Source of the DNA: a phage
Assembly (NCBI GenBank): GCA_016658885.1
Contig: GCA_016658885.1_4807.1
Reading direction: 5' to 3' (one strand)
DNA: 64,000 nucleotides
Below the pieces are notes generated by a model. That model ran no database searches. It had not been told where the DNA came from and saw nothing but the letters and a program-made list of their open reading frames with translations. How positions within the stretch are numbered: position 1 is the stretch's first letter; every line of letters begins with the position of its first letter. Both the position numbers and the translations under genes were made by a program. Below are positions 1 to 64,000 of the stretch, piece after piece.

Positions 1-1
1 T

Positions 2-1930
2 TATCCCGTTTCATTGGCAGGCGTGCTTGAAGTTCAACAAACAGCTGTCACAGGGTCTGCAGGTTGCGTTCAAATTTATACCACATACTTCAACCTTGAG
101 ACTTACAAAAGGTCTTATTACAGCGGCAGCTGGTCGCCTTGGAGAAGGTTGTTTCATAATCGAGATGTAATCCCTGTAGCAAACGGTGGGACAGGGCAAA
201 CTACCATTCAGGGCATGAAGTCCGCTTTTGGATTTGGACCTGTTGCTGATCAAAGCATCGTCCCAACTTCCATGGGCGGCACAGGATCAGCAGACAATGC
301 TCAAGCTTGGCTAAATATTCGTCCACAAGGGTCAACTCCGCTGGCTGGCGACCCTGTGGACGATTACGATGCTGCAACTAAGCGTTGGGTCGAAAACTTA
401 GTTAACACAGGCACCGTTGGCCCAAGCATGAACGGTGTCATGAACTATGGCGTTGGTGATTTTCACTTACGCGACAGTCGTGCATATATTCAACCGTATG
501 AAGTCGTTGCTGATGGGCAGTTATTAAACCGCGCTGACTGGCCTGAACTTTGGTCATATGCGCAGATGCTGTCGCCTATTGCAGATGCTGACTGGCTGGC
601 GGACCCGCAAAAGCGCGGAAGATATTCCTTGGGGAATGGCACCACCACATTCCGAGTGCCAGACCGCAACGGCGTCCAGACAGGGTCAATAAAAGAGCTT
701 TTCTGCAGAGGTGATGGCGGCAACCCGACAAACGATGGAATGGTGTATAATGCTGCTGCGCCTAACATACTTGCCTATACGCCTCACACAGTGCTCACCG
801 CTGCCAGTACAAAAGGCCAAGTGGCCACTGATGGGTCTTTCACATCAACGACATCCACTAGTGGTGTTTGGCCTACGTCCGGTGGCGAAGGTCTGTATGC
901 GAATATCCGTTTCGACGCTTCCCAATCATCTCCATTGTATGGTCGATACGGAATCGTGGACAACCTGATACCAAAGAACTTTATTGGCGTTTGGGTGATT
1001 CGTGCATCTGGTGGATTTGTTGCCGCGAATACGTCTTGGAGTGTCATTAATGCTGACTCCGTTCGCCCAGCTTCTGGAGTCAAGGCATCATCAGGACAGG
1101 TAAAGGCCCAATACAAAATTGGTACTGTTCTTGAAGCAGATGCTGGATTGCGATGTGATGCATACATGGATGGGCTTTATTATGCAATCCTGTCTGTATA
1201 CAATAAAACAAAAGGGGTGACGAAAGACCTTGCTTTTGATGATGCAGGCACCCTGAGTAGCGACCGATACGCAGCAAGATACGGAAGTCTCATGTCTTGG
1301 AATGAGACTGGAACAAGAATCGGTACTTATGCAACGGTGAGGCAGTCAATAGGTCAAAACTATGCATTCAACAGCCTTTTCAGCGGCGGTCAACAAGTAG
1401 ATACAGGGTATGCAACTACTCTTCATCACGGCTTGATTCATAATAATAACGGTAGTTTTGCGCAGGGGACTTGGCTTGTTGTTGGTGATGACAACGCTCA
1501 GTACAAGACAAGGATGAATATACAGCCTAACTCTCATGATGTATTTTTCTCTGTGTCAATTCTTGGATCAGATAGCTTTTACACTCTTCAGAAGAATGCC
1601 ATCTCTGATGAGAATTTAAAGCATGACATACAGCCAGGAACGGTAGAAAAAGCATGGAGCAACCTTTCATCGCTGGAGTATGTAACGTTCATCTACAACA
1701 ATGATGAAAAGGAGAGGGTGAGAAGGGGCATCATCGCTCAAAAGGCAGAGATAATCGACCCGTTGTATGTAAAAACGGTGAAGTTTTATCCAAGTGAAGG
1801 TGTAGAGGTTGAGCAAAAGCAACTCGACACAACGCCTATGCTTTTGGATACGATGCACGTGGTGCAGGAGTTGATGAAGAAGGTCGAGTCACTAGAGGCA
1901 GAGATAGCCGCGCTAAAAGCAGCAAAATAA
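2..1930 (+). CDS. tail fibre / tailspike protein with C-terminal intramolecular chaperone (peptidase S74-like) domain; 5' end runs off the window
   Basis: Reading frame open to window edge (no in-frame stop upstream of the TTG at 14); GGTGQT / MGGTGS motifs; C-terminus SDENLKHDIQP...RRGIIAQKAEIIDPLYV...LEAEIAALKAAK resembles autoproteolytic chaperone domains of phage fibres. Confidence 0.75.
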   Translation, partial: YPVSLAGVLEVQQTAVTGSAGCVQIYTTYFNLETYKRSYYSGSWSPWRRLFHNRDVIPVANGGTGQTTIQGMKSAFGFGPVADQSIVPTSMGGTGSADNAQAWLNIRPQGSTPLAGDPVDDYDAATKRWVENLVNTGTVGPSMNGVMNYGVGDFHLRDSRAYIQPYEVVADGQLLNRADWPELWSYAQMLSPIADADWLADPQKRGRYSLGNGTTTFRVPDRNGVQTGSIKELFCRGDGGNPTNDGMVYNAAAPNILAYTPHTVLTAASTKGQVATDGSFTSTTSTSGVWPTSGGEGLYANIRFDASQSSPLYGRYGIVDNLIPKNFIGVWVIRASGGFVAANTSWSVINADSVRPASGVKASSGQVKAQYKIGTVLEADAGLRCDAYMDGLYYAILSVYNKTKGVTKDLAFDDAGTLSSDRYAARYGSLMSWNETGTRIGTYATVRQSIGQNYAFNSLFSGGQQVDTGYATTLHHGLIHNNNGSFAQGTWLVVGDDNAQYKTRMNIQPNSHDVFFSVSILGSDSFYTLQKNAISDENLKHDIQPGTVEKAWSNLSSLEYVTFIYNNDEKERVRRGIIAQKAEIIDPLYVKTVKFYPSEGVEVEQKQLDTTPMLLDTMHVVQELMKKVESLEAEIAALKAAK

Positions 1931-1939
1931 TTCACTCAA

Positions 1940-1965
1940 GGCGCTGAAAAGCGCCTTTACTTTAT
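1940..1965 (+). terminator. rho-independent terminator after tail fibre gene
   Basis: Hairpin GGCGCTGAAAAGCGCC followed by TTTACTTTAT. Confidence 0.6.
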
Positions 1966-1999
1966 GCGCTATTAAGTTATACTCATTATACGTTAACAA

Positions 2000-2221
2000 G
2001 TGAGGTGTATTATGGAAATTAAATTATTGTCCGATTTCGTAAAAAGTATTGAAGCCAAAGGCATGACGATCAAGGCAAAGAAAGGTGGCATTGTCTGCAT
2101 CGATAAACAACAAAGTGATCAGAGCATATCTCTTGATGATATCAAAACTATGCAAAAGCTCAATAAGAAAGGCGCGTTGCACGAGTTCTTAACTGATATT
2201 GGGGCGGTGGACAATGGATAA
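2000..2221 (+). CDS. hypothetical protein (73 aa)
   Basis: ORF track; ATG start; no motif recognised. Confidence 0.4.
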   Translation: MRCIMEIKLLSDFVKSIEAKGMTIKAKKGGIVCIDKQQSDQSISLDDIKTMQKLNKKGALHEFLTDIGAVDNG

Positions 2222-2312
2222 AGAATCACGACGCTTTGCATTTTGGGGAACGGTATGTATTGGCGCGCTATTTGGAATTGCTTATGCAATTGTTTACGCT
2301 GCAGCGGCATGA
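2214..2312 (+). CDS. possible small membrane protein (32 aa, MDKESRRFAFWGTVCIGALFGIAYAIVYAAAA)
   Basis: Hand-translated ORF below the 60-aa cutoff; GGTGGA 6 nt upstream of ATG; one hydrophobic helix; fills the gap between neighbouring genes. Confidence 0.25.
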   Translation: MDKESRRFAFWGTVCIGALFGIAYAIVYAAAA

Positions 2313-2315
2313 ATC

Positions 2316-2711
2316 ATGATCATCGATATTGAAAAGGCGCTTAAGCGCGAACTGACGCCAGGTGCGACTCCTGGCGAAGAAGCCTATTATCGACCCAAGT
2401 CGCAGCGCAGCAATGATATTCCGGTCGTTAAGCGGACAGTGAACAAGAACGGTCAGCGGTCGCGACCGCGCTCAATCCGGTCCGGTGAAAGGCTGAAAAC
2501 GATTCGCCAGTGTCTACAACGACTCGAAATCATGGGTTGTCGCGCTTATATCGACCCTGATGGAAAGGTCATGGTGAGAATTGGCAATAGTACACAACTA
2601 CAATACGGATTGCCCTGCGGCGAATCCAGACCAATGGCAAAGACCGACCGTGTGGCTACTGGCCGCGAGATTGAGGAAAGTTGGTTGGGTGCTTTCTTAT
2701 TAAAATATTGA
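2316..2711 (+). CDS. hypothetical protein (131 aa)
   Basis: ORF track; no motif recognised. Confidence 0.45.
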   Translation: MIIDIEKALKRELTPGATPGEEAYYRPKSQRSNDIPVVKRTVNKNGQRSRPRSIRSGERLKTIRQCLQRLEIMGCRAYIDPDGKVMVRIGNSTQLQYGLPCGESRPMAKTDRVATGREIEESWLGAFLLKY

Positions 2712-2718
2712 GGTTAAC

Positions 2719-2967
2719 ATGAATAAAAATGAATCAGTAGCATTCTTGCAATGGCTGGAAGGCGTGGTGGAGTATCGCGCGACAAGCGACCGTTTCATCT
2801 TTCAAGGCAAAAGCTTCAAGCGCAAAGGACAAGCCCAGAAAGCAGCGCGTAAGTACTGGAAGGAAGTTTATTCAGAGTTCTTTCAGCAGATGGGCATCAT
2901 TGGCTCGACCGTATCCGGCGACACAGCACAGGTGGTATCGATTGATGAATCCAATCGTTACAATTAA
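2719..2967 (+). CDS. hypothetical protein (82 aa)
   Basis: ORF track; starts 8 nt after previous stop. Confidence 0.45.
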   Translation: MNKNESVAFLQWLEGVVEYRATSDRFIFQGKSFKRKGQAQKAARKYWKEVYSEFFQQMGIIGSTVSGDTAQVVSIDESNRYN

Positions 2968-2982
2968 CAAACCGATTTGAAT

Positions 2983-3004
2983 GCCGCGCCATGCGGCTTT
3001 ATTA
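2983..3004 (+). terminator. rho-independent terminator
   Basis: GCCGC-gccat-GCGGC hairpin followed by TTTATTAT. Confidence 0.5.
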
Positions 3005-3035
3005 TAATTCAAGTTAATCACCCTTATGAAAGGTA

Positions 3036-3431
3036 ATGAAAGGTAATGATATGTCAAATAAGAATGATTCTATTCACAACACATATACTAAAGGCAGCGG
3101 AATGGCCTTTGGTGGCAGAATCAAAATTGACGTTCCAGCCTGCGATTCTGATGGGTTGGAAGTCGGCAACCGAGACTTAACATGGGTTTTACGTCGCCAA
3201 TCTGATTTAGAAGAGAAGCTGGAAAATATTGAGCGTTCTCTCGAAAGTTTGCGCGACCAGCTTTTTGGTTGTCCTGAAGATGATTCAAAACCTGGACCAT
3301 ATGCATCCAATCATGGTTTGATTGATAATATGCTTGCTATTACCGCTCGATCAATTGGTAAAACTGTGTCCATTGAATCATTGATCAGCCAGATTGCGGA
3401 TGGCTTTGGTGATGCCCATAAGAGCGAATAG
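3036..3431 (+). CDS. hypothetical protein (about 126-131 aa; start may be ATG at 3051)
   Basis: ORF track; no motif recognised. Confidence 0.45.
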   Translation: MKGNDMSNKNDSIHNTYTKGSGMAFGGRIKIDVPACDSDGLEVGNRDLTWVLRRQSDLEEKLENIERSLESLRDQLFGCPEDDSKPGPYASNHGLIDNMLAITARSIGKTVSIESLISQIADGFGDAHKSE

Positions 3432-3509
3432 TGGGTGGATGTCGCTTTAACCGTGAATCGTGGGTCGTGGGTCGCTTAGGGCGGCCCTTTCTTTTGCCTG
3501 CCGCGCAGG

Positions 3510-3775
3510 AGTGTACTGCAAATTTCCTGTGGGTACAAAATAGTACGGTACTGTCTAGGACTTTTTCTTTGAAAAGTTAGTGGGCAAATGTGTCGTATTT
3601 TGATTAGTGTACTGCAAATTTCATCAAGTACCAAAACGCACCAAAAGACCCATGCCATAAAAACCACACGAACGCAATAATCAATCGCCGTTACAGTTTC
3701 CAGCGTTACAATTCGAAAGCGAATGATTCGAAGCATAATAATATGAAGCATAATGATTCGAAAGCGAATGATTGC
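3510..3775. repeat. cluster of short direct repeats in a non-coding stretch
   Basis: AGTGTACTGCAAATTTC at 3510 and 3606; ATTCGAAAGCGAATGATT twice near 3711 and 3754; GAAGCATAAT twice near 3730 and 3746. Confidence 0.55.
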
Positions 3776-4090
3776 GTGTAGGATAATATCGGTGGGGATT
3801 ATTCTAGATGCGTGTAATTTCGCATGCGTACTATTTTCGGGCGAAGGGTCGGCATATTTATCGTTTTAGTTCGGAACGAAGGGAAAGTTTTGCGCCTTTA
3901 TAAAACAACGACTTACGCGACCCTCCCTAACGGTCCGATATAGGTGTCTATATAAAACAAGGACTTACGCGATGTTTTCCATTTAACGTAATACCCGTTA
4001 TGCGAACTAAGGCGCATCTCGACGAAGATTATGCGACGACGAAGGGAAGGATAAAGGAGTTTTCGCGGAGAAGCGCATCGAGATAGGGAC

Positions 4091-4116
4091 GAAGAAAAGC
4101 CGCGACTAAGCGCGGC
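4091..4116 (-). terminator. rho-independent terminator downstream of 4137..4427
   Basis: On minus strand GCCGCGCTTAGTCGCGGC hairpin followed by TTTTCTTC. Confidence 0.55.
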
Positions 4117-4136
4117 CTATTAGTAACGGAAGGGTA

Positions 4137-4427
4137 TTATAAGGAGACGATTTTAAAGAAAGAGTAACGGCCTTCGCCTTCGGATAGCGCGAGATATTCG
4201 CCGCCGAACTCCGTAGCAAAATAAACCTTACCTTCGATAGTAACGCGGAAGGTAGTAATATCTTCCTCTTCGAGTTCCGTAAATTCGCTAAAATCGATAG
4301 GACTATGAAGCTCTTCGATAGTTGCATCTACGTTAAAGAGATAAACGTTTTTAAGTTTTTCGCCAAATACGTTAGAGTTTTCGGAAGTTTCGACGCGAGC
4401 GGAACGGATAGCGGCTAAAGTAATCAT
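4137..4427 (-). CDS. small acidic protein (96 aa), island paralogue candidate
   Basis: ORF track; start context CTAGGAGAATATTATG shared with three neighbouring island genes; Asp/Glu-rich. Confidence 0.5.
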   Translation of the reverse strand: MITLAAIRSARVETSENSNVFGEKLKNVYLFNVDATIEELHSPIDFSEFTELEEEDITTFRVTIEGKVYFATEFGGEYLALSEGEGRYSFFKIVSL

Positions 4428-4451
4428 AATATTCTCCTAGTTAGTCGGGAG

Positions 4452-4472
4452 GGTAGCGACCTATTCGCTACC
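4452..4472 (-). promoter_or_regulatory. 5' leader RNA hairpin GGUAGCGA-AUAGG-UCGCUACC
   Basis: Perfect 8-bp stem and 5-nt loop, 24 nt upstream of the ATG at 4427; covarying copy at 5017..5037. Confidence 0.5.
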
Positions 4473-4494
4473 TCATCCCCTCTCGATATAAAAC

Positions 4495-4525
4495 ATTATA
4501 GTCTTAGTGTACGAAGAAGTAAAGC
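4495..4525 (-). promoter_or_regulatory. sigma70-like promoter for 4137..4427
   Basis: Minus-strand CTTTACTTCTTCGTACAC...TATAAT; same element repeated at 4894..4923 and 4965..4993. Confidence 0.45.
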
Positions 4526-4534
4526 ACTTTTTCG

Positions 4535-4837
4535 TTATTCTGCGATAAAATATTTATAAGCTTTATCGCCTTCTACGTCGATATACTCGACGATAATTAA
4601 CGCTTCGCCGCGAGGCGTAACCGTCTCGATAAGGGTAACGGCTTCGTCGTCGGTCTTCGCGAAGCGGATGGCGCTACATTCGGCGTACTTCATATCATCG
4701 AAGGAAAGGCCGATGAAGGCGACCGCGCGGACCTTAATGGCGCTAGATTCTAGTTCCGCGTTAACGGCGGCGATAAGAGAGCGAACGGTTAAGCGGTCTT
4801 CGTCGTAAGTAAGGATGGAAGAGATTAAAGTAGTCAT
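4535..4837 (-). CDS. small acidic protein (100 aa), island paralogue candidate
   Basis: ORF track trimmed to ATG at 4837 preceded by GGGAGCTTTATTATG; acidic composition. Confidence 0.5.
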   Translation of the reverse strand: MTTLISSILTYDEDRLTVRSLIAAVNAELESSAIKVRAVAFIGLSFDDMKYAECSAIRFAKTDDEAVTLIETVTPRGEALIIVEYIDVEGDKAYKYFIAE

Positions 4838-4893
4838 AATAAAGCTCCCGATGCTAGTAGAAGAAAGGGCCATCGCCCGTCTCGATATAAACA

Positions 4894-4923
4894 AGTATAC
4901 GCGAGTGTACGAAGAAGTAAAGA
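4894..4923 (-). promoter_or_regulatory. sigma70-like promoter for 4535..4837
   Basis: Minus-strand CTTTACTTCTTCGTACACTCGCGTATACT, followed by TGTTTATATCGAGACGGG as in the 4495 copy. Confidence 0.4.
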
Positions 4924-4964
4924 AAAAAGATAAAATAATTTATCGCATTTTTATCGAAAAAGTG

Positions 4965-4993
4965 CTTTACTTTTTTCTACACTATATTATAAT
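4965..4993 (+). promoter_or_regulatory. sigma70-like promoter for 5062..5376
   Basis: CTTTAC, 17-bp spacer, TATAAT; near-identical inverted copy of the 4504-4531 element. Confidence 0.45.
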
Positions 4994-5016
4994 GTACTCA
5001 TATCGGGACGGGATGA

Positions 5017-5037
5017 GTTAACGAATAGGTCGTTAAC
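5017..5037 (+). promoter_or_regulatory. 5' leader RNA hairpin GUUAACGA-AUAGG-UCGUUAAC
   Basis: Same loop and inner stem as the 4452..4472 hairpin with compensatory outer-stem changes; 24 nt upstream of the ATG at 5062. Confidence 0.5.
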
Positions 5038-5061
5038 GCCTCTCCCAACTAGGAGTTTATT

Positions 5062-5376
5062 ATGGCTATCGTTACCCGCTTTACCCTCGAAAACGCAACC
5101 GCCGAAGTCCAGGGCGTTACGCTTACTTACGGCGAAATTCTCGCGAAATTCTCCGGCGTTCGCTTAGGCGAAGAAATTAACGACGCGACGGTAATCGAGC
5201 AACTCGCTGCTTCTCGCTTAGAGCGCGACGAAAACGGATTCTTCGAAGTCGATGCGGAATTAAATTTATGCGGTAAAACGGCGTTTATTAACGAGTTCGA
5301 ACTCGCCGTTTTAGTTAATTACGATAGCAAAGCTTACGCCTTCGCCCTCGAATTAATCGAAGACGACGAAGAGTAA
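5062..5376 (+). CDS. small acidic protein (104 aa), island paralogue candidate
   Basis: ORF track; AGGAGTTTATTATG start context; ends IEDDEE. Confidence 0.55.
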   Translation: MAIVTRFTLENATAEVQGVTLTYGEILAKFSGVRLGEEINDATVIEQLAASRLERDENGFFEVDAELNLCGKTAFINEFELAVLVNYDSKAYAFALELIEDDEE

Positions 5377-5456
5377 GAGAGGATTTTTAGAGCGTCGTGC
5401 GCGGCGCTTTAATAAAATTCTTTCGCGCCTAGCGCCCTAACAAATAGGAGTTTATT

Positions 5457-6083
5457 ATGGTTAGCTTAAATCGCTTTTCTACTAGCGGCGACGTTATCGC
5501 AACTAAGACCGCCGACCTCGTTGCATTCTATAATGCAAATTCCGGCTCAAAACCGATTAAGAAGTTTGCGGACCGCCGGACCGCCGAGACTCGCGTAATC
5601 GCGTTAATCGAGTCCTTAAACGCGCTCGATGCGCCGTCCAACGAATCGCCCATCCCCGACGCTAAGCCGCGCGAGGAAGTGTCCAGCGATGTAAAAACGC
5701 ATAAGGCGCGTGCGGTCGTTAAAAAGGCTGAGCCTACCCAGGAAGAACTCGACGCGATGACCGACGAAGAATATGAAGCCTTCGTTAAGAGCGGTTTAAA
5801 CGATAGTGCAAATTGCGTAGTGCAAAATGGAACTCCTTCCCATCGCCGTTCGAATAGCGAAGGTATTGCAAAAAGCTGGGATAATAAGGAAGTGGCGCAA
5901 AAGCGTCTCACCCGTAACGGCGTTATGGTCGAGGGTGTAGGCGAGTTCAAATCGGTCCGCGTAGCGTTCGGCGCGCTGGGATTACCGGATAGCAAGCACA
6001 TTCGCTTCCGCATGAAGCTTAAGGAAGCTGGGCGCTTGAACTTCGAGTTCGGCAACAAGTCCTACACCTTCCAGATTATCTAA
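5457..6083 (+). CDS. hypothetical protein (208 aa)
   Basis: ORF track; identical AGGAGTTTATTATG context; carries two ATAGTGCAAAT-type motifs internally. Confidence 0.5.
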   Translation: MVSLNRFSTSGDVIATKTADLVAFYNANSGSKPIKKFADRRTAETRVIALIESLNALDAPSNESPIPDAKPREEVSSDVKTHKARAVVKKAEPTQEELDAMTDEEYEAFVKSGLNDSANCVVQNGTPSHRRSNSEGIAKSWDNKEVAQKRLTRNGVMVEGVGEFKSVRVAFGALGLPDSKHIRFRMKLKEAGRLNFEFGNKSYTFQII

Positions 6084-6089
6084 TCGAAT

Positions 6090-6113
6090 GGCGGCCCTTC
6101 GGGGTCGCTTTTC
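6090..6113 (+). terminator. rho-independent terminator
   Basis: GCGGCCC-ttcg-GGGTCGC hairpin followed by TTTTC. Confidence 0.55.
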
Positions 6114-6511
6114 ATAGTGCAAATTGGTGGCTTATGAATACTCTCATTCTCATCGCTACGTTGTCCATCGGAAGTGGTCGCACCTTATCCCTTTATGATC
6201 ATAGTGCAAATTGCGCTTACCCAACGCGCGTTGCGGCAATAGTTAATAGTGCAAATCGAATGCTATTCGAGACTTGTTGGCGGGTCGATAACGAGAAAGG
6301 TCGGGTAGTCTTAGGTTATAGTGCAAATCTGCTGGTGGAGTCGTTCGATTGGACGGTTGAAGGTCGTAAATTGTTACGGAAAGTGACTAAAAGATGACTT
6401 ATAATAATACACTTTCTAACGCGTTTATGGTTGTAACCTTCCCCATCGTATTACCGATGGCCCTAGAAGTGGAGAAAATGTGTTCTAGGGCCGTTTTATA
6501 GTGCAAATTGG

Positions 6512-6985
6512 CTAGTGGCGGGAGAATTGCTCACCTTCTTTGGCCGCCTCTCCAAAATCCTTGTAGAAATCGTCCATAGAACGGCCCATTTTACTATTGC
6601 CGTTTTCATCAATCATCGTGATGCCGTAGATGATATTCAGTTCACGAATAGCATTAAGCTTGGCTGATGCCGCGACTTCTGGATCACGCACAAGCTTGAC
6701 CAAATTGTGAATTGCACCTTTTACGCTCCATAAATCCTTGAGTGGCATTTCTTCCATACGCTTTTTGAAGCGCATTTTGTAGTACGGATTGCGTTGTGCG
6801 CAAAGGATTCGCTGGCCAGTGTAGTTATCCGTTGCAACTTCCATTCCAAATACTAGTGCAAAAGCTGCGCGCATGTCATGGCCCTGAATAACAAGGTCAA
6901 TGAACTCATCGAATAAAGCCTGATTGTGCTCTGCAAATCGCGGGTCTTCAAAGTCTTCAGGCATCGCTACATAATCTTGACTCAT
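6512..6985 (-). CDS. hypothetical protein (about 157 aa)
   Basis: ORF track trimmed to the MSQDY start; no motif recognised. Confidence 0.45.
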   Translation of the reverse strand: MSQDYVAMPEDFEDPRFAEHNQALFDEFIDLVIQGHDMRAAFALVFGMEVATDNYTGQRILCAQRNPYYKMRFKKRMEEMPLKDLWSVKGAIHNLVKLVRDPEVAASAKLNAIRELNIIYGITMIDENGNSKMGRSMDDFYKDFGEAAKEGEQFSRH

Positions 6986-7221
6986 AGTGCAAAATCCCAT
7001 AGTGCAAATTAATAGTGTGAATTATACAATGGATGGACATTATATTCAAGTGCAGATTGATGTTCATTATGGCTATAAACGTACACAAATCATAGTGCTG
7101 AATGGATAACGGACCGTGGTGCGTGGTGTACTGTTTGATACGAATAAAAGAAATCCATCCCTTTCGCCGCTTGCTATGCAAATCAAAGACTTAGCCGCTG
7201 CTGGCTGGTTGAAGCGTATCA

Positions 7222-7590
7222 TGACGTATCATCCGTATTGCCGCAAGTCTTTGTTTTTACTTATATATTACGGATGATACGTTAAATATATAAATTAACA
7301 TAAGTATGAGGATGTAGAAAAAAATTAATTTAAATTAATTCAAAATGGAGTTAATTAATTTTTCAAATTATATATATAACGATGCCCAGTTTTATCCGTA
7401 TCATCCGTAAGATTAATGTACAAGCCAGGCGCGGCAAGGGCTGTACACTGATACGGATAAAAAACCATGACGTATCATGACGTAAGGGTGTACCAATTTG
7501 GAAAGGATGAATCCAGGAACGGCGCGGCCTGTAGCCATGATACGCTTAATTTTTAACCGTATTTTAAGCGTATCAAATGTGTTCAAACAC
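7222..7590. repeat. iteron-like repeat region with AT-rich core (origin-like), copy 1
   Basis: Direct and inverted copies of ACGGATGATACG / CGTATCATCCGTA flanking an AT-rich block at 7310-7380; similar to 60190..60462. Confidence 0.6.
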
Positions 7591-7816
7591 CACGTTTCAC
7601 GACACTAAAATTTCAATCCATAGATATAATCTAACAAACATCACGGACCAATAGACACGACCTATGAAATATATTTCTAAATATTTCCGCACAATCAATA
7701 AATAAAACACAACCTCATAATCATTCCATCGCAAAACACGACCCAAACAACAAAAGGCCGCATAAAGCGACCAATTGCACACATTCCATTCTTCAAAACA
7801 CACAAATCAATGTTCT

Positions 7817-8353
7817 TTATCCGCTGACCTTCCAGTCACCATTCCTTTTATCACGCTTCTTTAACTCCGTTTTAATGACATTATTATCCACAATAACTCC
7901 TAAACGGCGCAATTCACACATGACCTTGTGGCGATATTGTCGAAGCTTTTTGACGTCCATTGTGCTCCTTGAATAAGATAATACCATAAAAATAATATCA
8001 TCATTCATCTTGTAGCGCATACAAGTTTTATAATGCCTTTTGAAAATAGCATTAACGGCATCTGTTTTCAGCAATTCATCCATTAATTCTTGATTCCCTT
8101 CACAGACGTTAATGACCCATTCATCCCTTGATTTTGCCGCTTTCAATCCCCTTAGAGTTAATAACTCATATAATGCCTTTCTGCACTTAGAGCAATCACC
8201 AATTGTCAAACTTGATTCCATTTCTTGAGCATCGGTCAACTCTGTATTGCCTTTGCTGAATTTACCGCACAAGCTGATTTGCTCGCCGTCGTCAAAGTAG
8301 TGGGCAAGTTTTGAGTATCGCGGCTTGCCCCATCCTGCAACGTTACCCATCAC
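7817..8353 (-). CDS. hypothetical early protein (178 aa)
   Basis: ORF track; first gene of packed minus-strand array. Confidence 0.5.
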   Translation of the reverse strand: MMGNVAGWGKPRYSKLAHYFDDGEQISLCGKFSKGNTELTDAQEMESSLTIGDCSKCRKALYELLTLRGLKAAKSRDEWVINVCEGNQELMDELLKTDAVNAIFKRHYKTCMRYKMNDDIIFMVLSYSRSTMDVKKLRQYRHKVMCELRRLGVIVDNNVIKTELKKRDKRNGDWKVSG

Positions 8354-8775
8354 CCCTCCTTAACGACCCGATAAGCAACAATCTTTGCACCAGTCGGGCT
8401 TGTGACTTTATCCCATGTCAAACTATCCGAAGGAACGGCCTCTTTTGATTTATAACCGTTGAGTAATTCAAACTCAACCATCTTCCCAGGCACCGGATTC
8501 TCTCCACCACGCCACACGGTCCACGCTTCATCCTGCTTTTCGCAAGCATCAACATCCACGCCTATAGTGGAAACGACGTCATGTAACTGCTTAACGAGCG
8601 CCGACGCATCACGGACCTGTGAGCGTAATGCAACCAACTCGCGTTGCGCTTCGCTATATTTCTCTTCCAGCGCGGCGTAGTCCTCATATTCAACGTAGCC
8701 GCCTTCATTATCCTTTACAACTTCGCAAGTGCAAGCGTGCTGCGTGCAATAATCAACATCGTAACGTTGTATCAT
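8350..8775 (-). CDS. hypothetical early protein (141 aa) with conserved C-terminal module
   Basis: C-terminus NPVPGKMVEFELLNGYKS...SDSLTWDKV...IVAYRVV is paralogous to the C-terminus of 9924..10430. Confidence 0.5.
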   Translation of the reverse strand: MIQRYDVDYCTQHACTCEVVKDNEGGYVEYEDYAALEEKYSEAQRELVALRSQVRDASALVKQLHDVVSTIGVDVDACEKQDEAWTVWRGGENPVPGKMVEFELLNGYKSKEAVPSDSLTWDKVTSPTGAKIVAYRVVKEG

Positions 8776-9266
8776 TCTAACTTCTCCAAAATTTCAATGG
8801 CAATCTGCGTTTGCTTCTCAAGCGCGAGACGCAACATGTCAATTTGCAAGTCACGATGGGCCAGTTCAGCGGCGATGTCTGACTTGCTGTAAAGTCCTTC
8901 ATGAGTCATGGCATAGATGTGGCGCGTATAATAGCCGCCCTCGTCGAGTTGCTCGATGTCACGTTGCCCGACTGCATATTGGTTATCGGTCGATGGCGCT
9001 TGGTCCTGAATTTTGATTGCTGCCACTTCCTTTAATGAATCGCGTGATGCGGGTCTGTTCTTTTCAAGCATCTTCACTTGGTCGATGCGCTCGCACCAAA
9101 CTGAACCACAGGCTTCATACAACCACTGGCCGCGCCGCTCTTCCCATACAGGTTTTCCCTCATACAACCAAATGCTGCCATTGGAATCGCGCGCAACGAA
9201 TCGCGCACGAGCGTCTATTTCGTATTCTTTACCTTCAAAATTGATGCGCTGCGTTTTGTTAGTCAT
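8772..9266 (-). CDS. hypothetical early protein (164 aa)
   Basis: ORF track; stop/start overlap with neighbours. Confidence 0.5.
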   Translation of the reverse strand: MTNKTQRINFEGKEYEIDARARFVARDSNGSIWLYEGKPVWEERRGQWLYEACGSVWCERIDQVKMLEKNRPASRDSLKEVAAIKIQDQAPSTDNQYAVGQRDIEQLDEGGYYTRHIYAMTHEGLYSKSDIAAELAHRDLQIDMLRLALEKQTQIAIEILEKLE

Positions 9267-9586
9267 TCAAATTTCTCCGTTTCTTTAATACACTGTAATA
9301 CTTCTTCGATGCCAACTTCAACTTGCACATCGCTTTGACGCATCTCATCAATGAAATCATCTTCACAACGTATCGGGTTATGCATCGTTAATATTTCAAA
9401 CACCTCAACGTGACTGACCAGCGGCAAAAGGTGCTTCCTTACTAATTTGATTAAAACGTCGTGCGAGTCCTTGTCTTTTATTTCTGATTCAATATTATTT
9501 TCTTCACAGAAAAGTGACACTGTGTCACCATCCATGAATCCGAACTTAGATGCAAGCGATTGCGCGTGCAAGTGAAGAGTTTTCAT
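9263..9586 (-). CDS. hypothetical early protein (107 aa)
   Basis: ORF track; overlaps neighbours by 4 nt. Confidence 0.45.
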   Translation of the reverse strand: MKTLHLHAQSLASKFGFMDGDTVSLFCEENNIESEIKDKDSHDVLIKLVRKHLLPLVSHVEVFEILTMHNPIRCEDDFIDEMRQSDVQVEVGIEEVLQCIKETEKFE

Positions 9587-9924
9587 TTAACCTTCTCCAA
9601 TTGGAATCTTGTTTCTGGAAAGCCTGCGACAAACATATCACGGCCCTCGACATCACGCTTCACGAACCAACGCATTCCGCTGACTACCGTGAAGACAATT
9701 TGCCTTCCGTCAATAATAAGTCCTTTTGCCTCATAAAGCAAATAGGTCTGACCGACCTTGAAGCTTGACAGTTCTTTGCTTGCGCTGGTGCACTTGAGCC
9801 GCCACTGGGTGAGATTGGATTCGCTCGCCTCGATGTCAACAATCTTACCGCGCAGCGGCGATGTGCGCTGAAGCTCTTTCATTTGCTCGTCGAACGTTAG
9901 CTCACGGCCTTCTTGCTCTTCCAT
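9583..9924 (-). CDS. hypothetical early protein (113 aa)
   Basis: ORF track. Confidence 0.45.
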   Translation of the reverse strand: MEEQEGRELTFDEQMKELQRTSPLRGKIVDIEASESNLTQWRLKCTSASKELSSFKVGQTYLLYEAKGLIIDGRQIVFTVVSGMRWFVKRDVEGRDMFVAGFPETRFQLEKVK

Positions 9925-10430
9925 TATTCCTCCACGACGCGATAAGCGATGATGTCGTCCCCAAAAGGTCTACCAACAATCTCCCATGTCATACTATCCG
10001 AAAGTGCAGGCTTTCTTGATTCATAACCGTCTCGAAGCTTATACATAACCTTCTTGCCTGGTACTGGATTCGAGTCGCTGCCGTCCCATTCAATCCAACC
10101 GTCAACCGTCTTCTTCTCCTTCAAGTGCTCATGCTTCTCACCGATGTGGGCGACAGGTTGACGGCTTCCGTAATAGAATGCCAGGGCGACATCATAGCTT
10201 GGGTGAGTATTCGAAAGACAGATGTCATCACACCAAAGCTCCATGGTGCGCGACTTAAGGGTCATGATATTGATATACCACTCGATGGTGTAGTGGTCGT
10301 TAAGGTTGCCGACGATATAGAAGTTGCGACAAAACACCTTATCGCTATCTGACTTCTCGCGGCGATAGCTTTTGATTGCGCCAGCCTTTACAGCCATTTC
10401 CAGTACTGCTTCGAGTTGTTCTATTTTCAT
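9924..10430 (-). CDS. hypothetical early protein (168 aa) with conserved C-terminal module
   Basis: C-terminus NPVPGKKVMYKLRDGYES...SDSMTWEIV...IIAYRVV paralogous to 8350..8775. Confidence 0.5.
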   Translation of the reverse strand: MKIEQLEAVLEMAVKAGAIKSYRREKSDSDKVFCRNFYIVGNLNDHYTIEWYINIMTLKSRTMELWCDDICLSNTHPSYDVALAFYYGSRQPVAHIGEKHEHLKEKKTVDGWIEWDGSDSNPVPGKKVMYKLRDGYESRKPALSDSMTWEIVGRPFGDDIIAYRVVEE

Positions 10431-10663
10431 TTCTTTGCTCCGAGTTCAATTTGATAGCCGATTGACAATTCATTTTCGCCGATGGTGAATGCATCGACTG
10501 GCTGCGACATCACCGCTTTTAAATAGACCTTCTTGCGTCGCTTCGCCTTGTACAAGCAACGGTCGCCGCTGCGGTTGTAAATATTAAGCCAGGTGCGCTT
10601 ACTAATCTTATACGGCACATGCGGCTTGATGAATAATAAACGGGCCTTAAGATTTGATGTCAT
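10427..10663 (-). CDS. hypothetical protein (78 aa)
   Basis: ORF track. Confidence 0.4.
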   Translation of the reverse strand: MTSNLKARLLFIKPHVPYKISKRTWLNIYNRSGDRCLYKAKRRKKVYLKAVMSQPVDAFTIGENELSIGYQIELGAKK

Positions 10664-10955
10664 AATATTTACCTCCAGCCATATTCTCTTTAATTTCTTT
10701 TAATGCCGCGCGACCTGCTTTTGTCATCACCACGGATGAATAGCGCGTCGGGTCTTTCTCCCCTGGCACCGCCCAATCAACAAGGCCCAACCGGAATAAG
10801 ACAGGGATTGACGGCGCATTGATGTCGTGGAACAGTGATGGCCGCTTTTCATAAGCCTTCTTGCGGTCGCCGCGCAGCATGTATGGCGTTCCATCTTCCA
10901 TTCGGTACAATGTTTGAATTTGCGCTAGGCTTAGTCTCATTGTTGTCTTCTCCAA
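10647..10955 (-). CDS. hypothetical protein (102 aa)
   Basis: ORF track. Confidence 0.4.
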   Translation of the reverse strand: MEKTTMRLSLAQIQTLYRMEDGTPYMLRGDRKKAYEKRPSLFHDINAPSIPVLFRLGLVDWAVPGEKDPTRYSSVVMTKAGRAALKEIKENMAGGKYYDIKS

Positions 10956-11122
10956 ACTGCGTGTAATGTTTTCTGGTCGAACTTGGACAGCGTTTCACGC
11001 TCCGATGCTTTCAGGAAGCGTGTGCCAAAGAACAACATTCCTTGCGGCGTTTTAACGAGCGACACGCCTTTGTTACGGTAAAAGCTTACCAAGGCTGATG
11101 CGTTGTGGACTTCGGTACTCAT
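10937..11122 (-). CDS. hypothetical protein (61 aa)
   Basis: ORF track. Confidence 0.35.
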   Translation of the reverse strand: MSTEVHNASALVSFYRNKGVSLVKTPQGMLFFGTRFLKASERETLSKFDQKTLHAVWRRQQ

Positions 11123-11430
11123 AACTTCCCTCCAAATGTTGCAACACGGATGCCGCGACGCTCGAACGTTAACATCGGGTTAAGGCCGTCAGCGCAAGTG
11201 ATAAACAAATCATCAACGATAAGCTCATATCCGCCAACGTAAAGGATGAACGGGTCATCGCTATTCTTTAAAAGCATGATGGCTGCAATTCCATTTTTGT
11301 TATTGTTAAATCCGTGCACCGTCACTTCACCGACGTTCCTTTCTGTGAACGTTTTAATGGCACCACAGTTCACGGCTTCTTGCAAAGCGTTCAAAACCTT
11401 TTTCTTCATCGCTTCGGTACTCATAATCAA
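11119..11430 (-). CDS. hypothetical protein (103 aa)
   Basis: ORF track. Confidence 0.45.
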   Translation of the reverse strand: MIMSTEAMKKKVLNALQEAVNCGAIKTFTERNVGEVTVHGFNNNKNGIAAIMLLKNSDDPFILYVGGYELIVDDLFITCADGLNPMLTFERRGIRVATFGGKL

Positions 11431-11723
11431 ATCTCCTTAAAAACAAATCCGCTGATAATAGATTGATAGTGTGTCACGCCGCGTATTTCTACGACCTTGC
11501 AACGATGCGCCTGGCCCTTGTATTCTATCCACCATACTTCCATATCAGGAAGGTTGTTTGGTTGCGTAATCCATCCGTGAAACAATTCGTATGTCTCACC
11601 GACCTTAAACGGCTTGAGCACGCCGTAAGAATCATTTCTCAATACGCAGACGACATCTTGGCTGTCTTTGTATACAGCATCATGAAACAGCCCGCTTCTG
11701 CCAAACCTTTCGTCGTAACTCAT
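11427..11723 (-). CDS. hypothetical protein (about 98 aa)
   Basis: ORF track trimmed to internal ATG (MSYDERF) preceded by AAGGAG; the upstream extension is translated repeat DNA. Confidence 0.45.
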   Translation of the reverse strand: MSYDERFGRSGLFHDAVYKDSQDVVCVLRNDSYGVLKPFKVGETYELFHGWITQPNNLPDMEVWWIEYKGQAHRCKVVEIRGVTHYQSIISGFVFKEI

Positions 11724-11770
11724 AATCAATTCTCCTTTGCTTGATGAACTAAGTATAATACAGGCAAATA

Positions 11771-11800
11771 AAAAGGCAAGCATTTAGCTCACCTTTTTGA
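11771..11800 (-). promoter_or_regulatory. conserved 30-bp intergenic element (terminator-like hairpin), copy 1
   Basis: AAAAGGCAAGCATTTAGCTCACCTTTTTGA identical to 13274..13303; about 50 nt upstream of the next minus-strand start. Confidence 0.45.
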
Positions 11801-11801
11801 A

Positions 11802-12062
11802 TTAAATATTCTTCGCCTCTTCGTGGAGGCCGACCGACCTTAGTTTACGCCGCAAGTAAGCTTTCTTCTCGCTTTCCCGTCCGGCTGGAGTAACGCGCCA
11901 GCGTAATGTGTTCTCCAGATTCTTGCGTCGGTTGTGCTCGTCGAGTAGCTCTACCAGTGCCTTTGCATCGTCGAGTGTTAACACCACGGGCCGCGACCCA
12001 TTAACGGCTTGTCGAAGCTTCCGCGCGGCAACGGCCAGCTTAGTCATCGGACCCTTGTTCAC
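11802..12062 (-). CDS. hypothetical protein (86 aa), basic
   Basis: ORF track. Confidence 0.45.
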   Translation of the reverse strand: MNKGPMTKLAVAARKLRQAVNGSRPVVLTLDDAKALVELLDEHNRRKNLENTLRWRVTPAGRESEKKAYLRRKLRSVGLHEEAKNI

Positions 12063-12442
12063 GGCAACTCCTTATTCATCGGCGTTATGGACAGCACCTT
12101 CACTTCAGTGATGTCACGGTTGTATTCGCGCTTGATTTGTAGAATCTGGGATTGGATGCGCGCGATAAAGTGCCACGTGATGCCTTCCTTAACGTTAATC
12201 CAATCCGCAAGTTGAATTGAGTCGATTTCACTTCTCAATGTCATCGGTCTGTAAGCAGCACTTGGTGCACCATAAGCAGGCTGTGTATCGTAAGCTGAAT
12301 ACTTGAATGACACCAAGAACATTCTTTCTTCAAGCTGACTCTCGCTATTAGGATTCTTATCACAATTAGCCATATGCTGCACGAACTCTTCATGCGGAAG
12401 ATGCATCACATCGTGGCAATACGGACAACGTTTCATTCTCAT
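12059..12442 (-). CDS. hypothetical protein (127 aa) with putative zinc-binding motif
   Basis: CPYCHDVMHLPHEEFVQHMANCD Cys/His cluster. Confidence 0.45.
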   Translation of the reverse strand: MRMKRCPYCHDVMHLPHEEFVQHMANCDKNPNSESQLEERMFLVSFKYSAYDTQPAYGAPSAAYRPMTLRSEIDSIQLADWINVKEGITWHFIARIQSQILQIKREYNRDITEVKVLSITPMNKELP

Positions 12443-12675
12443 TTTGCATACTCCATAGCATATTGCTGCAGCTTAAATGCAGCCTTTTGTAATTGTTTAC
12501 GACGCTCATTCAATTCTTTCCATTCTTCTTCAGGGCAATTTAGAGAGTAGGCCTTGTTTGCAATCTTGATTAGTGATAAATGCGTTTGTTGAAAGCGCGA
12601 CACCATGCGCAGCTCGTTACGCTTGTTGAATGACAACTTACCCAGCGCGGCATTCATAATTGCACCTCGACACAC
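12439..12675 (-). CDS. hypothetical protein (78 aa)
   Basis: ORF track. Confidence 0.4.
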   Translation of the reverse strand: MCRGAIMNAALGKLSFNKRNELRMVSRFQQTHLSLIKIANKAYSLNCPEEEWKELNERRKQLQKAAFKLQQYAMEYAK

Positions 12676-12971
12676 GATTCACTAGCCTCGAAGCTCCAGC
12701 CTTCCAGACCGACTTCGCCGCTGCAGCGCACCTTTGCGCAACCAGTCATCAGCCATTGGTGATACTTTTCGAAGTATGTCGGCTTTTCTGAGTAACAATG
12801 GACAAGGCCATCATTGTCAATGGCAACGTAACGCGTCCAAGGTGCAACGGGTACAACTACGTCGGGGTGCGCCTCTGGCCAAGGCTTGATGTGTACAGCT
12901 GTGTTTAATTCTACGTTTAACACGCTTCCTAACCGCTCGTCTTGTTCCTGGTCGATGCCTAAGTAAATCAT
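12654..12971 (-). CDS. hypothetical protein (about 105 aa)
   Basis: ORF track trimmed to ATG at 12971 preceded by AAGGAG. Confidence 0.45.
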   Translation of the reverse strand: MIYLGIDQEQDERLGSVLNVELNTAVHIKPWPEAHPDVVVPVAPWTRYVAIDNDGLVHCYSEKPTYFEKYHQWLMTGCAKVRCSGEVGLEGWSFEASESCVEVQL

Positions 12972-12973
12972 AA

Positions 12974-13222
12974 TCACAACTCCTTGAAAATAGCCAATGC
13001 GCCTGAATCTGGCTGGCAGTGACGCTTCAAAATGTAGAAAAGACCGCTTGGAGCTTTCCAAACGTCATAAGTGACGTGGTTCTTACTTCCTTTTGATCCA
13101 AATTCAATCCAAAAAGTATCTTTGTATGGATAATCAGATTGACAGATGACATATTTACTTCCTTCTACAGCCTCATTCAATCCTGCACTGATCAAGCACT
13201 CTGCATTTACATAATGTTCCAT
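12974..13222 (-). CDS. hypothetical protein (about 82 aa)
   Basis: ORF track trimmed to internal ATG (MEHYVNAE) preceded by GTGAGG. Confidence 0.45.
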   Translation of the reverse strand: MEHYVNAECLISAGLNEAVEGSKYVICQSDYPYKDTFWIEFGSKGSKNHVTYDVWKAPSGLFYILKRHCQPDSGALAIFKEL

Positions 13223-13273
13223 AATAACCTCACTTGTTCGCCTTGATGAAAAGAGTATAAGTATTGATAAAAG

Positions 13274-13303
13274 AAAAGGCAAGCATTTAGCTCACCTTTT
13301 TGA
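13274..13303 (-). promoter_or_regulatory. conserved 30-bp intergenic element, copy 2
   Basis: Identical to 11771..11800. Confidence 0.45.
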
Positions 13304-13306
13304 TAT

Positions 13307-13639
13307 TCATTTTACATAGTGGAGTAGGTCAATCTCTATCTCGTGCCTTGTCCTTGTTATCTTTGTATCACCCGTCCGGTGAGAGAATTGATAGAAGAAA
13401 GAGTCTTTGTGAGCACCTCGTTCAAACATCACACTGGCAATTCTGCAACCGCATATTGCATCAAGCTTCGCTCCGTTAGACAAAAGGTTGAATGTCAATA
13501 CAGTGTTATCCATCTTTGCGTTTTGCTTGATGCACTTCTTTAAGAAGTAATAAGAATCAGCAAAGGCATTGGCCTTCTTCCATACTTCTTTTATCAATCC
13601 ACGCTCATGCGCGGCGAGTATCTGATCACGGGTCACCAC
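13307..13639 (-). CDS. hypothetical protein (110 aa)
   Basis: ORF track. Confidence 0.45.
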   Translation of the reverse strand: MVTRDQILAAHERGLIKEVWKKANAFADSYYFLKKCIKQNAKMDNTVLTFNLLSNGAKLDAICGCRIASVMFERGAHKDSFFYQFSHRTGDTKITRTRHEIEIDLLHYVK

Positions 13640-13872
13640 TGCACCTCTGTTATTCCGGTTATACGAACGATTACGGTGTCATCCAAATTGAACTGCTGCC
13701 GCGCGACGCGCTTGATGTCGTCCTTAAGGTCCGCAATCAACTCCCTTGTTAACACTGTACGCTCTGAAACGTCATATTGAACGTCAAAGGTATACTCGCC
13801 ATAAAATACCGCGCCATTGGGAAGTTGTACGACATAGAATGCCATGTACATCGCATTGATATAATCTTCCAT
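13633..13872 (-). CDS. hypothetical protein (about 79 aa)
   Basis: ORF track trimmed to internal ATG (MEDYINAM) preceded by GGAGA. Confidence 0.4.
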   Translation of the reverse strand: MEDYINAMYMAFYVVQLPNGAVFYGEYTFDVQYDVSERTVLTRELIADLKDDIKRVARQQFNLDDTVIVRITGITEVQW

Positions 13873-14150
13873 CACACATTCTCCGACTCTTGGTGATATT
13901 TCACAAGCCATTTTTGATATCGAAATAAGCAATCGCAAGCCTTTTTATTGCTTTTAAATCTTTCTAAGAAAAGAGTGTCAACTCCCATTATTAATGCATC
14001 GTCAAAGCTCGAACGACCTACCAGCCACAAGCTATAAGTCTGAATGTCCAAACCGTAATTTCTATCAACATTCAAACGTACTTTTAACGGCCTTTCACCT
14101 TGCTCTTTTTCAAATTTCGCCAATCTTTCGTTGAAGGTATCTTTATTCAT
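13872..14150 (-). CDS. hypothetical protein (92 aa)
   Basis: ORF track. Confidence 0.45.
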   Translation of the reverse strand: MNKDTFNERLAKFEKEQGERPLKVRLNVDRNYGLDIQTYSLWLVGRSSFDDALIMGVDTLFLERFKSNKKACDCLFRYQKWLVKYHQESENV

Positions 14151-14504
14151 TTACACATTCTCCACGGGTCGACGAATGAGTTTGCGTAATCCTTCGGGCC
14201 AGACCTTCTTAATGACGGCCTTTGCTGGGCTGGATGAAAGCTTCTTCAGCTTCAATAGGACACATCCTTCATCATCGTTCGGTTGCACCTGGATAACGAC
14301 TCGCGCTTGTCGGTCGATGACCATGACATCCCCAACGCGAATGTCTTTCACCAACACGCCCATCTCCTTCGTGCCGGATACGCCAATCACGTGGTCGCAG
14401 CGGACTCGCGGCGGTAGCAATGTTCCGCCTTCAGCCATCTCACGCACACGCTTCTTGATCTCTGCGCCATACAGCGTTTCATCTTTAACATGAGCCATGG
14501 TCAA
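14151..14504 (-). CDS. hypothetical protein (about 115-117 aa)
   Basis: ORF track; TTG at 14504 or ATG two codons in. Confidence 0.45.
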   Translation of the reverse strand: MTMAHVKDETLYGAEIKKRVREMAEGGTLLPPRVRCDHVIGVSGTKEMGVLVKDIRVGDVMVIDRQARVVIQVQPNDDEGCVLLKLKKLSSSPAKAVIKKVWPEGLRKLIRRPVENV

Positions 14505-14656
14505 CCTCTGATTTGTGACACAAAACGTTTATAATGTTCTTTGGCTAAGACGCGTGCACGCTCTTTTGTATGGCCGCTGGCTTCAAGTACGCGGCGAAGC
14601 TGCTTGATTGCGTCTGCTTTACTGATCTTGTTATCTTTGAACTGAAATTTATTCAT
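14501..14656 (-). CDS. possible small basic protein (51 aa, MNKFQFKDNKISKADAIKQLRRVLEASGHTKERARVLAKEHYKRFVSQIRG)
   Basis: Hand-translated; ATGA overlap with the upstream gene stop and 4-nt overlap with the downstream start. Confidence 0.35.
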   Translation of the reverse strand: MNKFQFKDNKISKADAIKQLRRVLEASGHTKERARVLAKEHYKRFVSQIRG

Positions 14657-14874
14657 GCTTCGCAAGCTGCCTTAATTTGACGTGGAGTAACGATGACCAC
14701 TTCACCAACCAGTGACTTGTCATCTTCTTTTACCGTATCGATTCGAACGCGATAGTGATTGCGACCACGCGAATCAGTAAGGTATTGATCCAGCTCAAGG
14801 ATGGTGCCTGCGCGCATATTCTGTCCTGACATCCAACGGATGCGGTCCCCAGCCTTAAGAGTTTTCTTTCTCAT
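14653..14874 (-). CDS. hypothetical protein (about 73 aa)
   Basis: ORF track trimmed to internal ATG; the longer form overlaps 14882..15160 out of frame and is Arg/Cys-rich. Confidence 0.4.
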   Translation of the reverse strand: MRKKTLKAGDRIRWMSGQNMRAGTILELDQYLTDSRGRNHYRVRIDTVKEDDKSLVGEVVIVTPRQIKAACEA

Positions 14875-14881
14875 CTTCAAC

Positions 14882-15160
14882 TCACTTATAGTATTTAAAC
14901 ATTGCCGCGCAAAAGTCTTGCATGGCATTCTTAATCTGCTTCTTGAACAACGGGTCATGCATCGTTTCAATATTCGTCTTAATCCGAACGTGACCGATAA
15001 CATCAAACGCAGTCGCTGGCATCGGCTCATAGATTTCATGATCGTTCAAGATTATATCTAGCTTTGACTCAGAAATCACGGGATAATTCTTGCCAGCAGT
15101 AAATTGGTCATCAATAGATGATGTGCACTTGACAAAGAATACTTTGTATGTAGTAATCAT
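14882..15160 (-). CDS. hypothetical protein (92 aa)
   Basis: ORF track. Confidence 0.45.
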   Translation of the reverse strand: MITTYKVFFVKCTSSIDDQFTAGKNYPVISESKLDIILNDHEIYEPMPATAFDVIGHVRIKTNIETMHDPLFKKQIKNAMQDFCAAMFKYYK

Positions 15161-15366
15161 AGAGAATCCTTCGGGCCGCAGTAGCGCCCGTCCAGGTAGC
15201 GGTCATATTGGATTAAAGCAAATGTTTTTAGCGAAAGGTTACGGCGCTTAAACAGATGACCAGTTGCTGGATTCTGCTCGTGCGCCGTTGGATAAAGGCG
15301 TGACAGGTAGTGGATGAGGACTTGTAAAGCCCTACGTTGATTTGTTATTCTCCCCTGTGTATTCAT
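15157..15366 (-). CDS. hypothetical protein (69 aa)
   Basis: ORF track. Confidence 0.4.
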   Translation of the reverse strand: MNTQGRITNQRRALQVLIHYLSRLYPTAHEQNPATGHLFKRRNLSLKTFALIQYDRYLDGRYCGPKDSL

Positions 15367-15556
15367 GGCTGAATCTACCCTCTGTCAATATCCGGTCATG
15401 GATGACTATACCAGTGCAGCGCAAGCGGTTGGCATTGCTTCGCGCCTTTGCTGCTTGATGAGGATTGAACAAGCCAAACAAACTAGCCTTAAAAGCAAAC
15501 TGGTAATATTTGATTAAGGTACTAAGTGCTAACTCAATCCTGTCTAAATTAATCAT
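15332..15556 (-). CDS. hypothetical protein (74 aa)
   Basis: ORF track. Confidence 0.35.
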   Translation of the reverse strand: MINLDRIELALSTLIKYYQFAFKASLFGLFNPHQAAKARSNANRLRCTGIVIHDRILTEGRFSHEYTGENNKST

Positions 15557-15595
15557 AATATCACCTCGTCAGAAAAGCAAATATTTTGATGATAA

Positions 15596-16243
15596 TTATC
15601 CTGTGGCCTGCATATTGCGTACATACTTCTGCTCTAATGAATAGATGAAGTCGGCGACCGTAAATCCCTTTGTGTGCCATTCATACATGGTGAAGCCTGT
15701 ATTCAGGAAATAGCCGCGCACCTTGTCCATCGCTTCAGCTTCCTCCATGGAAGCCATCAGCGCGGCGACGTTGTCATAAGAAGGCACAAATCCCTTCTTG
15801 CGTAGCGCATTGCGCAAATCTTTAGTTCTGAATCCAATCTTGCAAGGGTCATCGCGCCCAGTGGATGATGCAACCTTCGGTAGCGCAAGGAACTCTTTAA
15901 GGAACATCGCAATGTTCAAGTCGCCTGCGTCATCAAGCTTCTGGATTCGGTTGCGACCGCGCCCCTTGAATTCACTTGCACGAGGGTGAGCGCCAAAACA
16001 GTGCGCCCCTTCCAGTTTAGGGTCGATGATCATTACATCTTTACCAATGCGCAGCTCTACGTAGTAAAGATAAGACTCATCGACAAGCTTTGTGCGCTTG
16101 CAAGTGATTGAGTCCTTATCATAACCAAAGCCGCGCAACACGGTTGAAATCATCCGGTTCATTTCTTCGCCGTGAACATCACTTTCTTTGTTCAGTTCAC
16201 CAAGATGTTGAAAGAATTTAGCGATGTTGATTGCTTTATTCAT
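15596..16243 (-). CDS. hypothetical protein (215 aa)
   Basis: ORF track; immediately upstream of the primase-helicase gene. Confidence 0.5.
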   Translation of the reverse strand: MNKAINIAKFFQHLGELNKESDVHGEEMNRMISTVLRGFGYDKDSITCKRTKLVDESYLYYVELRIGKDVMIIDPKLEGAHCFGAHPRASEFKGRGRNRIQKLDDAGDLNIAMFLKEFLALPKVASSTGRDDPCKIGFRTKDLRNALRKKGFVPSYDNVAALMASMEEAEAMDKVRGYFLNTGFTMYEWHTKGFTVADFIYSLEQKYVRNMQATG

Positions 16244-17913
16244 CAGAATTCATCCTTATCTCTTCCCAAAGAACGTTTACGCTCAATAACCTTCTTCAAG
16301 AATTCAATATCTTCAGGGTCAGACTCATCGCGGATAAGATACGCTAAGATGGTCATCAAGTCAGAAATGTATTCCCCTGCTTCATTCTTAATCAGCGGCG
16401 TAAAGTAACCGCGCTGGTTGCGATAGGTCGCAGGCTCAAAGCCAAGCTTTGACATGTGCGGCGCAAGGGTACGAGAGAAAGGCGACTTGCCGCACTTCGC
16501 TCTGAATCCCATAGCGATAGCACCACTGGTGATGTGCCAGCGTCCACTGTGATGTCGGTCATAAGGCGCGGTGATGACGACTTCAACAAGGTCGTTGTCA
16601 ACCATCTCATCACGGATAACGCCGCGTGCACGTTCCATTTCGTTCTTGCTGAACTCAGTAAGCATGCGAGATGTTTCACCAACAAAAGCGTTATAGCCTG
16701 CTTCGCCGTGCTTCTCCATCCACGCAGCGCACTCAGCCATAAGCTGCCAAACATCTTCTTTCAAAGTGGAAAGGTCAGCTTGGAAGTCTTTAGACCAGTT
16801 CGGTTGCCCGTCCTTGTCAGCAAGTTGGCCAACAAAGATAGGGTAAACACGACGGTTGCCCGTATCGTCACGCTGCATGCCTGCGTATTCGTTGCCGTCC
16901 ATGATCGCAATCCACTGGCGTGGTTTAACCTGCGTGTCTTCAAATTTGAAGTCCAGGTCATCTTCCGTCTTAGTCAGGAATGCTTTCATGTTTTCGATGT
17001 CGGCCTTTTTAAAGCCTGTCATCTCGCCAACGTTCGCGATAATTGAGCGACCCGTAATAGCTCGCAAGAACGGGTTGAAGTTTTGCGCGGCCAAGTTCAA
17101 CGGAATCGGTGTTGCGTGGCGGTCATTCATAATAGCTTCGCAAAGCAGCTTACTAAAATAACTCTTCCCTGCGTTCTGGCCGCCGATTAGCGCAATGGAG
17201 ATTGGCGCTTGACAGCCAGGGTTGGTCAGGCGGTTATAGAGCGATAGCCAAAAATACACACCGATTTGTCGGTTTAACTCTGTATCGAACGGTCGGAATA
17301 GCTCGATAAGGTATTTCTCAATGCGCGCAGCACCGTCCCATTCAGGCAGCTTCTTGTAGAAGAAGTCCATCAGGTCGTCGCGCTGATAACGCATGGCCCA
17401 TTCCTTATAGGATTGAGCGACCTGCCGTGAGTTTGGGTTGGACAGGCCTGCTGCGTCGACAGCGGCAACTATCTCTGTGACTTCCAACGTCCGGTCGGTG
17501 AATGTTTCGCCGCGATGGTCGACTAAGCGCCCACGAAAAGTATCTTTGTGAGGGAATGGAACAACGCCGCTTCCCTTATCAAACAACGCGTCGAAAACCG
17601 CATAACGGTTCATGTCACTCGTACGGTCCGCCTGAAGAACAAAATCATCTTTCGTCGGTTTATAATGAGGGAACTTGATTACCTGAAGTGAGGCGAGCAA
17701 ACGTGCTCTTTCAACCAAGTCTTCTTCACCGTAGCATTCCATGCGCTCTGAATCTTTTTCAACGGCTTTATGTTGAAGGCTGATTTTAGCTCTGGTGCCT
17801 TGCTGCTCTGCTGCCTGCATTTCTTCCGAAACGCCTGCATCTTGAATTTCGTCAAAGATTGCACCAAATTCATCACCTGTATCCTCTGGAAGATTGTCAT
17901 TATTAATTGACAT
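16243..17913 (-). CDS. DNA primase-helicase type P-loop NTPase (VirE / D5-like)
   Basis: Walker A IALIGGQNAGKSYF, downstream Walker B-like hydrophobic-acidic stretch, 556 aa. Confidence 0.65.
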   Translation of the reverse strand: MSINNDNLPEDTGDEFGAIFDEIQDAGVSEEMQAAEQQGTRAKISLQHKAVEKDSERMECYGEEDLVERARLLASLQVIKFPHYKPTKDDFVLQADRTSDMNRYAVFDALFDKGSGVVPFPHKDTFRGRLVDHRGETFTDRTLEVTEIVAAVDAAGLSNPNSRQVAQSYKEWAMRYQRDDLMDFFYKKLPEWDGAARIEKYLIELFRPFDTELNRQIGVYFWLSLYNRLTNPGCQAPISIALIGGQNAGKSYFSKLLCEAIMNDRHATPIPLNLAAQNFNPFLRAITGRSIIANVGEMTGFKKADIENMKAFLTKTEDDLDFKFEDTQVKPRQWIAIMDGNEYAGMQRDDTGNRRVYPIFVGQLADKDGQPNWSKDFQADLSTLKEDVWQLMAECAAWMEKHGEAGYNAFVGETSRMLTEFSKNEMERARGVIRDEMVDNDLVEVVITAPYDRHHSGRWHITSGAIAMGFRAKCGKSPFSRTLAPHMSKLGFEPATYRNQRGYFTPLIKNEAGEYISDLMTILAYLIRDESDPEDIEFLKKVIERKRSLGRDKDEF

Positions 17914-17971
17914 TTAATCCTCCTGATACGGCTTTGTTATATTGTTGCATGGATATATCCTTTCAGGGTGC

Positions 17972-17999
17972 GGTAAATAAACGCCAGAAATCTGGCGTT
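17972..17999 (-). terminator. possible terminator or attenuator hairpin
   Basis: AACGCCAGA-aat-TCTGGCGTT with weak T-run on the minus strand. Confidence 0.4.
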
Positions 18000-18049
18000 G
18001 TATATTAATATAGTAAAACTCAATTTAAAGCAATATAACTGGTGAACTA

Positions 18050-18340
18050 TCAGCAAGGAAATTGGTCAGCGTATGCCTTTCTCAATTTGTTTACTGATTG
18101 AACAGCATGAAGGTATTGGCAATCGGTGAAGATGCGGCGCAAATGATCCATAGAAGACAGGTCATCGTTAGTAACCACCAGAATCTCTTCCGAAGGACAG
18201 CCAGCTTCTTTGACAATCTCATTGAGATTTGCGCCACTAATTTCTTCAACACGTTTCACCTCATCGATACCGTAAACATCAACGGCAACTTCGATGTCGT
18301 CATCGCTGATATTTTCACCATAAAGAATTACAATATTCAT
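18050..18340 (-). CDS. hypothetical protein (96 aa)
   Basis: ORF track. Confidence 0.45.
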   Translation of the reverse strand: MNIVILYGENISDDDIEVAVDVYGIDEVKRVEEISGANLNEIVKEAGCPSEEILVVTNDDLSSMDHLRRIFTDCQYLHAVQSVNKLRKAYADQFPC

Positions 18341-18459
18341 TTACTCACCCCTGCCAAATAATATGCCATATCCAATACATATAATAGACCCAGGATGATA
18401 ACAAGGGAAATGATTAATGTGTATTTCTTTACGGCTTTCATAAGTATCTATACCTAAAT

Positions 18460-18723
18460 TTACTGTTGAGGATCACCAATGGAGTCTGTCGCATCCCATT
18501 CAACGCGTGCTTTGCGTTCTGCTGGTGGGCAACCTTCGCCAGCGTAAAGCTCCACAACACCTTCATGAGAGCAGCACCGGCACTCTACAAGGTCGCCATC
18601 TTCCCAGGCACCTTCCTCCGCGTTGCGATGCTGCCGCACCTTGATCACATCGCTCGCACAGTTAGGACAAGTCGAGAGATTGCTGGTAACGTTCCAAATG
18701 AACTCGTTACGGAAGGCGCCCAT
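18460..18723 (-). CDS. hypothetical protein with zinc-ribbon-like Cys motifs (about 87 aa)
   Basis: CPNCASD...CRCCSHEG; trimmed to internal ATG to remove overlap. Confidence 0.4.
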   Translation of the reverse strand: MGAFRNEFIWNVTSNLSTCPNCASDVIKVRQHRNAEEGAWEDGDLVECRCCSHEGVVELYAGEGCPPAERKARVEWDATDSIGDPQQ

Positions 18724-18724
18724 G

Positions 18725-19015
18725 CTACACCTCTTGATCTCTTTGCTGCTGAATCGCGGCTGAAGCTTCGTCAAAATTGACTGGCTCAACGGTGAACGTT
18801 GCACTGACCGTAAGATTTTTAATAGTCAGCAGCGTGTTGAATCGCTCGGCCTGAAGATTCATAGCCACGTGCGTGGATACGTTAAGGATTGCACCAACAA
18901 CTTCCTCAACTGCGTAACCTGCAAACAAGGGAAGAATCTGGTTGACAAGCTTAAGCTCGTTTTCAACGCGAAGATTTTGCGCTTCTTCAACAGTCATCAT
19001 TTTTGGTTCGTTCAT
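18725..19015 (-). CDS. hypothetical protein (96 aa)
   Basis: ORF track. Confidence 0.45.
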   Translation of the reverse strand: MNEPKMMTVEEAQNLRVENELKLVNQILPLFAGYAVEEVVGAILNVSTHVAMNLQAERFNTLLTIKNLTVSATFTVEPVNFDEASAAIQQQRDQEV

Positions 19016-19021
19016 CTTTAT

Positions 19022-19165
19022 TCCTTAACAAATTCAGAGTAGTATTGGGCCGCAGCCGCTTGATGGTGAGCCATGACGCCTTGAAGGGTCGGAAGCTCTA
19101 CTGGTTTAGGTTCTAAAAACTTTAACAGACCTTCAACCTCGATGTTCAATTCTTCGCTTTGCATA
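19022..19165 (-). CDS. possible small protein (about 47 aa, MQSEELNIEVEGLLKFLEP...)
   Basis: Hand-translated; GAGGTG before ATG; fills an otherwise empty 200-bp gap. Confidence 0.3.
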
Positions 19166-19222
19166 AATCACCTCTGCTTCAGTTCATAAAATGATTATAG
19201 TTGCTATAAAAATAAAAGCAAA

Positions 19223-20305
19223 CTATTTTATGCCACCTGCACGACGATTTATCATGTCAAGTTGATTCTCAATATAAGGCATTACGATTGCTTCAACAAA
19301 AGCGGTCCAACCTTTCTTGCCTTCCCCTTTCCGGTGACAGTCGTGGGCGCAACCGAACACAAACTCATGTTCTGCACCAGGAATAGGGCCGCGAAAGTAA
19401 GCGCCATACGGGTCGCCGTTGGTGTGCTCTTCACCCCAAGGACATATTATGCGACACTTGCCTGACATGTTCTCGATGACGTCGCCATCAGACCCTTCAC
19501 CCATCTTGTTGCGCGCAAGAATTTGCTGGGCTATTTTATACCAAACAGCATCATACTTGTATTCATCGACGTCAATTTGAATCTCACGCTTTTGCGGCAT
19601 TACAACGTGAAAGCCAAATGCCTGGCAGATGTCTTCGATGGTGTAGCGCAAGGAGTAGTCTGCATGGACAAGTCGGCAGCGGAACGGGTCGCCGTTCTCA
19701 TCGACATATTTATAGGGGCCGTCGTGAGTCACACGCTTATTGTTGATGCATCCAGGAACACGGCCCACGCGCGTTACGTCTTTAATCGTGTTGTCGCCGC
19801 CCTTCTTGAGTACCATGTTAACGAAAGACCCAAGGAACGCTTTGAACTGAATAAGATGGTCAATCGGTTCTTTAAAGAAGTACCAAAGCTGGTGGTTGTT
19901 CGGTGAAGTCTCGACGATGACAGTCGGCTTCAGTCGCTCAAAAAAGAATTCCAAATCTAAATCGCCTTTGGACCCTTTACCGTGACCGATGTCGTCGACC
20001 ATCATCGCCATGCCGTGACCAAAGGCCGACTCTGTACGCCAGTATCGCATCTCACCCGTCTTTGGGTTGGGAGACTTACGCATTGAACTGATGCAAGCAT
20101 AGCCGTTTTGGTGCTGCATGAGCGGCTTGCCCAACTTCCAAGGCTTAGGCCAGAAGCTGCTGTTAATCTTCTTGCCGCGCTCGTCAGTCTGCACCGTTGC
20201 TTCAGGAGCAAACACCGTCATGACGCGCTCATCTTCTGGGATGCCTCTCTGGAGTTCTGTTAAAAACTCTTCAATTATTTTTGCTTCTTCTCTTAAACTA
20301 GCCAT
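19223..20305 (-). CDS. putative DNA primase (primase-polymerase-like) with C-terminal Cys/His zinc-binding cluster
   Basis: Acidic MVDDIGHGKG...DLDLEFF segment and CRIICPWGEEH...FGCAHDCH cluster; adjacent to the primase-helicase gene; assignment tentative. Confidence 0.4.
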   Translation of the reverse strand: MASLREEAKIIEEFLTELQRGIPEDERVMTVFAPEATVQTDERGKKINSSFWPKPWKLGKPLMQHQNGYACISSMRKSPNPKTGEMRYWRTESAFGHGMAMMVDDIGHGKGSKGDLDLEFFFERLKPTVIVETSPNNHQLWYFFKEPIDHLIQFKAFLGSFVNMVLKKGGDNTIKDVTRVGRVPGCINNKRVTHDGPYKYVDENGDPFRCRLVHADYSLRYTIEDICQAFGFHVVMPQKREIQIDVDEYKYDAVWYKIAQQILARNKMGEGSDGDVIENMSGKCRIICPWGEEHTNGDPYGAYFRGPIPGAEHEFVFGCAHDCHRKGEGKKGWTAFVEAIVMPYIENQLDMINRRAGGIK

Positions 20306-20465
20306 CTTTCTTTCCTTTGGTGATCAATACCTGCAGTATAATATTGAGTGATACAAAGTCAACAATATTTACCATTTAGTTCACAATTTCGATTTACTTT
20401 GCTTTATACTATATCTGCAATTATACTATCAGAAAATATTTCCGCACTAACAAAGGTCGCCTGAA
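20306..20465. promoter_or_regulatory. divergent promoter region between minus-strand early and plus-strand replication modules
   Basis: AT-rich 160 bp with several TATAAT/TATACT-like hexamers; strand switch point. Confidence 0.45.
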
Positions 20466-20792
20466 ATGAACGAAAAAGAGACGAAGCAACGCGAACGTGC
20501 AACGCACGTCGGAATCGTTGAGTCCTTCCTTAATACAAGATTGAATTCAAGCCTAACAATCATGCGATTCCTGGGTCAACCAGACAGAATCAAATTTATT
20601 TTTGCCGCAAATCCGGTATCACTGTACATCCCTGTTGAATCCATGGCGTACTTAGTGCGCGACGAGAAAGGATGGAAGATACCAAACACAACTGTTTTCT
20701 TCAGCCATGTTGATGGTGAGATGTTTGAACGAAAAGAAGATTGCCATTTTATTCCAGTATATCTGGACCTTGAAAGCGTAGTGGAGTTATAA
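20466..20792 (+). CDS. hypothetical protein (108 aa)
   Basis: ORF track; TAATG overlap with the helicase gene. Confidence 0.5.
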   Translation: MNEKETKQRERATHVGIVESFLNTRLNSSLTIMRFLGQPDRIKFIFAANPVSLYIPVESMAYLVRDEKGWKIPNTTVFFSHVDGEMFERKEDCHFIPVYLDLESVVEL

Positions 20793-21976
20793 TGAACATT
20801 ACAGAATTTAATGATGAGCCAGTGATTCAGTTTAACGCGCAACAAATCGACGCCATCGAGAAAGCCGTTGCATGGTACAAGCGATTGCAGGACGGTAAAA
20901 CGACGAAGCGCGTGTTTTTCATCGCTGGCTATGCAGGAACAGGTAAAACCTCTATTGCGCGTGAGATTGTGCGCCGTTGTGTCGGTGAGTACGGTGCCAT
21001 TTATATTGCGCCGACCGGAAAGGCAGCCAGCCGATTGAAGCAGAAAGGGTGCCGTGGCGCTAAGACCCTTCACCAGTTCATCTATAACGTGCGCGGCGTT
21101 AACGATGACAATGAACCAATATTCGCAAGAAAGTCAACTCTTGATGAAAGGCCGCATCTTGTCGTCCTTGATGAAGCTTCAATGGTCGGTGAGTGGGACA
21201 CAGAACGCCTTCTTGATCACCGCATCCCTGTTCTGGCATTAGGCGACATTGGACAAGTCCCTCCGGTAAAAGCCGCAGCCTACTTTACTGAAGATGCCGT
21301 CGACGTACTGTTGACCGAAATCATGCGGCAGGGGAAAGAGTCCAACATAATCCGCGCTTCCTTCTTCGTGCGACAGGGCAACCGACTTCCTCCGCGTGAA
21401 TACGATGACGTGAAGGTGTTGGCTGAATCGCCGCGCGTTACCGCTCTGAAGAAATTTATGGGCGAAGATGATCAAATTATTTGCTCTTATAATAGCACCA
21501 AAGATAAATGGAATTCATTATTGCGGCAAGTGAGCGGACGTATAACGCCAATGCCAGGAATCGGCGAGAAAGTTATTTGCACATTCAACCAACACGGGCC
21601 AGGATTCTGTAATGGCGAGCAAGGGATTGTTATTAGCTATGAGCCAGTGCCGGACTTTGAAAGGGATGAAGATGAGTCCAATGAAATAATGTATGTCAAT
21701 TTGCGCTCGCTTACCGATGGCAAAGATATAAAGGTGAAGATAAATCCTCTTTCCTTTTCTACTGATCAGGAAGTGCGCAAAGAGGCCCAACGCTCTGTTG
21801 GCGGCATGGACTATGGCTATGTCATAACGGTGCACAAATCGCAAGGCAGCGAGTGGGACAATGTGTGCGTGCTGGAAGAAATCTTGCGCGGCGTTCCGTA
21901 TGCCAAGATGATGTACACCGCTATTACCCGCGCTAAGAAGAATCTGACCGTGTACCGTGATTTGAAAGCGCGTTAA
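20792..21976 (+). CDS. superfamily 1 DNA helicase (Dda / RecD-like)
   Basis: GYAGTGKTS Walker A, VVLDEASMV, GDIGQVPPV, VITVHKSQGSEWD, YTAITRA. Confidence 0.85.
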   Translation: MNITEFNDEPVIQFNAQQIDAIEKAVAWYKRLQDGKTTKRVFFIAGYAGTGKTSIAREIVRRCVGEYGAIYIAPTGKAASRLKQKGCRGAKTLHQFIYNVRGVNDDNEPIFARKSTLDERPHLVVLDEASMVGEWDTERLLDHRIPVLALGDIGQVPPVKAAAYFTEDAVDVLLTEIMRQGKESNIIRASFFVRQGNRLPPREYDDVKVLAESPRVTALKKFMGEDDQIICSYNSTKDKWNSLLRQVSGRITPMPGIGEKVICTFNQHGPGFCNGEQGIVISYEPVPDFERDEDESNEIMYVNLRSLTDGKDIKVKINPLSFSTDQEVRKEAQRSVGGMDYGYVITVHKSQGSEWDNVCVLEEILRGVPYAKMMYTAITRAKKNLTVYRDLKAR

Positions 21977-22032
21977 TGTTGACGTAAATTTACGAAAAAT
22001 AAAACTGAAAATCAGTTTAATTAAAGTGGCAT

Positions 22033-22067
22033 CGCCGCCAGAGTTTTTAGTTGCTACTGGCGGCGAC
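22033..22067 (+). promoter_or_regulatory. inverted repeat upstream of 22136 gene
   Basis: CGCCGCCAG...CTGGCGGCG arms. Confidence 0.35.
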
Positions 22068-22135
22068 TGAAGGCATAATTAAGTTATCCCAAACGGGGAA
22101 TATAAAATAAACTAATTTATTTAAGGACTGTGAAC

Positions 22136-22975
22136 ATGGCCGAAGCAATCAAAGTATTATCTAAAGAAGAAAAACAAGCAGCTGCAGCAGAACGTCGTCG
22201 CGTGGCTGAAGAAAAACGTCTGGCTAAAAAGAAAGAAGCCGAAGAAAAACGCCAGAAGCGTGAGCAGGAAAAACAAGCCAAGCGTGAAGAAGCTGCGCTG
22301 AAACGCAAGCAGGCTGCTGATGAGAAGGCTCAGAAGCGTGCTGAAGAAGCAGCTAAGAAAGCTAAAGAGCGTGCAGAAAAGGCTGCTGCTAAGAAAGCAG
22401 AGCGTGAAGCTGCTAAAGCAGCGAAAGAAATCGAAAAGGCAAAGGCTAAAGAAGAAGCCAAGCGCCTGAAAGCTGAACAAGCTGCTGCTAAGAAAGCAGA
22501 GCGTGATCAAGCACGTGCTGCAGCGAAGGCCGAAAAAGAGAAGGCCAAAGAAGAAGCTAAAGCGAAACGCAAGGCAGAGCGTGAAGCTGCTAAGATTGCG
22601 GCTAAAGAAGCTGCAGAACAGCAGAAAGAACAGCGTAAGAAAGAAGCTGAAGAACGTCGCAAAGCCATCGCAGAACGTAAGGCTGCTAAAAAGGCAAACG
22701 GTCAGCGTCGTGCAAAAGCAACCCACTTCATCTACACTGGCAATGGCCTGAGCCAGCCGCAAGAGCATTCCACCCGTGGACGCGTTCTGGCTGCGATCAA
22801 AGAAGGCGAAGTTGGCGTGGCGCAGTCTATCGATGAGCTGGGCGAAAAAGTTAAAGATCAACTGTTTGGCGCTTCCGTTCGCTCCTACCTGAGCAAGCTG
22901 GAAGAGATGGGCCACATCGAGTTTGTCGATGTTGAATCCAACGAAGATGCCGAAGACAGTGATCAAGCGGAATAA
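22136..22975 (+). CDS. Lys/Glu/Ala-rich low-complexity protein with globular C-terminal domain (possible DNA-binding protein)
   Basis: About 190 residues of AEEKR/KAEREAAK-type repeats, then a non-repetitive C-terminus; ATG at 22136 after AAGGAC. Confidence 0.6.
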   Translation: MAEAIKVLSKEEKQAAAAERRRVAEEKRLAKKKEAEEKRQKREQEKQAKREEAALKRKQAADEKAQKRAEEAAKKAKERAEKAAAKKAEREAAKAAKEIEKAKAKEEAKRLKAEQAAAKKAERDQARAAAKAEKEKAKEEAKAKRKAEREAAKIAAKEAAEQQKEQRKKEAEERRKAIAERKAAKKANGQRRAKATHFIYTGNGLSQPQEHSTRGRVLAAIKEGEVGVAQSIDELGEKVKDQLFGASVRSYLSKLEEMGHIEFVDVESNEDAEDSDQAE

Positions 22976-23002
22976 CCTTAGGACGGTTATACAGCGGTAA
23001 TT

Positions 23003-23029
23003 GACCCACACTTGTTGTGGGTCTTTTTT
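23003..23029 (+). terminator. rho-independent terminator
   Basis: GACCCACA-cttg-TTGTGGGTC followed by TTTTTT. Confidence 0.7.
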
Positions 23030-23107
23030 CATCTGTACTAAATAAAATGACTTGTTGCTGTAAAATAATTTAGCTATTATACTTCTCATATCACCCACAA
23101 AGGACAA

Positions 23108-24103
23108 ATGAACATGAAACAACCTGTAATGATTATCGGCGGCGGATTGGCAGGACTTATCACAGCGTGTCACTTCCCGAACTCTATTGTGTACGAAGCA
23201 GGGGAGCGAGCGCAACAGCACAAGGCGCTGCTACGCTTTCGCGGCGAAGAAGTAAGCCGTATTACCGGAATCCCTTTTAAGGCCGTGACAGTTGACAAGG
23301 CTGTGTATTTTCGCGGCAACTACTACCACGACCATTGCCCAATCAACCTTGCCAATATGTATTCCATGAAGGTCACCAATCAATTTGGCAGCCGTTCAAT
23401 CATGAAGCTTAAGACTGCAACGCGTTATATTGCGCCTGACGACTTTTATGATCAGCTTGTCGACAAACTGGGTGACCGCATATTCTTTAATACTCCGGTC
23501 GATACTCTTTGCGGCTATAGCGAGACGCCAATCATCAACACGTCGCCGCTGCCAGTCATGATGAAGCTGGCTGGTATTGATCAGAATCTTGACTTTTCAT
23601 TCGATAAAGCAAACATTCGCGTTTACCGCTTTAAGATTAAACGTAAGTGTGAACTTTATCAAACCATTTACTTTCCTGACTACTCCGTCAGAACTTACCG
23701 CGCTTCAATCACTGGCGACACATTGATCATTGAAACAATTCCTTTGGTTAGCGTAAGTGAAGCCGCAGTTGAAGCCGCTGGCGGCATTACTCGTTACCGT
23801 GACATTAAGTTGCGTGCAGAAGTTGACGAAGTGTTGACGGCCTTTGGTCTATCATGGAGTGACATCGCTCTCGAAGAAGTTGAGAAGGTCGACCAGAAGT
23901 ATGGCAAGATTGTCGACATTCCGAAAGACTTGCGACACGCTCTACTCCTACAACTTACCATGGATTTGAACGTGTTTAGTGTCGGTCGCTTTGCTACCTG
24001 GCGAAACATTTTGCTTGATGACGTTGCTCATGACCTTGTTGAAGTTGAAAAACTCATCAAAGCAAATAACTATCAAAAATTTGCTTATATTGCTAATAAA
24101 TAA
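23108..24103 (+). CDS. FAD/NAD(P)-binding Rossmann-fold oxidoreductase (possibly UDP-galactopyranose-mutase-like)
   Basis: N-terminal VMIIGGGLAGLITA dinucleotide-binding motif; C-terminal FSVGRFATWRNILLDDV resembles the UGM C-terminal GRLAEYKY segment (from memory). Confidence 0.5.
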   Translation: MNMKQPVMIIGGGLAGLITACHFPNSIVYEAGERAQQHKALLRFRGEEVSRITGIPFKAVTVDKAVYFRGNYYHDHCPINLANMYSMKVTNQFGSRSIMKLKTATRYIAPDDFYDQLVDKLGDRIFFNTPVDTLCGYSETPIINTSPLPVMMKLAGIDQNLDFSFDKANIRVYRFKIKRKCELYQTIYFPDYSVRTYRASITGDTLIIETIPLVSVSEAAVEAAGGITRYRDIKLRAEVDEVLTAFGLSWSDIALEEVEKVDQKYGKIVDIPKDLRHALLLQLTMDLNVFSVGRFATWRNILLDDVAHDLVEVEKLIKANNYQKFAYIANK

Positions 24104-24169
24104 TTTGCTTTCTGCTTCAATGGGCGTATACTTTAATCATTGAAGCAGAACTCATAAGAGGAAACGAAA

Positions 24170-24616
24170 ATGAAACGCATCACTGGAATCGCTCTTGCCG
24201 CAACTGCTATTCTCGGCACCATGTATATGGAAGCGACTGAAGCCGCTGTCCGTACTTCCGATTCAATCGCCGTGTATGATTGCGAAGCGATGGACGGTAA
24301 AACCGCAGCAACCACTGGCGCAACTATCACGGCTTACATCGGCGTGAACGAGCAAGAAGGTCTGAATATTCAGATTCAAGGATTCACAGGGAAAGGTGCC
24401 AACCGTACTCCGTGGATGCAGCGTTTCACTTTCGTTCAGCCTCGTTCAACTGGCGGCTTTATCAACTTGATTGGTGAAAACCGTTCTGGTGCAGAAATCT
24501 TTACATCAATGAGTTCTAATAATGAACCAAAGAAAAGTTTTCAGTTGCTTTATAACGCACAATTCGTTTATCATTGCACCTTCTCTGGTGATCAGCAACT
24601 AGTGAATTACCGTTAA
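24170..24616 (+). CDS. secreted/periplasmic protein (148 aa)
   Basis: N-terminal signal-peptide-like MKRITGIALAATAILGTMYMEATEAA. Confidence 0.5.
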   Translation: MKRITGIALAATAILGTMYMEATEAAVRTSDSIAVYDCEAMDGKTAATTGATITAYIGVNEQEGLNIQIQGFTGKGANRTPWMQRFTFVQPRSTGGFINLIGENRSGAEIFTSMSSNNEPKKSFQLLYNAQFVYHCTFSGDQQLVNYR

Positions 24617-24629
24617 TAGGATAATTAAA

Positions 24630-25433
24630 ATGAAAGTTGAATTAATTCGATACACCCAAGATGCACTTGACCTTTTGCTGGAAACAAAGAACACGCGCAT
24701 GACTGGTAAGCCCGTCTCTGAGATGACAGAATCAGAGAAGCAAGAGCACTGGCGCTATATGCTTGACACCATCAAGTCACCTTTTGACTTTGTGGACTAT
24801 ATCTTTGATATCACTGATGTATCAAAGAACATGACCCATCAGATGGTACGCACACGCACAGGCGCATATCAAGAACGCACCAGCCGCGCGCAGGAGTCAT
24901 CTGCTTTTGATGCGATTCGTCCGAAAGCGTTTGAGTATGACGACCCTGACAGGGTTATCGGCGAGCGAATCGACGAGCAGCGTTTGAAGTTGGCTAACAC
25001 ATGGGACGACGCCATGGCGACCATTGACGCCCTATACCAAGAACTTCGCGCGGCTGGCGCAGAGATTCAAGATGCACGTGCCGTTTTGCCTTCTAATATG
25101 CAAACTCATATCATGGCAAAGTTCAACTTGCGCACGCTGCAACAGATGGCGTCAAACCGCTTGTGCACGCGCACACAAGGCGAGTATCAAGAAGTATTTC
25201 GCGCAATGGTTGCGGAAGTCCTCAAGGTGCACCCGTGGGCTAATCCTTTACTACAGCCGCAATGCATCGGTATGGGTAAATGCGCGTTTCCTCGTCACGG
25301 CAAAGCCCATTGCCCTTGGTATCGTGATTGGATGGATACTACGGCACAGCAAGAAGAGTTGCGCATCCAGTTTTGGAATGCGATGCCAATCACCAACAAT
25401 CCAGTTGCTAAAGATGGAGTATCAAAAGGATGA
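24630..25433 (+). CDS. ThyX-family (flavin-dependent thymidylate synthase-like) protein with variant active-site motif
   Basis: MKVELIRYT start; VRTRTGAYQERTSR aligns with ThyX RHRxxSYxExSxRY; ARAVLPSNMQT...NLRTLQQMASNR...EYQ parallels the ThyX C-terminal block. Confidence 0.65.
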   Translation: MKVELIRYTQDALDLLLETKNTRMTGKPVSEMTESEKQEHWRYMLDTIKSPFDFVDYIFDITDVSKNMTHQMVRTRTGAYQERTSRAQESSAFDAIRPKAFEYDDPDRVIGERIDEQRLKLANTWDDAMATIDALYQELRAAGAEIQDARAVLPSNMQTHIMAKFNLRTLQQMASNRLCTRTQGEYQEVFRAMVAEVLKVHPWANPLLQPQCIGMGKCAFPRHGKAHCPWYRDWMDTTAQQEELRIQFWNAMPITNNPVAKDGVSKG

Positions 25434-26302
25434 GCATTAAAAACAGCGAAATCTTAAACGTATTCGACCTTGACGGAACGCTGTTTGATGATCGTTGGCG
25501 CTTAGACCGCATTAAGGTGGCAGGTCCGTTGTCAGACTATGATGATTATCACAGCGGTATTGGTTATGATCAGTTCTATCCTCACATTGCATCAGCAGTA
25601 GAGTCGGCATCTCTTCGCGGTGAGGCGGTTGAATATTGGACTGCAAGGCCAGAAAAATACAGACAAGTGACTTTTGAACGTCTGGACAATGTTTTTCCTT
25701 TTGATGAATTTACAATCAAGATGAGAGACTATGGCGACAAACGTACATCAACTATTATGAAATCTGCATGGCTATCGCACGCTTTGCGGCACGGCGATTA
25801 TCGAATCATCAATGTATTCGACGACCGACAAGACGTACTCGCGCGGATGCAAGATGAAGCATTGTATTATAATTCCGTTGCTCAAAATAAAATCGCTTTT
25901 ACATTTAATCTTTGCAAGGCAGGTGAAGTGGTGCAACAATTAGCAATTGATCCAAGCGCAACAGGGCAAGAAGAGACTAAGGCTGTGGAAGTTGAACAAT
26001 CTCCGGCAACTGCCGCCGATATTCTTGATGCAATGGCAGCAACCTTCCGTGAGCGCAACGCTGTCTATGGCGATAACGCTGTGATGGTAGGTCAGGTTAT
26101 GCAAGTGCTTTTCCCTAATGGCGTGACGTTGAAAACGCCGGAAGACTACCACATGTGGCATCTGTTCGAGCTTAAGATTGTCAAGCTTACACGCTTCGCA
26201 ATCAGCGGCCTGAAGCACGAAGACTCTATACACGATGATGGTGTTTACAGCGCCATGTGTGAACGTCTTGTTAACACCCATAATATTAATTTCAATAAAT
26301 AG
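25430..26302 (+). CDS. HAD-superfamily phosphatase fused to an uncharacterised C-terminal domain
   Basis: Motif I VFDLDGTLFDD, later VFDDRQD; C-terminal 110 aa (AADILDAMAATFRERNAVYGDN...) unassigned. Confidence 0.55.
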   Translation: MSIKNSEILNVFDLDGTLFDDRWRLDRIKVAGPLSDYDDYHSGIGYDQFYPHIASAVESASLRGEAVEYWTARPEKYRQVTFERLDNVFPFDEFTIKMRDYGDKRTSTIMKSAWLSHALRHGDYRIINVFDDRQDVLARMQDEALYYNSVAQNKIAFTFNLCKAGEVVQQLAIDPSATGQEETKAVEVEQSPATAADILDAMAATFRERNAVYGDNAVMVGQVMQVLFPNGVTLKTPEDYHMWHLFELKIVKLTRFAISGLKHEDSIHDDGVYSAMCERLVNTHNINFNK

Positions 26303-26348
26303 TTTACTTGTGCGTTTCGATGAGTTATATTTATCTCATCGAAACGAA
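26303..26348 (+). promoter_or_regulatory. sigma70-like promoter with conserved downstream motif
   Basis: TTTACT, 17-bp spacer, TATATT, then TCATCGAAACGAA; same architecture at 33602..33648. Confidence 0.5.
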
Positions 26349-26367
26349 GTCCAAAAAGGATAAATAA

Positions 26368-27051
26368 ATGAAAAAAGTAATTGTTGTAACTGGCTGCAAT
26401 TCCGGTCTTGGTAAATCCATTTTTGACACCCTTGGCGCTTACGGTCATGAAGTTGTCGGTATTGATTTGGAGAACGGCTATGACATCCGTAACGCGAAAC
26501 AGATGAAAGAGCTTCTCTCTCAATACGACGTAGAAGGCTTGATCAACTGCGCTGGCGTCAACTCCAACAACTGGTTCGAAGATGTTAACTACGAAGAGTT
26601 CAATCGCGTTATGCACACCAACGCCTTCTCTTTCGTCAACACGACTCAGGCCGCGCTGAAAAGTCTTATTGACAACAAAGGTTTTGTGATCAACATCGTT
26701 TCCAACGCTGCGCATATTCCTATGACGTCCAGCTTGTGTTATAATGCTTCCAAGGCTGCTGCGCTCATGATTAGCAAGCAGATGGCTCACGAGCTTACGC
26801 CTAAATACGGGATCACGGTATTCTCTATTAGTCCTAACAAGCTACGTGGTACTGGCATGTCCAAACAGATTGAAGATGCTGTTTGCGCGACTCGCGGCTG
26901 GACTCCTGAATACGCTGCTGAATACCAGAAAAAGGCACTGATGAATGGATTGGAGACTGAGCCGCAAGTAATTGCTGACTTCATTCGCCATATCTTAATT
27001 ACGGGCGCATGGCGCTTTATGTCTGGTACTGATATTCCATTCGGTAAATAA
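26368..27051 (+). CDS. short-chain dehydrogenase/reductase (SDR)
   Basis: VVTGCNSGLGKS cofactor motif, NCAG, catalytic YNASK. Confidence 0.75.
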   Translation: MKKVIVVTGCNSGLGKSIFDTLGAYGHEVVGIDLENGYDIRNAKQMKELLSQYDVEGLINCAGVNSNNWFEDVNYEEFNRVMHTNAFSFVNTTQAALKSLIDNKGFVINIVSNAAHIPMTSSLCYNASKAAALMISKQMAHELTPKYGITVFSISPNKLRGTGMSKQIEDAVCATRGWTPEYAAEYQKKALMNGLETEPQVIADFIRHILITGAWRFMSGTDIPFGK

Positions 27052-27147
27052 ATCACGAAAATTTGAGGTTGTCACACCCGCTCCTGAAAAGAAACAGGAC
27101 GAAGACGACACAGTAATTAATCAATAATATTTAATTAAGGAAACAAA

Positions 27148-27699
27148 ATGCCACATTTTAAAATTGAACAAATCGCCCTGTCAATTCCAGGTGCTCAGCG
27201 CGCACAGAATTTCCTGGCTAAAATCGGCCTGACAGAATGGTTCCATGATCACGTTGTTGCTACTGGTCGCGTATTTGAAGCTGATGTCTTTAAGGGTCAG
27301 CGCGGCGATTGCACCAACGAAGCTGACTTGCGCTTCAACTATCAGGCTGGCAACGGCACCGATGGCGGCGCTGGTAAGCCTCTTGAGCTTGAAATTCTTG
27401 ACTATACAAAAGGTTGCAACTGGATTCACGAAAACATCGAATACATCGATGCGCACGACAATCAGGTTAGCCATCTTGGTATGCACGTGACTGCCGCTGA
27501 ACTTGCTGAATGGCGCAAGTTCTTTAAAGAAGAAGGCATTCAGGTTGCGCAGGAAGTTGTGACCGACTCTCACACCAACCCAAACATTGCTGGTCAGCGT
27601 CGTTACAACTATGTAATCTTTGATACTCGTGAAATCATCGGTGTCGACCTTAAATTCATCGTACGGTTGAATCAAGACGGTACTCCGTACACTGTATAA
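27148..27699 (+). CDS. hypothetical protein, possibly glyoxalase/VOC-like fold
   Basis: ORF track; weak beta-alpha-beta pattern only; tentative. Confidence 0.35.
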   Translation: MPHFKIEQIALSIPGAQRAQNFLAKIGLTEWFHDHVVATGRVFEADVFKGQRGDCTNEADLRFNYQAGNGTDGGAGKPLELEILDYTKGCNWIHENIEYIDAHDNQVSHLGMHVTAAELAEWRKFFKEEGIQVAQEVVTDSHTNPNIAGQRRYNYVIFDTREIIGVDLKFIVRLNQDGTPYTV

Positions 27700-27715
27700 C
27701 GAATCGTGAATCTGT

Positions 27716-27741
27716 GGCCGTCCTAATGGGCGGCCTTTTTG
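27716..27741 (+). terminator. rho-independent terminator
   Basis: GGCCGTCC-taat-GGGCGGCC followed by TTTTT. Confidence 0.65.
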
Positions 27742-27753
27742 TAGGAGGCCAAT

Positions 27754-28296
27754 GTGTTATTTCTCCCTTATGACTTCGAAACAACCGGATTAACCGTGCA
27801 CCCGAAAGCGCCGCTTGGGATGCAGCCGCGCCCTATTGAATTTGCAGGTCTGTTGACAGACGGCAAAGAGATTCTTGAAACTTTTGAGTTCATAATTAAT
27901 CCTGAAATTGTGATTGAAGAAATCATCACAAAGATTACCGGATTAACAAATGAAGACCTTGAGTGCAATCCACCATTCATCAATTTCGTTCCGCAGCTAA
28001 AAGAAATATTCAAGAAGACGGATGCAACTATCGCGCACAACCATGCATTTGATAAAAACATTCTTGATTATGCACTACAGCGCGAAGGACTTACACTTGA
28101 TGATGTTAATTTCCCAGAAATAAACATCTGTACAGTTGAGCAAACCTTGCCTATTTTTGGTCGAAGAGTTAAGCTTCAAGAGCTGTATGAATTATATTTC
28201 GGAAAATATGAACAGAAGCACCGTGCATTAGACGACGTAATATTACTGCACAAAGTCTGCCAACAAATTGGCGTATATGACATCTGGAGTAAATAA
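27754..28296 (+). CDS. DnaQ-like 3'-5' exonuclease (DEDDh)
   Basis: YDFETTG, HNHAFDKNIL, HRALDDVILL; GTG start after AGGAGG. Confidence 0.75.
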   Translation: MLFLPYDFETTGLTVHPKAPLGMQPRPIEFAGLLTDGKEILETFEFIINPEIVIEEIITKITGLTNEDLECNPPFINFVPQLKEIFKKTDATIAHNHAFDKNILDYALQREGLTLDDVNFPEINICTVEQTLPIFGRRVKLQELYELYFGKYEQKHRALDDVILLHKVCQQIGVYDIWSK

Positions 28297-28757
28297 TGCT
28301 TGACATAGACTATTTGCACGAGCATTTCGATTATTTTGATGGCCAGCTTATAGTCAAAAAGAAGCCCTATAAATATAGAACTCAGGTTGGTGAACCAATA
28401 GGCTATCTTCATGGAGATAGATTGAGATGTAATCTTCACGGAAGGAAATGGTTTGTTCACCAGTTGATATTCTTCTATCATCATGGCTATTTGCCAGCTT
28501 ATGGAATCGACCATTGGGATAGGAATCCACTAAATAACAGAATCGAAAACTTAAGACCTTGTGACGCATCATCAAATGCTCAGAATATCGAAAGGTCTGA
28601 TGAAGTAGGAATAATCTTGACAATCAGCGGCACTTGGGAAGCGTCCATATCAATTAAAGGCAAAAAGAAGTACCTTGGAACTTTCAAGGAAAAGCACGAA
28701 GCCATTGAAGCGAGAATACGTGCAGAAAAAGACCACTACACCCACTACTGGAGGTAA
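28296..28757 (+). CDS. HNH homing endonuclease with AP2-type DNA-binding domain
   Basis: H..DRNPLNNRIENLR...NAQN HNH core; C-terminal SISIKGKKKYLGTFKEKHEAIEAR. Confidence 0.7.
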   Translation: MLDIDYLHEHFDYFDGQLIVKKKPYKYRTQVGEPIGYLHGDRLRCNLHGRKWFVHQLIFFYHHGYLPAYGIDHWDRNPLNNRIENLRPCDASSNAQNIERSDEVGIILTISGTWEASISIKGKKKYLGTFKEKHEAIEARIRAEKDHYTHYWR

Positions 28758-28758
28758 C

Positions 28759-31659
28759 ATGTCATTTCCACAACTAAGAGTTAGAAGCGGATATTCATTT
28801 AAAGAAGTTTACGGAAGGATGCCTGAAATTTGCTCGCGTCTAATTCAACTTAATTGTCACGCGGCAGCGATAGTTGATAACAATACTTGGTGTCACGTTC
28901 GCTGGGAAAAGGAATGCCAGAAAAATGATATTAAGCCTATGTTTGGAATGGAGATTCCAATCATCGACCCTGATGCGGACCCGAAAAAGGGATTCAAACC
29001 GAAGGCTTGGATATTGGCCCTTGACCTGAAATCCTTTTACAATGCGACCACGCTTGCAACACAGCGCGGCGGATTGACCCGTGCAGAGTTCGGGGCGCTC
29101 GATGGCGTCGTTAAATTCTGTGGCGGGGCCGTGGAGTTGCTGCGGCCAGAGGACTACGATTATATAGACGTCAACCCATCATCGTTCCTTTTGGCCAAGC
29201 GCCAGGTATTGGCTCACCGCAGCAACGGAAGGCCGCTGGTTTTAACCGGATACAATCACATGCCTTCACCTGAGCACGTTGACTTTGCTTATGCGTGGGA
29301 AGTTCGCGACACGGTTAAGCCGCACTGCATCGTTGACGCGGAAGACTTGCGCAAACAGCTTAAAGGAATCTTAACCGAAGATGAGTTGAATCAAGCAACT
29401 GCCAATGCGGTTGACATTGCAAATGGAATCGTTGGGCTTGACCTGAAGCTGCGCAAGGCGCCGATTATCCACCTTGCTGGTGACATGGTAAAACTTGCTC
29501 GTGAGGGTATGGAGTACCGCCTTAAGGCAGGTCACATCAAAGAATGGACTCAGGAATATGAGGACCGATTCAACGAAGAGATTCATCAGATTCAGCTAAA
29601 AGATTTCGACTCATACTTTCTTGTTGTAGCGGACCTTGTACGATTTGCAAAAACAAAAATGCTCGTCGGACCTGCTCGCGGCTCATCGGCTGGTTCACTG
29701 GTTTGTTATTGCCTCGGCATCACGGAAGTTGACCCAATCCCGTATAAGCTGCTATTTGCCCGATTCATCGACGTAAGCCGCGCCGACCTCCCTGATATTG
29801 ATATTGACTTTGAGGACACCAAACGCTATATGGTGTTTGATTACCTTAAAGAAAAATACGGCGAAATGAACGTTGCAAAGCTTGGCAACATCAACACGCT
29901 TAAGGCCAACTCAGTAATGGCTCAGGTTGGTAAGAAGTTCAACATTGGATATCACGAAACGGCCAACATTAAAAACGCATTGCTTGAATACTCATCTGGT
30001 GACGCCCGTTATGGTCACGGTCTGGAGGATACCTTTGCAACAACGACCACGGGCCAAGAGTTTGTGGCTAAATATCCCGATGCCGCGCGTTGCATGGGTG
30101 ACCTTGAGATTCACCCGTCCCACACAGGTGTTCACGCAGCGGGAATTATTGTGTGTAATGACCCAATCTCTGATTACTGTACGGTAACAGCGGAAGGGAT
30201 TGCACAAATTGATAAGCCTGACAGCGAATACCTTAACCTTTTGAAGCTTGATGCGCTGGGCCTTCGTACCCTCGGCATCATTTCTGATACTGGCGTGATA
30301 GATGCTGAAACGCTGTACGGCATAAAGCTTGATGATCAAAGCGTCCTTGACATCCTTAACGAAAACAAGATGTCAGGCATCTTCCAGTTTGAAGGCGATG
30401 CTGTACGCTCAGTGACCAACTTTGTGCACGTTGATAACTTTAACAAAATCGATAACCTGACAGCACTTGGTCGACCTGGCCCGTTGTCATCCGGTATGGC
30501 CCAGAAATACATTGAACGCGCGGCAGGGCGTGCGCCGATTGAATACGACGTGCCGCAGCTTGAGCCGTACTTAAAAGAGACTTACGGCGTGTTTCTTTAC
30601 CAAGAGCAAATCATGGCCGTGGTTAAAGAGATTGGTTCATTCGACTGGGCGAAAACATCCGCTGTACGCAAAGCGATGTCAGGCCGTAAGGGTGAAGAAT
30701 ACTTTAACAAGCTTGGCGAGGACTTTGTTGCAGGCGCAATCAATAACGGCGTACCGGAAGCGGACGCAAGAAAACTTTGGCAAGCGATGGCAACGTTCGG
30801 GTCATGGGGCTTTAACAAGTCACACTCCGTGTCATACGCGGTCGTGACCTACTGGACCTTGTGGCTTAAGCGACACTACCCGTTGGAATTTGCCGCAGCC
30901 TGCTTACGCGCTGCTAAGGACGAAGACCAGACGATTGCGATACTACGTGAACTTGCGAAGGAAGGCGTGGATTATGTGCCAATCGACCCTGATCACTCTT
31001 CAATGAACTGGACCATCGCGAACGGAAAGCTAATCGGCGGCATCATGAACGCGAAAGGATACGGAATGGTGAAGGCAATGAAGTATATCGAAGCGCGTGA
31101 AGCCGGAACCTTAACGCAAAAGCAAAAGGACGCATTGGCCAATGCTGAAGTCAAATACGGCGACCTTACAGAGATGCACACAAAGTTCGGCTGGGCGTAT
31201 AATGACCCGTATCTGATTGGCGTGACTTCCGGCGCTTCAATACGCCAGATGAAGGAAGTCGGTGATGACGAGCGTGCAATAGTAATCGGCAAGTTGACAA
31301 AGAAAGTGCTTGCAGACGAGAACGAAGCGACACGCATCCGTAAACGACTTGAGCGCGGCATCTATACAAAGCACGGCAAGCTTAAAAAAGGTCTTCAAGC
31401 TGATGGCCGCTACGCCGAGTTTGACCAGTACGGGAACAAGCTTGAGACTCAGTTCATCGACCTTATGTGCAAAGACGACTCGACAGACTCGCCAATGCGC
31501 TTCAGGATTCGTCCAGAAAAGTTCCAGAAGTACGGGAAATACATTGCTGAAAACGTCGGTAACGGCGCATTCTTCCTGATGAAAGGTCGTAAGCTTGAAG
31601 GCATTGACATGTTCATCGTCGACGTTATCAAACAGGTGTATCCAGATGGCAACAAATAA
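28759..31659 (+). CDS. dnaE: DNA polymerase III alpha-subunit-like replicative polymerase (DnaE family, PHP domain)
   Basis: GPARGSSAGSLVCYCLGITEVDP...LPDIDIDFE catalytic block; start set at ATG 28759 after GGAGG. Confidence 0.8.
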   Translation: MSFPQLRVRSGYSFKEVYGRMPEICSRLIQLNCHAAAIVDNNTWCHVRWEKECQKNDIKPMFGMEIPIIDPDADPKKGFKPKAWILALDLKSFYNATTLATQRGGLTRAEFGALDGVVKFCGGAVELLRPEDYDYIDVNPSSFLLAKRQVLAHRSNGRPLVLTGYNHMPSPEHVDFAYAWEVRDTVKPHCIVDAEDLRKQLKGILTEDELNQATANAVDIANGIVGLDLKLRKAPIIHLAGDMVKLAREGMEYRLKAGHIKEWTQEYEDRFNEEIHQIQLKDFDSYFLVVADLVRFAKTKMLVGPARGSSAGSLVCYCLGITEVDPIPYKLLFARFIDVSRADLPDIDIDFEDTKRYMVFDYLKEKYGEMNVAKLGNINTLKANSVMAQVGKKFNIGYHETANIKNALLEYSSGDARYGHGLEDTFATTTTGQEFVAKYPDAARCMGDLEIHPSHTGVHAAGIIVCNDPISDYCTVTAEGIAQIDKPDSEYLNLLKLDALGLRTLGIISDTGVIDAETLYGIKLDDQSVLDILNENKMSGIFQFEGDAVRSVTNFVHVDNFNKIDNLTALGRPGPLSSGMAQKYIERAAGRAPIEYDVPQLEPYLKETYGVFLYQEQIMAVVKEIGSFDWAKTSAVRKAMSGRKGEEYFNKLGEDFVAGAINNGVPEADARKLWQAMATFGSWGFNKSHSVSYAVVTYWTLWLKRHYPLEFAAACLRAAKDEDQTIAILRELAKEGVDYVPIDPDHSSMNWTIANGKLIGGIMNAKGYGMVKAMKYIEAREAGTLTQKQKDALANAEVKYGDLTEMHTKFGWAYNDPYLIGVTSGASIRQMKEVGDDERAIVIGKLTKKVLADENEATRIRKRLERGIYTKHGKLKKGLQADGRYAEFDQYGNKLETQFIDLMCKDDSTDSPMRFRIRPEKFQKYGKYIAENVGNGAFFLMKGRKLEGIDMFIVDVIKQVYPDGNK

Positions 31660-32068
31660 CCGTGAGCAGAAATACATATTCGTGCCTTTGAAGAAGCATT
31701 CAGAATCGGTATTGAAGCTTCAACGAATCGAGTCGATGACTGGTGATGGCGTGCCGGACGTAATCGGCACCAACCGGAAAGGGCGCGGCTTTTGGCTTGA
31801 AATGAAGTTCTTTGAATCGTGGCCTGCAAGGGCCACCACTGCACCTTTCAGAAATGCATTTGAGAAAGGCCAATGTAGCTTCCTTTCGTCTTGGAATGAT
31901 TGGCGATACCCATCATTCGTTTTACTCAAAGTTGATGCTGAGAAGATGTTTTATTTAGTCCACCCTTCTATTGAATTAAAGCGTTATAATACTGCAGACG
32001 TTCAACGTGAGATAATCGTGAAGGGAACTATTCATCACATCATCAAGTATTTAGAGGAATTGTCATGA
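31646..32068 (+). CDS. VRR-NUC domain nuclease
   Basis: DGVPDVIG...GFWLEMKF PD-(D/E)xK-like core; immediately upstream of SNF2 helicase. Confidence 0.6.
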   Translation: MATNNREQKYIFVPLKKHSESVLKLQRIESMTGDGVPDVIGTNRKGRGFWLEMKFFESWPARATTAPFRNAFEKGQCSFLSSWNDWRYPSFVLLKVDAEKMFYLVHPSIELKRYNTADVQREIIVKGTIHHIIKYLEELS

Positions 32069-33588
32069 AAACACAAGGAATGCGCCACCAATTATTGGCG
32101 CTTGATAAAGCAGGCCGCAGAAAATACTTTGCTTATTTTATGGAACAGGGTCTTGGCAAAACATGGACCGCTTTGGCAGAGTTTGAAAAGCATTTTACCG
32201 CTGGCGCATTTGATGCCATGGTTGTCATCGCTCCTAACGGTGTCCACTCGAACTGGATTCGTCGTGAAGCACCAGAACACCTTTCCATTAAATGGATTGG
32301 TCACTACTGGCGCGGCAATGACAAGATGAAGACTAAAAAGGGTAAAGCGCTTTGGGAGAAGATGTTTGCTGATCACTATCCTGAAGGTGAAGTGCCTGCG
32401 CGCATTTTCTCATTTAACATTGATACGGTGAATACGCCAGTCGGTTATCAACACATTGAGTCTGTCTTGAAGAAGTACCGCTGTTTGATGATCATTGACG
32501 AATCGACGCGTATCAAAAATAACACAGCCAAACGCTCCATAAAGGTTGTAGAATTGGGACGGCTGGCAAAGGCCCGTCGAATCCTTTCTGGCACTCCGCT
32601 GCCGCGCTCGCCTGCTGATATTTACATGCAGTATCATTTCCTTGAAGCTGGCTTGCTCGGCACCAAATCATTCCGTGCATTCAACTCTGAATTTACAGTG
32701 CTTCTTGAAGCGCACGACCCAGAGATGCAGGCCATTCTCAAGAAAATTGGCGGCAATGGTCATGGTATTCCGCAAGTGCCGCGCAAGGACCAGTTTGGCC
32801 GACCGATGTACAAAAACCTTGACAAACTTATCCGGTTGATGGAACCGCACTATTTCCGCGCCACAAAAGCGGAATACTTGCCGGACCTTCCAGAGAAGGT
32901 GTACAAGTTTATCGACTTCGAGTTGTCGCCTAAGCAGCGCGATGTCTACGATGAACTCAAGAATGAGTACAACTATCTTATGGAGTACAAAGGCGAAGAA
33001 GAAAACGTTAAGTTTGAGATGATCGCATCTCGCACTAAGATGAAGCAGGTGACATCAGGCTTTGTTAAGGTGTATGATGAGATGGTCTACATGGAAGACA
33101 ACCCACGATTCACGGCCTTTAAGGACTATGTGGAAGGGGTGCTGGAAGACGACCCAGAGCGCAAATTCATTGTTTGGGCCATCTTTAAGGAAGAGATGAA
33201 CCAGATTAAGGACTGGCTTGAGTCTGAAGGCGTGGTCACTGGTGTATACAACGGTGAAACATCAAAAGAGCAGCGCGAGTTCTTGATTGATGACTTCCAA
33301 AAGAACACAGTTGAGAACGGTGGAACGCAAGTCTTAGTTTGTCACGCTGCAGCGGCAGGCATCGGAATCACGCTTACCGCCGCCGACTTGGCAATCTATT
33401 ATTCTTGCAACTATGACAACGAGTTGCGCAAGCAATCCGAAGACCGAAATCACCGCATCGGCACCAAATCAAGCGTGTTGTATGTTGATTTTATTGGTGT
33501 TGATACCATCGACGAAGAAATTCAGCGTTCACTAAGTATGAAGTCTATGCTTGCTGATCACATCCTCGATGGCAAAAAGATGAATTAA
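32065..33588 (+). CDS. SNF2-family DNA helicase / translocase
   Basis: QGLGKTW motif I, LMIIDESTRIKN motif II, C-terminal QSEDRNHRIGTK. Confidence 0.8.
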   Translation: MKTQGMRHQLLALDKAGRRKYFAYFMEQGLGKTWTALAEFEKHFTAGAFDAMVVIAPNGVHSNWIRREAPEHLSIKWIGHYWRGNDKMKTKKGKALWEKMFADHYPEGEVPARIFSFNIDTVNTPVGYQHIESVLKKYRCLMIIDESTRIKNNTAKRSIKVVELGRLAKARRILSGTPLPRSPADIYMQYHFLEAGLLGTKSFRAFNSEFTVLLEAHDPEMQAILKKIGGNGHGIPQVPRKDQFGRPMYKNLDKLIRLMEPHYFRATKAEYLPDLPEKVYKFIDFELSPKQRDVYDELKNEYNYLMEYKGEEENVKFEMIASRTKMKQVTSGFVKVYDEMVYMEDNPRFTAFKDYVEGVLEDDPERKFIVWAIFKEEMNQIKDWLESEGVVTGVYNGETSKEQREFLIDDFQKNTVENGGTQVLVCHAAAAGIGITLTAADLAIYYSCNYDNELRKQSEDRNHRIGTKSSVLYVDFIGVDTIDEEIQRSLSMKSMLADHILDGKKMN

Positions 33589-33601
33589 TATCAAAAATAA
33601 T

Positions 33602-33648
33602 TTGACTTGTCACGGAAGATGAGTCATAATTACTTCATCGAAACGAAA
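33602..33648 (+). promoter_or_regulatory. sigma70-like promoter with conserved downstream motif
   Basis: TTGACT, 17-bp spacer, CATAAT, then TCATCGAAACGAA. Confidence 0.55.
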
Positions 33649-33662
33649 TAGAGTAATACAAA

Positions 33663-33926
33663 ATGGTACGCATCCTTGAACGTTACAAAAATGAAGCTAC
33701 TGGCGCAATCGCGTTCAAACGTCTTTTGGTCAAAGAAATTGACGGTCTGTTCCGCGTTGTAAAAGAGTTTGATTATGGCAACGTTGCTGGGGTGAATACC
33801 GTCATTATGCCTGGCATCAAGGCATATAAAACCTTAAAAGGCGCTGAGAAGGCTTTGGCGGCTTGGAAACCTGAACGTTATCAAATGACCCGTGTTGAAG
33901 GTCTAATGCAAGAAGGTAAAATATGA
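33663..33926 (+). CDS. hypothetical protein (87 aa)
   Basis: ORF track. Confidence 0.5.
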   Translation: MVRILERYKNEATGAIAFKRLLVKEIDGLFRVVKEFDYGNVAGVNTVIMPGIKAYKTLKGAEKALAAWKPERYQMTRVEGLMQEGKI

Positions 33927-34480
33927 GTAATATTAATTGGGAAGATGATTTGCCGCAGGTCGCTCCTGAGAGCATTCAAGAGCGCCTTGCGCGCTTAGTG
34001 TCTGAACTGGCAGAACGCCAAGAAGCTTTGACAAAGCTTGAAGATGAAGCTGATGTGCAAAAGCAGCGCATCAGTGAAATCAAAACTGTTCTGCTTCCTG
34101 GCGTTATGGATGAGCTTGGCGTGTCTGAAATCAAGCTTGAGGACAAGACCAACATCAAAGTCGAGTCAAAAGTTAATGCTTCAATTAAGAAAGAAAATGA
34201 ATTGAAGGTATTCGATTGGCTTGTCAACAACGGTTACGGCGGCTTGATCAAGTCCAGCGTCACAGCTGAGTTTGGTCGCGAAGAAATCGAGCAAGCGCAA
34301 GAGATTGTTGCCGCGCTGCGTGAAGACGGTGTTGAAGCCACGTTGAAACAAGGCGTTCATTCTGCTACACTGAAGTCATTTGTAAAAGAACAGCTGGAAG
34401 CGGGTAATCCAGTTAGTGAATATATTAGCGTTTTTGAGTATAAAGAAGCTAAAATAACCTTGCCTAAAAGCAAAAAGTAA
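33923..34480 (+). CDS. hypothetical coiled-coil protein (185 aa)
   Basis: ORF track; heptad-like charged N-terminus. Confidence 0.5.
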   Translation: MSNINWEDDLPQVAPESIQERLARLVSELAERQEALTKLEDEADVQKQRISEIKTVLLPGVMDELGVSEIKLEDKTNIKVESKVNASIKKENELKVFDWLVNNGYGGLIKSSVTAEFGREEIEQAQEIVAALREDGVEATLKQGVHSATLKSFVKEQLEAGNPVSEYISVFEYKEAKITLPKSKK

Positions 34481-34539
34481 TTTAACCTTTATCTTGAAAT
34501 CAGGTTGCCACGAAACTTGATACTATAGGAAAACATCAA

Positions 34540-35400
34540 ATGTCTAAGAAAGAAACTACCGAAGTTGCAGTGAAAAACACCCAGATGTCCGCTATGGCTG
34601 ATTTTGTCGATATGACCGATTTTGGCGCTGGTTTTGAAGGTGCCGATGCCGACGCTTATGCCATTCCTTTTATCGTCGTACTGCAAAAGATGTCTCCGAT
34701 GGTCGACGAAGATGATCCAAAACACGTGCCTGGCGCAAAAGCTGGTATGTTGTACAACACCGTTACTGGTGAATTGTATGACGGCAAGAAAGGTGTGCAG
34801 ATCATCCCTTGCGCATTCAAACGCACCTTCATTCTTTGGGGCGGTCGCGAGTCCGACGATAAAGGCTTTAAAGGTGAATTCACCAAAGAGCACGTTGATG
34901 CAGAAGTCGCGGCAGGCCGCGCTGTTGAGATCAACGGTAAGGTATTCGTGCCGGACGAAAACGGCAAGGTGCACGAGAAGAAATCTCCTTACTACGCAGA
35001 TACACGTAACCACTTCGTGATTCTGTTGAACGAAGAAACTGGTGAATTTGGTAGTGCAATGCTGTCTCTGACTTCTTCCATGATCAAGCCGTCTCGCATG
35101 CTGATGACCGCTCTGCAGCAGAAGAAAGTTCAGACTCCGCAGGGTCTGAAAACTCCGCCGACCTTTATGAACATCGTTCGCATGGGTACTGCGTCTCAGT
35201 CCAAAGACGGCAACACCTGGTCCGTCCTGAAGTTTGAGCTGGAAGGTCTGGTGCAGGACAAAGGTCTGTATGAAGTCGCCAAGGCATTCCACAACGACGT
35301 AGTTGGCGGTAACGTTAACATTGACCGCAGCAAGCAGGAAGAAGCAAGCGGTGCCGCTGGTCCTGTCAATGAAACTCCGACCGACGCAGAAGAGTTTTAA
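34540..35400 (+). CDS. putative single-stranded DNA-binding / annealing protein
   Basis: Acidic C-terminal tail ending DAEEF, as in SSB-type tails; position within replication module; tentative. Confidence 0.4.
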   Translation: MSKKETTEVAVKNTQMSAMADFVDMTDFGAGFEGADADAYAIPFIVVLQKMSPMVDEDDPKHVPGAKAGMLYNTVTGELYDGKKGVQIIPCAFKRTFILWGGRESDDKGFKGEFTKEHVDAEVAAGRAVEINGKVFVPDENGKVHEKKSPYYADTRNHFVILLNEETGEFGSAMLSLTSSMIKPSRMLMTALQQKKVQTPQGLKTPPTFMNIVRMGTASQSKDGNTWSVLKFELEGLVQDKGLYEVAKAFHNDVVGGNVNIDRSKQEEASGAAGPVNETPTDAEEF

Positions 35401-35419
35401 TCGACAATCAAATCAACAA

Positions 35420-35446
35420 GGCTGCCGTTTGGCGGCCTTTTATTTA
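35420..35446 (+). terminator. rho-independent terminator
   Basis: GGCTGCCG-ttt-GGCGGCC followed by TTTTATTT. Confidence 0.6.
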
Positions 35447-35457
35447 TCTGGTGCATC

Positions 35458-35973
35458 ATGATAGAAAGAATTGTACCGCTACTGAAGATTCTGGCCCTTG
35501 TTGGCGCGTTCGCCGCTGGATCATACGTTGAAGACCTTCAGCAAACCAACGCATCACTGGTCAAGGATAATCAATATCTGACAACGCTTAATGAGCGTAA
35601 GGACAAGATAAATGCACTCGAAGAGCAAATTGCATCTTTACAGGTTGAATCGGCATCGGCATATGAGAAGGGTCGCCAGGAAGCGCAACTGGTTGCTGAT
35701 GACACTATTGCTCGTTACAAGTCTGGGAATATCAAGCTGCGCGAGCAACTCAGCTGCTCCCGTGAATTACTCAGGAGTATGCCCGACTCTGCGACCACTG
35801 GACGCCTCTCTATCCCAGAAGGAAACTGTGGACTATCAGAAGAGGATGTCAGATTTCTTGTTCAGTTCGCCGCAGAAACAAATCGATTAAAAGAGAAAGT
35901 TAATAGCTTGATTGATACTTATAATCAGGCTAAAATAAAAATCGATCAATTCAATGCATCAAAGGAAAAATAA
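35458..35973 (+). CDS. i-spanin (Rz-like)
   Basis: N-terminal TM helix, then coiled-coil; contains embedded +1-frame lipoprotein ORF. Confidence 0.6.
   Translation: MIERIVPLLKILALVGAFAAGSYVEDLQQTNASLVKDNQYLTTLNERKDKINALEEQIASLQVESASAYEKGRQEAQLVADDTIARYKSGNIKLREQLSCSRELLRSMPDSATTGRLSIPEGNCGLSEEDVRFLVQFAAETNRLKEKVNSLIDTYNQAKIKIDQFNASKEK
35699..35890 (+). CDS. o-spanin (Rz1-like outer-membrane lipoprotein), embedded
   Basis: MTLLLVTSLGISSC signal with lipobox Cys; Pro-containing mature part; wholly inside 35458..35973. Confidence 0.55.
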   Translation: MTLLLVTSLGISSCASNSAAPVNYSGVCPTLRPLDASLSQKETVDYQKRMSDFLFSSPQKQID

Positions 35974-36597
35974 ATGAACCAGATTTATGCAAACATTCGC
36001 CAGTGGGCTTCTGACCGTAACATCATCCAAGGTTGCGACCTTAAGGACCAATACCCGAAGCTTATCAGCGAGTTTGGGGAGTTAACCGATCACGTTGATC
36101 AACTCCATGACCTTGTGTTCTTCGACCCTGAAATTGGATATACAGAGCAGGCCATCTGTGACTTGCAAGCTGCAATCAAGGACGACATTGGCGATTGTCT
36201 TGTTGTGTTGACCATCCTGGCGGCGCAAAACGGTACTGAAATCGAAAACATTAATGGCGGCGGTTGTGCTGATAAAGGCGCTCACCCTCATTCATTCATC
36301 CTTCGCCTGGCAAAGACTCTCGGACGGCTTGGTGATGCTATTGCTAAGAATCAGACCATGGATATTGACGTCACCATCATGGCCGCAGTCGATTACCTTT
36401 CCGGCGTAGCTCATGATTATGGCCTTCGCTTATCCGACTGTGCGCAAGCGGCCTACGAAGACATCAAGGACCGCAAAGGTGTCATGTACAACGGAACGTT
36501 CATCAAATCTACTGATCCAGCTTATGAGCACTCCTGCAAAATGGTAAAGAAGCTGGAACTTGAAGACCGTGTGATCAGAGAAGTTACAGGACAATAA
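35974..36597 (+). CDS. MazG-like nucleoside triphosphate pyrophosphohydrolase
   Basis: EFGELTDHV and DDIGDCLVVLTILAAQNG helical motifs. Confidence 0.5.
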   Translation: MNQIYANIRQWASDRNIIQGCDLKDQYPKLISEFGELTDHVDQLHDLVFFDPEIGYTEQAICDLQAAIKDDIGDCLVVLTILAAQNGTEIENINGGGCADKGAHPHSFILRLAKTLGRLGDAIAKNQTMDIDVTIMAAVDYLSGVAHDYGLRLSDCAQAAYEDIKDRKGVMYNGTFIKSTDPAYEHSCKMVKKLELEDRVIREVTGQ

Positions 36598-36599
36598 TT

Positions 36600-37562
36600 A
36601 TGACAGCATTAAAACCAATGAAGGGTTGCCAACGTAAGCAGATTATCGAGCGCGGCGAGGACGTGCCGCTGCCTTGCGGACTGTCATTCAAGGTTGATGG
36701 CATACGTGCAATGGCGTATGACAACTTGCCAATGGGCACTTCCGGCATGCCGTTGCGCAACGTTCAAATCAAAAAAGAGTTCCTCTTTTTGGGTGAACTA
36801 ATTCACGGACTTGATGGAGAGCTAATCGACGGCAATCCAAATGATAAGAACGTCATGCAACAGGCCTATACTGCATGCATGAATACTGATGCAATCACTA
36901 ACTTTACATGGTGGGTGTTTGATGACTTCAGCGACCCTGATTTGCCTTTTGAAAAGCGTTATGCAAACTATCGCGCTAGAGTTGCTGAAGTCAATCAGCA
37001 CCTCATCAACCATGGTCGACGCCCATTCCTTCGCGCTCTCGAATATCGAAACATCGAAAATATGGAACAGTACGCGGCGATGCAAATCGAAGCAGACCAA
37101 CTTGGCTATGAAGGCTTGTATGGCAAGTCTTGGACGGGCAAATACAAGCATGGCCGCGCGACGCCAAAGTCACGTGATGTGTGGAAGGACAAGCCGTGGA
37201 CCGATGAAGAAGGACTGATCATAGACTTCGTTGAGATGATGGAGAACAACAACGAAGCATTCATTGATGAGTTGGGTCGCACTAAGCGTTCGAAAGAGGC
37301 TGAAGGCTTAGTTGCAAAAGGATACCTTGGATCATTTGTGGTTGTCAATCCAAAATATGTTGATGAGAAAGGTGAAATGATTCCTTTCCGCGTCTCCGCT
37401 GGTTCAATGCCTATGGCAGAGAGAAAAATGCTTTGGGAGAATCGCGAGAATTATCGCAACAAGTATCTGACATATAAATTCTTCAACTTTGGCATCGTTG
37501 ACGTGCCGCGCTCTGCCTTGTATAAATGCTTCCGTGATATTACCGATATGGAGTATTTTTAA
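36600..37562 (+). CDS. ATP-dependent DNA ligase
   Basis: Adenylation motif SFKVDGIRA (KxDGxR) about 40 aa from N-terminus. Confidence 0.65.
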   Translation: MTALKPMKGCQRKQIIERGEDVPLPCGLSFKVDGIRAMAYDNLPMGTSGMPLRNVQIKKEFLFLGELIHGLDGELIDGNPNDKNVMQQAYTACMNTDAITNFTWWVFDDFSDPDLPFEKRYANYRARVAEVNQHLINHGRRPFLRALEYRNIENMEQYAAMQIEADQLGYEGLYGKSWTGKYKHGRATPKSRDVWKDKPWTDEEGLIIDFVEMMENNNEAFIDELGRTKRSKEAEGLVAKGYLGSFVVVNPKYVDEKGEMIPFRVSAGSMPMAERKMLWENRENYRNKYLTYKFFNFGIVDVPRSALYKCFRDITDMEYF

Positions 37563-37636
37563 CACACTGGATAAATAATTGGTGCGTATAATCTATCGCG
37601 CCGTTTTCTAGAATTTAATATACAGTGTATACATAA

Positions 37637-37664
37637 AGCCGGAAATTTCCGGCTTTTCTTTTAT
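37637..37664 (+). terminator. rho-independent terminator
   Basis: AAGCCGGAAATTTCCGGCTT palindrome followed by TTCTTTTATTT. Confidence 0.7.
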
Positions 37665-37738
37665 TTACCTTTCGCCTTATTTACTTTCAAAACCTTCGGC
37701 CTATACTATTAATATTCGTAATCAAAAGGTGAATTATA

Positions 37739-38281
37739 ATGAAATCGAAAACTTTAAAGATTGTTTTGATCACCATCATGGCTATGCTGACAGTCTTGTT
37801 CTTCACCAAAAGTGCAGCGGCTGAAAGTATGTTTACGCCGCCAAATAGTAATGCCAAAGTGTTAACGAGATATTTTAACAACGGCCAATCGTTCGAATTT
37901 TGCTGGAATAAATATGATGTGATAAAGGAAAGGTTTGACAAGGAAAAGATGTGTGTAATGAATGATCGCGGTCGCCAAGTCGTGTCGTTTGTGTTCGGAA
38001 TGTCAATGGTAAAAGTTGATGCCCCTGAAATCGTTGTCAGGTATAATACATTGGACAGCGGCCTTGTCGACAAGACATACCCTGTTGCAGTAGACAGCAG
38101 GACAGGCGGCGCACTAATACTCACTCCAGAAGATAAATCAGATGTCGTTAACATGCTCATCAACAGCAAAGACGTAATCGTGTTTTATCACATTGAAGGC
38201 GTATCAGACTACCAAATGGCCTACTATCCACTGCCCTTGAGAGATGCTTCAGGTAATGTTAAGACACAGGAAGTGCGTTGA
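37739..38281 (+). CDS. secreted/periplasmic protein (180 aa)
   Basis: Signal-peptide-like MKSKTLKIVLITIMAMLTVLFFTKSAAA. Confidence 0.5.
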   Translation: MKSKTLKIVLITIMAMLTVLFFTKSAAAESMFTPPNSNAKVLTRYFNNGQSFEFCWNKYDVIKERFDKEKMCVMNDRGRQVVSFVFGMSMVKVDAPEIVVRYNTLDSGLVDKTYPVAVDSRTGGALILTPEDKSDVVNMLINSKDVIVFYHIEGVSDYQMAYYPLPLRDASGNVKTQEVR

Positions 38282-38508
38282 CATGGGTGGTAGTTATGCA
38301 GAAAGATTTGGAAGAAAACAAAAGGCTGAAAAAGGCTTTGACGTCTCAAATCTTATCCCTGTTAGTAAAGCTTATTGGGGAGTCAATTAGCAACAAGGTG
38401 GCACGGGCCGCGATTGTGGGTGCAATTGGTATGGCGGGGTATTATTTCGACTTACCAGACATTGATACAAGTTCCGCTCCGCCCGTCCAAGTTGAAGCCG
38501 TAAAATAA
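38278..38508 (+). CDS. small membrane protein, candidate holin
   Basis: Hydrophobic segment AAIVGAIGMAGYYF; convergent with endolysin gene; tentative. Confidence 0.35.
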   Translation: MTWVVVMQKDLEENKRLKKALTSQILSLLVKLIGESISNKVARAAIVGAIGMAGYYFDLPDIDTSSAPPVQVEAVK

Positions 38509-38510
38509 AC

Positions 38511-38535
38511 AAAGGCCCATATGGGCCTTTTTCTT
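38511..38535. terminator. bidirectional rho-independent terminator
   Basis: AAAGGCCCATATGGGCCTTT palindrome flanked by A/T runs between convergent genes. Confidence 0.7.
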
Positions 38536-39178
38536 ACATAACTGCTAGTGCATCTTTGTAACGCTTTCTTCGCAACTCACCGTGGTTTGCTGCGTTCGGC
38601 GCGGCCCCGTTAATGCGCTTAACGGTTGAATCAAAATTTCCTGCATCCGCAAGAGGAATACAGCCGCTATTCTTAAAGAACCATGCCGCGCTGTCAGCAA
38701 TGTATTTTGGTTCAGTCAGAATATCAGGATTGTTCAATGCATCATAACCTGATTGACGCGTATATTCCGCATAGTTCGCCTTACCAGTCAGCTGAATGGC
38801 ACCACGGCCACGGTACTTCCAACCGTCGCCAGATGCTACTGAACCGTTGCCCATGCGGTTTGCATATGTATTATTGGCGATTTCCACAGGTTTACGGGCA
38901 ATCGACAGTGCCAATGAGTTCGGGGCACTTCCAGAGCGACCGTTGACGCTGTAACGACTAGGCCATGTATTGGCAAGACCTTGAGCGGAATAATTCAGAT
39001 TTTCCACAAAGGTCTTCAGACTGCCTGTTTCCACTCCTACGTTTGCAAGCAGCGCCGCGACGGCATTCTTGCTTTTGATTCCGTAGTGCTCACAAGCCTT
39101 CTTGAAGGGGTCGACCCATTTTTCAGCAACATCCATGCTGCATCCGGTCCCTTTAGATATTACGTTTGCATTAATCAT
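38534..39178 (-). CDS. endolysin, glycoside hydrolase family 19 (chitinase-like)
   Basis: NYSAQGLANTW, YRGRGAIQLTGKANY motifs. Confidence 0.7.
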   Translation of the reverse strand: MINANVISKGTGCSMDVAEKWVDPFKKACEHYGIKSKNAVAALLANVGVETGSLKTFVENLNYSAQGLANTWPSRYSVNGRSGSAPNSLALSIARKPVEIANNTYANRMGNGSVASGDGWKYRGRGAIQLTGKANYAEYTRQSGYDALNNPDILTEPKYIADSAAWFFKNSGCIPLADAGNFDSTVKRINGAAPNAANHGELRRKRYKDALAVM

Positions 39179-39186
39179 AAATCACC

Positions 39187-40971
39187 TTATGCGCTTCTGT
39201 ACCAGCCGTTCAAGACGACATATCGCGGCAGAGTTGAAACAGCCGTCGGCACGGACTGTCCTGCATCGCCAGTGTTACCGACCACATCGTGAGTGTGAGC
39301 GGGAAGTGTATAGCTGTGGCTGTGATTGCCGGAAAATTGAATATTCAAGCCATGGGTGTGTGAACCAGAAGATTGAATATTGTGGACATGGTTGCCGTTA
39401 GTTGAAGTGTTGAATTTGTAGTTATCATAATCCGTCTTTCTGCTTCCAATGTTGTTGTTTGTTCCATCATAAACTCCGTATCGAGCTTGGTCGGCAAACG
39501 CCTCGCCCCATCCGCTGTCGTGATGGTGGTTACCAGCTGCATCCATACCGTGAGAGTGAGCACCGTTTTGGCTTGTATCACCTATGTGGTTATGGTTGCC
39601 TGCGTCTCCAGTGGTATTTGACCATGGACCACTTTGTCGCGTGGTAATGTTCACGCTGTGATTGTGGAGTGGAAGCATTGCAGCGGTAAGGGTAACAGAG
39701 TCTGCACCGCCAGTATCAAGACCGTTTCGCGCCGTGCCAGACGTGCGAATCACCATGTTATCAGGCAACCTTGTCCATACCTGACCGTAAGCGCCCAGTT
39801 TAGTATTTGGGTTAGTCCCGTTGGTAAGGAATCGAGTCTCACCAACTTCGAATACGTCGCCCATGGTAATCAACTTCGCGGCAAGCGCGTCAAGTTGCCT
39901 TTTGGTAACAAACTGCTGCGGCTCCGTAGCATCAACGCCGATTTGCGCCGCGCCGAATGCCTGAAGAAGACGCCAAACAGTGCCGTCATAGATGATGGTG
40001 AATGGCAACAGGCCTACGATAGCGCCAGCTGGCAACTCGCCGCCGTCGAATCCAAGGACGGCAACTTTGTTTACACCAATGGTCACGGTGACAGGTCCGG
40101 TAGTCGTTACATCATTGACGATTGTCAGGCGACTACCTGCTGACGGAGGCCATGAATAACCTGCTGGGACGGTAAGGATTATGTCTTGCGCTCCTTTGCC
40201 TGATGCAAGATTCGGCGTTCCAATTTGCACGTCTTGAACAGTGGCATTTTGAATCCAAGCACTCCAAGCACCAGAAGTATAAGAGCGAGTAAACAAATAG
40301 CCATTCATTGATGTATATTGCTGCAAGGCAAAGGTCTGCGCATCGACCTGCCAAGCGCAGACCTGCAGCCGACCTGCAACCTTCGTTGCGCCAACCGCAT
40401 TCGGGATGTTAGAGCACAGAGCGGCGACGGAATCGGATTGAATCACGATAGTTGTGGAAGTCGTGATATTATCGAAGTCCACAAAGCTTGAAATCAATCC
40501 GCGAACGAAGTACGGGTTTTGCGCATCGCCGCCAGCAGGCATCGGAATGTATTTTCGCGCTTCGCTGGGCAGTGTTAATTCCTGCCAAGATTCCGTTTCT
40601 CCGTTGGCTGGGACGGCGCTGGTGTTGCCGTCAACCACGCTCTGGAAAATGCGCCACTCAGGCGCTGAAGGAGTTCCAGAGTTGCTTACTACGATGGCGT
40701 TTTTTGGGTATCCATCCGGCTTCAAGTCAGACGAGAAATACTGTTGAGCGCCGTGGTCCTGGATGAACATCAGGTTGTCGGTGATCAGATTCAACAACCA
40801 GTTCATCGACTCACGTTCAACCGCTTTCGCGGCGACGTTTCCAGCTTCCAGAGCAAGTGCATAGTCAGGGGTGTAGCCGCGCTGGAAGTTCACATAACCG
40901 CTTGGGCTTGCATCCGGCACCACGGATACATCACCGCTTTGCGCGAAAGGTCTGTTAATAAGTGTTGGCAT
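39187..40971 (-). CDS. tail fibre protein with His-rich C-terminal region
   Basis: Repeated HxH (HNHIGD, GNHHHD, HSHSY, HTHD) near C-terminus; start trimmed to ATG 40971 after GAGGAA. Confidence 0.6.
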   Translation of the reverse strand: MPTLINRPFAQSGDVSVVPDASPSGYVNFQRGYTPDYALALEAGNVAAKAVERESMNWLLNLITDNLMFIQDHGAQQYFSSDLKPDGYPKNAIVVSNSGTPSAPEWRIFQSVVDGNTSAVPANGETESWQELTLPSEARKYIPMPAGGDAQNPYFVRGLISSFVDFDNITTSTTIVIQSDSVAALCSNIPNAVGATKVAGRLQVCAWQVDAQTFALQQYTSMNGYLFTRSYTSGAWSAWIQNATVQDVQIGTPNLASGKGAQDIILTVPAGYSWPPSAGSRLTIVNDVTTTGPVTVTIGVNKVAVLGFDGGELPAGAIVGLLPFTIIYDGTVWRLLQAFGAAQIGVDATEPQQFVTKRQLDALAAKLITMGDVFEVGETRFLTNGTNPNTKLGAYGQVWTRLPDNMVIRTSGTARNGLDTGGADSVTLTAAMLPLHNHSVNITTRQSGPWSNTTGDAGNHNHIGDTSQNGAHSHGMDAAGNHHHDSGWGEAFADQARYGVYDGTNNNIGSRKTDYDNYKFNTSTNGNHVHNIQSSGSHTHGLNIQFSGNHSHSYTLPAHTHDVVGNTGDAGQSVPTAVSTLPRYVVLNGWYRSA

Positions 40972-40981
40972 TGCCGTTCCT

Positions 40982-43720
40982 CTACACGATGTATTTAATT
41001 TTTGATAAAAGGGTCGACGCCCAATCACCAGTTAAGTCAGTTATGTTCATGCTTGAAACATAACCGCCAGCAGCACTTCTTGGAAAGTTTACTGTTGCTA
41101 CAACGTCACCATTCGAAGCAATCAATTGAACTCCAGTGGCAAGTGATCCTGGGTTTTTGATGTATATAGAAGTTGCAGTTTTCTTTGCAAAGTCTTCGCT
41201 TGTTGAAATCGCAAGCGCATTCATCGTATCTCCAGACACAAGCATCAAGCTTAAAATATCAAGTTCAAGAGTCGTGCCAACTTCGGTCGGCAAGTCTTTT
41301 CCTGATATCAATCCGATGCTGATGCCGCCTGTTGATCCATCCCAGTTAGCTCCTGCCACAATCTCAGCGGCAAGGTCAATCTCAATGCGCTGTAAATCAC
41401 CAACACCGATGTTATAGAATTTAGGGATATAGCCGCCCATTCCATCCGGTACAGTTACAAAAAGCTTCTGCCCGTTAACCGTGTTGTTTTTGACTATCGC
41501 AATGAATGATAAAGGACCAGTAAGCGTTCCAGTATATTTTGTTGCGAGAACGGCGCGTGCATAACCGGACGTTGGCACAGTCCCTATTGTAGCGGAAAGC
41601 TTGAATGATGGGAACTGGTTGGGCGCTCCGCTTATTGGCGTTGCCGTCACTGTGTTTGCACCATCCTTGACGATGTTACCAAATGAAGTTCCATCATTCG
41701 GCTGAGTATAGCGCCAATAGTTTGTGATGGCTGCACGCGGAATTTCACGACCAAAGTCATCGCGAGAAGCTTTTGAGATTGAATAGTCGTTGACAAGAGC
41801 GCCATCTACGACTTGGTTCACACCTTTCAAAGATTCAAGCTGGCGTATGACGCCGTTGAAGTTGTTAAGCGGCCATTCGTTAATGCCGCCAACTCTGATG
41901 ACGCCATCAGTGTTAATCCACGCAACGCCTTCCGTTTCAAATCCTACTCGCGTGTCCGTTATGTCGCTGACAGTCAAATCAATATCAGATAAGTCTGCGA
42001 CTTCTTGGTAAAGCTGCCAACGTATTCCGGCATTTGCTGGCAAGAATCCTTCATTCCTGTCGCCAACTAGCGTCTTAAAGTTGTCTGACAGGTTGTTGGC
42101 GAAATAAGGTCCGATGACGTATTCCATGTAATAGTCGGCGGTCGGCGGCGGCGGTACTCCATCCAGCCTGCTAACGTTCCATGAGCGTCTGATTCCATCA
42201 GTCTCTGCAATCAATGTGGCGTTCCCTGGGTACGGGTAGCCGCCGATTGAGCCAGAGTATGCAAGTGATGAGCCAGGTTGCATGAATGACTCTCCAACCA
42301 CGCCGTTTCTTGTCGTCAGCGGCCCGTTCGCACAGGAGATGTTATTGAGCGTTCCCGCCGTTACAGACAGGATTGCTGTTCCGTCAGAAGGAGGGTTTTG
42401 CGTTCCATAAAAATAAGGCTCAGGCCCATTAGGGTTTTGAACAGGGTCGCAGACGCAAATCGAGTATCCAAATAAAAGAGCATCAGACCCTTCAGGCAAT
42501 TCACGAGTTTGAGTTGATCCAGCGGCAGTGGCCTTCAACTCTATTGAAAAGCTGGTACTTACTCCAGAAGCAGCGGTTGCCGTCTGCTCTACAATCCAGA
42601 TTCGATACCAATCGCCGCCGATTGCTTTTATGCCACCACGGCTTGATTCCCTTCTTACTCCATCAAATTTTCCTGTAATGAAGTAGCTCAAAGACGGGTC
42701 CAAGTTGAACTGTCCAGTGACGGGATCAAACAGCTTTCCATTACTCGATGCATCACTATTCTCTGTAACAGAAACAGAAGCGACGTTTTCAGAAAGCACC
42801 TTTATGTAGAAGCTATAGCAAACGTTGACGCCAGCCTGCGAAGGAAGCGAAATTGATTTGGCACTTGGATTATTGGCCAAAGAATACACAGGCTCACCGC
42901 TTGAAGCCGTCTTGACTACCCTTACTGCGTTCGCAAAATTCTCTATGGCCTCGCCTGGGTAATCACCACACAACTGTCCATAGTAATCAGGACCACCATA
43001 CTGTCTAGTGTCGCCGCCGACAAGGCCTGTGCCGGAACCATTCCCCCATGAGTACCAATCTGGGTGCGCCATACGTGACACGGTGCCTGACACTCCGCTG
43101 ATGGTAAGTCCTGCGTTGTTGCCATGGCTTAAAAGTATCTGCTTATAATCGTGCTGAATCTCAGTTGACCCTTGCCAGTCGTACAGAAGGAATGAGCCAT
43201 TGGTTGATTCAGACGAAGACACCGCGCCTTGAGTATTGTCGGTCACATATGCGTAGCGTGATGAAGAATAATCCCAAGCCTCTCCACGGTTGAAAATCCA
43301 CTTAAGCATGCGGTTGATGCTTTCGATGCGGCCATCACTTGTAAGCGTCAGATAACGAAGCTTAAGAAGTATGCGCGCTTCTTCGATATTCTTTACAACC
43401 TTCCCGCCAGCACCAAAGAAGTTGCCGCCGATGTTGTCAGCACCTTCAAAGTTGTCGCGCGTCGGTCCGAACGCCCAGTTGTGCTCATAATTGCTTAAGT
43501 CCACAAAGTCTCTTGGTATGCAAAGAATGTCGCACCAAATATAAATGCCCATTGCATCACAAGTGTCAATGTTGAAAATGTTGTTGTACCAGTCAGTCCA
43601 AAACTGATCTTGGTATCTTTCATACCAGTCACTTTTCTTTTGCACCAAAGACGTGATGTTTGGCGCATTGTTCTGCATCCACTTAAGGTTTTGCAACAGG
43701 TTTGTGTCAAACTTTTGCAT
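40982..43720 (-). CDS. large baseplate wedge / tail fibre-associated structural protein (912 aa)
   Basis: Position between baseplate J-like gene and tail fibre; no specific motif. Confidence 0.45.
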   Translation of the reverse strand: MQKFDTNLLQNLKWMQNNAPNITSLVQKKSDWYERYQDQFWTDWYNNIFNIDTCDAMGIYIWCDILCIPRDFVDLSNYEHNWAFGPTRDNFEGADNIGGNFFGAGGKVVKNIEEARILLKLRYLTLTSDGRIESINRMLKWIFNRGEAWDYSSSRYAYVTDNTQGAVSSSESTNGSFLLYDWQGSTEIQHDYKQILLSHGNNAGLTISGVSGTVSRMAHPDWYSWGNGSGTGLVGGDTRQYGGPDYYGQLCGDYPGEAIENFANAVRVVKTASSGEPVYSLANNPSAKSISLPSQAGVNVCYSFYIKVLSENVASVSVTENSDASSNGKLFDPVTGQFNLDPSLSYFITGKFDGVRRESSRGGIKAIGGDWYRIWIVEQTATAASGVSTSFSIELKATAAGSTQTRELPEGSDALLFGYSICVCDPVQNPNGPEPYFYGTQNPPSDGTAILSVTAGTLNNISCANGPLTTRNGVVGESFMQPGSSLAYSGSIGGYPYPGNATLIAETDGIRRSWNVSRLDGVPPPPTADYYMEYVIGPYFANNLSDNFKTLVGDRNEGFLPANAGIRWQLYQEVADLSDIDLTVSDITDTRVGFETEGVAWINTDGVIRVGGINEWPLNNFNGVIRQLESLKGVNQVVDGALVNDYSISKASRDDFGREIPRAAITNYWRYTQPNDGTSFGNIVKDGANTVTATPISGAPNQFPSFKLSATIGTVPTSGYARAVLATKYTGTLTGPLSFIAIVKNNTVNGQKLFVTVPDGMGGYIPKFYNIGVGDLQRIEIDLAAEIVAGANWDGSTGGISIGLISGKDLPTEVGTTLELDILSLMLVSGDTMNALAISTSEDFAKKTATSIYIKNPGSLATGVQLIASNGDVVATVNFPRSAAGGYVSSMNITDLTGDWASTLLSKIKYIV

Positions 43721-43726
43721 AGTTCC

Positions 43727-44998
43727 TCACACAAATTTAACGTTGATGAAGCCGCGCATAGTATTAGCCTTATCCCAAGGATTGGCAATCCACTCGCTGC
43801 CGTAATCGGATGGATAATTTGGCGCTGCCTGTCCGCTTTTTACTGCTGCAATTTTGCAATCTTTAATATACAAGCCTGGATACTCGCAAGACACTGCTGA
43901 AGCAATTTCAAAAGAAGATTGAGATTGACCTACTGTATATCCTTGCTCACCGTTAAAATTTCCATTACCGTAATTCAACACAGCGGCAATAATAGATTCG
44001 GCATCGGCGGTTGCGGTGCCTCTTACAACAGTAATGTCGACATACAAGTCATATATGACAGCAGTGTTGAACTTTACGAAATAAGACAGTTGCGATTCTT
44101 CGTCGACAACTTCTATTCCATCAGGCGAGTTGACTGGATCACCCTGGTTGGTGGCACCAAAGTCCCACGGCTGGCCACCCATCTTTGCCTTGAAAATAGT
44201 CTCAGCAAAAACTTGCTTATCGAACGTTCCGCTTGCGCACACCCAGACACCGTTAGGCGTTGAAAAGGTGATGCCGCGCACCGTTCCAGGCAATCCAGTG
44301 TCATTCTCCACGACCATCACCGATTCCACGCCGTCGACCGACATGGCGCGAGCGCGAATAGCACCAAGCGATGCAACGCCCTGCTGGTAAAGGCGCTTAA
44401 CGCGAGCGGCCTTTAACGCTCCGTCGCCCATGTATTGCGTACCTGGTACGGTCGTCGTTGCTGATGTTGAATACGTTCTTGACCATCCGATGACGTCATA
44501 TCCTTGCACCACGGTGAACTCTTCATCAGGTGCAACAGTAAATGAGCCATACTCTTTTGATGCAAGAGTCATGTTGCTTGTCTTGCCAGTCGAAGTGATT
44601 TGAACGTCTTCAAGAACATACCAGTATGTACCGTTTGAATCCGTTAGCAAACTTCCAGCAGGAATTTCCAACAGCGGCGTTCCTTCTGCGGTAATTCCTT
44701 TCAACATCGTGCTGATGTTTTTCGTTCGCTCAATACCAAGCAACGCCGCGATGGCATCAAGGTATACGCCATATGAATAATTAGGGTTGATGAGACTTCC
44801 CAGCTCGGCGTTGTTCTTCATGACTGAAGTTCTTGCCAAAGTCTCTGTCGCGATTAGGGTGCCTTGCGGTGTCGAGGCATCAACGTCAAGCCCGACCCCT
44901 AATGACTCAATCCATTCACTTTGAACATCAGCCAGCAAATCGGCTGTGTCGATGGTTATTACACCAGTGCTTACTATGTAAGAATATTGTGCACTCAT
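43727..44998 (-). CDS. baseplate J-like protein
   Basis: Size and position; resemblance judged from memory only. Confidence 0.5.
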   Translation of the reverse strand: MSAQYSYIVSTGVITIDTADLLADVQSEWIESLGVGLDVDASTPQGTLIATETLARTSVMKNNAELGSLINPNYSYGVYLDAIAALLGIERTKNISTMLKGITAEGTPLLEIPAGSLLTDSNGTYWYVLEDVQITSTGKTSNMTLASKEYGSFTVAPDEEFTVVQGYDVIGWSRTYSTSATTTVPGTQYMGDGALKAARVKRLYQQGVASLGAIRARAMSVDGVESVMVVENDTGLPGTVRGITFSTPNGVWVCASGTFDKQVFAETIFKAKMGGQPWDFGATNQGDPVNSPDGIEVVDEESQLSYFVKFNTAVIYDLYVDITVVRGTATADAESIIAAVLNYGNGNFNGEQGYTVGQSQSSFEIASAVSCEYPGLYIKDCKIAAVKSGQAAPNYPSDYGSEWIANPWDKANTMRGFINVKFV

Positions 44999-45747
44999 TC
45001 TATCATATCCCCAGTTCTGTTTCCAGGTCCGTTACCTATGTGACCGTGAGTGGATACATTTGTGCCGCCGATTGTTGTGCCAGTCGGAAGCGTTGCCGTC
45101 GTTCCTTCTTTCCCTTCTATACCACCATTGAATGTCGCCTTTCCATTCACTATCAATTGTTGTTCGATAGTGGTAATTGGTGTTTTTACGTTTACCCCAG
45201 CTGATGCGGTTATGTTTATCGAGTCATCACTTAATGCGATTCGGACAGCGCCGCTGAGTGACTGGATTACCATTGAGTCTGCATCTTCTCCGCTTATAGT
45301 GTATTTTCGGAATACATCCGGTATGAACAGTCCATCAGCGAAAGTTTTCACGCGGCCATTGGTAGGCGCGGTCGGCTTCAATTCTTCAAGGAATGTCGAC
45401 AACTCGCGGTCGCCAGCGAATATCCAGCCCAAATCACCTTCTTTCAAAGGGAAGTTGATTACGAAGCCGCCGCCGCCGATTGCCAATACAGGAATTGACA
45501 CCAATGGTTGACGCTCCACTGGTTTATCATCAAGACTTACGAAATGAATAACAGGCTTTATGACTGCTAAATTCTGTTTGCGGTCATAAGATATTACTTG
45601 TGCAGGAATCATGCCGTCAGTGGTATACTTTCCACGGTCCAGCATTCCCTGCAGCGCGGCAAACATACTTGATTTGTCAGTTTGGTTGGGGCTTGTAAGT
45701 TGGGTTAACTTTTCTGCCATCATAGACTCCTTATATCTGATCAACAA
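44995..45747 (-). CDS. baseplate protein (possible spike/hub component)
   Basis: ORF track; position in baseplate block. Confidence 0.4.
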   Translation of the reverse strand: MLIRYKESMMAEKLTQLTSPNQTDKSSMFAALQGMLDRGKYTTDGMIPAQVISYDRKQNLAVIKPVIHFVSLDDKPVERQPLVSIPVLAIGGGGFVINFPLKEGDLGWIFAGDRELSTFLEELKPTAPTNGRVKTFADGLFIPDVFRKYTISGEDADSMVIQSLSGAVRIALSDDSINITASAGVNVKTPITTIEQQLIVNGKATFNGGIEGKEGTTATLPTGTTIGGTNVSTHGHIGNGPGNRTGDMIE

Positions 45748-45780
45748 ATTATAATCTATAAGGAGTCTATAAGCAATATT

Positions 45781-46302
45781 TTAGCGATTTGACTTTGATT
45801 CTTTAATGGCAGCTTCGTTTGAGTAGGCTTCATTAAGTGATTTTGCTATTAGTCCATCAAACATAGCGAATGCATCACGCAATGAATAATATTCTTCCAA
45901 CTCCTTTAAAGAGGCAAGGCCGTTATTTATTAGACTTGCAACCATTGGCTCAAGATAATTAGGCTCTACTGTCGGTGCATCCGCCAAGAATCTATTTGGA
46001 ATCTTGGTGCCTTTCCAATCGCTAAGGAATCCAAAGTTGTGCTTTTTAACGGCTTCCATTAATACTTTCAACACAAGATTAGGCGGCAAGTGATTAGGTA
46101 TGCTTTTCACTTCCTCACTAATTACTTTTTCAGAATTAAGCCTTACTTTGGACCCGTCATATTTGATGACATAACATTCACTCAATAATTCAAGTGGAGT
46201 TAATATGCTTATGTCGTCCACCATTTCGAATGCATCTATTGCGCTGAATTGATGAATTTCATAAGTAACGCCAAACAAGTCAATTACTTTATTCTTTCTC
46301 AT
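45781..46302 (-). CDS. hypothetical structural protein (173 aa)
   Basis: ORF track. Confidence 0.4.
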   Translation of the reverse strand: MRKNKVIDLFGVTYEIHQFSAIDAFEMVDDISILTPLELLSECYVIKYDGSKVRLNSEKVISEEVKSIPNHLPPNLVLKVLMEAVKKHNFGFLSDWKGTKIPNRFLADAPTVEPNYLEPMVASLINNGLASLKELEEYYSLRDAFAMFDGLIAKSLNEAYSNEAAIKESKSNR

Positions 46303-46304
46303 AT

Positions 46305-47177
46305 TTATGCCGATGGTGCAACGCCGCCCGTCACCGTAAATATATCATCACGACTTGCTAAATCATATTCAAGTTGCATGATGACAAATGTGGTGTCGTT
46401 CAAGCTTGGGTTTAAGACTGATTTGAATTTAACACCTTGTGCAAGCTTCAAATCTGCGTTATACATACAAGTGAAGTCTGCACCCCACTCGTTCCACATC
46501 GGTATTCCGACAAATTCCTCAATGACCGTAATCTGGTCTGGATTTAGAATTTTGTCTTTATCCTTGACAATTAACGTATCGTCATCAATGTATGCCGCGA
46601 TGGAGTTGCGTTGATAGTTCTGGATCTCAAGCAGCAGCGCAGCAGCAACATATGTCGTTCTTCCTGGATTCACAAGTCGCTGATTGTTAATCGACGTATC
46701 ACAAATAACAGTATCGATGTCCATTTGTTTTGCAGACCATTCCACAAACTCTTTGAAAGTCGGGTTGGATGGCGCAGCTTGAGTGATGAACTTAGTTCTG
46801 TTTATTTGGTTGGTGTAGCAAGTGATTCTGATGACAATATTCGGCGGCGGCGCTGTTATCTCAACTGTCGTCACCTGTCCCTTGTATACCAAGTTGCTGC
46901 TGATGACATTCCCTTCTCTGTATCCAGCTTCAATAGTCACGTTGACGTAGTTCGCCGCCAGCTGGCCTTGATCACGCAGACGTTTGTTGAATGCCGTGAA
47001 GTTGGAAAGCAGGTACTCTCTCAAGTACCCTGTTAATCCTGCGACTTCAATCGTGGCCTTATTCTGAACGGAAAGTGCTGCCTTTTTGATTCGGCATCTA
47101 AGCATCAATCCTTCGTCAAGCACTTGGCTTGTGCCATCCGGCATGGATAAGGTGACTTTAAGGATTCTCTTTTTCAA
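46305..47177 (-). CDS. baseplate hub / tail-associated protein (290 aa)
   Basis: Directly downstream of tape measure gene. Confidence 0.4.
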   Translation of the reverse strand: MKKRILKVTLSMPDGTSQVLDEGLMLRCRIKKAALSVQNKATIEVAGLTGYLREYLLSNFTAFNKRLRDQGQLAANYVNVTIEAGYREGNVISSNLVYKGQVTTVEITAPPPNIVIRITCYTNQINRTKFITQAAPSNPTFKEFVEWSAKQMDIDTVICDTSINNQRLVNPGRTTYVAAALLLEIQNYQRNSIAAYIDDDTLIVKDKDKILNPDQITVIEEFVGIPMWNEWGADFTCMYNADLKLAQGVKFKSVLNPSLNDTTFVIMQLEYDLASRDDIFTVTGGVAPSA

Positions 47178-47181
47178 ATGA

Positions 47182-49362
47182 TCACCACTTCAAAGGTGTA
47201 GCAGTAAGGTTGTTTATGTCGTTGATATCATCTTGTTCAAGCACGCGCTTAGTCTCAATAGCCGTGCTTCGTGGGTCTTGAGCGCCGTTGACGTTGATGA
47301 CAACGTTTTTCTGACCCATAGTAATATCACGCCCACCAGGTCGACTATTCGCGGAGAGGTCGCCGCCGTATTTCTGGAACGCCTCAAGCTGGAATGCGGC
47401 AAGACGAGCATTCTTCATCGCTTCGGCCTGAATGTTCGGCCTTACACCTGGAGTTGAAGCCAGCTGCATATTTTTAATATAATCCCTTTGCGTTCCAAGC
47501 TTAAGGTAAGTTTGAGCAAAGTCAATATCACCTTTGTTGACTTGTCCCTGCATCAACTGCTCAACTGGTACGTTCAGGTATCCTGCAATGGCTTCTTGCA
47601 ACTGCCTGTATTGCACCGTTTGGCGCGATTGACCTTGTACTGGTGCATAACGGCCCTTTGGTGCTTCCGCTCCGCTACCGCTAAGTACTGGAGTAACTGG
47701 TGCACCTTGCGGCGCTGCCGTGGCATACTCACCATTGGATTGTCGGTCGAGAGCGGCCATGACCTTTCCAGGATAAGCGCGTGTATTCTTGCCCCAGCCG
47801 CTGCGGTCGTAGCCACCGTGATACATCGTCAGCGCAAGATTCCAATCGCCGTTGGCAGCGTTTAAATACTCTTTCAACAGTTGAGCGCCGCCCATAATGT
47901 TTTGTCTAGGGTCGTTGCCGTCTGTGATACCAAGACCCTTGAAGTTGGAAGGCATGATTTGCATCAGTCCGGTCGCACCTGCTCCGCTTACGGCATTGGG
48001 GTTGAATCCAGATTCGACTTCTGTTACGGCCTTCATCATCGCAACAGGGATTCCATAACGCTTGGATGCTTCCTCATAGATTGAGTCGTAAGCGGTCGGA
48101 TTGCCTGATCCCAAGTTGTTGCCTACGGTCGCGCCAGTACTTAGTGCTGGTGTTCCAGGCATGGCAGATTGACCTGCGCTTCGTCCTATTTCACCAGCCC
48201 ATGCAGCCCATGCTTGTCGCTCATCAATGACGCCAGCAAATGTTGAAACGGCGCTTGAAAACAGGTTTATATCGCGAGTGAAAAGTGCTTGCGCAGAACG
48301 TTGTTCAGCTGCGTTTTGCTCCTGGTTCCTCTGGCGTTTCACATCGCCTTCGGCCATCTGCGTGATCCATCTATCAACGGCACGCTCGTGACGCTCGTTA
48401 ACAGCTGCCTGTTTATCAAACGGGTGTTTCAAGTCAGCAATGAAATTGTCGACAAATTCGCTCCATCCGTCAGACATTCTTTGGAACATCATCTGGAATC
48501 CTTCGACTGTATCGGCGGTTTTGCTGACAAGCGTCGAGAATGCAGGCATAACGTTTTCACCGATGACCAATTCAATACGTCGCCAATCTTCTTGAATTTG
48601 CCCCATACTATTTCGTATAGTCTCAAGAGCAGCTTGTTGACGCTGCAGCTTTGCCGTTTCCTCATCGCTTATGCGTGTGCTTTCTTTCACAGACTGGTTG
48701 CGCTCGCGAAGGGCGCGGACTTCATCGGCGGTAAAACCTGCCAGAGCACCAATGGCACGAGCTGTTTGCTCATTAACACTTCTCAGCTTTGTTCCAATTT
48801 CATCAAGCAGCTGATTCGTGTCTTTGATGCCGCCGTTACTGTTGAAAGGACTTGTCCCCATCTTGTTCAACAACAAGTTGTCCTTGTTCATCACATCGGG
48901 GTTGGTGTATGCATTGAATGCCAGATTAGAAGCTTTGCTGATTAAGTCTCGCGACCCCTGTGCGCCAAGGATGCCACCTGAACTTTCATTCAACTGTCGT
49001 TGTAGTTGTTCGACACCCATTGGAGAGAGTCCGGCTTCAAAACCAAGCTTTCTTTGCGCTTCGTATTCTTTTCGAACATCAACGATGGATTTGACGACGA
49101 CTGCCAATCCTGCGACAACAGGGACGAGCGCGGCAAAACGATATGTCAGCCGCGCAAGTATTCCGTCAATTGACCCTAGCTCACCAGTAAGCGGCTTTAG
49201 CTCGCCAAAAACATCTTTGAATGCTCCAGAGAAATCTTTGCCAGCGGATGTTGCCTTTTTGTTTGTCTGATCAACCTTATCTTGCAATTGCTCAAGACGA
49301 TTGATGGACTCTTTCAAGTCCACCGTATATTGAAGCACAAATTTTTCTAATGAGTCAGACAC
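47182..49362 (-). CDS. tail tape measure protein with lytic transglycosylase (SLT) domain
   Basis: EVESGFNPNAVSGAGATGLMQIMP SLT core; N-terminal hydrophobic segment; 726 aa. Confidence 0.7.
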   Translation of the reverse strand: MSDSLEKFVLQYTVDLKESINRLEQLQDKVDQTNKKATSAGKDFSGAFKDVFGELKPLTGELGSIDGILARLTYRFAALVPVVAGLAVVVKSIVDVRKEYEAQRKLGFEAGLSPMGVEQLQRQLNESSGGILGAQGSRDLISKASNLAFNAYTNPDVMNKDNLLLNKMGTSPFNSNGGIKDTNQLLDEIGTKLRSVNEQTARAIGALAGFTADEVRALRERNQSVKESTRISDEETAKLQRQQAALETIRNSMGQIQEDWRRIELVIGENVMPAFSTLVSKTADTVEGFQMMFQRMSDGWSEFVDNFIADLKHPFDKQAAVNERHERAVDRWITQMAEGDVKRQRNQEQNAAEQRSAQALFTRDINLFSSAVSTFAGVIDERQAWAAWAGEIGRSAGQSAMPGTPALSTGATVGNNLGSGNPTAYDSIYEEASKRYGIPVAMMKAVTEVESGFNPNAVSGAGATGLMQIMPSNFKGLGITDGNDPRQNIMGGAQLLKEYLNAANGDWNLALTMYHGGYDRSGWGKNTRAYPGKVMAALDRQSNGEYATAAPQGAPVTPVLSGSGAEAPKGRYAPVQGQSRQTVQYRQLQEAIAGYLNVPVEQLMQGQVNKGDIDFAQTYLKLGTQRDYIKNMQLASTPGVRPNIQAEAMKNARLAAFQLEAFQKYGGDLSANSRPGGRDITMGQKNVVINVNGAQDPRSTAIETKRVLEQDDINDINNLTATPLKW

Positions 49363-49365
49363 AGT

Positions 49366-49782
49366 TTACCCCTTGTTTGGAGTCTCGCCGCTGAGGAATG
49401 GCGCGATTAATCGCATCGATTCGCCGATGAATGCTGCAGCCATTTCGCCGCCAGCTTGTTCCCAGTAGCCTTCACGCTCGGCGTGAGTATCTGGGTTTAT
49501 ACCGTTCTCCATGAGGACTGCTTCGAAGACTTCTTTAAGGTTTTCCCAGTCACCAAGATGGTTGTCAATTAGTGCACCAGTACTTAATGGGATTTCTTGG
49601 CCCACATCAAGCTCGACTTTTGCGAAGCTCAACACTTCCATCGTATACTCTGAACGAAAAGCAGGGTCTTTCGACATTGCAAATTCGACAAAGCGACGCT
49701 GAATATTCCAGCCTTCCATCGCAGTCATTTTGCTGATTTTAATTTCTACTGTACGACCAGTTTGTTTGTTGGTGATCTTCAT
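49366..49782 (-). CDS. hypothetical protein, possible tail assembly chaperone
   Basis: Position between tube and tape measure genes. Confidence 0.35.
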   Translation of the reverse strand: MKITNKQTGRTVEIKISKMTAMEGWNIQRRFVEFAMSKDPAFRSEYTMEVLSFAKVELDVGQEIPLSTGALIDNHLGDWENLKEVFEAVLMENGINPDTHAEREGYWEQAGGEMAAAFIGESMRLIAPFLSGETPNKG

Positions 49783-49783
49783 T

Positions 49784-50344
49784 TTATATTCCTACTGTTG
49801 ATTTTATTTTATTATATAACGAACTCACAGTTGTAGTCAAACTGACTGGTTCTTTAATAGCAACACCATTTGATGATTCGTCTGCAGATTGTTTAGGGTC
49901 GAAGCTTCCTTGAATGCTAAATGACGTTTGCTCGAAGGTTATTACTATTGAAACTCCATTCAAGTTTTCTTCTGACTGGGTTATTTCAACGTCGGACATC
50001 GACATTTTACTGGCAATGATGCTTCGTGAAGTTATTGAAAATGTGACTTCGTCATCATCAAATGAATTTATGATATTTTCAATTGTAGACTGGTCATTGC
50101 AAATTACGTTTAACGCCATATGGGCTGGCATTACAACCTTTGCCGCCTGTAGATTGCTTACTGAGGATGTGCTTGATACTTCCACCACCTGCATTGCCGT
50201 TCCAGCAAGTGGAAATTGAGTGGTTTCTGCTGGTGATGTTATTTCTGCAGATACTGGAGAAAGCTTTGTCCATACAGGAATCCCTGTTGACTCATTCGTT
50301 ATGGTCAAAGATTGACCAGAGAGCAGAATCGAAACAAAGTCCAT
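49784..50344 (-). CDS. hypothetical tail protein (186 aa)
   Basis: ORF track. Confidence 0.4.
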   Translation of the reverse strand: MDFVSILLSGQSLTITNESTGIPVWTKLSPVSAEITSPAETTQFPLAGTAMQVVEVSSTSSVSNLQAAKVVMPAHMALNVICNDQSTIENIINSFDDDEVTFSITSRSIIASKMSMSDVEITQSEENLNGVSIVITFEQTSFSIQGSFDPKQSADESSNGVAIKEPVSLTTTVSSLYNKIKSTVGI

Positions 50345-50877
50345 CAGAACATCCCCTTGATGCCATTCATCACCTTTGTTGCAACGCCAGTGACGCTGGC
50401 AGTGGTTTCTTTTATATAAGCTATGCCGCGCTCGATGACAGTTGAGTCGGCTGCTTGCGCTGTTTGAATAGACACATCCTGCTGTGTTAATATTTCGTGG
50501 AATACCAGTTGTATGGGTTGTGAAGTTATATTGTCAGCATCTTGGCTGAAATTGTTATTTTGCAGCACCATACGTTCAAATATTAGCCCACGAGAATTTA
50601 TTGTGTATATCGTGGACCTGTTTTGCAACATCTTTGCGATTGCGTCGGACGCGCTTTTTGTCTGTGCTATTACAGTCACAGTCAATATTCTAGGCATTTT
50701 GACTCTGCCATCGACGATATAGCTTCCGTCTTCCCTTTGGTTTTTGAATATCTTTGCTTGGAGTCTTATTTTAACGTTAACAATCGCCCAACCAAGCGTT
50801 GACACTTCCCCAAGGTTGAAGCTTCTTATTGTGAAGCTTCTGTTGGAAAGACTATATGACAATAAATCGATAGCCAT
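50344..50877 (-). CDS. hypothetical tail protein (177 aa)
   Basis: ORF track. Confidence 0.4.
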   Translation of the reverse strand: MAIDLLSYSLSNRSFTIRSFNLGEVSTLGWAIVNVKIRLQAKIFKNQREDGSYIVDGRVKMPRILTVTVIAQTKSASDAIAKMLQNRSTIYTINSRGLIFERMVLQNNNFSQDADNITSQPIQLVFHEILTQQDVSIQTAQAADSTVIERGIAYIKETTASVTGVATKVMNGIKGMF

Positions 50878-51374
50878 TAAATTGACCCCAATATGCTCTG
50901 CACCACGCCTTTTGCAATTTGCGATGTGCTCTGTGCGCCGCCGTAGCTGGCAAACACGAATGTGTATCTGTTTGTCTTACGACGACCGGACTGCTCAATG
51001 GAGTCGCCAAGCGGACCGCTGATGATGGTCCCGTTCGAAAACGCCACTCTGCCGCCATCAGGATATGTAATAAGCATTGATGTGACATCCTGGATAGGAA
51101 GCCACTTGAATCCGCCTTTACGAGCGGAAAGCAAAAGCTTTAGGTTTATGTCGTCTTCAGTGTTTGGGATCACTGCAATGGATACGCGAACGACGGCGGC
51201 CTTGTCATAAATACAAATGCCGCCGTCATAAGTAAGTTGATAGCCTACTGATTCAACTTCCTCAATAATTAGCGAATCCTGGTCATCAGACAAAGAACTG
51301 ATATTCAGCCCAACAGGGAAAGATTGGAGAGCGACAATTCTAATGCTTGTGCCAAATCCACTAATATTGACCAT
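50877..51374 (-). CDS. tail tube-like protein, paralogue B
   Basis: MVNISGFGTSIRIVA... paralogous to 52325..52792 along its length. Confidence 0.55.
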   Translation of the reverse strand: MVNISGFGTSIRIVALQSFPVGLNISSLSDDQDSLIIEEVESVGYQLTYDGGICIYDKAAVVRVSIAVIPNTEDDINLKLLLSARKGGFKWLPIQDVTSMLITYPDGGRVAFSNGTIISGPLGDSIEQSGRRKTNRYTFVFASYGGAQSTSQIAKGVVQSILGSI

Positions 51375-51376
51375 GT

Positions 51377-51643
51377 TTACTCCGCAGATGCAGATTTAAC
51401 TGCCGCAAGAATTTCATCCTTATAAGAAAGACCTTTGATGTCAATCTCATGTTCCTTTGCATAAGCCTTCAATTCAGAGACGCTCATTGAATCAAAATCA
51501 ACTTTCGACTCTACTGGCTTCTCTTCTACCTGTTCTTTCTTTTCCGCAACAGGCTTTGAAGTCTTGTTAAATAATTCCGATGCGTCTTCAAATTTTTCGC
51601 CAAATTTCATGACGCCATTAGCAAAATGAATTACTTGTGCCAT
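51377..51643 (-). CDS. hypothetical protein (88 aa) with SAP/HeH-like C-terminal motif
   Basis: MSVSELKAYAKEHEIDIKGLSYKDEILAAV. Confidence 0.4.
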   Translation of the reverse strand: MAQVIHFANGVMKFGEKFEDASELFNKTSKPVAEKKEQVEEKPVESKVDFDSMSVSELKAYAKEHEIDIKGLSYKDEILAAVKSASAE

Positions 51644-51999
51644 TATTGATTACTCACCTTTATACGTTCGCCATAAATAGTCACCACTTCAGCGGTAAAT
51701 CCAAGAATACCGTTTTGGATGGTGACAGTCAATGAGTCGATTCCGGCAACGTCTGCTTTCTTCAGAATAGCATCTGCAATCGACTTTCTCGCACCGTCTT
51801 CATCAACGGGCGATTTGAAAACAGTGCCTAAATAATCGACTCCGTTTTCAACATCGTACAAGTCTTCACCAAGTCGCATTTGATGCGCCGCCTTGATAAC
51901 TTGTACCATGGCCTTTTCTCCTGACAGAATATTCAAATTTCTTCCATCAGGCAGAAACAGGTCATTGTTATCATTAACTTCAATCGTTAGAGTTGTCAA
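51643..51999 (-). CDS. hypothetical protein (118 aa)
   Basis: ORF track. Confidence 0.4.
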   Translation of the reverse strand: MTTLTIEVNDNNDLFLPDGRNLNILSGEKAMVQVIKAAHQMRLGEDLYDVENGVDYLGTVFKSPVDEDGARKSIADAILKKADVAGIDSLTVTIQNGILGFTAEVVTIYGERIKVSNQ

Positions 52000-52325
52000 A
52001 TTGCAAACTCCGCTTCAGCAGTTTTCTGGAATTCAGCCAACTCAGATTCTGACATGTAATATAAATTACAGCCGCCAGAGTTAAAATGCTCATAATCGGG
52101 TACGCTGTCAAAAATAAAGTTGCCGTACCCAATCATGAGATATTTATAAGGCACCATTGGTATACCACCAAAACAACGTACCCCCTGAATCAACAATTCG
52201 CCATTGCGGTAAACATCTGCGCACATGTGCTCAATTGCGGCGAATATGTGCAGCTGCCAATAAGCACCGTCAACGTTAAAGCTGATATTCTGGTTAGGTA
52301 CGCTGTCAAGTGGTATTTGATACAT
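51996..52325 (-). CDS. hypothetical protein (109 aa)
   Basis: ORF track. Confidence 0.4.
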   Translation of the reverse strand: MYQIPLDSVPNQNISFNVDGAYWQLHIFAAIEHMCADVYRNGELLIQGVRCFGGIPMVPYKYLMIGYGNFIFDSVPDYEHFNSGGCNLYYMSESELAEFQKTAEAEFAI

Positions 52326-52792
52326 TATAAAATCTCTTGGTTGCTCACGCCAGTTTTGACTACGTTCTCAAACTTAAAGCGATATTGACGTGTTTTTACA
52401 CGACCCTGAGACTGGATGCCAGGAATCACTGAACCAGTCGTCAAAGTTCCCTTGTTCAGTGTGATGACCATGCCAGAAGGGTAGGTCAGAATAAGGGTGA
52501 TCACGTCTTTCGCAGAGTTCTTGCGCTTGCCTACACGGTTAGCCGCTGCCAGAACATCTAAGTTTACATCGCTTTCAGAAGTAGGGATGATGTTGACGCC
52601 TACTTCAAGAGGGTTGGCACGGTTCCAGACTACCAAGTCACCGTTCAATCCCATTGCCGCTTCAGAGATTTGAAGATCAGGCGCGTCAATCGGATCAGCA
52701 TCATCTGCGAAATCAGAAAGAGTTACACCATTTGGAAAAGTGTTTGATGCCACTAAACGAATCGAAGCGCCAAAACCGGAAACGTTAATCAT
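52325..52792 (-). CDS. tail tube protein, paralogue A
   Basis: MINVSGFGASIRLVA...; immediately downstream of sheath gene. Confidence 0.6.
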   Translation of the reverse strand: MINVSGFGASIRLVASNTFPNGVTLSDFADDADPIDAPDLQISEAAMGLNGDLVVWNRANPLEVGVNIIPTSESDVNLDVLAAANRVGKRKNSAKDVITLILTYPSGMVITLNKGTLTTGSVIPGIQSQGRVKTRQYRFKFENVVKTGVSNQEIL

Positions 52793-52839
52793 TACAGATT
52801 CCTCTCAGAGAGATGGCCGCCAGTTACGGCGGCAATTAT

Positions 52840-54378
52840 TTAGATAAGGACGTCACGACCTTCAACGCGACGCACAGCATCATCTTTAGAGTAGATTAGC
52901 GTGTATGTTGCATAGTATTCGGTGCGCCCATCGGAAGTGGTTTCAGTATCAAAATCTACAGTCAGCCAGTAACCGATAGTTTCAACCTGCCGCCAAGCAG
53001 TGTTGTCACCGGAAGTTTGCGTGATGTATTGTTTCTGAATCTCAGTCAGCGCCTTGCCAACAGAGATGGTGCCGTTAACCTTCGCATTGTCAACAGCAAC
53101 TTGAATCATGGCTTGTACAGTAGCTTTACCTTCTTCGTTTGCAGGCACGCGACCAAGATTCAAGAACATGCTGAACAGCTGAGAAGTGATAGCAGATTTA
53201 AGCCACATCTCGTTGGCATAAGTATTCATGTCAACTGCTGCGGTAGACCCGCCCATCAGAACGCCACGCTGGAAGAATGCGAGCGTTTGACCAGCTTGCT
53301 GAGTAGCGCCGATATAGTTTGCACGGTTTTGATCAGCAGTATCTGCGCGTGAATCAGTCGATACAGTCACATTTCGCGTTTCAAACTGATAATACATGTA
53401 GTTTTGAGTTGCGTTTACAGTATTATAGTTTGTCGCCGCGAGAATTTCAGCAGGTGCCTGGTCGATGTAATCATTCGCGAGGTTGGTTGCACGGATCATC
53501 ATGCCAACGCCTGAGTAACCTTTCAGCGCGGTATAGTATGAGCCGATGTTGGCGAATGCAGTCGAGAACAGATACATGTACATATTGTTCTGCGAGTGAG
53601 TCCAAGCTGCAACAGCTGTGATTTCTTCCAGCGTTCGGTCTGCTCCAGCGAAAAGGAATGAGCCAAAGTTGTTGGAAATCTCTACAGATGCCGCGATGGC
53701 TTCTACCGGACTTGCTACACCCTGACCAGCGACCGTAACGGTGCCAGTAGTCGTCCAACCAAGCGCCTGAGATGGGTCTGTCGGTTGACCTGTTACGTTA
53801 ATCGAAAGGTTTCCAGCACCAGCGGTGGACGGTGCGGCTTCTAAAGTGAACTGCTGGGTGTTGGCGTTCCAATACACTTCTGCATCAGCAAGTGCAGGCA
53901 CAGACGTGCCACCTTCTGCTGCAAACTTGGTATTAATTGCCGTTTCCAAAAGTTCCGCTACGTTGGCAAGGCTTGTTGCCGCTGAAAGGTTGATGGCGTC
54001 AGTCAGGTAGTCTGTGCCGTCATAAGTGATGCTTAGGATAGCGCCAGTGAATGCCTGAAAAGTAGCAAGCGTTTTAGGCTCAGTATCGCCGATAACCATT
54101 GCAGGAATCGCCGTGGATACAACGCGAGAAAAGCTGATTGAATCAGGCGAGTTGATTTGCTTGCTGATGAATCCAAAATACAGTGCTGCGCGCTTGTATT
54201 CTTCGGAAGAAAAACCGAAATATGATCCAACGGCATCAGCAGTTGAAAATTCTGCTACAATGCCTGGCGGCAGAACTGTATTGGAAGTCATGATGCGAAG
54301 CGACAGTTTGCGAACTGCAACAGCCGCGCCTGCTCCGACCCCTGATACAATTTTAATATAACGAGATTGACTGATCAC
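52840..54378 (-). CDS. tail sheath protein (putative)
   Basis: 512 aa, directly upstream of tube gene; no explicit motif. Confidence 0.55.
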   Translation of the reverse strand: MISQSRYIKIVSGVGAGAAVAVRKLSLRIMTSNTVLPPGIVAEFSTADAVGSYFGFSSEEYKRAALYFGFISKQINSPDSISFSRVVSTAIPAMVIGDTEPKTLATFQAFTGAILSITYDGTDYLTDAINLSAATSLANVAELLETAINTKFAAEGGTSVPALADAEVYWNANTQQFTLEAAPSTAGAGNLSINVTGQPTDPSQALGWTTTGTVTVAGQGVASPVEAIAASVEISNNFGSFLFAGADRTLEEITAVAAWTHSQNNMYMYLFSTAFANIGSYYTALKGYSGVGMMIRATNLANDYIDQAPAEILAATNYNTVNATQNYMYYQFETRNVTVSTDSRADTADQNRANYIGATQQAGQTLAFFQRGVLMGGSTAAVDMNTYANEMWLKSAITSQLFSMFLNLGRVPANEEGKATVQAMIQVAVDNAKVNGTISVGKALTEIQKQYITQTSGDNTAWRQVETIGYWLTVDFDTETTSDGRTEYYATYTLIYSKDDAVRRVEGRDVLI

Positions 54379-54390
54379 GTCGGTGTCCTC

Positions 54391-54876
54391 TTATTTAATG
54401 ACTTGGCTGCTGACAGATTGCCACATAAGGCTGGTGTGAATCAAAGGCTTGTCGAATCCCTTCACACGTACAGTATATCTGGCGTTTGGCTGCCACGGTC
54501 CGTTTTTAATTGATTCGACAATCTTTGCTTCCATCGCAAGCCCAATTTGACCCAATGCCTGTCTAGCGTCTATTTTACCGGAAAAAATTTTTTTAGCAAT
54601 TTTATTCTCTATTTCACTGCGCTCACTAACGAATAATTCATAGGCGTATCTCATGAATGGTCTGGGTGGCACTTCTACCCTGACTGGTCCTTGTCCAAAG
54701 TTCAAAACGGCTATGTGACCAAATTCATTAAGCCGCGCAACTTCTGACACCAGAATACCTTCTCCACCAGTTTCTGAAGGGTATCTGGTAGAGTCAAACC
54801 ATCCTGCCTCAACAGTAAGACCCTTCATTGATTGAAGCGCCTTTATCTGTTTTTCTATCATTTTTGATTTTGTCAT
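54391..54876 (-). CDS. hypothetical virion morphogenesis protein (about 161 aa)
   Basis: ORF track trimmed to internal ATG. Confidence 0.4.
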   Translation of the reverse strand: MTKSKMIEKQIKALQSMKGLTVEAGWFDSTRYPSETGGEGILVSEVARLNEFGHIAVLNFGQGPVRVEVPPRPFMRYAYELFVSERSEIENKIAKKIFSGKIDARQALGQIGLAMEAKIVESIKNGPWQPNARYTVRVKGFDKPLIHTSLMWQSVSSQVIK

Positions 54877-54877
54877 A

Positions 54878-55459
54878 TCACACCGGAATATCGCCCAAAT
54901 CGTTATTAACAGCTCTTGCAACAGCAGGCGTGTCAATTGAAATTGCGTTTCTGTGAAGGATTACCAAATCAAAAGAAGGGAATGATTCAAACTGCGACAT
55001 GTCGTCATAGAACTTTTCATTGTTGTTCATGTCGACTCTATATACTGAAGCCTGATGCTTTTTAAACCAATCCCTTAAATTAGCCTTGTGGGTTATGAAT
55101 CTTGCCAAATAAGTCAAAACGTCATTAGCCGTAGGCTTTTCTGGATTGCCAGGGACTTCTGGGAATAAGCCACTAATTTGAAAACGTGTTGCGTATATCT
55201 GATCTTCAATATCTTTAAATTTGCCATTAACGAATTGAGATTCATCATTGACAAATTCATTCTTTCTCATCGACCAACCGAATGGAACTGAGAATAAAAG
55301 GTTAAACCAAATTTGGTCACCAGTCGGAATACCCTGTTGAGTCGGTTGATACTTTTTCTGGACCGGAACAGCAGAAAGGTCTGCACGACTATACGCCGCC
55401 AGACCTTCTTCAATTCGCGTTGCCAGCATGTCAATCAGGTCGACATCTGTCATATACAC
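54878..55459 (-). CDS. hypothetical head-tail joining protein (193 aa)
   Basis: ORF track. Confidence 0.4.
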   Translation of the reverse strand: MYMTDVDLIDMLATRIEEGLAAYSRADLSAVPVQKKYQPTQQGIPTGDQIWFNLLFSVPFGWSMRKNEFVNDESQFVNGKFKDIEDQIYATRFQISGLFPEVPGNPEKPTANDVLTYLARFITHKANLRDWFKKHQASVYRVDMNNNEKFYDDMSQFESFPSFDLVILHRNAISIDTPAVARAVNNDLGDIPV

Positions 55460-55460
55460 C

Positions 55461-55847
55461 TCAAGTAGACACTGGAAAGCTTTGTTTTATTTCCACGGCA
55501 AGGCAAGTCGTCCAACCATCTTGTTCAAACCATGTCGTTTCATCTTCCATTTTATACGTTTTCCCACCAAACACAAAATAGTCGCCGGAAGCGTCGCGGT
55601 CAAGGTCAACGATGTCTTTGTCCACCCAGATTTTGACATAGTTCTTTTGAAGCTCTAATCCAAGCTCGACGTATTGGTTTCGAAGTACAGCCTGCACCGA
55701 AGCAAGTAGAGTGATTGGTTTTTCATAAGTGGTAACATAGTTGCGCATCTTATCAAGGGCGCGCCCCTTGTACATGTAATATTGAATCGGTTGGCGACCG
55801 ATGACCTTTGTCGCAACTCGATATAAGTTTACGCCAGGAATCCTCAC
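55461..55847 (-). CDS. hypothetical protein (128 aa)
   Basis: ORF track. Confidence 0.4.
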   Translation of the reverse strand: MRIPGVNLYRVATKVIGRQPIQYYMYKGRALDKMRNYVTTYEKPITLLASVQAVLRNQYVELGLELQKNYVKIWVDKDIVDLDRDASGDYFVFGGKTYKMEDETTWFEQDGWTTCLAVEIKQSFPVST

Positions 55848-56308
55848 CAGAATACCCCACCAATTTTACGAAATCCTTCGCGCTCTGGAAGACCGCCAAA
55901 CGACAAGCCGCCGACAGCCAGTGCTTGCAGAAGCGCCCAAAGCGCCATGCCATAAGGAGTGCTTGAAAGCCAGTATTCCCAGCCATCACTCGCAGGCGGC
56001 GCGACTTTATTCACTGTGATGTCACCAATTGTTGCGCCAGTCACGAAGCCGCCTTGTTCAACTCCGTCACCAGAAGACACGGACACCTGTTGGTCTGTGG
56101 CTATGCATAAAAGATGAGCCGTCATATATTCCAATGCCAGCTCCAATTTACTGCCATTTAAAACACGACAAGGACTGTCTTGTGATTCAATAAATTCACA
56201 TGCCATGTCATAGAATACTTGAAGCGTTGTGTCAGGGAATTTTACCTGATCAGCAAACTGTGGAAATTTTATTCTGAACTTTTCGTAATCTAATGACATG
56301 GCATTCAC
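55844..56308 (-). CDS. hypothetical protein (154 aa)
   Basis: ORF track. Confidence 0.4.
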   Translation of the reverse strand: MNAMSLDYEKFRIKFPQFADQVKFPDTTLQVFYDMACEFIESQDSPCRVLNGSKLELALEYMTAHLLCIATDQQVSVSSGDGVEQGGFVTGATIGDITVNKVAPPASDGWEYWLSSTPYGMALWALLQALAVGGLSFGGLPEREGFRKIGGVFW

Positions 56309-56313
56309 CTTAT

Positions 56314-56778
56314 TTAAACGCGGAACAAATCATCTTCTTGTTCGCCGCTCAATTTAACCTTGATGCGCTTGTCAGCCGTCTCACGCGTCATAGGTGCGAA
56401 CGGGTCATCTGACATGCCGCGCACTTCTTTAGCGACAGCTTTATGATTGCCAACGATGTCGTGGTTAACCACTTTAACCAGACCTTTTTCAAGGTGCTGC
56501 TTGAATACGTGATGATCTTTTAAATGTTCAAAATCAGCATCGCTTACAACGGTGACGATTCCTTCAGGAGTCCACAAAGGTGCACCATCAGCGCCTTTTG
56601 CCATTTCACCAAAGCCGGAAGTTGCCGAAGTAAGACCAGCACCGCCCTTGATCAGAATCTGTTTGCGAATATTTGGAAGAGCGCCTGAACCAGCTTTTGC
56701 ATTCGGGTTTTCTTTCACTTCCGTATAGAAAGTGTAGTTGACTGACATAGACATAGTTGAAACGATGTATTTTGGCAT
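56314..56778 (-). CDS. hypothetical protein (154 aa)
   Basis: ORF track. Confidence 0.4.
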   Translation of the reverse strand: MPKYIVSTMSMSVNYTFYTEVKENPNAKAGSGALPNIRKQILIKGGAGLTSATSGFGEMAKGADGAPLWTPEGIVTVVSDADFEHLKDHHVFKQHLEKGLVKVVNHDIVGNHKAVAKEVRGMSDDPFAPMTRETADKRIKVKLSGEQEDDLFRV

Positions 56779-56893
56779 TTTGTAGTCCTATTTATATAAG
56801 CCTCAGATAAGCCCCTACAGCCCTTGAGGTCTATTGATATGGGGCGAAGCCTTTCGACCACGCCCCATGTGTTTTACTGTGTAATCACAGCAA

Positions 56894-58033
56894 TTAAATA
56901 CCAGTCATACGGACGACTGCGAACGGACGCTTGAGCAGAACGCCTGCTGTTGCGTTTGCGTAGTCTTCAACGTAGCTCTTAGCACGCTTTTCAACGCCCA
57001 GAGTCATGAACTTGGTTTGAACCAGCTGACTGAATACGGAACCATCATCGCTTGAACCATCGATTGAGGAATCGATGTGATCAGCGTACAGGTATGCCAC
57101 GTTCAAGAAAGTCGGGTCGCTGCCAAGTGCGCCGTTGAGTTCCGGTGCAGACTTGATCTTCATCTTCGGATAAGTCTGGGTGATCCAGTCACGTACAGAA
57201 ATACCGAAGTCAGTGGTGTTTGACAGCCAATCGATAGAGTTGGTCGGCAGCGCCAGAGTCATGTCAACCTTCTCTGGATCAATCTGGTCCTGAGAGTTCA
57301 CACGAATTTGACGAACCATCAAACGGATGTCTGCAGTCACCTGTTGGAAGGTCGCAGTAGCCCAGCCGGAAGTGGTGTTGGAAGTCATCGCCGCTGGCAG
57401 GTTTGGATCATTCAGGAAGCCGAACGTGCGGTTGTTCCCGTTGTACCAACCATAGAAGCCGATTGCGTTACGCATGATTTCCAGAGATACAGCAGCCTGC
57501 TGGCGCTTGGTTTCTGCGGAGTTCAGACGCATCGCAGACGCGCGGCCTTCTTCCAGCATACCAACTGCCATACCCATTTCGCCACGAACGATAGAGCGAC
57601 GTTCAAAGTTTACGTTCCAGCTTGCAAGAGGAATAGCGGTGAAATCACCATATTCAACTGCGGTGCCAGCTGGTTCAACGATGCCCTGAACGATTTCTGC
57701 ATCTTCCCACTGGCCAACGGTATCAATACCAACCAGCTCGTCGATTTTACGAGCGGCGGTCATGATTTTGACGAAGCCAGGCAACCACTGCTGCAGGAAC
57801 TGCAACGGGGTCGGGATTGACGGAGTGGTCTGCGGCGCAGTAAACGCGGCATCACCTACGCGGAAAGCGCCTGCACGGTTTAAGTGCTCAATCTGATCAC
57901 GCACAATCGCGGAATCAAACACAATACCGATACGAGCAAGCTGGGAAACAGCCGCGTCGGTTACGGATTGCATATCAAAAGGACGCACCTTGCTCGCTGG
58001 GAGGCGAGAGTGTGTTTGGCTAATGCGAGTCAT
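56894..58033 (-). CDS. major capsid protein (putative)
   Basis: 379 aa, downstream of protease/scaffold gene. Confidence 0.55.
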
Positions 58034-58047
58034 TATTCACCTGCCTA

Positions 58048-58665
58048 TTAACGAGTCAATTGTGCAATGGTATAAGTGGAAGACTGGACGCTTGGGCCGG
58101 AAAGGGCAATAGCAGTCGGGTCAATCACGATACCGCCTGGAATGGCAACCATGCCAGCTGGCAGTGAGCCAGTATAGGCGATAATTGCACCAATAGGCAA
58201 GTTGTTCGGGTTGTCCGTGCTGGAGATGCCTTTAGGTACATAAGCGAGCAAATCGCCGTAGTTCAACGTCTGCGGGCTGGTGCTTGGGTTGAATACTTCA
58301 ACTACGAGGCCCGTGCACATATCGTAGAACTCGCCTTCGCTATATTGAGGCAGGACCATGCTGGCACCCAAAGGACCAGTAGAGTTGCCATACAGCGCGT
58401 AACGCTTGCTATTGCCGAGGATGCCGTAGTAGTTGGTGCCGCCAAGCTCAACTTCAAAGTCCTGCGCGCCCAAAGTTTTGGTTTGACCAGTACCCATTAA
58501 GGATACGTCAGCCTTAAAACCGAACACACGGCTGATGGCGTTTACGTTTGCGCCTTCGTTGGCGTTGGCAATTCGGCCTGGCTTCCCACGCTGTGGGCCG
58601 TCGCGAACGATGTCGCCAGGAAAGCCAGTTGTATATTGACGGCCTACACTAGTTTGGAAAGTCAT
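58048..58665 (-). CDS. hypothetical head protein, possible decoration protein
   Basis: ORF track trimmed to ATG 58665 after AAGGGG. Confidence 0.4.
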   Translation of the reverse strand: MTFQTSVGRQYTTGFPGDIVRDGPQRGKPGRIANANEGANVNAISRVFGFKADVSLMGTGQTKTLGAQDFEVELGGTNYYGILGNSKRYALYGNSTGPLGASMVLPQYSEGEFYDMCTGLVVEVFNPSTSPQTLNYGDLLAYVPKGISSTDNPNNLPIGAIIAYTGSLPAGMVAIPGGIVIDPTAIALSGPSVQSSTYTIAQLTR

Positions 58666-58667
58666 GT

Positions 58668-60086
58668 TTATTCCCCTTTCAACCAAGCTTCAAATGCTTC
58701 GTCAGTTGCTGCAGAATCCGCAGCGGCCTTTTGTTTTGCGACTACACGCTGTTTTTGACCGTGTTCAACGCCGCGTAGATAATTATCCACCACGTCAAAC
58801 TCAGCACCATCAACGCACTTCAAGCCTAACTTTTTAGCGCCATATTTCGCTACGGACTTGGAGTCCATAGTTGCATGATCAAAGGCACCAACAACTTTAG
58901 ACAGGCGCTGGTAGAGGCTATTCTTACGAGCAGAATCAGCGTAGAAAGCAGCAACTGCTGAATCAGATGCCATTGAGTGTTCCCCTTTTGCTGGACCTGG
59001 CGACGCTTTCGCCGCTTTTGTCGGTTTGTCATCTTTTTCGACCGAAGCCCCCTTTACGTTGCTGTTTTGCAGGCCGCTAACCACATCTTCAGCTTTGTCG
59101 CAAGGTGATACATCTTCAGCCTTGACTTCAACTTCTTCGTCTTTGACTTCGGCTTCAACTTCTTCTTCATCACCTACCGCGCCACCTTTCAGTTTTGCAA
59201 TAAGTGCTTCGATTTGGCTGATCAGTTGCGGAAGCTCGCCGCCAGCGTGAGATTCAGTTTCAACTTCAAACTTCTCTTCACCTTCTGGAGTCTCTTCAGC
59301 TTCTGCTTTGACTTCTGGATCAACCATCACTTCTTCACGTTCTTCGGTTGAATCCTTCTCTTCTGCTTTCACTTCAACTTCGTCCTGATGAGCAGCTTCG
59401 GTGCTCTCTTCATTCAGAAATTGTTCGAGCGCAGGGATCAGTGATTTCAGCTGTTCAACAGCATTATCACGCGCTTTACCTTTTAACGGTTTTGGCATGT
59501 CTAAATCCTCGTTGGATGGTGTTACAGTCGTCAAACAAAGATGGTCAAAGCAACGACCATCCAGCACCCGTGCACCTGGTACTCGACCAACGTCCACGAG
59601 AGCAATGTGGTTGCCGCGAAGAGTTGTTTGTACCACTTCATACGGCTGCCCGTCAAACTCTCCAGACTGTATGATGAATTCACAGTCATAGCCCAAAGAC
59701 AAGTCAACCTTTCCAGAATCGATGGCCTTCTTCAGACGACGGCTAAAAACTTTAAGGTCGCCGCGCATCCATGGCTTGTCATAATAAACATTGCCAGTTA
59801 GAACGCCATCAACGCCATACTCTTCGGGTGCTGTGTTATCCTCATCACCTTCGAATCCAGAAAGCATTTCGTGATTGTCGATGAAAGGGATATTTTTGAA
59901 TGAATCTATCGCTTCGGGGTCTTTCACCGCTGACTCTGGGCGATAAACTTTTACGATGCGATTCGGATCACCATCAAGTCCAACCTGACCTGCAGAATAA
60001 TCAAAAATGCCAAATGACGAAATGGGACAACCCACAATCGTCAAGAATCCATTTTTGTCAATTTCGCGTGCCGTTTGCATTCGCAT
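58668..60086 (-). CDS. prohead protease / scaffold-like protein
   Basis: Globular N-terminal domain followed by highly acidic EEVEAEVKDEEVEVKAED region. Confidence 0.5.
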   Translation of the reverse strand: MRMQTAREIDKNGFLTIVGCPISSFGIFDYSAGQVGLDGDPNRIVKVYRPESAVKDPEAIDSFKNIPFIDNHEMLSGFEGDEDNTAPEEYGVDGVLTGNVYYDKPWMRGDLKVFSRRLKKAIDSGKVDLSLGYDCEFIIQSGEFDGQPYEVVQTTLRGNHIALVDVGRVPGARVLDGRCFDHLCLTTVTPSNEDLDMPKPLKGKARDNAVEQLKSLIPALEQFLNEESTEAAHQDEVEVKAEEKDSTEEREEVMVDPEVKAEAEETPEGEEKFEVETESHAGGELPQLISQIEALIAKLKGGAVGDEEEVEAEVKDEEVEVKAEDVSPCDKAEDVVSGLQNSNVKGASVEKDDKPTKAAKASPGPAKGEHSMASDSAVAAFYADSARKNSLYQRLSKVVGAFDHATMDSKSVAKYGAKKLGLKCVDGAEFDVVDNYLRGVEHGQKQRVVAKQKAAADSAATDEAFEAWLKGE

Positions 60087-60189
60087 CCACCCTCAAATAA
60101 GTATTGTGTATTATATCTAATGAAAAAAACTTAGGCAAACAATAATTATGGTTTGAATATGTATAACAACCGATATAGCCGCGCCTTAA

Positions 60190-60462
60190 TTAGTGTGATA
60201 CGGATGATACGGATAAAATGAGGCGTATTTTTATCCGTATCGGTGTATAAGCCGCGCTATCACTGGTGTGCTACGGATGATACGGATGATACGGATACTT
60301 TTCATATATAAGAGTTTATAAAAAAAATAAAATTAAATTAGATATATAATTTTAAATTAATTTATTTGAATTCCTATAAAGTATCGCGGCAACGCGTATC
60401 ATCCGTATCATCCGTAAGATTCTTTTGAAAACAACTACTTACTTGATACGGATGATACGTCA
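60190..60462. repeat. iteron-like repeat region with AT-rich core (origin-like), copy 2
   Basis: GATACGGATGATACGGATA, CGTATCATCCGTATCATCCGTAAGATT and AT-rich 60300-60370 block; mirrors 7222..7590. Confidence 0.6.
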
Positions 60463-60713
60463 TTATACGCGTGAAATCCTGCGGCAATCCATTGCCAGGC
60501 GATTCAGTGAATATTAAATAGCACTCCTGCAACTAAAACGCCAATCAGCATTGAGTCATAAACAGCCCATTTCCAAGAAAGCAAAGAGTTGCAATTAATA
60601 TTTCGCACTTTAACATAACGTGACTGAATAATCTTTTGCATAACTTCCTCTTTAGTTCATATCAAATTAATAATTGCACAGTTTAAATTGCGCTTATTTA
60701 CAACTATCTTAAT

Positions 60714-61565
60714 TCAGATAATTGGTATTTTCCTGCACTTGCAGTGTATTGCCCATCCAGGAGGACCGATGTCACCCTTTTTGAACTTCAATTCGCCGCC
60801 AACTTCCCATAGGCGCTTGTCATCAAGTTTGAATCTCATTCCGTCGACGTGTTCATGAGAGATTCGCGGCTCCTTTCCTGCTCCTGAGTGCGCCCACTCA
60901 AATTCTTCGACTCCATTCTGGCGCATCCTTTCATCGCTTAGAACGCAATACAATTTGCTTGTCTGGTCTTTAGCGATTAAGTCGACTCTCTTTGCAGAGA
61001 AGTGCTTTACGTTTCGCAACGCCGCCTGAATGCCTGACGTGCCTTGCTGGGCTGGGTCAGGCGAAGTCAGCGAAAGCATGACTGCTTCGTACACTCTGTT
61101 GTGAATATCCTCGCCGACCTTAGTAACTAGAGTCGTGTTAAACGTCTCGCTTGTTCTAAGAGTGTTCTCAACGAATTTGTTATATGTGGCCTTTGGCGCT
61201 TCTATGCCTGCGGACTTAAGGCTTGCGAATGTAGCAGAAGTGGCACCCTTTTCGACCGATTTGATAAAATCAGCGGCAATCTTCGACCCAACACGTGCAA
61301 ATGCCTTTGCCCATTTCAGTTGCAGCCGTTTCATAAGGGTCTGGAATGTCGAATCAGCAGAGTCTTGCGCAAAGAACTTCTGCACCTGCTTCTTTTCAAG
61401 CCACTCTGAAATTCCTGCCTGATAGTCATCAATCATCGCATAGCAAAGACCTTTCATCTCACGACGGTAGGCCATCGCAATAGCGTTTGATGGGATTATC
61501 GGACTGCCGCGCCCGATTCTATCGGGTGAGCGGCGTTCACGTTTTTTCGAAGCTTTAAAAGCCAT
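60714..61565 (-). CDS. minor head / head morphogenesis protein (Mu F-like)
   Basis: Start trimmed to MAFKASKK; position directly after portal gene. Confidence 0.5.
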   Translation of the reverse strand: MAFKASKKRERRSPDRIGRGSPIIPSNAIAMAYRREMKGLCYAMIDDYQAGISEWLEKKQVQKFFAQDSADSTFQTLMKRLQLKWAKAFARVGSKIAADFIKSVEKGATSATFASLKSAGIEAPKATYNKFVENTLRTSETFNTTLVTKVGEDIHNRVYEAVMLSLTSPDPAQQGTSGIQAALRNVKHFSAKRVDLIAKDQTSKLYCVLSDERMRQNGVEEFEWAHSGAGKEPRISHEHVDGMRFKLDDKRLWEVGGELKFKKGDIGPPGWAIHCKCRKIPII

Positions 61566-61566
61566 A

Positions 61567-63942
61567 TCAACCTTGCTTCGGTGAATTAGTAGGATTATTG
61601 AGCGCTCCGTATGCTTGAGAGCAATCACCCTTCAACCACTCCTTGAATGAGTCTACATCTAATTCGTGGATTGAATCGAATCCATTCCAACCGTTACCAA
61701 ATGACGCCTGATAAGCTTCTTTAGCTTCTTCTGCTGAATCGAATCCAAGCATGCATTTGTGTTCATCAAATTCGCCAGAATAATTATCATTTTGGTTAAC
61801 GATGAATACTTTAGGCGACTTCATATTTGGTCCAACAAAGCAGTCGACTTCATCACCATCAGCACCCTTGGTGCCTTTGATGAATCCGTAGTGGTGCGCC
61901 ATTTTGACTGCCCATTCACCATCAAGACTGTTACCCCTGCGAATGCTGTTGCGAGGATTCTCGATGCCAAGAATCATCCCGTGCAACTTCATCTTAGGCA
62001 GCGACGCTGCATCCATCTTCCCTACGTTGTGTCGCAAGTTGACGACATTTCCTTTTACGCTTGGAATCGTGGACGGTTGCACCGACCTTGCATCTTTTTG
62101 AGGGTCAAAATCCACATCCTGACCTTCTTTAAGGTAATAGTCAGCAATACCCTCCAGACCTTCTTTCAGTTGCGTTAGGACATCAACGTGATGGCTTGAT
62201 TCGTCATCGGTATCATCCATGTTAATCTCAACTGGTGCCCTGTCAGGGTTTTCTGCCAACTCACCACGCGCGGCACCTTCCGGCATTATACCAGTCTCGC
62301 TATAGAACTGGCCGCTCATCTTGACAACATCAGCCTTGGCCTGTTCAATATCGGCCTTACCTTGCAGAACTTCACCAGCAGACTTGCCAAGCAATGCCAT
62401 ATTCTCTGGAGACATCCCTGGGGTTTCTTCTGCTGCTTCTTCCGGCAAACGGTTGTAGCCGCTGTTTTTGTCGTCCTTGATGCGGTCGCGCTCTTCATCA
62501 GGGGAGATTACGCCAGCATCGATGAGAGTCTTACCAGTATTCGCTCGTTTGTCGTTAATCTCTGCAAGCTGAGTAGCAGTAAGTGAACCAACTGGCTCCC
62601 ATGCCACTTTAACGTCGACTTCCACGCCTTCAGATTTCAAAAGGATTTTATAGTGACGGTCCAGAATCTTCGTCAAATCGTGCTGCTGACAAGTTTCCAA
62701 TTCTTCGTGATAGCTGACCATCTCGAACTCACCAGTGGCGTTAAAGCCTTTAGGTGACGTCCCTAACAGTTTTGTCGACGGCACTTTTGCGATTGCGGCC
62801 ACCAGCTGGTACTGGTTCATGATGATGCTGTCGAAGTCTGACAAGTTGATGTCGAACTGGTCCATTTCTTCTTTCTGACCAAGCACTTTGACTGCATAGT
62901 TGTCGCGGTACTTGATCCACATCATCAGACGTTCTGCAAAAGACCGCTCATTGGCAATAGCCTTGTCAACGTCGGTCCGCAGCGTCGTTGTACGCTTGGA
63001 CATCGCCAGCAATGGCGCTTCGTTAGCGGTACGTTCAGCGGCATAGATGCGTTCATAAATCTGCTGAGTCAGAGGAATGCCGCCGTAAATATAAGTCGGC
63101 TTGAGAATATCAGCTGGCTCATCGTTGCGCAAGATTATGAGGTGGCTGCGATGATAACGTTGTCCGCTGATTACCCAATATTCTGGGTCATAGAAGTGCT
63201 GTGATGCAGGGTCTGCTGTGTTTTCAGACGTCAGAAACGGCATCATCCAATAAGGGTCAACCTGAATGATTCCCTTATAAGACCCCTTTGTCACACCATC
63301 AATGTTAAAAGGCTTGCTGTAATATTCTGGGTCATCGCTACGCACATCAAATATGATGACGCGGATACCAAAAATATTTTTGAATCGTTCGGCTTCAACT
63401 AAGTGCTCTTTGATATTAAATTCTTTATCAATTTGCTTTAGGCGTTCGCTTGCCTGTACTGACAATTCTGACTCAGAACTGGATTTAACTTCCCAACCTT
63501 TACGGACCGCATCGCGGCCTACCATGGAACACGCCTTGTTCACCAGCCAATGCTGTGCGATGATGGCACAAGCTTGATAGCCGATGAATGACTGTGACAA
63601 ATACCAGTTTTGAAGTTGAATAGGTACTGTGTATGGGTTGACTTGCCCTTCTGAACTGATGTTCTTTAAGGCATTATCCATAACCTTTTTGGATACTGTT
63701 GCGGAATCGACTGAACGACCTTTTATGATTGCAACACCATCGCCATTAATATCAGGCTCATATAAAGGGAAGTCATCAACCGTTTTAAAGGTCGGTCGAT
63801 TGCTTTCAGTCTTTTCCCAGCGTTGACCGCTGCCGCGCCTTGCAAGGCGTTCAAACGGTGCCAATGGGTCGCCTGGCGGCATCTCCGCTGGTTCGGCTTC
63901 TGGTTGCGTCTTCTCCCAGAGTTTTATGCCAAGAATTTTCAT
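61567..63942 (-). CDS. portal protein with C-terminal inorganic-pyrophosphatase-like extension
   Basis: About 790 aa; start ATG 63942 after AGGTGG; C-terminal HYGFIKGTKGADGDEVDCFV resembles PPase NYGYI...DGDPVDVLV. Confidence 0.55.
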   Translation of the reverse strand: MKILGIKLWEKTQPEAEPAEMPPGDPLAPFERLARRGSGQRWEKTESNRPTFKTVDDFPLYEPDINGDGVAIIKGRSVDSATVSKKVMDNALKNISSEGQVNPYTVPIQLQNWYLSQSFIGYQACAIIAQHWLVNKACSMVGRDAVRKGWEVKSSSESELSVQASERLKQIDKEFNIKEHLVEAERFKNIFGIRVIIFDVRSDDPEYYSKPFNIDGVTKGSYKGIIQVDPYWMMPFLTSENTADPASQHFYDPEYWVISGQRYHRSHLIILRNDEPADILKPTYIYGGIPLTQQIYERIYAAERTANEAPLLAMSKRTTTLRTDVDKAIANERSFAERLMMWIKYRDNYAVKVLGQKEEMDQFDINLSDFDSIIMNQYQLVAAIAKVPSTKLLGTSPKGFNATGEFEMVSYHEELETCQQHDLTKILDRHYKILLKSEGVEVDVKVAWEPVGSLTATQLAEINDKRANTGKTLIDAGVISPDEERDRIKDDKNSGYNRLPEEAAEETPGMSPENMALLGKSAGEVLQGKADIEQAKADVVKMSGQFYSETGIMPEGAARGELAENPDRAPVEINMDDTDDESSHHVDVLTQLKEGLEGIADYYLKEGQDVDFDPQKDARSVQPSTIPSVKGNVVNLRHNVGKMDAASLPKMKLHGMILGIENPRNSIRRGNSLDGEWAVKMAHHYGFIKGTKGADGDEVDCFVGPNMKSPKVFIVNQNDNYSGEFDEHKCMLGFDSAEEAKEAYQASFGNGWNGFDSIHELDVDSFKEWLKGDCSQAYGALNNPTNSPKQG

Positions 63943-64000
63943 TGTTAACGCCACCTGACAGTGAAAGGGAATCAATCTATATTATAAATATTCATGTGTT

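Follow-up and report, generated by a model that had tools for sequence, protein, structure and literature searches.

Why should some 2 kb of a phage genome have been purged of a single dinucleotide, i.e., CpA together with its complement TpG? The question is raised by one locus in a window of 64,000 nucleotides (the whole stretch of DNA analysed; GenBank assembly GCA_016658885.1, contig GCA_016658885.1_4807.1), whose source is a Wifcevirus, a PB1-like myovirus of E. coli. The first-pass annotation had picked out a compositionally distinct island of four genes, with visibly CpG-rich codons. Its distinctness was borne out: in 500-nt windows between 3751 and 5750 the observed/expected ratio (o/e) for CpG was 2.0-2.23, compared with a mean of 1.13 (sd 0.26) for the whole window, and the top eight windows all lay in the island. 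The dinucleotide-signature distance (delta*) between the island and the rest was 0.236, whereas for 109 windows of the same size the median was 0.041 and the maximum 0.131. The G+C content (0.43-0.53) was unremarkable. The emphasis on CpG-rich codons did not hold, since TCG was used for none of 18 serines, and ACG and GCG were barely raised. The primary signal was instead an approximately four-fold depletion of CpA/TpG, with rho* values of 0.28-0.37 in the island versus 1.17-1.18 elsewhere, and of 0.12-0.3 in the core (3900-5500), where CA and TG were affected alike. The excess of CG and TA is a by-product, i.e., what is left when synonymous transitions remove CA or TG. The island as originally observed was thus partly confirmed, being real and in part mis-described.

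The depletion is strand-symmetric and independent of reading frame, with CA equal to UG on the sense strand of every gene, and untranslated regions and spacers are depleted as well as genes; UA is enriched. One such spacer, untranslated and CA/TG-poor (3800-4096; o/e 0.41), carries two 25-nt direct repeats (3896-3920 and 3948-3972) that, read on the reverse strand, are possibly decayed leader copies. Because all eight trinucleotide contexts of CA were depleted, a longer specific motif behind the purge was ruled out; the sole additional tetranucleotide signal was the absence of GATC, of which about three copies were expected. Within g1-g3, 84 of 113 CpGs (74%) fell at codon junctions, and the third base of a codon tracked the codon that followed it: before a codon starting with G it was C in 84 cases and T in 6, and before one starting with A it was T in 45 and C in 5. 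The combined CA and TG counts, with the theoretical minimum for each protein in brackets, were 6 (2) in g1, 9 (3) in g2, and 8 (4) in g3. The purge extends to protein composition: His, Gln, Cys, Trp, and Met, whose codons require CA or TG, made up 2-5% of the island proteins, compared with 10.8% (sd 2.5) elsewhere. Those CA and TG dinucleotides that remain are concentrated at sites with a function, e.g., in start codons and promoter cores. The purge tracks the transcription units about as well as it tracks distance from the terminus, with an offset of 150-300 nt.

The island had been placed in accessory DNA between tail-fibre and early genes, a description that proved incomplete. It lies (at about 3750-5700) wholly within a direct terminal repeat (DTR) of 3,703 bp, which the window contains as a single collapsed copy at 3644-7346, position 3644 being the terminus beside the island and 7346 the terminus beside the small-terminase gene. 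In alignments, 3644 was matched by the deposited right end of phage WFH and by the DTR end assigned by PhageTerm in phage Mansfield (record position 3673), and 7346 by position 1 of both records; according to annotation and publication, the DTR of Mansfield measures 3,673 bp and those of WFH and WFC ~3.7 kb. The sharp edge of the island adjoins the repeat boundary at 3644, and lies ~100-150 bp from the physical terminus. The terminal segment itself (3644-3799) has ordinary CA/TG content (o/e 1.03) and a C/A-rich end, with repeats of 15-nt period containing AATGATTCG at 3702-3789; at the equivalent repeat edge, phage Kyle has TAATCATTCG repeats. Also adjoining the island is an array of ten same-strand copies (plus strand) of (T)CATAGTGCAAAT(T)G at 5801-7105, including one Chi site (6331-6338). 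The island was recovered in 29 of 29 matching Wifcevirus records, and no mobility genes were found in it. Because it is in the DTR it is present on whichever end enters the cell first, and because it lies ~150 bp from the terminus of a 3.7-kb repeat, the first 3.7 kb to enter must include a copy.

The promoter pattern that the first-pass annotation had seen as shared by three promoters was confirmed. P1 (TTTACT-17-TATAAT, 4523-4495) and P2 (TTTACT-16-TATACT, 4921-4894) are on the minus strand, and P3 (TTTACT-16-TATAAT, 4966-4993) is on the plus strand, divergent from P2. The consensus CTTTACT-N14-20-TATAMT had four matches in 64 kb, against 0.04 expected, three of the four being in the island, and from this match P1-P3 are predicted to be sigma-70-type promoters. 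Judged by consensus, the small genes would each be preceded by a host-type promoter of their own and a strong ribosome-binding site. Promoter and 5' leader together span 4428-4523 for P1 (hairpin GGUAGCGA-AUAGG-UCGCUACC, ribosome-binding site CTAGGAGAATATTATG), 4838-4921 for P2 (ribosome-binding site GGGAGCTTTATTATG), and 4966-5061 for P3 (hairpin GUUAACGA-AUAGG-UCGUUAAC, ribosome-binding site CTAGGAGTTTATTATG). P1 and P3 have in common a 65-nt leader plus ribosome-binding site with 78% identity, and the apex of the leader hairpin (CGA-AUAGG-UCG) is kept while the lower stem varies (GGUAG/CUACC, GUUAA/UUAAC, GGG/CCC). The start context TAGGAG(A/T)(A/T)TATTATG, thought to precede all four genes, was found at g1, g3, and g4, but not at g2, which has GGGAGCTTTATTATG.

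A scan placed an intrinsic terminator 3' of g1 (4097-4118, minus strand), where one is annotated in both Mansfield and WFH. After g4, a hairpin GCGGCCC-TTCG-GGGTCGC followed by TTTTC (6088-6113, plus strand) reads as a terminator, matching one annotated at the corresponding position in WFH. The spacer between g3 and g4 (5377-5456, plus strand) is structured, with a strong hairpin, a U-rich run, and the ribosome-binding site ATAGGAGTTTATTATG; its predicted fold has a free energy of -32.1 kcal/mol (z -3.6), and none of 200 shuffled sequences folded as well. Between 3300 and 7600 there was no match to a non-coding RNA in Rfam at E<=1.

Three of the four products are, as first described, acidic proteins of about 100 residues: g1 (4137-4427, minus strand; 96 aa, pI 4.40, net charge -10), g2 (4535-4837, minus strand; 100 aa, pI 4.44, net charge -8), and g3 (5062-5376, plus strand; 104 aa, pI 4.07, net charge -15). 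The ATG of g2 at 4837 agrees with the annotation of its relatives, and g2 is the most conserved small gene (80-97% identical within the genus). In g1 the centre (aa 39-60) is hypervariable; g1 is a paralogue of Mansfield gp005, while g3 occupies a swappable slot: it is present in only 11 phage records, the slot in other phages holding a g1 paralogue or being empty. A similarity among the three proteins had been suggested, but BLASTP returned either no match or E values of 0.37-5, and the hhalign probability was below 3%. No kinship of g1, g2, and g3 was thus detected by either BLASTP or profile-profile comparison, the sole link being that of g1 with Mansfield gp005. None of the three had a match below E 0.01 in Pfam, PHROGs, NCBIfam, or PDB sequences, PADLOC reported nothing, and no homologues outside the genus were found among 5.8 billion proteins, where the only matches were to apparent Wifcevirus contigs or short fragments. 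The structural model of g1 is predicted to be beta-rich. The original interpretation was partly supported, in that the unit is discrete and aberrant, contains a recurring promoter-leader-ribosome-binding-site cassette, and encodes acidic proteins of small size. For the island, a role early in infection or against host defences is plausible; alongside this may be set the hypervariable centre of g1 and the swapping of the g3 slot.

The fourth gene is of a different kind. The product of g4 (5457-6083, plus strand; 208 aa) is basic (pI 9.1) and is encoded by a core gene of PB1-like phages, matching the PHROG 4730 profile over its full length (E 6e-88, residues 4-208). The family comprised 826 representative clusters at E<=0.001, with homologues in Pbunavirus, Myosmarvirus, Kylevirus, and others. 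It resembles a SAP/Rho-N helical domain in its N-terminal part and a winged-helix domain in its C-terminal part, and probably binds nucleic acid. The idea of a four-gene compositional unit stood for g1-g3, but not for g4, an old core gene that is not island-specific and only half depleted (CA/TG o/e 0.61). Within it the depletion fades from 5' to 3', with 8, 11, 14, and 15 CA/TG in successive quarters. In Serratia phages, residues requiring CA or TG make up 3.0% of the g4 paralogue inside the island and 7.5% of that outside it. The gradient was not explained by g4 being a chimera of island and non-island paralogues, because its two halves were equally similar to both Serratia paralogues.

The purge is actively maintained, probably by selection at the DNA level. 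Two alleles of g1 differ at 30% of nucleotides, yet have only 6 and 8 CA plus TG, whereas 26 (sd 4) would be expected from random substitution, and the observed value was reached in 0 of 2000 simulations. Simulations of g2, of the whole island, and of two Serratia phages had the same outcome. The purge recurs at the same repeat edge in phages of Serratia (Myosmarvirus) and Pantoea (Kylevirus), whose islands are headed by the same promoter family. In the four islands the rho* for CA/TG was 0.25-0.39, compared with 1.06-1.20 in their own genomes, and in MyoSmar, with termini assigned by PhageTerm, the purge extends over ~150-1900 within a repeat at 1-3559. When viral contigs were scanned with the promoter pattern, depleted loci were found only in contigs of Wifcevirus, Myosmarvirus, and Kylevirus type, the other 34 loci being chance matches without depletion. 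The purge was not found in Pbunavirus, T5, or T7: no window fell below 0.6 in JG024 (~61.5 kb scanned out of a genome of 66 kb), in T5 (first 14 kb, terminal repeat included), in T7, or in the 34 unrelated viral loci. It is thus not a general trait of early or leading regions, being absent from the T5 terminal repeat, from T7, and from the JG024 sequence scanned. A literature search found no description of a local, maintained purge of a single dinucleotide strong enough to reshape amino-acid content, and this constraint, common to Wifcevirus and two related genera, looks new.

From what is observed directly, namely where the module lies in the repeat, its consensus promoter cassette and anatomy, and a purge that is maintained and is conserved in three genera, we propose, with a probability of roughly 0.6, that the island is an immediate-early ("pre-early" or host-takeover) module carried on early-entering DNA, like those of T5, T7, and SPO1, and under DNA-level selection against CA/TG. 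Its early expression is suggested by the promoter consensus and by analogy. The order of entry we infer from where the island lies in the repeat and from the general rule that packaging begins close to the small-terminase gene: the opposite end would be packaged last and ejected first, so that the island would fall in the first 2.4 kb. Three copies of one cassette would then be fired at once by host sigma-70 RNA polymerase; in each, an A-rich tract upstream is followed by GTGCTTTACT, a gap of 16-17 nt, TATAAT, a conserved initial transcribed sequence, a stem-loop at the 5' end, and finally a strong ribosome-binding site. The output would be g4, conserved and basic, together with three small, acidic, fast-evolving proteins that are putative inhibitors of either host proteins or host defences. 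Each CA or TG would be a liability to the template in the first moments of infection, when an agent of very short specificity would act on double-stranded DNA. That agent might come from the host, or might be a weapon with which the phage itself shuts off the host, although, because the remainder of the phage genome is unpurged, a weapon encoded by the phage would have to spare that remainder by some second means. We know of no candidate agent with specificity for CA/TG. Chi sites in the other half of the DTR face the small-terminase end, which could mean that this end is exposed or leading; were it leading, the island would lie 1.3-3.6 kb in, and not at the tip.

A more specific form of this proposal, which we put forward only tentatively, is that the island is "stealth DNA" that does without two of the sixteen dinucleotides: a DNA-directed factor that requires CA/TG would attack or silence ordinary DNA, leaving the CA/TG-free early genes as the only template still working. 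The factor might be a host-shutoff or nuclease activity of the phage, possibly involving g4, or an unrecognised host activity against incoming DNA, and the scheme could be accompanied by a halt of the entering DNA at the ATAGTGCAAAT array, as in T5.

Among the closest likenesses in layout is that with the first-step-transfer region of T5, which, like the island, is located in a direct terminal repeat (of 10.2 kb in T5) and has small genes with their own host-type promoters on both strands. The T5 region enters first and effects host takeover, and by analogy the island may do so too. In T5 a repeat-rich injection stop signal follows, inside the repeat according to annotation; in Wifcevirus it is ten copies of ATAGTGCAAAT that follow the island. 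However, the two have no gene in common, the first 14 kb of T5 show no purge (minimum 0.66 in 600-nt windows), and the T5 module is ~9 kb whereas the island is ~2 kb. In T7, three strong host promoters (A1-A3) likewise lie near the genome end, and the first product (gene 0.3, Ocr) is an acidic protein of ~117 aa that disarms a host defence, according to annotation. However, no similarity of sequence or fold was found, the island promoters are partly divergent, and T7 has no purge (minimum 0.76). In the Bacillus phage SPO1, a host-takeover module of very small genes with strong early promoters and ribosome-binding sites is confined to the terminal redundancy. This resembles the island in layout, although host and genes differ, and to our knowledge no dinucleotide purge has been reported for SPO1.

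A conceptual analogue, and no more than that, is offered by factors for which a very short feature marks the template that is spared or attacked and so shapes codon usage: vertebrate ZAP senses CpG, and T4 Alc or EndoIV act on unmodified cytosine DNA. In Wifcevirus, by contrast, only ~2 kb of a 68-kb genome are affected, and we know of no factor of this type for CA/TG in bacteria or phages. Selection on the sequence content of first-injected DNA does have a precedent in other phages, in which the leading injected region sets sensitivity to restriction; in Murciavirus (Autographiviridae) it is the motif content of this region that decides sensitivity to type I systems (PMC12455610). There, however, a single type I recognition motif was lost (PMC12455610), whereas in the island a whole dinucleotide has been purged, with effects on amino-acid usage.

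This precedent bears on the strongest of the rival explanations, modelled on T7 Ocr and T5 first-step transfer, in which restriction enzymes are blocked by the acidic proteins acting as mimics of DNA, and the composition reflects avoidance of restriction sites in first-entering DNA. We consider it unlikely. Wifcevirus phages were insensitive to all defences tested, including type I and type II restriction systems and one of two type III systems, the exception being EcoP1_I, and they replicated unusually fast in one study; the mechanism of protection is not known (PMC11990801). The position within the terminal repeat and the strong acidity of g1-g3 (pI 4.07-4.44) would suit DNA mimics, although such acidity is necessary for a mimic and far from specific to one, no link of sequence or fold to Ocr, ArdA, or any solved mimic was found, and the g1 model appears beta-rich. 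As for site avoidance, the island contains 282 distinct type II sites, fewer than any other window of its size (347, sd 13.5, minimum 302), and the missing GATC points the same way. However, the site repertoire is thereby reduced by only 19%, one EcoKI site is still present, and an enzyme that specifies 6-7 bases would mostly find no site in 2 kb of DNA anyway. The gain seems too small for the purging of five amino acids and, once quantified, generic restriction-site avoidance was rejected as too weak.

Less probable still is selection on RNA, whereby early mRNAs would avoid both dinucleotides, CA and UG, in order to evade a toxin or ribonuclease, to eliminate internal AUG, GUG, or UUG starts, or to tune folding or decay for very fast expression. 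UG does occur in all bacterial start codons, and the purged zone corresponds to the early transcription units to within the 150-300 nt noted above. But selection of this kind fits poorly with the equal depletion of CA and UG on the sense strand, with its independence of reading frame, with its continuation past terminators into the untranslated DNA at 3800-4096, and with the enrichment of UA, which is usually avoided in mRNA. The endoribonuclease toxins known to us would explain one motif (e.g., ACA), but not two complementary dinucleotides.

We give even less credence to a local mutational bias, whether from a mode of repair or replication at DTR ends or from transcription-associated damage, that turns CA/TG into CG or TA. 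These are indeed the products of single transitions, and one edge of the zone is the edge of the repeat. Nevertheless, such a bias would have to be specific for CpA and to produce C>T as well as A>G changes there, and to affect only half of a repeat that is duplicated as a whole at packaging. Substitutions between g1 alleles were not dominated by transitions (38 transitions, 49 transversions), and the clustering of leftover CA/TG in start codons and promoter cores is what selection predicts. Finally, the view that the island is a horizontally acquired moron still bearing the dinucleotide signature of a donor, for which its atypical composition, sharp edge, and lack of g1-g3 homologues outside the genus might speak, is largely refuted: the signature is undecayed over 30% nucleotide divergence, its distribution is not patchy, the same repeat edge and promoter family recur in three genera, the signature covers part of a vertically inherited core gene (g4) and one of two Serratia g4 paralogues, mobility genes are absent, and neither drifting composition nor a recognisable donor was found, no genome with a rho* for CA/TG near 0.3 being known to us.

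On our preferred reading, of an immediate-early module under selection at the level of DNA, the purge implies an agent that reads DNA at a resolution of two nucleotides in the first moments of infection. The near-identical cassettes of promoter, leader, and ribosome-binding site, together with the small proteins that they precede and that probably target the host, make these genes candidate anti-defence or host-takeover factors. The module, with ~2 kb, three promoters, and four genes in phages that grow on engineered K-12, is experimentally tractable. If the "stealth DNA" proposal were true, it would represent discrimination of self from non-self by dinucleotide content, without any modification of bases.

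The segment at window positions 3800–6113 (the island) contains four genes, g1 (4137–4427) and g2 (4535–4837) on the minus strand and g3 (5062–5376) and g4 (5457–6083) on the plus strand. As the first-pass annotation had claimed, it was compositionally distinct. The observed/expected ratio for CpG was 2.0–2.2, compared with a window mean of 1.13 (SD 0.26), the top eight windows of the 64 kb all falling in the island, and its dinucleotide-signature distance from the rest of the window was 0.236, the maximum among 109 control windows being 0.131. The G+C content was ordinary. However, the accompanying claim of CpG-rich codons did not hold: TCG was not used at all in g1–g3, and 84 of 113 CpGs lay at codon junctions. 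Because the codon and junction counts point instead to avoidance of CA/TG, the CpG-rich codons are a by-product, seen when the sequence is read out of frame. From the full dinucleotide table, the relative abundance (rho*) of CA/TG was 0.37 in the island (0.12–0.3 in its core) compared with 1.18 elsewhere, whereas CG (2.0) and TA (1.18 vs. 0.67), the two single-transition products of CA or TG, were raised. This CA/TG purge is the novel element of the island.

NCA, CTG, TTG and GTG codons made up 0% of g1–g3, but 21–30% of background open reading frames (ORFs). The third base ahead of a codon starting with G was C in 84 cases and T in 6, and ahead of one starting with A it was T in 45 and C in 5. 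CA+TG counts were 6, 9 and 8 for g1, g2 and g3, compared with unavoidable minima of 2, 3 and 4 and with about 40 per gene at background density; the purge in these genes approaches the theoretical limit. It has also shaped their protein composition: His, Gln, Cys, Trp and Met, for which every codon choice forces CA or TG, made up 2–4% of g1–g3 vs. 10.8% (SD 2.5, minimum 5.8%) of other ORFs. Since CA and TG were depleted equally within each gene, on either strand, since leaders, spacers and the untranslated stretch 3800–4096 were likewise depleted, and since all eight trinucleotide contexts were affected, the constraint is on nucleic acid and not on codons, and double-stranded DNA is the simplest level at which to explain it. 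Depletion weakened along g4. Separately, GATC did not occur in the island (3750–5700; about three expected from the density in the rest of the genome) and was absent or nearly absent from the islands of phages Kyle and KKP 3709; this was the sole tetranucleotide signal over and above the dinucleotide effect.

By megablast the window region belonged to Wifcevirus, ~68-kb myoviruses of E. coli and Shigella that are distant kin of Pseudomonas PB1-like phages, and the nearest records for 3700–6200 were Bas98 HermannAdler and WFH (97–98% identity). All Wifcevirus versions of the locus were purged, including those with alternative genes. Islands with the same signature (CA/TG 0.25–0.39, CG 1.8–2.1, TA 1.1–1.3) occurred in two more genera, i.e., Myosmarvirus (Serratia phages MyoSmar and KKP 3709) and Kylevirus (Pantoea phage Kyle). 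The Serratia phages have two g4 paralogues; only the in-island copy was purged (3.0% His/Gln/Cys/Trp/Met, vs. 7.5% in the unpurged outside copy), so that the constraint follows position, not protein family. Moreover, two g1 alleles differing by 30% in nucleotides had 6 and 8 CA+TG, when random substitution predicts 26 (SD 4), and a count as low as that observed did not arise in any of 2000 simulations. The same result was obtained for g2, the whole island and the Serratia pair: the constraint is ongoing. There was no purge (minima at least 0.60) in the ~61.5 kb scanned of the 66-kb genome of Pbunavirus JG024, the initial 14 kb of T5 with its terminal repeat, the complete T7 genome, the surroundings of g4 homologues in one Salmonella and one Aeromonas phage, or 34 unrelated viral loci.

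As a cause of the purge, classical avoidance of restriction sites is quantitatively weak: of 617 distinct type II sites, 282 are still present in the island, compared with 347 (SD 13.5) elsewhere, and one EcoKI site has been kept. A cause acting on RNA is disfavored, with strand symmetry, frame independence and enrichment of UA all counting against it. Pure mutational bias would require two different transitions, each specific to CpA. Foreign origin of the island was largely refuted by its active maintenance and its conservation in three genera.

Terminal repeats of ~3.7 kb have been published for the Wifcevirus phages WFH and WFC, and PhageTerm predicts a direct terminal repeat (DTR) of 3,673 bp in Mansfield. 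Window 3644 was matched both by the Mansfield DTR boundary and by the right end of WFH as deposited, and 7346 by position 1 of both records; the window therefore contains a single collapsed copy of the DTR at 3644–7346. The island is within it, starting ~150 bp from a physical genome terminus, with the small-terminase gene (terS, 6512–7000, minus strand) at the other end. In MyoSmar, where PhageTerm called the termini independently (DTR 1–3559), the purge (~150–1900) likewise adjoins a physical terminus, on the opposite side to the terS-like gene. Each DTR edge had its own repeats: units of 15-nt period with AATGATTCG at 3702–3789, adjoining 3644; TAATCATTCG units at the equivalent edge of Kyle (4415–4566 of its locus); and several perfect inverted repeats of 13–14 nt (ACGTATCATCCGTA / TACGGATGATACGT) at 7224–7462, straddling 7346. 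These are likely to be terminase recognition or cutting regions. In many public assemblies g2 or g3 was on a separate 3–4 kb contig (proteins P0168, P0170, P0173, P0177, P0179, P0181, P0182 and P0184), the pattern expected if a DTR of doubled coverage assembles apart.

Inside the DTR, ten copies of (T)CATAGTGCAAAT(T)G, all on the plus strand, formed an array at 5801–7105. This ATAGTGCAAAT array starts at the exact point where CA/TG depletion fades, and its end adjoins an AT-rich stretch (7000–7800, GC 0.33–0.37). Every Wifcevirus locus covering that part of the DTR (among L001–L008, L020, L040, L042 and L050) had six to eight copies, and the equivalent place in Kyle (6511–7431 of its locus) had copies of TAGTGCRAA; the core AGTGC is common to the array motif and the island promoters. 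The array could serve in replication, as iterons, or as a signal for packaging or for stopping injection. Two copies of a variant, GTACTGCAAATTTC, occurred just outside the DTR edge (3511–3531 and 3610–3627, plus strand), after the tail-fibre operon terminator (3469–3487). An 87-aa ORF annotated in relatives (6134–6397, plus strand), in which four array copies encode recurring Ser-Ala-Asn tripeptides, had no family match and may be a by-product of the array rather than a gene. Chi sites (GCTGGTGG) were clustered in the non-island half of the DTR, with nine in 1.7 kb in Kyle (6027–7744), four in 340 bp in MyoSmar (2107–2447), two in KKP 3709 (11623 and 11972; locus coordinates for these three phages) and one in the window (6331–6338). 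All were on the strand that would be read by RecBCD entering from the terS-proximal terminus, and none faced the island tip. The terS-proximal end may be the one exposed to RecBCD, and possibly the leading end. With terS-end-first entry the island would still be early, because it is inside the DTR, but would lie 1.3–3.6 kb inward instead of at the tip.

The three shared promoters proposed in the first-pass annotation were recovered as sigma-70-type promoters P1 (4523–4495, minus strand), P2 (4921–4894, minus) and P3 (4966–4993, plus), their consensus having 4 matches in the 64-kb window with 0.04 expected; the fourth (CTTTACTT...TATACT; 1955–1983, plus) was outside the DTR, upstream of a 73-aa ORF (2000–2221). 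P1 and P3 were inverted copies of one longer unit (88% identity over the 33-nt promoter, 78% over the 65-nt leader and RBS), and P1 and P2 shared an identical 19-mer. A hairpin was predicted in the P1 and P3 leaders, its apex (CGA-AUAGG-UCG) being invariant while its lower stem varied with pairing kept; a third version occurred in Serratia phages. The promoter family was also present in the Myosmarvirus and Kylevirus islands. Terminators followed g1 (4118–4097) and g4 (~6090–6110). A start context supposedly shared by all four genes was present in g1, g3 and g4, but not in g2, which has GGGAGCTTTATTATG.

The products of g1, g2 and g3 were acidic as anticipated (pI 4.40, 4.44 and 4.07), but the likeness ascribed to them was not confirmed, there being no detectable mutual relationship. 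None matched Pfam, PHROGs, NCBIfam, PADLOC or PDB sequences, and among the searches made all three were confined to Wifcevirus genomes or contigs of the same type. Two allele classes of g1 (~62% identity) differed mainly in a hypervariable center, residues 39–60, while identity in the adjoining g2 was 80–97% throughout the genus. The g3 slot held g3, a g1 paralogue (E = 2e-8, Mansfield-type phages) or nothing (ECML-117 and RCIP0319), and some phages had after g1 an extra basic 69-aa gene, annotated "transcriptional regulator" in RefSeq NC_025441 and NC_048073 and in F13. The locus is modular (e.g., window 4137–4427, L003 2944–3153 and L001 3863–4147). Small acidic proteins were also encoded by the Serratia phages, with no sequence relationship to g1–g3. 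The basic g4 product is a member of PHROG 4730 (826 representative relatives), with homologues in Pbunavirus, Serratia, Pantoea, Xanthomonas and other phages; its model (pLDDT 86) had two domains, one weakly resembling a SAP/Rho-N helical module and the other a winged helix; these are nucleic-acid-binding folds, although no match was significant.

We consider, with a probability of about 0.6, that the island is the immediate-early module of this phage lineage, because its anatomy matches the terminal-repeat modules of T5 (pre-early) and SPO1 (host takeover) and the A1–A3/ocr region of T7, which likewise have host-type promoters, strong RBS and tiny genes, on DNA that enters early, as that of the island probably does. 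The acidic, fast-diversifying proteins are likely to be inhibitors of host functions or defenses. In line with this, a published study found Wifcevirus phages resistant, by no known mechanism, to nearly all restriction systems tested (PMC11990801), although that resistance is not proof that g1–g3 are DNA mimics.

The strength of the purge implies that each CA/TG carries a cost, and hence that the early template is acted on by an agent recognizing about two nucleotides. Candidates for this agent are a host factor common to Enterobacterales and a DNA-directed host-shutoff activity of the phage itself. The latter, with the ATAGTGCAAAT array as a candidate T5-like injection stop, is speculation that we think unlikely to be correct, and would demand that the rest of the phage genome be spared, by timing or a second mechanism. 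If true, it would amount to discrimination of self from non-self through dinucleotide content.

Follow-up and report, generated by a model that had tools for sequence, protein, structure and literature searches.

A one-orientation array of an 11-bp motif around terS in the terminal repeat of Wifcevirus phages: a candidate recognition signal for the small terminase

How a small terminase (TerS) chooses viral DNA is a long-standing question, and for most solved TerS rings no specific DNA target is reported to bind in vitro. For TerS proteins of the E217/Pbunavirus type, the target sequence is not known so far. The locus described here raises the question of what reads a short word that is repeated, always in the same direction, around one gene near one end of a phage genome. 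It lies in the window, a 64,000-nucleotide stretch (GenBank assembly GCA_016658885.1) from a Wifcevirus, a myophage of E. coli. Coordinates are collected in Table 1.

The 11-bp motif ATAGTGCAAAT occurs seven times in exact form, always on the + strand, against an expected count of 0.00 in 100 dinucleotide shuffles. Its 9-base core TAGTGCAAA occurs ten times on the + strand between 5804 and 7008, and within the 64-kb window it is found neither on the - strand nor outside 5803-7009. In the sense direction of terS, the consensus reads rATTYGCACTAY, with GCACTA invariant. Taken together, the terminal repeat holds 10-13 copies in one orientation, spread over 1.2-1.5 kb through three genes, and no reverse-strand copy anywhere. 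Spacings range from 12 to ~600 bp and are irregular, with no 10.5-bp helical phasing; clusters of spacings at 12-15, 25-30 and 36-46 bp are weak and derive from lineages that are not independent. A periodicity of the spacings was not accepted, the best Rayleigh p of ~0.006 being uncorrected for multiple testing and drawn from those non-independent data. The sequences flanking the copies are unrelated to one another, and individual copies turn over across lineages at a maintained density.

An earlier note on this DNA, made from the letters alone, had described at least nine copies in the same orientation, at irregular spacing, two of them inside the reading frame 5457..6083. The common orientation, the irregularity and the placement of two copies (5803 and 5817) in what is now the 208-aa gene are all borne out, as is an enrichment over the expectation from base composition. 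Seven of the nine copies it listed are exact, whereas those at 5817 (GTAGTGCAAAA) and 6984 (ATAGTGCAAAA) are variants, and the core copy at 6853 is additional to the list. The note had also called the array mostly intergenic and let it end at the minus-strand gene 6512..6985. Neither description holds: only the copies at 6114 and 6498 are intergenic, each abutting a terminator hairpin, while the others lie in or overlap genes, and copies stand on both sides of 6512..6985. CRISPR had rightly been excluded, since the units are 11 bp long, irregularly spaced (13-355 bp) and mostly within genes, unlike the regularly periodic repeats of 23 bp or more in a CRISPR array.

Table 1 Features of the array and its surroundings in the window
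Feature	Position	Strand	Remarks
Direct terminal repeat, ~3.78 kb	3565..7345	.	Mapped from linear WFC record
Boundary element, terS-sense GAAATTTGCAGTACAC, motif-related	3509..3527	+	Just outside distal repeat boundary
Boundary element, second copy	3605..3623	+	Just inside distal repeat boundary
208-aa gene	5457..6083	+	Conserved, phrog_4730; carries the 5803/5817 pair
Degenerate copy ATAATGCAAAT	5530	+	
Exact copy ATAGTGCAAAT	5803..5813	+	208-aa gene, codons D-S-A-N, variable linker
Variant GTAGTGCAAAA, core exact	5817..5827	+	14 bp past the 5803 copy, same 208-aa gene
Degenerate copy TATTGCAAA	5864	+	
Exact copy	6114..6124	+	Intergenic; immediately past T-run of hairpin 6090-6113; 10 bp 5' of 87-aa gene
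87-aa gene	6134..6397	+	Real, conserved; signal-peptide-like N-terminus; three motif copies
Exact copy	6201..6211	+	87-aa gene, H-S-A-N; codon position homologous to Pantoea phage PA1 copy (D-S-A-N)
Exact copy	6246..6256	+	87-aa gene, N-S-A-N; homologous copies in PA1 and Kyle
Exact copy	6318..6328	+	87-aa gene, Y-S-A-N; homologous copy in PA1; Chi 2 bp on
Chi GCTGGTGG	6331..6338	+	Sole exact Chi in the window's terminal repeat
Exact copy	6498..6508	+	Intergenic; right after hairpin and T-run 6470-6497; just beyond terS 3' end
One-mismatch Chi GCTAGTGG	6511-6518	+	Follows the 6498 copy
terS, small terminase, E217 type (assigned from sequence and model)	6512..6985	-	157 aa; first gene inward from terS-proximal repeat end
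Variant CTAGTGCAAAA, core exact	6853..6863	+	terS antisense strand; encodes F-A-L of TerS
Variant ATAGTGCAAAA	6984..6994	+	Overlaps terS start codon at 6985
Exact copy	6999..7009	+	Overlaps alternative in-frame ATG at 7000; terS 5' leader
Degenerate ATAGTGTGAAT	7012..7022	+	Abuts -10 TATAAT of proximal terS promoter, near expected transcription start
Two overlapping sigma-70-like terS promoters	7021..7066	-	TGAACA-16-TATAAT, TTGAAT-17-TATAAT
Degenerate ATAGTGCTGAA	7092..7102	+	Upstream of terS promoters

The array lies at one end of the genome. The terminal repeat measures 3784 bp in WFC, with termini as given by the record depositors; on this basis, window position ~7345 corresponds to the terS-proximal physical end ('a') and ~3565 to the distal end ('b'). 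Counted from position 1 of the linear WFC record, copies extend from 324 to ~1540 bp, wholly within the repeat, and terS, the first gene, lies 360 bp from this physical end. Inverted repeats flank an AT-rich stretch (7250-7430) that lies ~300 bp from the first copies; at 7280-7390 it contains its own repeats, of the ATCATCCGTA type and unlike the motif, and its centre coincides with the mapped genome terminus. Phage Kyle shares this architecture with a terminal repeat of exactly 3603 bp, and TYGCACTA occurs nine times in each of its repeat copies and not once, on either strand, in its 66 kb of unique sequence. A homolog of the boundary element, AATTTCACAGTACACTAATCA, adjoins the distal boundary of Kyle.

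On the evidence of sequence comparison and a predicted structure, the gene 6512..6985 is an E217-type TerS. This identity first came from a PDB sequence search alone, in which residues 3-147 aligned with residues 7-150 of 7UXE chain A (phmmer E = 7.3e-34); Pfam and PHROGs searches yielded no assignment for it, nor a functional family for any other terminal-repeat protein. The AlphaFold model (pLDDT 76.8) has an N-terminal helical domain of DNA-binding type and a putative oligomerisation helical hairpin, as in the TerS fold, and its best Foldseek match is 7uxe_A (probability 1.00), followed by the TerS proteins of PaP3 and NV1 with weak scores. The gene lies ~9 kb from terL in this long-terminal-repeat phage. 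Motif copies are found at the start of terS, within it and just beyond its stop in 10 of 10 lineages. No good leader copy was found in Kyle, PA1, L178 or L179. In the window and in lineages L174, L175 and L176, copies or motif-like words stand directly past the perfect terS -10 TATAAT; the position equivalent to the 7012 copy reads CTGCACTAT in L174 and L176.

Conservation in relatives, which the earlier note had proposed as a check, follows TerS ancestry: all sampled phages of one TerS clade carry the array, and the relatives outside this clade all lack it. Nine further lineages, with TerS proteins 41-68% identical, carry 4-12 copies each around terS, always on the terS-sense strand. The clade is also distinguished by a substitution in the third N-terminal helix of TerS, where an otherwise invariant Glu is replaced by Gln, Lys or Arg. 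In the model of the window protein, Gln64-Arg65 is placed at the C-terminal end of this helix (residues 56-65, pLDDT ~90). Arrays occur in 10 of 10 sampled lineages of the Gln/Lys/Arg type and in 0 of ~13 of the Glu type. Once this pattern had been noted, all seven newly found Gln/Lys/Arg-type lineages proved to have arrays and one new Glu-type lineage to have none; the ~12 other Glu-type lineages checked likewise showed no array. All Gln/Lys/Arg types form one clade, and the covariation is therefore a single evolutionary event, so that any other protein specific to this clade would be an equally good candidate for the reader. At least four (four or five) uncharacterised proteins are common to the window and Kyle and absent from MTx, and none of these has a recognisable DNA-binding domain.

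At finer scale, the 87-aa gene of the window and its PA1 counterpart, whose proteins are only 31-33% identical, carry three copies at homologous codons; homologs of this gene occur in Kyle, PA1 and MTx, the last of which has no motif copies in it. Among nine Wifcevirus genomes the 6853 copy is invariant, other sequence takes the place of the 5803 copy in Ro157lw-type genomes, and one motif pair is lost in some members. Variable positions within Wifcevirus number 14 of 99 in cores and 187 of 1525 in flanks (p = 0.53), a comparison of low power that is dominated by one replaced pair among genomes 93-97% similar. Because the conserved FYNA peptide is encoded there, the copy at 5530 is probably incidental. 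A scan of IMG/VR with TGCACTA-N(4-34)-TGCACTA was discarded as noise, returning at least 120 unrelated contigs. Literature searches with motif strings yielded only primers and unrelated matches and no description of the array, and neither motif nor terS is mentioned in the Wifcevirus, vB_Eco4M-7 and BASEL papers.

The array shares its end of the genome with Chi, the RecBCD signal. The Chi at 6331 faces the way required for activity on RecBCD that arrives from the terS-proximal end and is kept in all Wifcevirus genomes examined, and all motif copies lie on the strand that also bears 5'-GCTGGTGG-3'. In 8 of 10 lineages the motif is interleaved with exact Chi arrays of the same orientation, active for RecBCD entering that end, and relatives carry 5-9 exact Chi sites per array, and Kylevirus or Myosmarvirus 4-9 sites. 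Like Chi, the motif has a single orientation relative to the DNA end and no phasing. That the motif is itself Chi was rejected, since the two share no more than GTG and true Chi sites are separately present alongside. Near terS of Pbunavirus, no cluster of the Pseudomonas Chi GCTGGCGC was found.

Several other known site types were compared with the motif and set aside. None of 16 promoter-like sites is built from it, and its copies lie downstream of the terS -10, which rules out a sigma-70 promoter; an extended -10, a sigma-54 promoter and a T4 MotA box with -10 fail because no -10 stands at the required distance and the motif opposes the local genes. Among host-factor sites, considered as leads only, a DnaA box matches at 7 of 9 positions and fails even the relaxed form, an NtrC half-site (TGCACTA) has no inverted partner, and OxyR, marbox, Tus/Ter, KOPS and EcoKI sites offer no convincing match. 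A palindromic operator was rejected in view of the missing reverse-strand copies and of just 3 of ~13 copies standing at a promoter. T5-like nick sites and mobile repeats were likewise dismissed, because all copies fall in a single 1.2-kb patch and have unrelated flanks.

An array that surrounds terS at a repeat end and is kept in the whole clade is most likely the DNA signal of the packaging protein, and its reader is most likely the phage's own small terminase. The reading that we favour, at slightly less than even probability, is that the copies are TerS recognition and autoregulation sites marking the terminal-repeat end for packaging. Put more generally, and held just as tentatively at close to an even chance, the 11-mer would be a cis-acting, orientation-fixed and putatively protein-binding signal that marks the terS-proximal 0.3-1.5 kb of the repeat. 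Confinement of the motif to one region argues against a general transcription factor as its reader. Where the earlier note had suggested sites bound by a regulator or by a protein of replication or packaging, the link to packaging is much strengthened by the position of terS inside the array, the location at the repeat end and the conservation within a TerS clade; this interpretation is only partly supported because we infer the binder of the motif.

According to the proposed mechanism, rings of TerS, which form decamers in the E217 homolog of known structure, would touch the repeats with helix 3 of the N-terminal helix-turn-helix domain, where the array-bearing clade has Gln/Lys/Arg-Arg instead of Glu. 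Only direct repeats could be read together, because all subunits of a ring share one facing. Pairs spaced closely, at 12-15 bp, would suit adjacent ring subunits, and dispersed copies may recruit more rings. DNA bound in this way could serve as a label on the concatemer junction, with TerL cutting at the AT-rich palindromic boundary ~340 bp off. Negative autoregulation would come from the copies that lie between +1 and +30 of the terS promoter; excess TerS is reported to be harmful in E217 (PMC9611059). The Chi sites would have a separate job, stopping RecBCD that enters this end and channelling it into recombination between the repeats. Such a model predicts that TerS of the window type prefers DNA with ATTTGCACTAT over scrambled DNA.

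In favour of TerS counts the motif-related element that flanks the other repeat boundary. Against it counts that 10-13 irregular sites running over 1.2-1.5 kb through neighbouring genes would be unprecedented for a TerS, and that in vitro the E217 TerS bound DNA to no appreciable extent (PMC9611059), though that protein is of the Glu type. Chi and motif stand at the same end, contrary to lambda logic, in which the end with the Chi clusters is the one that terminase does not cover (PMC12315714). The lack of helical phasing, the missing good leader copies in the four lineages named above, the pair lost in some Wifcevirus genomes and the Wifcevirus cores, barely better conserved than their flanks, also speak against the TerS model.

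Comparison with known systems shows the same mixture of likeness and difference. The lambda cosB sites R1-R3, SPP1 pacL/pacR, the P1 pac hexamers and the P22 pac in gene 3 are, like the array, short repeated words beside a genome terminus. In each case the sites overlap or adjoin terS, are lineage-specific and have as proposed readers the N-terminal helix-turn-helix domains of an oligomeric TerS. The known sites, however, are compact (22 to ~200 bp, 1-7 repeats), often of mixed orientation or combined with host-factor sites, whereas here 10-13 copies of single orientation are irregularly distributed over 1.2-1.5 kb and three genes, and TerS binding is putative. Dunn and Studier in 1983 reportedly described 7-bp same-orientation repeats by the direct terminal repeat of T7 and T3 (SRL/SRR), for which a packaging role has been suspected. 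These resemble the array as same-orientation short repeats in direct-terminal-repeat phages that package from concatemers, but in T7 near-tandem 7-mers line the edges of a repeat of 160 bp, and here 11-mers embedded in genes are scattered inside a repeat of 3.8 kb. The octamers of P4 ori/crr and the 11-bp repeats of R1 parC are direct repeats of 8-11 bp read by an oligomeric protein, tightly clustered and regularly phased; the array differs from such iterons and partition repeats in being dispersed and without phasing. Chi clusters of P1, of LLS and its relatives and of Pseudomonas phage MD8 (PMC12315714) have one orientation and irregular spacing near one end, as the array does. Relatives of the window phage possess Chi arrays of that terminal kind, interleaved with the 11-mer in the same direction, but the 11-mer is no known Chi variant and tracks phage clade, and the window phage has one exact Chi only.

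This last resemblance underlies the rather unlikely reading of the 11-mer as a second polar signal in the manner of Chi, which an enzyme travelling from or towards the terS-proximal end would read on a single strand. Candidates for this enzyme are a nuclease-helicase, the ejection or internalisation machinery, and the packaging motor as it nears its termination cut. Copy number would then set a cumulative recognition probability, so that spacing becomes irrelevant; strict orientation, irregular spacing, indifference to coding and turnover at kept density all match Chi. The interleaving with Chi in 8 of 10 lineages and the fact that the array fills the last 1.5 kb before the genome end are in keeping with it, and clustering Chi at a genome end is an established strategy among phages (PMC12315714). 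However, the motif is unrelated to Chi, no host enzyme is known to read it, and its distribution tracks phage clade and not host order (the 11-mer is missing from Serratia Myosmarvirus, which does have Chi arrays), which suggests that the phage itself encodes the reader. The annotations of these genomes list neither a nuclease-helicase nor a recombinase, and the operator-like copies at the terS promoter are left unexplained. In a broader and still unlikely form, the 11-mer would be a directional genome-end signal, a phage-clade-specific counterpart of Chi read by a moving machine instead of a static binder. That machine might be the terminase motor near its termination cut, a sliding ring-shaped TerS or an unknown nuclease-helicase, and, with doubt of the same order, it would act together with the interleaved host Chi in deciding the fate of the DNA end that enters first or is packaged last.

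Equally doubtful is an array of operators for another clade-specific phage DNA-binding protein, a dedicated regulator that would silence both terS and the early operon convergent to it and would take no direct part in packaging. Three observations agree with this: several lineages have copies between +1 and +30 of the terS promoter, the remaining copies lie within the convergent operon, and array-bearing genera share uncharacterised proteins that MTx lacks. Yet the sites are non-palindromic, of one orientation and scattered through 1.2 kb of coding sequence without concentration at promoters. The strong early promoters at 4495-4993 have no copy, Kyle, PA1, L178 and L179 have no good one at the terS promoter, and a regulator needs neither ~10 sites nor a fixed polarity to the genome end. 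Iterons of a replication origin, bound by the upstream VapE/D5-type primase-helicase and working with the AT-rich inverted-repeat region, are improbable. A primase-helicase gene does lie 1-3 kb upstream of terS in all relatives, the AT-rich stretch is close to the first copies, and P4-type primase-helicases bind direct octamer repeats. Against this stand the irregular spacing, the reach of the array to 1.5 kb from the AT-rich region across three genes, the different repeats in that region, relatives with the same primase-helicase and AT-rich boundary but no motif, and the mapped genome terminus at the AT-rich centre. Very improbable, finally, is a non-functional motif, whether a leftover duplication or a by-product of coding for repeated S-A-N, or one acting at the RNA level. 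Four or five coding copies do share one frame, xAT-AGT-GCA-AAT, but such sharing is expected because TAG in the motif excludes one of three frames, and two copies abut terminators. Copies also occur in non-coding DNA, antisense to terS and in a second frame (V-V-Q-N, L-V-Q-N), with unrelated flanks; within terS the motif would fall on antisense RNA, and a search of window positions 3400-8000 against Rfam 15 gave no match at E <= 1. Cross-lineage conservation, with arrays kept across TerS divergence down to 41% identity, already contradicts this reading.

If TerS is the reader, the array would offer a defined 11-bp candidate target for E217/Pbunavirus-type proteins, a natural on/off comparison between the Gln/Lys/Arg and Glu clades, and a specific residue to mutate, within a TerS family for which a structure has been solved. 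The finding also bears on correct annotation, because the Wifcevirus records examined list terS as 'hypothetical'. Beyond packaging, long-terminal-repeat myophages related to the therapeutic Pbunavirus phages have one end of the genome armed with Chi arrays of fixed orientation, which bears on dependence on host RecBCD and on genome-end engineering. For the close relative vB_Eco4M-7, an in vitro assembly and synthetic reboot system exists (PMC11074155), and in this phage the degenerate 7092 copy is a perfect ATAGTGCAAAT.

The 11-mer ATAGTGCAAAT occurs seven times without mismatch in the 64-kb window, exclusively on the + strand, against zero copies in 100 dinucleotide-preserving shuffles; the shuffle comparison suggested in an earlier note on this DNA therefore favors genuine enrichment. 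Its nine-base core TAGTGCAAA is found ten times on the same strand and is absent from the - strand and from the rest of the window. Among the nine copies listed in that note, seven stand as exact, and those at 5817 and 6984 proved to be one- or two-base variants. The note had also described the copies as mostly intergenic, but this applies only to 6114 and 6498, each of which begins immediately 3' of the T-run of a terminator hairpin. Most lie within genes, including the two it had correctly placed in the gene for a 208-aa protein.

The array surrounds a gene (terS) whose product is, judged from sequence and structural modeling, the small terminase TerS. A PDB sequence search matched it over residues 3-147 to the decameric TerS of Pseudomonas phage E217 (7UXE; E = 7e-34), and its AlphaFold model (19 homologs, pLDDT 76.8) retrieved 7uxe_A as the best Foldseek match (probability 1.00). 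Pfam returned no match for any terminal-repeat gene, PHROGs assigned these genes only to families of unknown function, and terS is annotated as hypothetical in the Wifcevirus records examined. In E217, the TerS gene is located far from terL, the protein did not bind DNA appreciably in vitro, and overexpressing it lowered infectivity (PMC9611059). Higher-order assemblies have also been reported for E217 TerS. Two strong sigma-70-like promoters with a perfect TATAAT are directed into terS, placing the copies at 7012, 6999 and 6984 at roughly +1 to +30 of its transcript; a perfect TATAAT is present 25-45 nt 5' of the terS start in all sampled lineages. Additionally, terS has two in-frame candidate ATGs, each formed where a motif copy ends in ..CACTATG. 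Both lack a strong ribosome-binding site, and the leader would measure only 14-29 nt if transcription starts near 7014.

Wifcevirus phages infecting E. coli and Shigella (WFC, WFH, vB_Eco4M-7, BASEL Bas98-101 and others) match the window at 92-97% identity. The linear WFC record (72,472 bp) starts with 3,784 bp that recur at its right end, in agreement with the terminal repeat of ~3.7 kb given by Korf et al. (PMC6563267). Mapped from WFC, whose position 1 corresponds to window 7345, the repeat spans ~3565..7345, and the array therefore lies wholly inside the direct terminal repeat, 0.3-1.5 kb from the terS-proximal physical genome end, referred to here as the 'a' end. WFC itself carries nine core copies 338-1534 from this end, and a related element, GAAATTTGCAGTACAC, flanks the distal repeat boundary. 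Several short metagenomic contigs are of about repeat length (L177, 3983 bp; P0006, 3755 bp; L175, 6380 bp), and terS is located in them 350-520 bp from an end of the contig; they fit separate assembly of a double-coverage repeat and thus support the repeat boundaries independently.

Positions of the array and of associated elements in the window and in related phages
Feature	Genome	Position	Remark
Exact 11-mer	window	5803, 6114, 6201, 6246, 6318, 6498, 6999	+ strand
Nine-base core	window	5804-7008	+ strand
More degenerate copies	window	6853, 7012, 7092, 5864	
208-aa gene	window	5457..6083	two copies within
87-aa gene	window	6134..6397	three copies within; real, conserved gene
terS	window	6512..6985(-)	one copy within; two overlap alternative start codons
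Candidate terS ATGs	window	7000, 6985	
terS promoters	window	7066-7021	
Exact Chi; near-Chi	window	6331; 6511	one of each
Chi arrays	L014 (Kyle)	255-1972	
	L016 (PA1)	2810-4382	
	L012 (MTx)	163-1393	
	L015 (MyoSmar)	2104-2447	
	L175-L180		metagenomic lineages
Chi in terS promoter spacer	L014	~290-320	
	L016	~2880-2905	
	L175	~384	
	L176	~411	
	L179	~3939	
AT-rich 'a'-end boundary	window	7219-7470	centre ~7340
Imperfect inverted repeats	window	7255-7281/7397-7423; 7390-7403/7449-7462	ATCATCCGTA/TTATCCGTATCA units
12-mer GAAAAGTTAGTG	window	3571-3582	distal boundary
Its reverse complement	L012	12-23	exact
Inverted version	L012	3538-3549	10/12
15-bp-period repeat	window	3702-3789	GAAGCATAATGATTC / GAAAGCGAATGATTC units
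Divergent early promoters	window	4425-5064	
Inverted repeat, 65-nt arms	window	4425-4489/5000-5064	
Inverted repeat, 33-nt arms	window	4505-4537/4952-4984	
Tandem-repeat blocks	L168	4625-4713, 6241-6385	8/16 bp

Across nine Wifcevirus genomes (93-97% identical), motif copies occupy orthologous positions, apart from the 5803/5817 pair, in place of which Ro157lw-type genomes have other sequence; core positions vary at 14/99 and other positions at 187/1525, in genomes too similar for a powerful test. Conservation in related phages, which the earlier note had proposed to check, extends beyond the genus, and it is these more distant phages that supply the decisive evidence. The Pantoea phages Kyle and PA1 (Kylevirus), with TerS 42% identical to that of the window, carry 10-12 TTYGCACTA copies around terS on the terS-sense strand only. 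The complete Kyle genome has nine TYGCACTA copies in each copy of the terminal repeat (exactly 3,603 bp) and none on either strand of the 66 kb of unique sequence. Three copies fall at homologous codons of the 87-aa gene in the window and PA1 (DHSANC/SDSANC, VNSANR/VNSANL and GYSANL/GHSANI), although the proteins are only 31-33% identical, and other copies have shifted position between genera at unchanged density; selection here acts on the DNA word rather than on the proteins. The homolog in Serratia phage MTx lacks the three motif codons. Among 35 copies from three genomes, the consensus is rATTYGCACTAY, in which GCACTA never varies, and helical phasing was not seen. Closely spaced pairs fall at distances of 12-15 bp, with none at 16-24 bp, a weak pattern.

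Presence of the array coincides with one TerS residue. In a homolog alignment, array-less phages (Pbunavirus, Myosmarvirus, Burkholderia phage WTB and about ten metagenomic lineages) have Glu at window residue 64 in every case, whereas array-bearing phages have Gln, Lys or Arg, followed by Arg-Asn-Pro-Tyr. The AlphaFold model places this residue at the end of helix 56-65, the third helix in the N-terminal domain. The rule was tested as a prediction on further homologs from a large protein collection: seven new lineages (L174-L180; TerS 47-68% identical to the window's) have Q or K and 4-12 terS-sense motif copies each, and one (L181) has Glu and no copies. In a neighbor-joining tree, the 14 Q/K/R-type proteins group in one clade, so that substitution and array fall on the same single branch. 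The coincidence is consistent with TerS as the reader of the array but is not independent proof.

Eight of the ten lineages with an array also carry 2-9 exact copies of CCACCAGC, interspersed among the 11-mers and on their strand. Read on the opposite strand, this octamer is the RecBCD hotspot Chi, 5'-GCTGGTGG-3', oriented to be active for RecBCD entry at the 'a' end. The window has a single exact Chi and one near-Chi, and L174, the closest non-Wifcevirus relative, has none. Exact arrays of 4-9 copies occupy the terS-proximal repeat end in Kylevirus, Myosmarvirus and several metagenomic relatives, with no opposite-strand Chi within the terminal repeats of these phages. The Serratia phages MTx and MyoSmar possess such arrays without the 11-mer (four exact copies, plus many with one mismatch in MTx). 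The terS promoter of five lineages has a Chi octamer in the spacer between its -35 and -10 boxes. Chi clusters of this terminal, oriented type are known in P1, lambdoid LLS-type phages and MD8, where they have been taken to mean that the phages rely on RecBCD-promoted recombination-dependent replication (PMC12315714); the present arrays are a new example of the same kind. The annotations of Bas100, Kyle and MTx list neither a recombinase nor a RecBCD inhibitor. The Chi arrays show that the 'a' genome end is exposed to RecBCD.

We tentatively interpret the array as a TerS recognition and autoregulation element by which the terminal repeat's 'a' end would be marked on concatemers, a reading to which we give slightly less than an even chance. 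A TerS ring of identically oriented subunits would read direct repeats. However, an array of 1.2-1.5 kb would be unprecedented for a TerS site, and the co-variation of TerS and array represents one evolutionary event. Furthermore, array and Chi share one end, and in lambda the end that Chi marks is the one terminase does not hold. Among the alternatives, a polar signal of Chi type, read by an enzyme moving along the DNA, appears unlikely. Operators for another clade-specific protein are about as unlikely; at least four uncharacterized proteins are common to the window and Kyle and absent from MTx. The 208-aa protein is a poor candidate reader because its nearly invariant C-terminal segment, EFKSVRAAFxALGLPDSKHIRFRMKLKEA, shows the same conservation in phages that lack the motif.

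Origin iterons for the neighboring primase-helicase are improbable, given the irregular spacing and the different repeats at the AT-rich boundary, and a lack of function or an RNA-level signal is very improbable. A host factor is disfavored because the distribution tracks phage clade rather than host order, and the restriction of the motif to a single patch speaks against a general regulator. Comparison with promoter sites excluded a promoter, an RNA-family search excluded known RNA families, and the absence of reverse-strand copies excluded a palindromic operator; CRISPR is excluded as well, as the earlier note had concluded.

The literature searched contained nothing relevant on the motif strings, and the Wifcevirus, vB_Eco4M-7 and BASEL papers mention neither array nor terS. 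On the TerS reading, the array would be a variant of terminase recognition repeats, unusual in its many dispersed copies of one orientation, its interleaving with Chi and its retention across a clade. For a structurally solved TerS family without a known target, it offers a concrete candidate for the DNA site as well as a residue for mutagenesis, and the reboot system available for a close relative makes testing practical (PMC11074155).

Several further elements were observed. The 208-aa protein (phrog_4730, no Pfam match) is conserved from Pbunavirus to Wifcevirus, with two paralogs in MTx, and its C-terminal segment presumably resembles a homing-endonuclease-type helix-turn-helix. L168 (IMG/VR contig 3300036845_000169), a distant Glu-type lineage, carries two tandem-repeat blocks (..TTCAAA..) of single orientation downstream of terS, which may represent an unrelated system of analogous repeats. 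What the earlier note called the iteron region is the AT-rich stretch centered on the 'a'-end boundary and flanked by imperfect inverted repeats; AYTTWAAAAA forms the first bases of both the WFC and Kyle genomes, and this boundary could be a terminase cut site, an origin, or both. The 12-mer at the distal boundary may be a conserved terminus-proximal element, as its reverse complement adjoins the PhageTerm-defined terminus of MTx and an inverted version lies near the other MTx boundary, its orientation relative to the stated termini differing between window and MTx. A tandem-like repeat is found immediately within the distal part of the terminal repeat. Finally, a divergent early-promoter region with three or four near-identical promoters (TTTACT-16/17-TATAAT), set in long inverted repeats, drives small repeat genes in both directions.

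Follow-up and report, generated by a model that had tools for sequence, protein, structure and literature searches.

The pac site of phage P1, reportedly characterized by Sternberg and Coulby between 1987 and 1990, has a repeated short word on both sides of a central cleavage, lies in or beside the small-terminase gene, includes an IHF-type site, and is where packaging makes its first cut. Its repeats, TGATCA/G hexamers, are regulated by Dam methylation, packaging is by the headful mechanism, and no conserved second copy of pac is known. In SPP1 (pacL-pacC-pacR, described in the review PMC9611059) and lambda (cosB/cosN), the small terminase touches repeats that flank or adjoin the place cut by the large subunit, and the site lies beside the small-terminase gene, terS. 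In the twin-ring model of pac synapsis in T4, summarized in the same review (PMC9611059), two homologous targets of the small terminase subunit (TerS), in genes 16 and 19 and several kb apart, are proposed to be joined by stacked rings. T4 does not cut at a unique site, and its packaging starts from random ends.

Repeats around AT-rich DNA are also found at replication sites. In iteron origins that have a second cis site, such as P4 ori plus crr, lambda ori, and HSV oriS, an AT-rich region has short repeats on its sides, in direct and inverted orientation, and in P4 one protein binds two separate clusters. The concatemer junction of T7, reportedly analyzed by White and Richardson in 1987 and by Chung, Nardone and Hinkle in 1990, has an exact terminal repeat, close to whose outer boundary lie an inverted repeat and a secondary origin rich in AT, both implicated in repeat duplication and end processing. 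The T7 repeat is 160 bp long and depends on promoters for the phage RNA polymerase.

We analyzed a 64-kb stretch of phage DNA (the window) that contains two repeat elements, R1, beside terS, and R2, upstream of the head-protease gene. R1 shares with P1 pac the repeated word on both sides of a central cut, the position beside terS, and the IHF-type site. Unlike P1, there are two precise virion ends with an exact terminal repeat of 3.7 kb, and R1 has a conserved second copy. R1 and R2 contain no GATC (Dam sites), so there is no P1-style methylation control. The likeness to SPP1 and lambda is in the repeats around the cut and the neighboring terS; the differences are that the sites fall into two classes, lineage-specific repeats with a period of 8-11 bp and family-wide GCGGC boxes, and that the layout is mirror-symmetric over ~400 bp and duplicated elsewhere in the genome. 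By analogy with T4, synapsis between R1 and R2 is a speculation; unlike T4, this phage has a unique cut site. Unlike the iteron origins, no initiator gene was identified here, there are no DnaA boxes, and the property that has been measured is a DNA end. The dependence of the T7 repeat on a phage polymerase sets T7 apart from this family, which has no phage RNA polymerase according to the JG024 genome paper (PMC3008698).

That 2010 paper also describes motifs of unclear function and suggests that they are recognized by a phage sigma factor; they may be elements of the R1/R2 type. The paper does not connect the motifs with genome ends, terS, the pairing of R1 and R2, or a change of word between genera. 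In the literature that we searched, we found no link of these elements to genome ends, terS, or a paired design, and no report of an intergenus word change. Pac-like sites as such are known; the new features are a conserved uncut twin of such a site and a two-tier motif grammar.

Results

The window is from a Wifcevirus genome

Megablast searches with positions 6000-9000 and 59000-62000 of the window matched ~30 phage genomes at 91-98% identity. All but one were Wifcevirus (including ECML-117, WFC, WFH, FEC19, Mansfield, and the BASEL phages Bas98-101), and the exception was a weak match to a Pantoea phage. By these matches, the window is from an E. coli phage of Wifcevirus, a genus of virulent myoviruses of E. 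coli and Shigella in the family Lindbergviridae. The closest relative, TH35, has both elements, separated by ~16 kb, and the window is therefore a 64-kb slice of a circularly permuted record of ~69 kb. A spacing of ~53 kb between the two copies had been noted previously. That value is correct within the window; the other way round the ~69-kb genome, the distance is only ~16 kb.

The window lacks a gene of ~920 nt (WFC_00024), with 54 nt in its place at 60660-60713, between a small ORF and the minor-capsid gene. The gene is called 'head fiber' or 'tail fiber protein' in some records. Direct alignment showed it to be present in WFC and TH35, and the other relatives all give the same two-piece match.

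R1 and R2 are paralogous arrays of repeats around AT-rich DNA

R1 (7136-7575) and R2 (60177-60470), neither of which is assigned to a strand, both lie within unusually long gaps between minus-strand genes. TGATACG-type copies are present in R1 at 7136(+), 7215(-), 7225(-), 7275(+), 7397(-), 7449(+), 7471(-), 7538(+), and 7569(-), and in R2 at 60196(+), 60205(+), 60236(-, GATACG only), 60278(+), 60287(+), 60395(-), 60404(-), 60444(+), and 60453(+). The first-pass annotation had placed the first element at 7222-7590. An element is indeed there, with different limits: its repeat copies run from 7136 to 7575 in a gap that extends from 7001 to 7816.

The repeat words are largely confined to the two elements. 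Exact counts over the 64 kb placed all 12 copies of ATGATACG within 7215-7544 and 60204-60459, and all nine copies of ACGGATGATACG within R1 and R2; for TGATACG, the count was 17 of 22. Allowing one mismatch, GATACGGAT had 25 matches, compared to 11.1 ± 3.2 in shuffled sequence, and 25 matches were reached in none of 100 shuffles. Longer versions of the repeat were also found: CGTATCATCCGTA at 7225 and 7397 and its complement TACGGATGATACG at 7269. As claimed at first reading, one sequence is present in the same orientation in both regions (CGTATCATCCGTAAGATT, on the plus strand at 7397-7414 and 60404-60421).

The inner inverted copies of R1, at 7269-7281 (TACGGATGATACG) and 7389-7410 (GTTTTATCCGTATCATCCGTA), enclose a spacer that is 86% AT (7283-7381). 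The AT block of R2 (60297-60385) is enclosed by two inverted arms of 22 nt that match perfectly (60272-60293 and 60395-60416). In the 64 kb, no other 100-nt intervals are as AT-rich as 7283-7382 and 60285-60384, both with 86% AT; the mean is 54%, and the next-best interval after the two blocks has 77%. Repeats with an AT-rich block, in two copies, are thus what the counts support. At both elements the repeat copies nearest the AT block point inward (plus on the left, minus on the right). GCGGC boxes are found in R1 between 7166 and 7528, with GCCGC at 7166, 7194, and 7240 left of the center and GCGGC at 7431 and 7524 on the right, and in R2 as GCCGC at 60178 and 60251 and GCGGC at 60386 and 60481. 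R1 also contains a single exact match to the IHF consensus (AATCAAAGACTTA, 7181-7193, plus strand), one of seven in the whole window. This match is also present in WFC, and there is none in R2.

In an alignment of R1, the R1 element of phage WFH, and R2, the inner repeat arrays, the AT block, and the outer boxes were in common, and on this alignment R2 is a paralogue of R1. To the right of ~7413, the R1 sequence is swapped for unrelated sequence in about half of the Wifcevirus genomes. The replacement in WFH is closely similar to the matching half of R2 (TATAAAGTATAGCGGCGACGCGTATCATCCGTATCATCCGTAAGAT…TACGTCATTATACGC), and therefore R1 and R2 either exchange sequence or share ancestry. R2 was 99.0-99.8% identical in 18 of the 29 matching records, versus 97-98% for the surrounding 3 kb of genes. 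We looked for a third repeat cluster in TH35, including the ~4.3 kb that is absent from the window, and found none.

The mosaic boundary lies just past the right inner repeat of R1, and the affected region (7413-7816) reaches to the next gene. Small minus-strand ORFs at 7413-7586 and 7597-7803 were treated as non-coding because this stretch is replaced in about half of the relatives. The elements were also considered as structured RNA genes. An Rfam scan had no match in R1 and, in R2, just hairpin matches far below threshold, and a tRNA scan of both regions found no tRNA genes; with no match to a curated RNA family, we rejected this candidate.

The arrangement of R1 and R2 is also what might be expected of a pair of replication origins, as the first-pass annotation had proposed, with an initiator binding the flanking repeats and opening the AT block. 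Clustered iteron-like direct and inverted repeats flanking the two most AT-rich blocks of the window have the textbook look of an origin and fit this explanation equally well. There are two copies per genome, and the layout is palindromic, with a strong potential for single-strand folding (z = -6.7 for R2 and -5.0 for R1). An origin at R1 would be compatible with a cut at the same place. In contrast, there was no match to the DnaA box TTATNCACA in R1 when one mismatch was allowed, and the two one-mismatch matches in R2 are near the background rate. The cumulative GC skew turns with gene orientation rather than specifically at R1 or R2, and so cannot locate an origin. In Pbunavirus, the skew minima are inside the block of replication genes and not at these sites (PMC12390725). 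In addition, R2 lies within the late structural module. The architecture is what speaks for dual origins, and we consider it unlikely that both elements are origins.

R1 adjoins terS and R2 precedes the head-protease gene

The gene next to R1 (6512-7000, minus strand) encodes a protein similar to the small terminase of Pseudomonas phage E217, a decamer solved by cryo-EM (PDB 7UXE; phmmer E = 6.1e-34), and it has the same annotation in Mansfield. The protein belongs to PHROG 4783, a family without a name, and no Pfam model was found for it. By this homology, the product of 6512-7000 is TerS. Comparison between lineages showed that the N-terminal ~90 residues of TerS are variable and the C-terminal core is conserved. 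Two overlapping sigma70-like promoters (7021-7066, minus strand, 10/12 matches each) lead into terS. A terminator-like hairpin at 7756-7772 (minus strand) ends the upstream block of minus-strand genes, and the hairpin and the terS promoter bracket a gap of ~690 nt that has R1 inside.

The position of terS next to an R1-type element is the same in Kyle, JG024, SMP, PCSE1, and BcepF1. This neighbor, kept in every lineage, may argue against origins, as no initiator of the Rep, O, or alpha type was identified beside either site. A DNA primase gene is directly before R1 in JG024, Ab27, and BcepF1, as might be expected near an origin; in this window the primase gene does not abut R1. In BcepF1 (NC_009015.1, L017 20040-20530), the terS homologue is on the minus strand, yet only short hypothetical ORFs on the plus strand are annotated there, which is probably a mis-annotation.

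Downstream of R2 is a sigma70-like promoter (60110-60138, minus strand, TTGCCT-17-TATAAT) leading into a gene for a head maturation protease of the DUF2213 type (58668-60086, minus strand), the first gene of a protease/scaffold/capsid block. Directly upstream of R2 is an ORF of 45 aa (60504-60641, minus strand) with, by eye, a hydrophobic C-terminus. Small ORFs of ~45-70 aa are at the same position in JG024, Kyle, SMP, and BcepF1. We considered the 45-aa product as a possible binder of the repeats and set it aside, because the hydrophobic C-terminus suggests a membrane peptide rather than a DNA-binding protein.

The positions of the promoters raise the possibility that R1 and R2 are upstream control modules, made of activator or repressor arrays and curved AT-rich DNA, for the terS and protease/scaffold/capsid promoters, and that the terminase uses one of them as a landmark. 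In every lineage the element is followed, within ~60-150 nt, by a sigma70-like promoter into terS or the protease gene; R1 and R2 themselves are 60-450 nt upstream of such promoters, which are strong. Control of these promoters would explain why there are exactly two copies, both in front of genes. Judging by its promoter number, P001 of Pbunavirus 14-1 may be the terS promoter. P001, which is sigma70-like, is potent in both E. coli and Pseudomonas (PMC10914365). The dosage of TerS also matters, as overexpression lowers the infectivity of E217 (PMC9611059). However, the repeats are far upstream and symmetric about the spacer, not over the promoter. The promoters match the host consensus, and those sigma70-like promoters of 14-1 that were tested were active without phage factors. 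We regard promoter control as a doubtful explanation of the elements.

The DNA end of the virion maps to the center of R1

Several linear Wifcevirus records in GenBank have an exact direct terminal repeat at both ends, and we used the ends of the records to locate the ends of virion DNA. Position 1 of the WFC, WFH, Ro157lw, and SP13 records corresponds to window position 7346, as does the start of Mansfield. The coordinates of ECP_WGS_SA1 match those of WFH, giving a sixth record with an end between 7346 and 7347 (7346/7347), and the end of the ECO71P1 record is ~10 nt away. These positions come from the GenBank records and papers of other laboratories, with that of Mansfield derived from PhageTerm, and the record ends are perhaps not all independent, as some may have been set by homology to earlier records; the ends of Mansfield, WFC/WFH, Kyle, Ab27, and JG024 are from different laboratories and methods. 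By homology to the record ends, virion DNA has its left physical end at 7346/7347, between …AATTCAAAAT and GGAGTTAATT…, and the direct terminal repeat has its left boundary at the same point.

The cut at 7346/7347 is 7 nt from the center of the R1 dyad (~7339); the inner repeat copies are at distances of 65 nt (left) and 43 nt (right). The terminal repeat, present at both ends of virion DNA, extends from 7346 downwards to 3644 (3703 bp in this window). The window has a single copy, since its record is a permuted assembly in which the repeat is collapsed. The WFC repeat has a length of 3784 bp, and its start could be read directly off its two copies. Within the terminal repeat, terS comes first, ~350 nt from the end of the DNA, and the direction of the repeat indicates that packaged DNA runs from the cut towards terS. 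R2 does not have the cut-site string of R1 (AACTCC/ATTTTG in the terS orientation), which is kept in all aligned versions of R1, and none of the GenBank records of the relatives begins or ends at R2.

The right end of virion DNA is at a different kind of site (3510-3644). The cut is homologous to window 3643/3644 (…CGCACCA followed by AAAGACCC…) in WFH, Ro157lw, SP13, and Mansfield, and direct repeats of AGTGTACTGCAAATTT are at 3510 and 3606. The repeat word of R1 and R2 is absent from this site. In WFC alone, the right end is 80 nt further on (3563/3564). The site has a motif of its own, CAGTACACTAATCA, ~30 nt outside the end and common to Pantoea phage Kyle, which suggests a separate termination signal. 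A tandem heptamer, GTGGGTC, follows the gene that ends at 3431 and is found at 3440-3475. Its copy number varies, with two copies in the window and 5-6 in Mansfield (955-1005).

Fixed ends were found at the corresponding place in two other genera. Kyle has an exact terminal repeat of 3603 bp, and its left end (CCTAAAAAAATGATAAATTC/ACTTAAAAAAAATAC) is in the AT block of its R1, between arrays of GGTTATT. Reports of Pbunavirus genome ends have been described as contradictory (PMC12390725), and these phages are now thought to be headful packagers (PMC10913387, PMC12390725). The start of the Ab27 record was set from reads with fixed termination (PMC4482731), and Ipoutcha et al. proposed a pac site at JG024 position 59,376 based on a restriction fragment and long reads (PMC10913387). 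We found that the Ab27 start aligns exactly to JG024 59,376, the same nucleotide as the proposed pac. This nucleotide is inside the R1 of JG024, with the left array (CCAATTTCCTAATTTCCGG) on one side and the AT block and right array on the other. Therefore, three genera (Wifcevirus, Kylevirus, and Pbunavirus) have a fixed DNA end in the spacer of the element next to terS.

A fixed virion end in the R1 spacer, seen in five Wifcevirus record ends, Kyle, Ab27, and the putative pac of JG024, together with the adjacent small-terminase gene, is what is found at pac-type sites, and it supports the earlier suggestion of a packaging site for the flagged region. A DNA end at the center of the spacer in three genera is left unexplained by promoter control. 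It is also the sole direct experimental signal at these sites, which counts against origins, as initiation is not what was detected. R1 is at the upstream edge of the terminal repeat, and so, if replication started at R1, the repeat would already be duplicated when the cut is made, an order of events that has been proposed for T7, with its secondary origin beside the concatemer junction.

Each lineage has its own repeat word, common to both elements

We used tblastn with TerS and with the protease and found homologues across the Lindbergviridae. Wifcevirus was compared with five more lineages, represented by Kyle, JG024, PCSE1, BcepF1, and SMP. In each lineage examined, one element precedes terS and its paralogue precedes the protease gene, and the design is the same: tandem and inverted repeats with a period of 8-11 bp around an AT-rich block, followed by a sigma70-like promoter. 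Within each genome, the alignment of R1 to R2 spans 200-260 nt.

The repeat word is different in each lineage. In place of the TGATACG of Wifcevirus, R1 and R2 have in common GGTTATT / AATAACC in Kyle (Kylevirus), AATTTCC / TAATTTGG (also AATTTGG) in JG024 (Pbunavirus), and ATATCGG / CCGTTATAT (CCGATAT/CCGTTAT) in Salmonella phage PCSE1. In BcepF1 (Bcepfunavirus), all 16 copies of TAACTAA in the genome are in R1 (seven) and R2 (nine). For Serratia phage SMP (Myosmarvirus), the word is AAAGTAA; the upstream truncation of its R1 makes the support weak. The SMP element next to terS (L016 2440-2830) seemingly consists of the terS-side half only, and an annotated gene reaches the AT block. Each word is nearly absent from the rest of its genome, and a matrix of counts of the top 7-mers of each lineage in all of the elements was essentially diagonal. 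A scan of IMG/VR with CGTATCATCCGTAAGAT recovered GenBank copies of Wifcevirus, one metagenome contig, and unrelated chance matches, and added no diversity.

Comparison of the lineages shows that the word changes at R1 and R2 together. The simplest reading of this is that one phage-encoded protein, with a specificity that drifts, would recognize both sites. The first-pass annotation had raised the possibility that both are binding sites for one phage protein, and the finding that genera keep both sites and change the word jointly strongly supports such a protein, as judged from sequence comparison. A phage-encoded initiator would be expected to cause the same change of word, and in this respect the result is also consistent with origins.

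A second class of motif does not follow the lineages. GCGGC pentamers, with a consensus of roughly TCGCGGCAA, are outside the repeat arrays and distinct from the lineage-specific word. In 13 elements from six lineages, 58 of the 59 pentamers were mirror-oriented about the AT peak, reading GCCGC on its left side and GCGGC on its right (binomial p = 2e-16, a value that overstates independence since the elements are related to each other). GCGGC is common in these genomes, so the signal is in the orientation and not in the count.

The comparison also bears on two explanations in which the elements would have nothing to do with packaging, replication, or promoters. Arrays of short direct repeats are characteristic of the plasmid centromeres parC/parS, and R1 and R2 resemble them in this; the first-pass annotation had listed a partition site among its possibilities. 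This proposal found no support: the phage is a virulent myovirus, for which no plasmid stage is reported (PMC11990801), and there were no partition genes beside either site in the annotation of the relatives. A chance cluster of repeats without function is excluded by the restriction of the repeat word to R1 and R2, the recurrence of the design in five other lineages, and the conservation of R2 above that of its flanking genes. We consider a centromere-like site or a functionless cluster highly improbable.

Discussion

We conclude, with a probability of roughly 0.7, that R1 is a packaging or terminus site and that R1 and R2 are both arrays for one phage protein. With a repeated short word flanking a central cut, terS next to it, and one IHF site, R1 has the layout of the P1 and SPP1 sites, and it is for this reason that we read R1 as the place where the terminase recognizes and cleaves the DNA. 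We infer that the repeats in both elements are protein-binding sites.

In the mechanism that we propose, the terminase would act on replicated, concatemeric DNA and cut it at 7346/7347, within an AT-rich spacer flanked by inward-facing, lineage-specific arrays (TGATACGGA, with a period of 9 bp) with GCGGC boxes outside them. By this cut, virion DNA would gain its left end and the ~3.7-kb direct terminal repeat its left edge; the repeat starts with the terS promoter and gene. A cut at a different, second site (3643/3644) would create the right end. The repeats would bind one phage-encoded protein, with a specificity that differs by genus.

The most likely candidate for this protein is TerS. It is the obvious candidate because its gene adjoins R1 in every lineage and its N-terminus is variable; in addition, ring-shaped small terminases are thought to touch DNA at regular short intervals (PMC9611059). 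In the one published test that our search turned up, purified E217 TerS had no appreciable DNA binding in vitro (PMC9611059), which counts against this assignment. Taking these points together, we give TerS slightly less than an even chance of being the protein that binds the repeats of R1 and R2.

A role in packaging leaves R2, the second conserved copy, which precedes the head genes, unaccounted for, and it is odd that R2 has the better repeat arrays if the repeats serve cutting at R1. R2 would be expected to bind the same protein. It could be a partner site where terminase assembles or synapses, it could regulate the head operon, or it could serve as an origin. As a partner site for TerS, it could function in a manner akin to the twin-ring synapsis of T4. 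For the TerS of E217, a C-terminal helix is reported that may allow rings to stack (PMC9611059). Alternatively, R2, and R1 at terS, could be a control module that ties a strong promoter to occupancy by the same protein. It is also possible that R2 is an origin of replication, which would fit its palindromic design of iterons plus AT-rich DNA.

There may be a two-site system in the Lindbergviridae, in which TerS rings bridge R1 and its uncut twin, or the elements may be combined origin-and-packaging modules. We think that the odds are against either of these. If there is bridging, it could restrict the first cut to mature concatemers, or link packaging to the production of heads. If the elements combine an origin with a packaging site, duplication of the terminal repeat would be tied to the formation of ends.

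The Pbunaviruses, to which this phage is related, are counted among the most widely used therapeutic phages of Pseudomonas (PMC11990801). Knowledge of packaging signals is useful when synthetic genomes are rebooted, when transduction is to be predicted, and when the true end is to be chosen as the start of a genome record. The elements provide a candidate recognition sequence at the level of single bases, with a different word in each lineage, which makes experiments on binding, swapping, and mutation straightforward. The uncut twin that precedes the head operon could show what coordinates packaging with the production of heads or with replication.
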